A stretch of 20,000 nucleotides of DNA from IMG/VR virus record IMGVR_UViG_3300043105_000228. One strand, written 5' to 3'. Within the stretch, counting starts at the first letter, position 1; each line of letters starts with the position of its first letter. Below the pieces are notes generated by a model. It worked only from the letters and a program-made list of their open reading frames with translations, was not told where the DNA came from and ran no database searches. The stretch is from an uncultured virus (IMG/VR IMGVR_UViG_3300043105_000228). Taxonomy: Duplodnaviria > Heunggongvirae > Uroviricota > Caudoviricetes. Positions 1 to 20,000 of this stretch are shown in pieces. A program made the translations under genes and the position numbers.

Positions 1-153
1 CTTATTTAACATATGGTGAGGGCAAATACTTCTCAAAGCTTTTGTCTCTTTCTTGGAATTCCCTTTCAGTCTTCCCTTCTTGTCAACATGCTGTGTGACA
101 ACCTTTACGGTATCAACACCAGTTAAATCGTAGATATCTCTCTTCTGTCCCAT
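1..153 (-). CDS. Hypothetical protein, 5' part only (runs off the window edge); MGQKRDIYDLTGVDTVKVVTQHVDKKGRLKGNSKKETKALRSICPHHMLNK...
   Basis: ATG at 153-151 with AGGAGG RBS at 167-162; frame open to position 1; translated by hand, not in the ORF track. Confidence 0.8.
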   Translation of the reverse strand, partial: MGQKRDIYDLTGVDTVKVVTQHVDKKGRLKGNSKKETKALRSICPHHMLNK

Positions 154-240
154 TTTAATTCCTCCTATTTATTTTATTTTCAATTAAACGTGGGTACGTC
201 TTTTATGTGTCAGTTAAATTATATATAACTAATCACAACA

Positions 241-1398
241 TTAAAATTTGTTGGTTATAAATGGAAATACTTTTCCTTCTTTAGTAATTCTATTGACATA
301 TCTGATATGTGCACTCTTCCTGAACTCTAATGGAAGCAATGCACTATCATGCATCAATATTGTAAGTGCACGCACTGGTACACCAAATCGCCATACAAAA
401 GTATCCTGCCAGAAATCTGTAAGTCTGCTTGTATATTCGCCAGCCATATAATTCTGAGCTGCAGGAATCTTTACTATGTTGATATCATGTCTAGGCATGT
501 TCATCGGAACATCACCATTTACAAAATCCCACTTGCCGTCCTTATCAACTACCTCGTAAGTATTGATATTTGCACCATATCCTTTTAGATGTGGATAATT
601 CTCAAGAGCTGCTTTTACCATCTCTTTTGCATTGTCTAAATCCTTTGTGCAAAGGACGATATTAGAAGGAGCAAATCCTGACTTCTTTGGCATTACTGGA
701 TAAATCACATTGCCATGCTCCATCTTCTTAAATGTAGCAGTAGACTTTGGAGAATTGATTCCTGATGTTATTGATAATTCTGACTTAGATGCAGGAATCT
801 CAATTCTTATATACTGCTTACTGCTAAGCTCAATACCCTCAATTGTAATATATGAAGTTGATGAATACAGGGCTGCTACAAATCCGTTTATTCCGCCGCG
901 ATACCAACTATCAATAACTGTAGTTGCACCATATACCTTTAATGGAATAAATACTCGTGGATTAAAGTCCACAAAAATAATACTCTGTATACCCTGTACA
1001 TCATATGGTGTTGTTGATCCAAGTACTAGTCTATTTGTATCAGCTATTATCATACCAGCATTGCTCTGATCAGTAATAACTTCAAACTCTCTAGCACCAT
1101 CTATTGTGATATCTGCAGACAATCTTGATACTCCAAGGTTATCCGAAATCTCATTGCTGATATAGCTGTTATCCTCGCATTTTGCTACGTGTATCTTTTC
1201 TGGCATTGCCTGTTGCTCGCCTTCTAGATTAAATCGTAAATATCTACCATTCTTTGTAGAATACCTACCTTTTCCAAGTGATGTAAATATCTCACTTTCA
1301 TCGATGTTTCCGCCTAGCTGTGAATCCTGTAAATCATCTTTTGTACCTATAAAGACAAAATCAACGTATAGGCGTCCTGTTTCACTCGTTTTTTCCAT
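241..1398 (-). CDS. Hypothetical phage protein (385 aa)
   Basis: Long ORF with GAAAGGAG RBS upstream; no recognisable motif. Confidence 0.85.
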   Translation of the reverse strand: MEKTSETGRLYVDFVFIGTKDDLQDSQLGGNIDESEIFTSLGKGRYSTKNGRYLRFNLEGEQQAMPEKIHVAKCEDNSYISNEISDNLGVSRLSADITIDGAREFEVITDQSNAGMIIADTNRLVLGSTTPYDVQGIQSIIFVDFNPRVFIPLKVYGATTVIDSWYRGGINGFVAALYSSTSYITIEGIELSSKQYIRIEIPASKSELSITSGINSPKSTATFKKMEHGNVIYPVMPKKSGFAPSNIVLCTKDLDNAKEMVKAALENYPHLKGYGANINTYEVVDKDGKWDFVNGDVPMNMPRHDINIVKIPAAQNYMAGEYTSRLTDFWQDTFVWRFGVPVRALTILMHDSALLPLEFRKSAHIRYVNRITKEGKVFPFITNKF

Positions 1399-1424
1399 TT
1401 TAAAAATTCTCCTTTCAGTTAAGT

Positions 1425-1466
1425 AATGGGCTGAGTTATAATACTTTCTCAGCCCATTTTATTTTC
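1425..1466 (+). terminator. Hairpin AATGGGCTGAG/CTCAGCCCATT with a T-tract on the + strand
   Basis: 11-bp perfect inverted repeat at 1425-1435 and 1448-1458, followed by TTATTTTT. Confidence 0.55.
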
Positions 1467-1476
1467 TATAGCCATA

Positions 1477-2454
1477 TTAGAGATATTTCTTATTCTCATC
1501 ATTAGCCTGAATGAGCTCGTTTACACACCTAACAATCTTAGGGTAATCACTCTCAGGAAGTGATGACAAGTAATATCTTCTGTTGCTATCTTTACCCTGT
1601 CCATCATCGCGTCTTCTTACACGGATATAGTTCTCCAGAATCTCACGGATCTCAGATTTACTCATATTCTCCATTGTTAAGAATACCCATGATGTGATGT
1701 CGTTAAACAACTTCTTCTGAAGTTCGTTAAACGACTTGTAGCGGTCTTTTCTTTCCTGCAATGCATATCCAATGACATACTTATAGTCTCCCTCATCAAA
1801 AAGGAATTCTATTGTCGTATCGAATGGAACTGCAAGCTCTGCACCATAGTGATAAAGTACATCAAATACTCCTCTCACTCTGCTATAGCCGCCATACTTA
1901 GCCGAATCCTTTGTAGGCATATTGGCTAATAAATCGAACGCAACGTTCTCTGGGATATTGCGTTTCTTTGCCTTCTTCATTCTCTTCTTAAGAATTACAT
2001 TGGCAAGCTCGTACAACTCTGTTGGCTCTTCGTACTGATTCTCTTCTTCAGTAGCATGCTCTGCATTGTACTTCTGAATATCTGAGATAATCTCGAATAA
2101 TATAATCGGGAAATACTCAATATTCTCTATTTCTTCAACCCCGAACTTATCAATGAATTTTGTTAAATACTTGATGAAATCAGGACCGAGTTCACCTGCG
2201 AATTTATCATAGCAGGCATTCTTTGTATCAGCTATCTGCTGAACGTTGGTTTTGTGACCATTCTTTAATAACCAGTCAATCGTAACTGGAAGTATTGCAA
2301 TCAGACTATCGAAGTAATCCTTCTTCAATGCCTTCTTACTGTCAAAGTAGTCACCGTACTCTTTTTTGTGCTTCTTTAATGAGGCACTGGCAAATTCCTT
2401 TACTTCTGATGGAATATTGCCACCATTGTTGTTACCGTTGTGTCTTCTTGACAT
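1477..2454 (-). CDS. Hypothetical phage protein (325 aa, predicted helical) immediately downstream of the tubulin gene
   Basis: Long ORF with AGGAGG RBS; no recognisable motif. Confidence 0.85.
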   Translation of the reverse strand: MSRRHNGNNNGGNIPSEVKEFASASLKKHKKEYGDYFDSKKALKKDYFDSLIAILPVTIDWLLKNGHKTNVQQIADTKNACYDKFAGELGPDFIKYLTKFIDKFGVEEIENIEYFPIILFEIISDIQKYNAEHATEEENQYEEPTELYELANVILKKRMKKAKKRNIPENVAFDLLANMPTKDSAKYGGYSRVRGVFDVLYHYGAELAVPFDTTIEFLFDEGDYKYVIGYALQERKDRYKSFNELQKKLFNDITSWVFLTMENMSKSEIREILENYIRVRRRDDGQGKDSNRRYYLSSLPESDYPKIVRCVNELIQANDENKKYL

Positions 2455-2503
2455 CTTTAATTCCTCCTATTTTTTATTTATGCCTGTAAATATTGCATCA
2501 TTA

Positions 2504-2550
2504 ACAGAACAAAGCATTTTACCTTTGTCCAAGATAATGCCTTGTTCTGC
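2504..2550 (-). other. Long RNA hairpin downstream of the tubulin gene
   Basis: Minus strand reads GCAGAACAAGGCA-TTATCTT-GGACA-AAGGTAA-AA-TGCTTTGTTCTGT; about 20 bp of stem, the three non-Watson-Crick pairs are G:U on this strand, plus a 2-nt bulge. Confidence 0.6.
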
Positions 2551-2563
2551 TACTTTTAAATAT

Positions 2564-3715
2564 TTACTTGAATTCGTCGAAGATAGCACGAAGATTAACT
2601 TCACCTGATGCATTTGCCTCTGATGGTGCTTTTCTTGATGAATTCATTCTCTCTAATTCATCTTTTGTTACTGCAACTTCAGATGCCTCTGTTGCATTCT
2701 TCTTAGCTTCTACTTCGTCTACTCTGTCACGAATCTTGTCAACCCTGTCACTTATCTTTGAAAGACCTGTGAGAATAAGGATGACATTATTCTGAAGTGT
2801 CTTCTCAGCATTAACTGCTGTATGAAGGAACTCCTCTGATGGCTCACCGATGAATGCTCTTACCTTATTAATCTGAGAATCAAATTTCTCATTTAACTTA
2901 GCTGAGAGATTTGTGATGAGACCTGTCTGATATACAACCCCATCACGCTGCAACTCGGCATGTGCTGAAGACTTAATCTTGTCGATAAGTAAATCTTCAA
3001 TATCTACCTCGTCAACGTCCTTCTCTTTAATATCGAGAAGTGGTGCAATAAACAACCTACCGGGTGTTGAGAGCAGCGTCTTCATATCCTTCTCGTCAAT
3101 AGAATCATATGGAGTAGGATTGTTGTACCAGCACTGGATAACTCTGATGCATTCAACTATCTCATCATTAACTGTCTCGAGAATCTTGTAAGCTGTCATC
3201 TTTGCAAAGTTGTTATTGTCAAAGATCATGTATGTTGGATCTTCCAAAACATCATACAGCTCATGAATGTAACCGAGAGTATTTACCTGTGTTGTATATC
3301 CCTCTGTGAGCTTAGGCATAACACCTGTTAAGATAACATTGAGCTCCATACCGTCTGGAGTGCTAAATGACTTCTTGACGATCTTGCTCATAAGTGGTGC
3401 GATTCCTGAACCAGAACCTCCACCCATTGATGAAACGATAACGATTACTTCTTTATTAGACATGAACTCTGCAAACTCATTATCTCTCATTAAATCCATT
3501 ATAGATGCCTCGAGGAATTTCTTTGCGGTTTCTCTATTCTTACCGCTACCTTCTGTGTCACCTACACATTTCTTTGGAATATCTGATGGGAGTGTAGACA
3601 AATCTGTCTCAGATGTATTAATAGCAAATACATCACAACCTGTCAACTTTTCATGGCATAAACTTGCCACCTGATTTCCACAATTTCCTATTCCGATTAC
3701 TCCTACATTTAACAT
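2564..3715 (-). CDS. phuZ: Phage tubulin/FtsZ-family GTPase (PhuZ/TubZ-like)
   Basis: N-terminal VGVIGIGNCGNQ, tubulin signature GGGSGSG, INT and GSGKNR motifs, T7-loop-like IDEKD, C-terminal coiled coil and short hydrophobic tail; AAGGAGG RBS; no dcw-cluster neighbours. Confidence 0.9.
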   Translation of the reverse strand: MLNVGVIGIGNCGNQVASLCHEKLTGCDVFAINTSETDLSTLPSDIPKKCVGDTEGSGKNRETAKKFLEASIMDLMRDNEFAEFMSNKEVIVIVSSMGGGSGSGIAPLMSKIVKKSFSTPDGMELNVILTGVMPKLTEGYTTQVNTLGYIHELYDVLEDPTYMIFDNNNFAKMTAYKILETVNDEIVECIRVIQCWYNNPTPYDSIDEKDMKTLLSTPGRLFIAPLLDIKEKDVDEVDIEDLLIDKIKSSAHAELQRDGVVYQTGLITNLSAKLNEKFDSQINKVRAFIGEPSEEFLHTAVNAEKTLQNNVILILTGLSKISDRVDKIRDRVDEVEAKKNATEASEVAVTKDELERMNSSRKAPSEANASGEVNLRAIFDEFK

Positions 3716-3748
3716 GAAATGTACCTCCTTGTATATAAATAATTTTGT

Positions 3749-3808
3749 TGGTTTAACCGTATTGATATTATATAACCTACTTGGCTTTTTATCTGATGGT
3801 TAAACCAT
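3749..3808. promoter_or_regulatory. Pair of palindromic GGTTWAACC boxes flanking the putative tubulin promoter
   Basis: TGGTTTAACC at 3749-3758 and ATGGTTAAACCAT at 3796-3808 are mutual inverted repeats; TATATAAT lies between them on the minus strand. Confidence 0.4.
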
Positions 3809-3817
3809 AAATGCAAA

Positions 3818-3922
3818 TTAAAAGGCAAGGGTAAAAGATGTAAATCTCTTGCCCTTGCAGATACGGAATTTAAACAGAGAGGTGATAACCACAAACGACC
3901 AGAAACATTTGAGGTTTCCACT
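3818..3922 (-). ncRNA. Candidate phage small RNA 1 (about 105 nt) with an anti-SD-like tract
   Basis: AACA-N6-TA promoter at 3933-3922 just after an upstream terminator; 5' hairpin; ATCACCTC tract; ends in 15-bp hairpin 3858-3825 followed by CTTTT; no RBS-led ORF. Confidence 0.5.
3825..3858 (-). terminator. Intrinsic terminator-like hairpin
   Basis: GCAAGGGCAAGAGAT-TTAC-ATCTTTTACCCTTGC followed by CTTTTAATTT on the minus strand. Confidence 0.65.
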
Positions 3923-3933
3923 ATAAAAATGTT
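3922..3933 (-). promoter_or_regulatory. Putative phage late promoter AACA-ttttta-TA
   Basis: Exact match to the AR9-type AACA-N6-TA motif in intergenic DNA. Confidence 0.5.
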
Positions 3934-3944
3934 GGGTTGAAAGA

Positions 3945-3974
3945 GCAGAGATTAGAATAAATTCTAATCTCTGC
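3945..3974 (-). terminator. Intrinsic terminator after the 156-aa gene
   Basis: 14-bp perfect inverted repeat GCAGAGATTAGAAT/ATTCTAATCTCTGC, then TCTTT on the minus strand. Confidence 0.7.
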
Positions 3975-3998
3975 ATAAATCTCCCGTTAACGAAATCT

Positions 3999-4469
3999 CT
4001 ATTTAATACAAATTATCGCTGTTTTAGCGTCATAAAGTTTCTTAGCAAAAGTATATATTGGTGTAGCTTCAGCTGATGGTATATCAAAAGCCTCTGGAGT
4101 TTTTCCAGAATAGCATCTAAAGCTTTGTCCATTATAAGTCTTTTCCTTAATCATAATATACTTTGAATTCGTTACCTGATAAACCTGAATAGCAATTCCT
4201 TCAATGTATTCTAGGTTATTCTGCAAATTCACAGAATCCATATAATTCCTAAAAATGCATACGGTATAATTATCATACTTCCGTTTTGTAGTATGAAGCT
4301 GATAGCATACCACAGTATATTCACCTTTTTCAATATGGTGCTTTTGTATTTTATCGAGTAGTTTTTTCGTTTCAGATACACTAGTATTTGCACGCTCTTT
4401 ATCATCTAATGATAGATAATAAACGAACGCATATCTACTAACTTCCGTCATTAATTCCTGATAGGTCAT
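3999..4469 (-). CDS. Hypothetical protein (156 aa)
   Basis: ORF with GAGGTG RBS; followed by a terminator. Confidence 0.8.
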   Translation of the reverse strand: MTYQELMTEVSRYAFVYYLSLDDKERANTSVSETKKLLDKIQKHHIEKGEYTVVCYQLHTTKRKYDNYTVCIFRNYMDSVNLQNNLEYIEGIAIQVYQVTNSKYIMIKEKTYNGQSFRCYSGKTPEAFDIPSAEATPIYTFAKKLYDAKTAIICIK

Positions 4470-4491
4470 GGGAATTTCACCTCTGCTTTCT

Positions 4492-4938
4492 CTAAAAATG
4501 CGTAATTACTGAGCTCTGGATGATTTCGTTGGAATCTAGCATTTCTCTAATCTTTGGTTCATCACACCAGCATCCATTTAAATCAAAATAGTACTCTATG
4601 CGATAATTAAGTCTAGATATTAATATACTTTCATTAAACCTCTTATAGAAAAGTCTAAAATACCAACCATTTCCAATTGTAAATACTTCCAAAGCAACCA
4701 GTTCTTTTTGCCATTTTGGTATATCAATCATTGCTTTTTCTATCGTCTTGTATATATGGATAAAACACCCAACGGGTTTATACTTATCTAGTCGTATATC
4801 TTTCTCATATTTCGTTAGTATGACCATTGTAAATTCTGATTTTTTGCATTTTAAGCATTCTTCATAAACTTCTCTTAATGTAATTATAGGATCATTATGA
4901 ATAGATTCACTATTGATACGATATACCATAACTTTCAA
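4492..4938 (-). CDS. Hypothetical protein (about 145-148 aa; ATG at 4929 is the likelier start)
   Basis: ORF; GGGGTGA RBS at 4945-4939 is better spaced for ATG 4929 than for TTG 4938. Confidence 0.75.
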   Translation of the reverse strand: MKVMVYRINSESIHNDPIITLREVYEECLKCKKSEFTMVILTKYEKDIRLDKYKPVGCFIHIYKTIEKAMIDIPKWQKELVALEVFTIGNGWYFRLFYKRFNESILISRLNYRIEYYFDLNGCWCDEPKIREMLDSNEIIQSSVITHF

Positions 4939-4957
4939 TCACCCCGTATTTGATTTT

Positions 4958-4991
4958 AAAAAAGATGGATAAGCAAAAACGCTTATCCATC
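4958..4991 (-). terminator. Intrinsic terminator after the HU-like gene
   Basis: 11-bp perfect inverted repeat GATGGATAAGC/GCTTATCCATC plus TTTTTT on the minus strand. Confidence 0.8.
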
Positions 4992-5004
4992 ACCATTGAC
5001 TTTA

Positions 5005-5547
5005 TTAGCCTTTCTTCTTCCTTGTCTTCAGATAATCTGGAGCTGGAGATGAAGCTGTAAGCACCTTGTAAGGCTTGGTTGTTGTCTCCCATACACCCAT
5101 ATCTTCACCTGTCTTAGGATTTCTAACATGAGACTCCTTAACAGTCTTATCTTTCTGAGCAAGTGCAATGCTGCCACGGAAGTCCTCTTTAGGTAAGAAC
5201 TCGAATCTGTTGTGAGCATCAATATACTCATAGATAGATGTAGCAATGAGCTCATAAAGTCCATCAACGTTATCAATCTCAAATGATGGATCCATAACTG
5301 CCTGTGCATCTGCCTTATCTACGCCTGCTTTCTCAAGCTGCTTCTTCAAGAACTTACGGAACTCCTTAGCTATGAATACGTCCTTTACCTCAACGAGTTC
5401 CTTATTCTTTGTAACTGCAACCTTTGTAGCAAACTCTGTATCGTTTACCAATGCTGATAAAAGCTCGTTAAAATTTTTCTTGCTAAATCTAGCTGTTCCT
5501 TTTTCTGGTGTAATAGCCTCAAGTGTTTCTTTTACTGATTTTGACAT
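5005..5547 (-). CDS. HU/IHF-like DNA-binding protein, enlarged (180 aa)
   Basis: RNPKTGE arm-tip motif typical of HU/IHF, preceded by helical and beta segments; basic C-terminus; AGGAGG RBS. Confidence 0.7.
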   Translation of the reverse strand: MSKSVKETLEAITPEKGTARFSKKNFNELLSALVNDTEFATKVAVTKNKELVEVKDVFIAKEFRKFLKKQLEKAGVDKADAQAVMDPSFEIDNVDGLYELIATSIYEYIDAHNRFEFLPKEDFRGSIALAQKDKTVKESHVRNPKTGEDMGVWETTTKPYKVLTASSPAPDYLKTRKKKG

Positions 5548-5657
5548 TTGAAAGTCCTCCTATTCTTTTTTCGGTTTTTCTTTGCATCTCGTTTTGCCAC
5601 CTTTTCAAAGAAAAGTGCGAGATCAAAGTTTTCAGGGTTATACTTTACTTTCGCCAT
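5532..5657 (-). CDS. Small basic protein (41 aa, MAKVKYNPENF...)
   Basis: ATG 5657 with AAGGAGTG RBS inside the 67-aa track ORF; overlaps the start of the HU-like gene. Confidence 0.55.
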   Translation of the reverse strand: MAKVKYNPENFDLALFFEKVAKRDAKKNRKKNRRTFKCQNQ

Positions 5658-5704
5658 AAGTATCACTCCTTTACTTATTAAGGGGTTCCTCTTGTAATTT
5701 ATTA

Positions 5705-6148
5705 CTAATAGAAAAACCCCGATGAGTAACGCCACTCATTAATATTATTTCTTATCTCTTCTAAAATTTCAATAGAAGGAATAGAAACGTCTGCGTCATA
5801 TGCAGAATACAGCATTGCTAATGCTCCATGCAAATATGACTTCTCTTTTTTCGTTACACTTGACTTCATCAGCAGATGTTCTACCTCATTTATCATTCCA
5901 GATATTTCATTATTAGCATATCCATATGAATAAGCTAGTTCATATCTCTCTGGAACATAGATATTTCCTGCTTGTACCAACATATTCTCTTTATCTTTTG
6001 TAAACTGGTTTTCTTTATCAGTCTTTAAGATAAGTCCTGTTGATAATTGATTCGACGCCAAATATAACTCCATGAATCTCTCCACGATTTTCTTTTTGTG
6101 GTGAAATGCCACCATCTTGTTATCGATGATGGCGATGTAATACTTCAT
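5705..6148 (-). CDS. Hypothetical protein (147 aa); N-terminus resembles the paralog family at 15772-18196
   Basis: ORF; MVAFHHKKKIVERF resembles LYAYTNKKKYAKRF; AGGTG RBS. Confidence 0.8.
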   Translation of the reverse strand: MKYYIAIIDNKMVAFHHKKKIVERFMELYLASNQLSTGLILKTDKENQFTKDKENMLVQAGNIYVPERYELAYSYGYANNEISGMINEVEHLLMKSSVTKKEKSYLHGALAMLYSAYDADVSIPSIEILEEIRNNINEWRYSSGFFY

Positions 6149-6157
6149 AAAATGTCA

Positions 6158-6595
6158 TCACCTACCTACTGTTGATACGTTATGAGCTAACCCATAAACT
6201 GTATTCATCTTCTGCAAAGTAGCAGGCTTGATTTGATATTTTATGCTGTCTATTGATAATATTGCTACTATCAATGACATTACTAGTTTGGCTATTATTG
6301 CACATATTGGCAATAAATCATCCAAAGCATCAATTACTCTGTCAAAGAAATTAGTACCCTCCATTTCATAAATCAATCTACGTCTAATTTCCTTTTCAGA
6401 TTCTGCTGTTGAATAGAATCCGCCTCCTTTCTTTAAATTTCGTTTTGCCTTCTTTTTAGCTTTCCGTTCTTCCCGCTTGAGGTCTGCCTGCATAAATTGG
6501 ATTTCCTCAATTATGCTGAGATATTTTCTATCAAGGCTCTCATCTATCTCAGCGAGAAATTCTTCGGGATGAGCCTTTTTCTTTTTCTTGCTCAC
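6158..6595 (-). CDS. Hypothetical membrane-associated coiled-coil protein (145 aa)
   Basis: GTG start with AGGAGGGAG RBS; hydrophobic segment LLPICAIIAKLVMSLIVAILSI. Confidence 0.8.
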   Translation of the reverse strand: MSKKKKKAHPEEFLAEIDESLDRKYLSIIEEIQFMQADLKREERKAKKKAKRNLKKGGGFYSTAESEKEIRRRLIYEMEGTNFFDRVIDALDDLLPICAIIAKLVMSLIVAILSIDSIKYQIKPATLQKMNTVYGLAHNVSTVGR

Positions 6596-6631
6596 TTCTT
6601 TTTCTCCCTCCTTTCGAATTTCTACAAAGTG

Positions 6632-6640
6632 ATAATATAT
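6632..6640 (-). promoter_or_regulatory. Putative phage early promoter ATATATTAT
   Basis: Recurrent motif upstream of minus-strand transcription units (also 12916-12924 and 14649-14657). Confidence 0.5.
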
Positions 6641-6677
6641 TAATAAAGTAAATATTGCCTTATGAAATACAGGGTTT

Positions 6678-6716
6678 AAAAAGAGTACAGATGAAAATAC
6701 ATCTGTACTCTTATTT
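6678..6716. terminator. Intrinsic terminator, possibly bidirectional
   Basis: 13-bp perfect inverted repeat AAGAGTACAGATG/CATCTGTACTCTT with A/T tracts on both sides, directly after the stop at 6717. Confidence 0.8.
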
Positions 6717-7205
6717 TTATCCTTGATTTGCTACATTACGTTCTGCAATTTCTCTATTCAATTGCTTTACCATAGCGATAAGCTCTGTAGTAGCTGTATT
6801 CACAATATACTTCTCAATGTATTCTGAATTTACAATCATATTGCTTGGATTAGCAAATAATTCAGCTTTAAGAGAATTATGTATTGTGGTCGATATCTCT
6901 ACGATATCTTTATCGAGTTTTCTTAAAATTTCATATGGTTGATTTAGTGATAGGTGTGTTGACCTTATCTGAAGTATCTCAACCTTTATCATGCTGTCAA
7001 TTATCAGAAGTAAATTGGTTGTATCAACAATTTTCTCATTGAGTGAACCATTCTTAACAGCATCAGTATGAGCATTGATATTTTTGGTCTTAGCACGAAT
7101 AAAATCTAGTAACGTGTTAAGTACCATAAGCAAATAAATAATTGCTACGAAAACACCAACGACTATTCCTATGATTTTTAGGACATAGAGTACATTAGCT
7201 ACCAA
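6717..7205 (-). CDS. Hypothetical protein with N-terminal transmembrane helix (162 aa)
   Basis: Hydrophobic IIGIVVGVFVAIIYLLMVL; overlaps the tmk stop. Confidence 0.8.
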   Translation of the reverse strand: MVANVLYVLKIIGIVVGVFVAIIYLLMVLNTLLDFIRAKTKNINAHTDAVKNGSLNEKIVDTTNLLLIIDSMIKVEILQIRSTHLSLNQPYEILRKLDKDIVEISTTIHNSLKAELFANPSNMIVNSEYIEKYIVNTATTELIAMVKQLNREIAERNVANQG

Positions 7206-7903
7206 TGTATTTCGCCTTCTTTCTTTTTAGTTTTGGTTTCCTCAGATAGCATAGGTCTGATGATATCTAAGATATCTTTCGTAATTGCTTTTCTTGTCTG
7301 GTCTCCATTAATCTTATAAATCTTAAATCCGCGAGATTTTAGGTAGTTTGCAGCATAGTCATATCCTTCTCTTGAATATGATAGATGCTTTTCATCTTCA
7401 TAAATGTCCTTGTGTTCTTCTCCCAGAGAGTTTATTCTCTTGCTTATCCTCCTAACAGAAGTATCAATCCAAAAGATTGCATCTGGTTGTAATATTTTAA
7501 TTGTATCAATATTCTTCTCATAGATATAATTAGCAATATCATGAGGATTCTTTGGATTATCACCTAAACGATTATCCGCATATGCAATCGACATAGATGA
7601 CATAAAGTTACGTGACTGGATTATATTTATATTACCCTGAAGCTTTGGTAATGTACATCTCTTCGTCTGCTCATATCTATCAGCTGCAATAAGTAAATTG
7701 CTAAGAGCAATATCACACCATCTTTCACCACTGTAGTAATGCTCACGTAGTAGCTGACCGATTGGTGAATTATGTGTAGGCTCATTCTGCATAGATATGT
7801 TGTAGCCTTCTTTGCGTAGTGCTTCTGTAATTAATTCCTGTTGCGTACTTTTACCACATCCATTTGTACCTTCTAGCACAAAAAACTTGCCATTTTTAAT
7901 CAT
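7199..7903 (-). CDS. tmk: Thymidylate (dTMP) kinase family protein
   Basis: FFVLEGTNGCGKSTQ P-loop, NEPT, AADR, QPDAIFWID and ING motifs in TMK order. Confidence 0.88.
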   Translation of the reverse strand: MIKNGKFFVLEGTNGCGKSTQQELITEALRKEGYNISMQNEPTHNSPIGQLLREHYYSGERWCDIALSNLLIAADRYEQTKRCTLPKLQGNINIIQSRNFMSSMSIAYADNRLGDNPKNPHDIANYIYEKNIDTIKILQPDAIFWIDTSVRRISKRINSLGEEHKDIYEDEKHLSYSREGYDYAANYLKSRGFKIYKINGDQTRKAITKDILDIIRPMLSEETKTKKKEGEIHW

Positions 7904-8541
7904 TCTTCAATTCCACCTTTTTCAAAAATCTTTTCGTTTAGCTTAAGTATCTCATATGTAGTAGAATCTCTCATCATTGATTCATCTACATATCGGTTGT
8001 ACTTTTCTTTTAATTCATCGTTAAGCTTATATTTCTTTAGAAATCTAGGTAAATTACCCCATGCTTGTTGCATATTTAGCCATATTTCTCTTGATGTAAC
8101 TTCCTGATGAACTGTGGTTGAGAGCATTACTACCTGAATATTATTCTTCCAGTGCTCATCTAGTACTTGCTTAGCTATTCTAAAGGTACTTATCTTCCAT
8201 CCTTTCTCTATATAATAATCCGTGATTATCTCGCAGATATCATAAAGAGTAAAGATCGGTCCATGATGCATCTCAATGGTAACCTTTTCATCTGATAGTT
8301 TTGATAGAACTTGGCAGTGATTTAACTTAACTTTTGTCTTTAGATAATTTATATATGCCGAATACCTTTTATTGGTTCTAACTAGTCTTTCGCAGTCCTT
8401 AAGAAATTTAGTCTTAGATTCTGCACTAGAGAAAAACTCTGGGCTCTTATAAAATTCAAGCAAATATTCTGACGAGTCTGAGTCAACTTTGGTATTTCCA
8501 TTATCATTTAAATAAACGATATTTGGTAAAGTCTTTGCCAT
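7900..8541 (-). CDS. HNH-like / His-Me finger candidate protein (213 aa from ATG 8541)
   Basis: HCQV...IEMHHGP...VMLSTTVHQEV pattern; AAGGAGG RBS fits ATG 8541 better than 8565; ATGA overlap with tmk. Confidence 0.6.
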   Translation of the reverse strand: MAKTLPNIVYLNDNGNTKVDSDSSEYLLEFYKSPEFFSSAESKTKFLKDCERLVRTNKRYSAYINYLKTKVKLNHCQVLSKLSDEKVTIEMHHGPIFTLYDICEIITDYYIEKGWKISTFRIAKQVLDEHWKNNIQVVMLSTTVHQEVTSREIWLNMQQAWGNLPRFLKKYKLNDELKEKYNRYVDESMMRDSTTYEILKLNEKIFEKGGIEE

Positions 8542-8604
8542 GTCTTTTCCTCCTTTATCTTTCATACTTAAAATCTTAGTTTTCGCTATAGTTTACACAG
8601 CAAA

Positions 8605-8617
8605 GACATTCAATTAA
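8605..8617 (+). promoter_or_regulatory. Putative phage late promoter GACA-ttcaat-TAA
   Basis: ACA-N6-TA motif about 40 nt before the start of the structural operon. Confidence 0.55.
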
Positions 8618-8657
8618 GGATTTTTCCTCAATTTAACAGGAAAGGAGAACGGTTATC

Positions 8658-11345
8658 ATGGCGAAAGATTCAACTAGGTTAATAGACCCAGTTGCTCGAC
8701 TTTATACAGATATAATTACGATTTTAAATTCATTGGAAATCAAATATCCAAATAAAGCAGAAGAAGCTGAGGATATTACATCTAAAGCCGCTGGTACTAG
8801 ATATATGCTTGCATATTATATGAAGGATACATTTTATCTTTATGATGATTATTCACGTGAAGATTATATTAATCTTGGTATTGAAGATGAAGATGAGATA
8901 GCAATGTATTTAAAGGACAGAACACTTGTACCACAGGTTAAACGAGATGCTCTACTTGCAATAAGAAGAGCTCGTGAACTAGATGAATATGTAGAGCTAA
9001 ATAATTATTATCGAATGCTGTATGGTCTTCCTGACTTAGATGATACTGAGTTCTATTATGTAACTGAAGAATTATCTAAGCAATTAAATATTCCTACTGA
9101 TATGCCTGTCCATGAAATACAGGACCAACTTGGTAGCTACTATATAAGTCAGCTCCAATATGTAGGATACATAGATGAACTCTATGAAAAACACCAGAAA
9201 GACTATCTAAAGCATTTAGGTACAAATCGAATACCAATAGAAACTTCTCGAAATGGAAGTAGCTTCTCAATACTTTCAGTAAATCAAAGTGATGTGCTAG
9301 AAAGTACATATCGAGAGTTTGTAAGATGCTACGAATCTGCACGAAATTACTTTATGTCAGTAATTTATGTCTATGAATATAGAGACCTCATTCCTTATTA
9401 TGATAATTTCATTGCACTTTGCATATTTGTAATGGCAATACAACAGGTGTCAATGAGAGGCATAAGGAATGCTACTGATAGAGAGTTTTATGATGAGTAC
9501 ATGGTAAGATTACTTCATGAAACTTATGGTGTGCCTTTCTACAATAGTGCGGATACAGCCACAAAGAAACTTATAGTTCAGAATATGAACTTGCTCGTCC
9601 AGAATAAAGCAACCAATAAGGTATTCTTAGATATTGCTTCTATTCTTGGATTTAACGAGATTACAATTTACCAGTATTATCTGGTAAAAGAACAGCAGTT
9701 TGGAAGTGATGGTCGACCTGTAATCAAAAAGAAAAATAAGGTTGATAGCTTAACAGGAAAAACTACTGAGGTGTATGATACTGAGAACATGTTCGATGTA
9801 CATTTCCAGAAAGTAGATATTACTGAAAGCAATATAAAAGATTCACTAACCAATAGCCTTAATCGAGTAGACTATTATGATGTCATATATTATGACCCTA
9901 TGTGGTGGGAAGATGATGAACTTAATAGTGAGATTTGGGATACTGCTTATAATTACATGGAGACGAAATACTTTGGTGTTACTATTCCATACAGAATGAC
10001 TGAGTTGCTTCTTCAATCAAATATTCTTTTGAGAATGATTATGGAGAAGAATGCTGATTTGATTTCGGTAGGAATTCAATTACCAAAGATTACTACTAAA
10101 GAGGTAAGCTTACCTACAGTTGTAGTTTTATTCTTAGCTCTTATGAGCAAGAAATTAGGAATAAGTGGAACCATTACCACAGTACCAAGTCAGCTTATTC
10201 ACATACTTGAAGTTACAGAACAATGCGTGCATCATGAAGCTGAAGAGATGGAAGTCTTACAGTTTAACTTTGATGCATTCTCTCCTCAAAGAATACAAGA
10301 AACGATTGCTATTCTAAAGGATACTCTTACAGAAAAACATTATCGAGTAGTGAATGGTCATGATGTTGACTTGAATGATGATGGTACCCAGAATACATTT
10401 GCCCCTACTCATAAAATCCAGTGGACAATTACTACTGATGATTTGGACGAGTTAGAGGGATATTTATTACAGCTGACTATTCCAACAGCTGAGAAAAAAG
10501 AAAAGGTTAAAGCATTAAATGCTATATATGATAATATTGAGTCACTATACTACTTCTTATCATATCAGATGTCTATGGCTACAAGCATGGAAGATTATGA
10601 TGCAATAAAGAAGTTTTATGACACTGCTTTCTACTCTCATGAAACAGCAGAAGCTTATAAGATTACTGATGAGGATGGAGTTGAAAGATGTGCTGAAACC
10701 TTTGAAGAATATCTATACTATAAAGACAAAGATTTGTATTCATTTGTGCAGAATGTAGCAGATGAGCAAATTTATGAATACATTGAGCATATCATTTACA
10801 AGCTTGAGGAATACATAAGTAGTGTAAATTACCTCTACGTAATGAATGAGGATACATCTCCTTTAGCTGAATTACTTGATATACTATTAAAATTCTTTAA
10901 GTCTTATATCATTGATTTTGTTAATATGACTTCACTGATGATAATAGACTGGGATATGGAAAATACAACACGATTCTTTGATTATGTCCATACATGTGCT
11001 AAGACTGATAAAATAGATGAGGCAATAGCTGCAAATATTTCAGATGCTATTACTAAGTATATTTCTCATATTGATGCTGAGGACACAGCATTAACACTAT
11101 CAGACTACTATGAAGTACATGGTACAGTGAATCTTGCTGATGAAGCTTATTCTGAGTTATTAGATGAAATATTATGCTTCACAAAATCAGCCAAACTTGA
11201 AGATAGACTGAATATAATGGACGGAACTAACAAAATAAATGAGACAACCCAAGTTGAAGAACATCTTTGCTTTGAAGATTCTATAACTTGGCATGAAGTT
11301 GTCAAAGATGATAACGAAAATGAGGAAGAGGAGGACGACGATTAA
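8658..11345 (+). CDS. Large virion structural protein, probable baseplate wedge-type (895 aa)
   Basis: Long acidic Tyr-rich ORF; NNYYRMLYGLP, QNKATNKVFLDI and FFKSY segments recall jumbo-myophage baseplate proteins (from memory, not searched); AGGAAAGGAG RBS; late-type promoter. Confidence 0.65.
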   Translation: MAKDSTRLIDPVARLYTDIITILNSLEIKYPNKAEEAEDITSKAAGTRYMLAYYMKDTFYLYDDYSREDYINLGIEDEDEIAMYLKDRTLVPQVKRDALLAIRRARELDEYVELNNYYRMLYGLPDLDDTEFYYVTEELSKQLNIPTDMPVHEIQDQLGSYYISQLQYVGYIDELYEKHQKDYLKHLGTNRIPIETSRNGSSFSILSVNQSDVLESTYREFVRCYESARNYFMSVIYVYEYRDLIPYYDNFIALCIFVMAIQQVSMRGIRNATDREFYDEYMVRLLHETYGVPFYNSADTATKKLIVQNMNLLVQNKATNKVFLDIASILGFNEITIYQYYLVKEQQFGSDGRPVIKKKNKVDSLTGKTTEVYDTENMFDVHFQKVDITESNIKDSLTNSLNRVDYYDVIYYDPMWWEDDELNSEIWDTAYNYMETKYFGVTIPYRMTELLLQSNILLRMIMEKNADLISVGIQLPKITTKEVSLPTVVVLFLALMSKKLGISGTITTVPSQLIHILEVTEQCVHHEAEEMEVLQFNFDAFSPQRIQETIAILKDTLTEKHYRVVNGHDVDLNDDGTQNTFAPTHKIQWTITTDDLDELEGYLLQLTIPTAEKKEKVKALNAIYDNIESLYYFLSYQMSMATSMEDYDAIKKFYDTAFYSHETAEAYKITDEDGVERCAETFEEYLYYKDKDLYSFVQNVADEQIYEYIEHIIYKLEEYISSVNYLYVMNEDTSPLAELLDILLKFFKSYIIDFVNMTSLMIIDWDMENTTRFFDYVHTCAKTDKIDEAIAANISDAITKYISHIDAEDTALTLSDYYEVHGTVNLADEAYSELLDEILCFTKSAKLEDRLNIMDGTNKINETTQVEEHLCFEDSITWHEVVKDDNENEEEEDDD

Positions 11346-11346
11346 A

Positions 11347-12345
11347 ATGTCTAATATTAGAGAATTACAAGATAATATGTCTTTTAAAGACTCGCTAAAT
11401 AATGCCCCAAGAAGAAAACCCGGTATCTTCGTAGATACGGAGGTTATTGCAGGTTATGGATATCATAACCCCGGAAGATTTGGGTTATCATACCTCGATG
11501 AGGTTATTATGCCAGCACAGAGAAACACAACACCTATCTCAGGTGTACAGCAGTTATTTGAGATGATGTTCGGTGTTCAGGGACCAATTACAATCAACAC
11601 CATGTATCAAGCACATGGAATAGGATTACCTGATGAGGCAGCTGTTCCATCATTCTTGATTCCAGAAAATCCTGTACTTAATGGACCAGCTACATTGAAA
11701 GAATCAATCTATGCAAATGGTCATTTATGCCAGTTATTTGGACTTGGTATTACAGGTACAGCAGAGAACAACATCACGGTTCACAAGGTAGGATACCGTG
11801 AAACTGATATTGAGATGGTTGTACACACAACAGATGGTGATATGGATGCTATTATGCTTCCATTCAGATATACAGAGTCAGAGCTCGACCCTAATGAAAG
11901 ACAGATGTATTTCGGAAAGAAGGTTGATGCTTCGACTGGTAAGACAGGATATTATTTAAAGAGATTTGAATCATTCCCTGAGATTAAACACATCTGGAGA
12001 TCATCTGATATTGAAGGAACAAAGGCAATTGAGACTGTTGCAACAGATGATACTATTTGGGATCAGTCTCGTGATGATGCTTTGAAGTCACTTGTTGAGA
12101 TTCATTTCACAATTTCATCAGATGATTTGAAAGAGTATTTCAACTATAAGATGGACCAGCCTGAGGCTGCAAGATTTAATACTATTGCATTATTCTCAGG
12201 AAGGTACTCAGAAGTAGGCAAGTCAGATACTGACCAGTTTGGTGATTACACGAACGTAACACTATTCTCAAAGTTAAACATCCCTACAGAGCCAATGAGC
12301 CTTACAAAGGATTTAGAGTACATCTACAGAATTTATGGTTCATGA
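11347..12345 (+). CDS. Probable virion structural/baseplate protein (332 aa from ATG 11347)
   Basis: GAGGAGG RBS before ATG 11347, 1 nt after the upstream stop; YYLKRF...ARFNTIALFSG...LFSKLN...YIYRIY architecture resembles jumbo-phage baseplate proteins (from memory). Confidence 0.65.
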   Translation: MSNIRELQDNMSFKDSLNNAPRRKPGIFVDTEVIAGYGYHNPGRFGLSYLDEVIMPAQRNTTPISGVQQLFEMMFGVQGPITINTMYQAHGIGLPDEAAVPSFLIPENPVLNGPATLKESIYANGHLCQLFGLGITGTAENNITVHKVGYRETDIEMVVHTTDGDMDAIMLPFRYTESELDPNERQMYFGKKVDASTGKTGYYLKRFESFPEIKHIWRSSDIEGTKAIETVATDDTIWDQSRDDALKSLVEIHFTISSDDLKEYFNYKMDQPEAARFNTIALFSGRYSEVGKSDTDQFGDYTNVTLFSKLNIPTEPMSLTKDLEYIYRIYGS

Positions 12346-12378
12346 TTATAAAAAATAAAGAGAGCTTAACAATTGATT

Positions 12379-12519
12379 AGATGGATTGAGCAAATACATC
12401 TAATCCGGGGAAGATGGGTTTCCATGTGACATCTTCCCCACCCCGTAAAATTGAAATTGTTTGTTATACAGAGAAAAAAGCAAGTTTGGTTTTTTGTACC
12501 AAACTTGCTTTTCTTTTTT
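12379..12519 (+). ncRNA. Candidate structured small RNA 2, or structured 3' UTR (about 140 nt)
   Basis: AACA-attgat-TA at 12368-12379; tandem hairpins 12375-12405 and 12407-12439; terminator 12476-12519. Confidence 0.4.
12474..12519. terminator. Bidirectional intrinsic terminator between convergent genes
   Basis: 15-bp inverted repeat AAAAGCAAGTTTGGT/ACCAAACTTGCTTTT with T-tracts on both strands. Confidence 0.85.
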
Positions 12520-12530
12520 GTCGTTGCATA

Positions 12531-12806
12531 TTAGTCCTCAGGCTCCTCTGTTGCAGATTCCTGATTTTCTGATGATGCTTCAAGCTGAGCCTTTAACATC
12601 TTATTCTTCTGATGTTGTCTGTAGATGCCTACACCTGAGACTGCAAATGATGCAACTGTCAATGCTGCACTAACTGCAAATGTTGCATTACTATAGATTT
12701 GCAATGACTGTGTGCTCATGTTGTAAGGTGTAATTAACGTCTGTACATTGCTATTTGCTACTGCCTTTGTTGCTACATCTGTTGTTGATTTCTTTAATAT
12801 ACTCAT
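12531..12806 (-). CDS. Small single-pass membrane protein (91 aa)
   Basis: GAAAGAGGT RBS; hydrophobic FAVSAALTVASFAVSGVGIY followed by basic then acidic tail. Confidence 0.75.
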   Translation of the reverse strand: MSILKKSTTDVATKAVANSNVQTLITPYNMSTQSLQIYSNATFAVSAALTVASFAVSGVGIYRQHQKNKMLKAQLEASSENQESATEEPED

Positions 12807-12915
12807 AATATACCTCTTTCTGCTTATCTTTCTGATAAGCTATAAACTATTTTTATTTTATTCTATATTCAGTTTTCCTTAGTAGATTATTACATTTCAT
12901 CTCTAAGTTACCTAA

Positions 12916-12924
12916 ATAATATAC
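12916..12924 (-). promoter_or_regulatory. Putative phage early promoter GTATATTAT
   Basis: Same motif as 6632 and 14649, upstream of the 91-aa gene. Confidence 0.45.
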
Positions 12925-12954
12925 CATTTTAAAATGCCAATTTGACAATTCCAT

Positions 12955-13077
12955 AACAATATATCAAGTGAAACTCTTTGCTTTTACTTACAATTTCTTT
13001 CTTCAATTTATAAATATATATTTAAAATCCAGCTTTTATGCACTGTCCTCGCATAAAAGCTGGATTTTATTTTGTTT
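12955..13077 (+). ncRNA. Candidate small RNA 3 (about 120 nt), pyrimidine-rich
   Basis: GACA-attcca-TAA at 12944-12956; ORF-less C/T-rich body; 19-bp perfect hairpin 13023-13069 followed by TTTTGTTT. Confidence 0.45.
13023..13077 (+). terminator. Strong intrinsic terminator
   Basis: TAAAATCCAGCTTTTATGC / GCATAAAAGCTGGATTTTA, 19-bp perfect stem, T-tract on the + strand. Confidence 0.75.
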
Positions 13078-13086
13078 GGAACACAC

Positions 13087-13115
13087 AAAAAAGAAGAGTC
13101 TTAAGACTCTTCTTT
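13087..13115 (-). terminator. Terminator overlapping the stop codon of the 152-aa gene
   Basis: 26-bp perfect palindrome AAAGAAGAGTCTTAAGACTCTTCTTT (13090-13115) with further T's on the minus strand. Confidence 0.7.
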
Positions 13116-13559
13116 CATTACCTTTTTCATTGCCTTTTCCATAGATGCTGCTGTAGCAAATATTGAACGAAGTTGATTAGTCGTCATATTTGGATTAGAT
13201 ATCTGCCAATCTTTCATTTGGGATTTTTTCAGCTCACTACCAACCTTTAGTCGATTGCCAAGTAAAATCTGGTTTGCCCCCGCAGGATCATGAAGGGTAT
13301 ATTTAAAGTACGCATATTCTCGTGCAGCTTCTCTAACATCATCAGATACTTCACCAGCTCGTATACTTGCAAGTATTTCCTTGTTATCTCTCTTAGGATT
13401 CCCCATCTTTTTATCTAGGTCACTAATGTATGATATGCACCCCAATTCATCCATTGTTGGACTCGTATCTTCCTTGGTAGCATCATATTCATTTGTAACT
13501 TTTGTTTCTGCAGCATATAATATACCACCCATGTTCATCATATCATCGAATGTATACAT
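13101..13559 (-). CDS. Hypothetical protein (152 aa)
   Basis: ORF with AAGGAGG RBS. Confidence 0.82.
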   Translation of the reverse strand: MYTFDDMMNMGGILYAAETKVTNEYDATKEDTSPTMDELGCISYISDLDKKMGNPKRDNKEILASIRAGEVSDDVREAAREYAYFKYTLHDPAGANQILLGNRLKVGSELKKSQMKDWQISNPNMTTNQLRSIFATAASMEKAMKKVMKEES

Positions 13560-13594
13560 ATTATTTTCCTCCTTGTTTTTAAAAGGGAAGCAGA

Positions 13595-14548
13595 TTACTC
13601 TGCTTCCTCTAATGATTTCCTACATGCTTCAAGTACAGCTTCCTCAGTTTCTGCAACCATATAGAAGCCACTTGGATGTACAAACTTGATGTCCAATCCC
13701 GAAAGTGCCTTAATTTCATCTGAAGATTTTCCACGCCATTCAGCTTTAAATGGACACTTGGTCACAAAGCTCATTGGTTCTTCAGCTACTGCTTGACAGC
13801 ACCATTCGCCATCAACATTCCTCCAGTATACATAGATTGATGTCGATGGTATCAGGACTTCCTGCCAAGGTGCATACTTTGGTAACTTAACTATCGTGCC
13901 ATTGCTCTTATCAAAAGCTTCCTGCACGATTTCGTTAGCACGCATCTTTGCATCAATCTTAGCAATGCTATTAAGAATAATTCTTTTTGCAATTGCAATA
14001 GAATCCTCAAAGTTGTGCATTATATCATAGCACTCATCATCCCATAGAGAATTGAATCCCGAGATCATAGTGCTAAACTGGCAGTTACCTGTACCAGCTC
14101 CATTATCGGCAGCATCAATATCGTTGAATATTATCTTGGCAATGTAGTCAACGTATTTTTCACCAACTAAATCACTACCGATAATTCCCCATAATATACC
14201 GCATGATGCATACGGTGTCCCGTCATCATGATAGCACTTCTGATCATCTGGAAAATGATGATCGAGAAATGTCTGATCGACATCAATGTGTAATACATCT
14301 GGATGTGTTGTGCATCCACGACCTCTATGTATTAACAAAGGAGGATATGCAAATGGCTTAGTGTTATTCATCCATTCACGGTACACATCAAGCAATGCAC
14401 ATGCAAATACTTCATCTGCATGAAATACTGGTCCATCATGTGTTACAACGATTCCCTGTATTAATCCACGACGGACCTTAATCTTTGCACCCTGCATAGT
14501 CATACCAAATTTGTCCTCTAACCACTGCTCCAAATTCATTTTTTCCAT
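13595..14548 (-). CDS. myg1: MYG1 (UPF0160) family DHH-like exonuclease / metal-dependent hydrolase
   Basis: THDGPVFHADEVFACALL, LDHH, YASCGILW, IDAADNG, PWQE and FVHPSGF motifs in MYG1 order. Confidence 0.9.
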   Translation of the reverse strand: MEKMNLEQWLEDKFGMTMQGAKIKVRRGLIQGIVVTHDGPVFHADEVFACALLDVYREWMNNTKPFAYPPLLIHRGRGCTTHPDVLHIDVDQTFLDHHFPDDQKCYHDDGTPYASCGILWGIIGSDLVGEKYVDYIAKIIFNDIDAADNGAGTGNCQFSTMISGFNSLWDDECYDIMHNFEDSIAIAKRIILNSIAKIDAKMRANEIVQEAFDKSNGTIVKLPKYAPWQEVLIPSTSIYVYWRNVDGEWCCQAVAEEPMSFVTKCPFKAEWRGKSSDEIKALSGLDIKFVHPSGFYMVAETEEAVLEACRKSLEEAE

Positions 14549-14648
14549 TTAAATTACCTCGTCTTTCCCGTACTCTTTAGTACGCTTTCTTTTCATTATT
14601 CAATTTTCCCTAGCGGTATTGGTTCTCATATTTCCCTAGGTTATTTAA

Positions 14649-14657
14649 ATAATATAT
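14649..14657 (-). promoter_or_regulatory. Putative phage early promoter ATATATTAT
   Basis: Recurrent motif, about 100 nt upstream of myg1. Confidence 0.5.
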
Positions 14658-14696
14658 CTATAAGATTTTATTTTTTAACTCAATTCTTATCAAGGC

Positions 14697-14709
14697 TACA
14701 TTTGCATAA
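14697..14709 (+). promoter_or_regulatory. Putative phage late promoter TACA-tttgca-TAA
   Basis: ACA-N6-TA motif about 25 nt before ATG 14734. Confidence 0.55.
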
Positions 14710-14733
14710 TCACAATAGAAAGAAGGTGTAACC

Positions 14734-15735
14734 ATGACTGAAATAGTTCTTGATGCTTCTTTAGTGAAACGCCCTAAAACAGCGGATTCTATATTAGATA
14801 CACTGGAAGATATTGATGACAACTACGATAGTTCACCATCATTACCTTCCCTTCATAGACCAGTAAAGGAAAAGAAGAAGAAATCTGAAGTTGATGAGTT
14901 GTCGGAGATTTCACAAGAGTCTACTGATGAATGGCTCGATACTGTGGCAAGTTTCAAAAGAGAACCTATTAAATGCTCTAAGCATAGTAGTAGCGGATTA
15001 TTTGATTACTTGGAAACGGGTGATAAAAAGAAGAAAAAGAAGAAGAAAAATAAGGATAAAGAAGGAATAGACTATAAGAAGGAATTTGAACCTGAGATAA
15101 ATTTCCTGCAAAATACCCTCGAGGAACAGACAAGATTTGCCAATAATCTTCAAAGAAGATATGACTCTCTTGAAAATTCTAAGAGTGCGGCAAGAGGAGT
15201 AGGAAAGTTTACTACTGACTTAATTAGTCAGATAAATCAGGCAAGAGGAACTTCTGTCCAATTAGTCAATTCTATTATCAGTACAAAGAAAACCATTGCT
15301 GACCTTCAAATGAAGGAGAGAAAGGAATTTGGTGCTCAGCTAGATACAGGAGAAGATATGGGATTATATTCTGCTAACTTCTTAAAGAAAGTGCTTAGCC
15401 AAAGTAGAAGTGACCTTGCAGCATATGGCGGAGATGTTACTCCAATGGACGGTGATGCAGATGACATCTTTAAAAATTTATCTGATGATTTGGAGCAAAG
15501 TGGTGAGGATAGACCAGAAGAAGTTGAGAAATACATGAAGTATGGAACCAACGTAGAGATTATTGCTGAAGTTGATAACGAGACAAATGAATATGAGCTT
15601 GTGGCAGTAGATAAAACAACTGGTGAAAAAATAGATGACTATCCATCACCTGTAGTTGCCAAGTTAGAGGTAAATAGAAGTACAGGAATGGCATCTGACG
15701 AATACTATAATAAATACCGTGTAAAATGGGTATAA
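14734..15735 (+). CDS. Hypothetical phage protein with coiled coil and Lys-rich patch (333 aa)
   Basis: Long ORF, GAAGGTG RBS, own promoter motif and terminator. Confidence 0.85.
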   Translation: MTEIVLDASLVKRPKTADSILDTLEDIDDNYDSSPSLPSLHRPVKEKKKKSEVDELSEISQESTDEWLDTVASFKREPIKCSKHSSSGLFDYLETGDKKKKKKKKNKDKEGIDYKKEFEPEINFLQNTLEEQTRFANNLQRRYDSLENSKSAARGVGKFTTDLISQINQARGTSVQLVNSIISTKKTIADLQMKERKEFGAQLDTGEDMGLYSANFLKKVLSQSRSDLAAYGGDVTPMDGDADDIFKNLSDDLEQSGEDRPEEVEKYMKYGTNVEIIAEVDNETNEYELVAVDKTTGEKIDDYPSPVVAKLEVNRSTGMASDEYYNKYRVKWV

Positions 15736-15773
15736 AAAAGAAGGATAACCAATTTAATGGTTATCCTTCTTTT
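15734..15773. terminator. Bidirectional intrinsic terminator
   Basis: 16-bp inverted repeat AAAAGAAGGATAACCA/TGGTTATCCTTCTTTT between convergent stops. Confidence 0.85.
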
Positions 15774-16455
15774 AAAAGAATGGTAGTAAACTTTCTGCTG
15801 GATATTGTAGGTGTGTATCTACTTCAACATCATCAAGTAGTTCAGCATCTGCATAAAATTCAGGTGTCAAAATATCCTTATAAATAAGAATGAATGACCC
15901 ATATTGATCATATGTCATTGGGTCTAATTCATATTCTGAACCTTTGTAATATGGTGCTACAACTTCACTATTGGCATTGCTAAAGAATTTCATTTCGTCT
16001 AATACGTAATTAGCAATTCCACTGTAACCCAGAGCATCAAGACATTCTCTCACATCAGATTTGAAGATTGATGGCTCAATTACTTTAGGTGCAACATATC
16101 CCATCATTGAACCACCGTCTACATTTTCTAATACGAAATTCAATTCACTGGTCGTAAGTAGTACAGGAACTAATCGTATCGTCTGACTATTCAAATTCTT
16201 ATTGACATACGTCTGTAATTTTGATACTTCTAATTTCTGACCTTGATGTTTCTTCATCCAAGCATTTACTTCATCACCTTCTCTTTCAATCACAATATGC
16301 ACGAATTGTGTCATATCACGTTCTTTCATGAATCTCTTGGCATACTTCTTTTTATTAGTATATGCATAAAGAGGATACTTATCAGAAAGAATTGAGTCTT
16401 CGAAATATCGTGCATCTTCTGGACTCCTTACACTTCTAAAAGTATGGATTTTCAT
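15772..16455 (-). CDS. Hypothetical protein, paralog family member (227 aa)
   Basis: LYAYTNKKKYAKRFMKER motif; AGGGCTAG/GAGGG RBS-like sequence upstream. Confidence 0.82.
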   Translation of the reverse strand: MKIHTFRSVRSPEDARYFEDSILSDKYPLYAYTNKKKYAKRFMKERDMTQFVHIVIEREGDEVNAWMKKHQGQKLEVSKLQTYVNKNLNSQTIRLVPVLLTTSELNFVLENVDGGSMMGYVAPKVIEPSIFKSDVRECLDALGYSGIANYVLDEMKFFSNANSEVVAPYYKGSEYELDPMTYDQYGSFILIYKDILTPEFYADAELLDDVEVDTHLQYPAESLLPFF

Positions 16456-17116
16456 CTATATCTAGCCCTCCTATTAATATTTCACCATAAGTGATTTTTA
16501 GACAGTACCAGTCATTTATGAATAGCTCGCAATTAGCTGGTATATTAAATTCAATACTTCCTCTATTCATTCCATACATGTCATTTATTCTATCAATCAA
16601 TTCATCACTATTTAAATCATCAAGTATTTTCTGATATTTACTAGTGAATAATTTATGCAATAGAATATCAAATGATTCTGGTCTTTCTATTAGGTATGAT
16701 ATATCATCATCCCTAGCTTCACGCTCCGAGATAATTGCATCCCATTCATGTTCTGCTAGCACCATTGGACTCATCGTCCTTTTAAGTTTACCATTTATCC
16801 AGCATGGTATACACATATCTTGACTAGTCAACCAATGAGGTAAAAATTTATTACGAATTATTTTTGTCTGCTTAGGTCCAATATTAGCTAATTCATTTCC
16901 ATTCATTGTAATTACTGTGAAGAGTTCTCTCCTGTGTATTCCAAAGAATAAATCAAGATATTCTTTTTTATCTGTAACTCCGAATAGTAAATATGCATTA
17001 TCAGGGTCAGTACAGTCTTCATTGATTGATTCTAGTATGGATGGAATGTATTCCCCTGATAATTGCTCAAGTTCTGAATTATTCACGTAAATCAAATAAT
17101 AGATATCATCCTTCAT
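16436..17116 (-). CDS. Hypothetical protein, divergent paralog family member (226 aa)
   Basis: LFGVTDKKEYLDLF motif; overlaps both neighbours. Confidence 0.8.
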   Translation of the reverse strand: MKDDIYYLIYVNNSELEQLSGEYIPSILESINEDCTDPDNAYLLFGVTDKKEYLDLFFGIHRRELFTVITMNGNELANIGPKQTKIIRNKFLPHWLTSQDMCIPCWINGKLKRTMSPMVLAEHEWDAIISEREARDDDISYLIERPESFDILLHKLFTSKYQKILDDLNSDELIDRINDMYGMNRGSIEFNIPANCELFINDWYCLKITYGEILIGGLDIDENPYF

Positions 17117-17708
17117 TCTTATTCAATTCACCTACTTTCAGGCATCCTTCTGTGTTAATTAACTTATTAAAGATTAGCATAAAAACGGCGAATTCATTTC
17201 TGAATTCTTTCATTGAGAAGTCATCATACTCGTCATCAGTTGGTAATGGTACATTGTCTTCTCTATCTGAAGAGCAATATGCATAACTGATTAATCCTAA
17301 TAATGATTGAATCTCATTTGAAAATATTCTATAATTTGGTAATTTTGAACTGGACATGAAATCAAGCATGGTTTCAGATGACATTGAAAGAATCCAACTT
17401 TCATTTTCGGTAAGTGGTAAAGTAATAGTAGATTTTCCCCCAATGTATAATTCATACATGTCTATTGATGCTCCTGTCTCAATAGTAAATTCATCGTCAT
17501 TATCTAATTCAATGACGTCCTTATAGAATACTTTTTGATTTCTGCTTTCTTCAAATTTCTTTGCAATTTTCTTCTTAGAAGTAATTGCATATAATAGAGG
17601 TTGTCCCATCCTGTATTCTCGAATGGCATTAGAATCACCCATTAATTTCTTTTCTGCTAAATATGATATGATATCATCATCCACCAGAAAATACATGTAA
17701 TACTTCAA
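17106..17708 (-). CDS. Hypothetical protein, paralog family member (about 200 aa from TTG 17708)
   Basis: LYAITSKKKIAKKFEESRN motif; GAGGGA RBS and a TTGA start/stop overlap at 17708-17705 favour this start over 17762. Confidence 0.8.
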   Translation of the reverse strand: MKYYMYFLVDDDIISYLAEKKLMGDSNAIREYRMGQPLLYAITSKKKIAKKFEESRNQKVFYKDVIELDNDDEFTIETGASIDMYELYIGGKSTITLPLTENESWILSMSSETMLDFMSSSKLPNYRIFSNEIQSLLGLISYAYCSSDREDNVPLPTDDEYDDFSMKEFRNEFAVFMLIFNKLINTEGCLKVGELNKNEG

Positions 17709-18196
17709 ATAATCTTCCCTCTTTCCCAGTTGATTGTATTGGAATAGAGATATAAAAAGCATGATATTAGGCTTACTTTAGGGGTAAACCTACATACCCC
17801 CTTAGTACAGCCATATGCATTAACATATCCTATTTCCTTTAGTGCATCAGTTATATCCGATTCAAATATTTGTGGTGGTACCCATGCTGCTACTGGCATA
17901 TTCACTGTTGTGCATTGAACCGAATAATTTAATATAGTAACATGCTCCATCATTGCTACTATCATAGTAATTATTTTGCTTCCTACTTCGAAATCTTGTT
18001 CCATTAATACTGACTCTGGATAGTAATCATGGAGTTCTTTTAAATCCTCTGAACTTAATAGAATCTTCTTTAGATAAAACTTCTTCGGATTTCTTTGTTG
18101 TTTAAAGCTCTTTGCAAAGCTTTTATTGTCTGTATACGCATAAATCTCCCCATCATTTGTATAGAAGATGTAATACATGTAACGCTTTTCTTGCAT
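17705..18196 (-). CDS. Hypothetical protein, paralog family member (163 aa)
   Basis: IYAYTDNKSFAKSFKQQRN motif; GAAGGG RBS. Confidence 0.82.
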   Translation of the reverse strand: MQEKRYMYYIFYTNDGEIYAYTDNKSFAKSFKQQRNPKKFYLKKILLSSEDLKELHDYYPESVLMEQDFEVGSKIITMIVAMMEHVTILNYSVQCTTVNMPVAAWVPPQIFESDITDALKEIGYVNAYGCTKGVCRFTPKVSLISCFLYLYSNTINWERGKII

Positions 18197-18329
18197 CTTT
18201 TATCCCTTCTTTCAGCTGTAGCTTAGCACCATGTCTCCAAAATACCATTGATGCATTTACTGCTACAAATGGATACACAAAATGATGTGCTGTATCAGCT
18301 ATAGTTTTTACTTTGTATTTTTCGACCAT
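18153..18329 (-). CDS. Small hypothetical protein (58 aa, MVEKYKVKTIADTAHHFVYPFVAVNASMVFWRHG...)
   Basis: AAGGAGG RBS 9 nt before ATG 18329; below the ORF-track cutoff; overlaps the next gene by 44 nt. Confidence 0.55.
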   Translation of the reverse strand: MVEKYKVKTIADTAHHFVYPFVAVNASMVFWRHGAKLQLKEGIKDARKALHVLHLLYK

Positions 18330-18426
18330 ATAATTGATCCTCCTTATTTTAAAAAATATGTCAGTTAGGTTATTACAACGAAATATTACATAATCATTAT
18401 ATTTTATTCATTTTTAAGCAAGCCTA

Positions 18427-18439
18427 TACATAGATGTAA
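18427..18439 (+). promoter_or_regulatory. Putative phage late promoter TACA-tagatg-TAA
   Basis: ACA-N6-TA motif about 25 nt before ATG 18465. Confidence 0.55.
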
Positions 18440-18464
18440 AAATAAATTAATGGAGGTGATGATT

Positions 18465-18719
18465 ATGCCAAAGAAATCATCTGCGCTGAAAATAGTAAAA
18501 CAAGCATATCCAAATATCATGGCAGATATAAAAGAAGTTTTGGATTCAAATGATATTCAGTGTAAAAACTCGCGGTCAGAGATAGTGGCAATAGGCGCTA
18601 AAAAGAAAAGCGTTAAAAATTTAATCTCCTCATTAATAACTGAAGAAACCGATTATAAGCTTCTATTAGACGTAGTGGAAGCTAAGGGAAATGTGTATAT
18701 TCGAAAGAAATGTAGTTAA
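18465..18719 (+). CDS. Small basic hypothetical protein (84 aa from ATG 18465)
   Basis: GGAGGTG RBS at 18452-18458 fits ATG 18465 rather than 18450. Confidence 0.75.
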   Translation: MPKKSSALKIVKQAYPNIMADIKEVLDSNDIQCKNSRSEIVAIGAKKKSVKNLISSLITEETDYKLLLDVVEAKGNVYIRKKCS

Positions 18720-18763
18720 TTTTAACAGAACTAATTTGCTTTCTCAACTTTACTATATTCATT

Positions 18764-18816
18764 GAAATGGGTAGTGGCTTTGTTACTTTAGTCACTACCC
18801 ATTTCTATTGGTTTTT
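18764..18816 (+). terminator. Intrinsic terminator-like hairpin
   Basis: GAAATGGGTAGTGGCT/AGTCACTACCCATTTC, 16-bp stem with one G:U on the + strand, followed by TATTGGTTTTT. Confidence 0.7.
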
Positions 18817-18829
18817 CACAAATATTTAA
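18817..18829 (+). promoter_or_regulatory. Putative phage late promoter CACA-aatatt-TAA
   Basis: ACA-N6-TA motif about 28 nt before ATG 18857, directly after a terminator. Confidence 0.5.
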
Positions 18830-18856
18830 ATAAAATTAAGGAAAGGAACGCAGAAA

Positions 18857-20000
18857 ATGTTTAAAAAGATAGGATTTGACATTGATGGAACCTTGCAAAA
18901 TTATGTAGATTTTGCAAGTGATCTATTTTTTGACATACACAAAAAGATGTATGGTAAACCGTACACAGGAAGAATTAATCCTAATGGATATGAATTAAAG
19001 GATATCTTTGTTGACTGTGAACATGAAGAAATTTATGATAGGGTCAATAAAGAGATAACTCTTTCTTTTGAAAGTAGAGAATTTTATCCTTGGGCTATAG
19101 CTCTATTAAGGGAACTAAAGAAAAGAAAATTTGAGATACATCTGGTAACTTCAAGATTTGGTAAAACTGACGAGATGATGGAGATGGTTAAGAGGACAAC
19201 TAAAGCTTGCTTTGATAATAATCATTGTCCATATGATGAAATTCATTTTACCACTGATGGGGATAAGGTAGCTATCATAAAAGGGTCTGGAATAGAATTA
19301 ATGGTAGAAGATGCAGTTCATAATATTCTTCCATTATCTGATGCTATTCCTGTTATAGTTATTAGTCAACCATATAACCAGCTATGTCGTGGTGCTAATA
19401 TCTACAGATTAGACAGTTTAGAGCCAGATACATTCATTAAAACCTTGAATTTCATTGATAAAAGGAGAAATTATAAAGGTCAAAGTGATAAAGTTCAGGA
19501 TGAAAATGCTTTTGATGTGTACTTCTCAGAGAATTCATGCATAGTCAATAAACATGAATTAGAAAGTTCGCCAACTAAACCAATCTTCGTTATTCCTCTT
19601 GCAGGAAAAAATGGAGAGACTATGCTTAACAAGTATAAATCAACAGGTGCTTTTCGTATTTTTGAATTAGACCAGATTGATAAATCTCCTGAAGAAATAG
19701 AGGATGAGATTATTAGACCTATAGTAGCTAAGTATAATGATAAAAAACTTGATTTATCAGTTACAAATGAAATGAATGCTGAGATTTATCAAGTTAGATG
19801 TAAAATTATCGAGGCAATTCTTGCAAAATCAAAAGAATTAAGAAATAGATGTCTCTTTTATGGAGCTCAATTAATGAGTGTTGAAAGAGATGTTATGATG
19901 AAATATAAAGATTGTCCTTTTATCTTTGCAGGAGTAGGAGATGCTGCTAAAGAAATCATAATGAATTCTATTCACAAGAAAGATTACAATGTAGTCTTAT
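18857..20000 (+). CDS. HAD-superfamily 5'(3')-deoxyribonucleotidase-like protein with C-terminal extension (partial, >381 aa)
   Basis: Hand translation: MFKKIGFDIDGTL (motif I), LVTSR (II), GDK (III), MVED (IV), QPYN; AAGGAAAGGA RBS; open to the window end. Confidence 0.85.
   Translation, partial: MFKKIGFDIDGTLQNYVDFASDLFFDIHKKMYGKPYTGRINPNGYELKDIFVDCEHEEIYDRVNKEITLSFESREFYPWAIALLRELKKRKFEIHLVTSRFGKTDEMMEMVKRTTKACFDNNHCPYDEIHFTTDGDKVAIIKGSGIELMVEDAVHNILPLSDAIPVIVISQPYNQLCRGANIYRLDSLEPDTFIKTLNFIDKRRNYKGQSDKVQDENAFDVYFSENSCIVNKHELESSPTKPIFVIPLAGKNGETMLNKYKSTGAFRIFELDQIDKSPEEIEDEIIRPIVAKYNDKKLDLSVTNEMNAEIYQVRCKIIEAILAKSKELRNRCLFYGAQLMSVERDVMMKYKDCPFIFAGVGDAAKEIIMNSIHKKDYNVVL

Follow-up and report, generated by a model that had tools for sequence, protein, structure and literature searches.

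The locus examined here is a ~110-base, gene-free stretch of the minus strand (hereafter, the unit) that lies just upstream of a tubulin gene, in a 20,000-nt stretch of DNA from an uncultured virus (the window). Most of the genes neighbouring the tubulin gene in the window could not be assigned a function using Pfam or PHROG. The features to which we refer are the following:

2564-3715, minus strand: tubulin gene, PhuZ/TubZ-like, 383 aa (Pfam PF00091, E 1.6e-15; PHROG 'tubulin PhuZ', 5.5e-10)
3730-3724 and 3715, minus strand: AAGGAGG and the ATG of the tubulin gene
3775-3758, minus strand: early-type promoter of the tubulin gene, TTATATAATAT-caatac-G (core 3775-3765, predicted +1 at G3758)
3858-3815, minus strand: intrinsic terminator consisting of an interrupted stem of 14 bp (3858-3825) with CUUUUAAUUU after it
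3881-3859, minus strand: CU-rich linker CUCUCUGUUUAAAUUCCGUAUCU, 23 nt, predicted to be single-stranded, the candidate seed
3886-3879, minus strand: 8-mer ATCACCTC (in RNA, AUCACCUC), matching 8 nt of the 10-mer from the 16S tail
3921-3882, minus strand: 5' hairpin, 40 nt, imperfect, with 14 bp in three segments and an 8-nt loop (-14.2 kcal/mol)
3933-3922, minus strand: AACA-TTTTTA-TA core, AACATTTTTATA, predicted +1 at A3922
3974-3945, minus strand: perfect hairpin with 14-nt arms that are 100% complementary, no U-tract, the upstream boundary of the unit
3999-4469, minus strand: gene of 156 aa with no function assigned, the upstream neighbour of the unit
4485-4478, minus strand: Shine-Dalgarno (SD) sequence AGAGGUGA of gene 3999-4469

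The early-type promoter of the tubulin gene is found ~40 nt past the terminator of the unit, and hence outside it, so that the tubulin gene, having a promoter of its own, is independent of the unit.

The tubulin protein had 173 relatives at E <= 0.001, many of them on contigs of 150-280 kb and one labelled Caudoviricetes, which argues that the window belongs to an uncultured jumbo phage. Neither at the DNA nor at the protein level did the window match isolated phages in GenBank. The relatives are ~250-kb AR9-like jumbo phages, and the phage of the window is probably of similar size. When used as a single protein query, the tubulin had no match in IMG/VR, in JGI/ENA metagenome contigs or in GTDB genomes; a tubulin alignment used as the query retrieved 64 + 17 + 1 loci, all of <= 59% identity, and it is relatives in this range of tubulin identity that the DNA-level comparison of the spacer covers. 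Among these are a complete relative of 254 kb (G001), whose tubulin is 51% identical to that of the window, and a 45% relative that belongs to a Lachnospiraceae bin. A protein collection also included tubulin relatives of 95% (P0001) and ~66% identity (P0002-P0014). For the protein of gene 3999-4469 we detected no relative in IMG/VR or in the relatives G001 and G002, and the large protein collection contained just two entries, namely the protein itself, which is carried in identical form by seven contigs (longest, 101,400 nt), and a 56% relative (P0122).

The unit is enclosed by a terminator on either side, the arrangement of a separate transcription unit. At its upstream border, the hairpin at 3945-3974 begins 24 nt past the stop of gene 3999-4469, and is of the same type as the hairpins that occur after the tubulin-upstream gene in relatives. 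At its downstream border the stem is followed by a U-tract on the minus strand; the plus-strand copy of the terminator has no U-tract after it, so that the terminator works on the minus strand only. Between the two, the promoter core is the sole exact copy of AACA-ttttta-TA in the window, and the 5' hairpin starts at the predicted +2, one base past the predicted start. These elements had been described in the earlier note, and we recovered the bounding hairpin, the exact core and the 3' terminator, as well as the middle stretch as quoted there, in which the complement of the ATCACCTC region reads GAGGTG-N10-ACG. The elements of the GGAAAC/GTTTCT stem proposed in that note for the 5' end also occur at the place given, but in the minimum free energy (MFE) structure this stem is replaced by the longer, 14-bp hairpin.

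The fold of the unit is more stable than that of shuffled sequences. The 114-nt sequence folds at -31.8 kcal/mol (z -4.60), and none of 200 shuffles was as good. The 5' part on its own (63 nt) pairs as GUGG.AACC.CAAAUG / CGUUUG.GGUU.UCAC in an MFE structure that makes up 0.76 of the ensemble, and its stability on the minus strand (z -3.41; 0/200 shuffles as good) exceeds that of the plus strand (-9.0 kcal/mol, z -1.30; 17/200 shuffles as good), a strand specificity that stems from G-U pairs. Tandem or centromere-like repeats were not detected in the spacer.

Two frames, of 52 and 70 codons, are open on the minus strand across the spacer. Their codon log-odds (-0.21 and -0.22, respectively) fall below those of all 104 chunks of true genes of the same length (minimum 0.069) and within the range of off-frame sequences. 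Neither product had a match in Pfam, the 52-aa product (the one of the two that was put to PHROGs) had no PHROG match, and no protein among 5.8 billion clusters shared three 5-residue words with it. The possibility that the locus encodes a 52-aa protein (ORF 3976-3818, minus strand) draws on a frame that stays open over the whole unit and on a weak SD-like GGGAG positioned 4 nt before the ATG. That spacing compares with 7-10 nt for the genes of the window, and the frame passes through two strong hairpins; together with the codon scores and the lack of a family or cluster match, this makes a protein at this site scarcely credible. Known RNA classes were likewise not recognized: a scan with Rfam gave 0 matches at the gathering score, the 13 matches of a permissive scan were all far below the cut-offs (best, 17 bits), and ARAGORN detected no tRNA or tmRNA. 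The unit is thus a real, strand-specific, non-coding, terminator-bounded module, with a late-promoter core that is exact but poor in context. The self-contained minus-strand unit put forward in the earlier note holds in this anatomical sense, with core motif, 5' hairpin at +2, unpaired stretch and terminator in order.

The core conforms to the late promoters of the Bacillus jumbo phage AR9, for which the reported consensus is AACA-N6-TA/G with the last base as the start (PMC5312081). Early promoters of AR9 have the consensus AAATATATATTAT-N6-G (PMC5312081), the non-virion RNA polymerase of this phage is described as reading a short core on the template strand via gp226 (PMC9209446), and its RNA polymerases are reported to halt at predicted terminators (PMC5312081/PMC9209446). 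Transcription of this type is a property of the phage family studied here. Early motifs of the TTATATATTAT type precede tubulin in relatives and recur elsewhere among the spacers of the window, and in G001 TATATATTAT was intergenic in 27/30 cases. In the same genome many genes are preceded, at a distance of 20-70 nt, by a clear AAAAACA-N6-TA(A) motif, with 40 of 70 late-motif positions (position weight matrix, PWM, >= 10) residing <= 120 nt upstream of the start of a gene on the same strand. Across divergent relatives, the late motif is kept upstream of a ~335-aa gene, with N6 or N7 spacing. AR9 gp226 has a homologue in G002 (26% identity, E 1.5e-7), and this protein in turn has a two-piece homologue in G001 (E 8.8e-83 and 3.3e-60). 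The early motifs at tubulin, the late motif of G001 and the gp226-like subunit in relatives justify the use of the AR9 late-promoter rule made in the earlier note, and make its application to the unit reasonable.

The core of the unit follows AACA-N6-TA/G just upstream of the predicted 5' end of the RNA, and among the 12 AACA-N6-T[AG] sites of the window it is the one whose 45 downstream nt fold most stably (2.3% of background 45-mers reach -12.2 kcal/mol). It does not follow the extended consensus of G001: with a PWM built from G001 sites, it scores 1.5 as compared with a training median of 16.1, ranking 67 of ~40,000 positions in the window. The core is preceded by CAACCC and has no A-tract, an element present in ~85% of the G001 sites, and the best PWM match in the window (10.3) occupies a sensible place, ahead of the virion-protein gene at 8658. 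The core taken alone is common, with 19 AACA-N6-TW sites in the 20-kb window and a rate of roughly 1 per 880 nt in upstream regions of relatives after shuffling; from these rates, we estimate the positional coincidence of the core in the unit at roughly p 0.01-0.05, not more. As for a host sigma-70 promoter, inspection by eye revealed a TATAGT resembling a -10 element but no usable -35, and the sole nearby match of a sigma-70 scan (3990-3961) resides inside the first hairpin, so that we rejected this candidate.

We also compared positions 2400-4700 with contigs from four libraries, three of them gut metatranscriptomes and one of DNA. RNA contigs matched pieces of the tubulin gene (2568-3525) and of gene 3999-4469 (3984-4202), at a depth of 2-5. 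None covered 3815-3933; with contigs of such depth, this is uninformative as to the unit in either direction. A search of sequencing runs returned 10 runs, each with a small share of the sampled words.

A search for the unit in relatives yielded no homologue. In relatives, tubulin is preceded by the ~335-aa gene, one hairpin and an early promoter, with gaps mostly of 130-180 nt. Neither the 42 tubulin-upstream regions that we inspected nor the 55 distinct ones that we scanned contained the unit (tubulin identity <= 59%); the lowest E value from BLAST against G001 and G002, both complete, was 0.05; and three seed scans of IMG/VR gave 9, 9 and at least 118 loci, all of them chance matches of <= 36 nt. 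A covariance model built from the single sequence and run over 585 kb from 55 sources, including the complete G001, returned best non-self scores of 25 and 24 bits; these two matches are ordinary gene-end terminators, and we rejected them as homologues. Conservation beside tubulin genes, which the earlier note had named as a check, was therefore not found in any of the relatives reached (tubulin <= 59%). The gene downstream of tubulin is syntenic with relatives. The window homologue of the ~335-aa gene (49.6% identity, E 6e-101) lies at 11293-12345, on the opposite strand and 7.6 kb away, which places the spacer at a point of rearrangement. The 95% tubulin relative (P0001) and the 56% relative of gene 3999-4469 (P0122) have a longest contig of equal length, 18,545 nt; if they share one contig, as judged only from this equal length, the spacer is also a mosaic boundary. 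At such a junction, junk is expected.

The earlier note had further proposed that the unit carries a 16S-like anti-SD sequence. The 8-mer is indeed identical to 8 nt of the 16S 10-mer, in a comparison that rests on the 10-mer quoted in that note and not on the host's own tail (the MAG of the only binned relative contained no 16S), and at least 8 bases of this 10-mer arise in 0.4% of 20,000 dinucleotide shuffles of the unit (p ~0.004). But AUCACCUC contains CCUCU rather than CCUCC, and it is half paired: its UCAC is engaged in the basal pairs of the predicted 5' hairpin (unpaired probability 0.01-0.10), whereas CUCUCUG and the bases that follow are free (unpaired probability >= 0.96), and opening the whole 8-mer costs ~3.3 kcal/mol. 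ATCACCTC or TCACCTCC occurs just once more in the window, at 18452-18460, where it is the complement of a genuine SD sequence. A role of the candidate RNA as a mimic of 16S is thus speculative. Should the RNA exist, an anti-SD function is a reasonable guess at its mechanism, to which accessibility, target statistics and conservation add no support.

Targets were sought among the 25 start regions of the 20-kb window, with no host sequence included. The best duplex (-20.9 kcal/mol) was with the gene at 18450/18465, followed by the genes at 5705-6148 (-19.8 kcal/mol), 3999-4469 (-18.1 kcal/mol) and 14734 (-17.1 kcal/mol). Pairing of this strength was not above chance, as 19% of 300 shuffled seeds reach -20.9 kcal/mol, and the mean over all start regions was ordinary (-12.9 versus -12.2 +/- 0.8 in shuffles). 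No start region in the window contained a perfect complement of 9 nt or more; the best contiguous complement is 8 bp, between UCACCUCU of the unit and the SD AGAGGUGA of gene 3999-4469. Of the targets suggested previously (14734, 18452 and upstream of 4469), the sites all exist, but their pairing with the unit is no better than that of shuffled seeds.

Our favoured reading, which we hold tentatively and with somewhat less than even confidence, is that the unit is an orphan transcription unit of an uncultured AR9-like jumbo phage and gives rise to a discrete late small RNA. Under this reading, we infer that this copy of the promoter is active: transcription would start at A3922, directed by the late-type AACA-N6-TA core and carried out by the phage non-virion RNA polymerase. 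The predicted product would be an RNA of ~105-108 nt from the minus strand, ending at the U-tailed terminator near 3815-3818 and composed of the 5' hairpin, 23 unpaired CU-rich bases and the terminator hairpin. Such an RNA, if made, would most likely act in trans late in infection, and its UCACCUCUCUG region may pair with ribosome-binding sites that, like AGAGGUGA, are rich in purines, with the early gene 3999-4469 as the best target candidate in the window. A bolder extension is that AR9-like gut jumbo phages carry a class of late sRNAs whose pyrimidine stretch imitates the 16S anti-SD, silencing early phage messages (here 3999-4469, through its SD AGAGGUGA) or host messages of the GAGGUGA type. 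We consider this extension rather improbable; if true, it would place a translational early-to-late switch beside the transcriptional switch between two polymerases.

Instead of a small RNA, the spacer might be passive junction DNA, such as a 3'-untranslated tail, a tandem terminator or a recombination scar, in which the core and the 8-mer are coincidental and no transcription starts; at most, the second, U-tailed terminator would back up the first hairpin and shield the early promoter of tubulin. This explanation accords with the displacement of the ~335-aa gene, which directly precedes tubulin in relatives, with the possible mosaic boundary (95% for P0001 versus 56% for P0122), and with the absence of detected conservation, the weak match to the extended consensus and the frequency of the bare core. 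It leaves unexplained a well-defined, strand-specific 5' hairpin that begins exactly at the predicted +2, and two full terminators 115 nt apart with a core between them amount to more order than a scar needs; we therefore judge passive DNA somewhat unlikely. The core might also be a second, late promoter of the tubulin gene itself, with the terminator acting as an attenuator and a short 5'-UTR RNA arising as a by-product. Continuously expressed genes of AR9 are described as having both an early and a late promoter (PMC5312081), short start-to-stop units upstream of genes are reported for 201phi2-1 by ONT-cappable-seq (PMC11512511), and an AACA-N6-T[AG] core does occur upstream of the tubulin early promoter in a few relatives (the L001 group, L017, L020/21, the L029 clade and L034). 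Over the 55 upstream regions the core is not enriched, with 20 sense hits as compared with 16.3 +/- 4.1 expected from shuffles, and on this ground a late core ahead of the tubulin early promoter was rejected as a family-wide design. The gene is moreover set apart from the core by an early promoter of its own and by a strong U-tailed terminator, and a role as a late tubulin leader is, in our view, unlikely.

The signal might finally belong to the plus strand, where GAGGTGAT (3879-3886) could be the relic ribosome-binding site of a lost gene, or AACAGAGAGGTG (3873-3884) a late-type core that directs antisense transcription against the 3' end of 3999-4469. The relic reading of GAGGTGAT is kept alive by the other copy of the 8-mer in the window, which is complementary to a real SD; the plus-strand core scores higher than the minus-strand core against the G001 PWM (4.6 versus 1.5); and seven late promoters of AR9 are reported to drive antisense RNAs (PMC5312081/PMC9209446). 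There is, on the other hand, no ATG, GTG or TTG 5-12 nt past GAGGTGAT and no ORF, the fold of the 5' part on this strand is no better than that of shuffles, and the plus strand has no terminator, all of which renders a plus-strand origin very improbable.

If the RNA of our favoured reading is real, it would count among the earliest regulatory sRNAs to be put forward in jumbo phages of the AR9/PBS1-like branch, and would hint at translational timing of gene expression beside two RNA polymerases. For now, the unit stands as a well-formed, single-copy prediction in an uncultured phage, and the AR9-type early and late motifs, together with the gp226-like subunit, may aid the annotation of ~250-kb gut phages more than the unit itself does.

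Other stretches with a comparable layout were observed, both in G001 and in the window. In G001, a late promoter of the consensus type drives a tRNA cluster, and another late promoter is followed by a region of ~325 nt in which every frame is interrupted by stops and which contains hairpins and a terminator as well as a CCUCCC stretch; this ORF-free region, to which Rfam assigned nothing, ends just before the next gene's own late promoter. A further orphan layout is present in the window itself, on the plus strand at 12368-12530. It consists of AACAATTGATTA and two hairpins, the first of them starting at +1, together with a CCCCACCCC stretch and a strong terminator (z -5.15); its promoter scores poorly with the G001 PWM (rank 439).

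In Firmicutes, sRNAs with C-rich or anti-SD seeds (RoxS/RsaE, Rfam RF01820, and the hairpin loops of RNAIII) cover the SD sequence of their targets with an unpaired pyrimidine-rich stretch. The unit has no Rfam match to such RNAs at the gathering score, and its seed is CU-rich (CCUCU) rather than a C-run, is half buried and has no target above chance. It does resemble RoxS/RsaE in its proposed working principle and in its layout of 5' hairpin, seed and terminator.

Searching the literature on jumbo-phage sRNAs, we found no anti-Shine-Dalgarno sRNA in a jumbo phage. In AR9, late promoters were mapped upstream of or antisense to genes, with no orphan sRNA described in the parts of these reports cited here (PMC5312081, PMC9209446); AR9 transcription is moreover described as needing uracil in the DNA (PMC5312081, PMC9209446), and the core of the unit does not have the A-tract of the G001 consensus. 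What the unit has in common with AR9 late units is the exact AACA-N6-TA core with its last A as the predicted start, and a hairpin terminator such as those at which AR9 operons end, in a phage family that shares the early motif, a late motif of the same form in G001 and a gp226-like subunit in relatives.

Small RNAs of jumbo phages have been reported in chimalliviruses: long-read transcriptomics of 201phi2-1 gave 11 sRNAs (sRNA001-011), of which 8 derive from early termination in 5' leaders, and in phiKZ an sRNA is located upstream of gp182 (PMC11512511). These phages differ from that of the window in lineage and in promoter type. Their sRNAs are observed transcripts, one of which is conserved by position across four phages (PMC11512511), as compared with a unit that is predicted from sequence; positional conservation of the sRNA005 type was not found for the unit in the relatives reached. 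The likeness lies in the architecture, which in both cases is a unit of <250 nt with a terminator close after the start, in the spacer directly upstream of a gene (PMC11512511). It is plausible that the candidate is an orphan late small RNA of a known kind.

Gene order in the relatives (loci L001-L097) runs from a gene of about 335 codons to tubulin and on to the homologue of 1477-2454, and against these loci the window shows a synteny break at 3716-12530. Here, the homologue encoding the ~335-aa product (11293-12345) and the gene for the 895-aa virion protein lie 5-8 kb off on the opposite strand, a displacement and strand flip consistent with an inversion spanning roughly 3.8-12.5 kb. None of the six genes tested within 3999-7205 had a homologue close to tubulin in these relatives. 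One closer relative has a tubulin (protein P0001) with 95% identity and a homologue of the neighbouring gene 3999-4469 (P0122) with only 56%. Since the longest contig for each of the two proteins measures 18,545 nt, they are probably carried on one shared contig; the contrast between the two identities suggests a sharp mosaic boundary within or near the spacer separating the genes.

The spacer harbours the candidate minus-strand small RNA (about 3815-3933), and inside this unit another late-type core of the AACA-N6-TG form, AACAGAGAGGTG, occurs on the plus strand (3873-3884). It overlaps the complement of the 16S-like "anti-SD" of the unit, and scored 4.6 with the late-promoter matrix built from sites of G001, a complete 254-kb relative, above the minus-strand core of the unit itself. 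Any RNA started from this core would run antisense to the unit as well as to gene 3999-4469 at its 3' end. The tubulin early promoter, for its part, is flanked on both sides by a perfect 10-nt inverted repeat, TGGTTTAACC/GGTTAAACCA (3749-3758 and 3798-3807), with one arm running from the predicted +1 and the second at about -40 to -49. Each single arm is itself a near-palindrome, and the repeat could serve as an operator bound by a dimeric regulator.

A second orphan layout occurs directly past the stop codon of gene 11293-12345, at 12368-12530 (+):

Features of the layout at 12368-12530, all on the plus strand
AACAATTGATTA, +, promoter-like element
First hairpin, +, beginning at the predicted +1
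Second hairpin, +, 10 bp, GGGGAAGAUG/CAUCUUCCCC
Unpaired stretch, +, beginning CCCCACCCCG
Terminator, +, long and A/U-flanked (two-way)

The layout folds with z = -5.15, its promoter reached only rank 439 with the G001 matrix, a poor score, and a 52-codon ORF within it scored -0.29, that is, as non-coding. Further downstream, for the ORF annotated with ATG 18450 as its first codon, ATG 18465 is the more likely start (18450-18467, +): GGAGGTGAT (18452-18460, +) precedes ATG 18465 at good spacing, and no SD accompanies ATG 18450.

Pieces identical or near-identical to the tubulin gene and gene 3999-4469 (within 2568-4202) were present in contigs of depth 2-5 from three animal-gut metatranscriptome libraries (X1-X3), one of which also held an additional tubulin piece, 85% identical; 151-nt pieces near-identical to the same interval came from X5, a DNA run labelled freshwater. 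The genome collection yielded a single tubulin relative (L097, 45% identity); the 136-kb contig that carries it was binned with an uncultured Lachnospiraceae MAG, which hints weakly at which bacteria this phage family infects.

In G001, at G001:C1:183040-183365 (-) (about 3040-3365 of locus L107), a consensus late promoter is followed by ~325 nt with stops in all frames, a stretch that contains a self-complementary UUAUCCUCC...GGAGGAUAA pair, hairpins and a terminator, and ends right upstream of the following gene's own late promoter. The interval, which had no match in Rfam, is a candidate non-coding RNA. In the same genome, the homologue of gp226, the promoter-specificity subunit of the AR9 non-virion RNA polymerase, occupies two open frames ~1.6 kb apart (G001:C1:107807-108616 and 110225-110935, +), and this gp226-like gene may be split by an intron or homing element.
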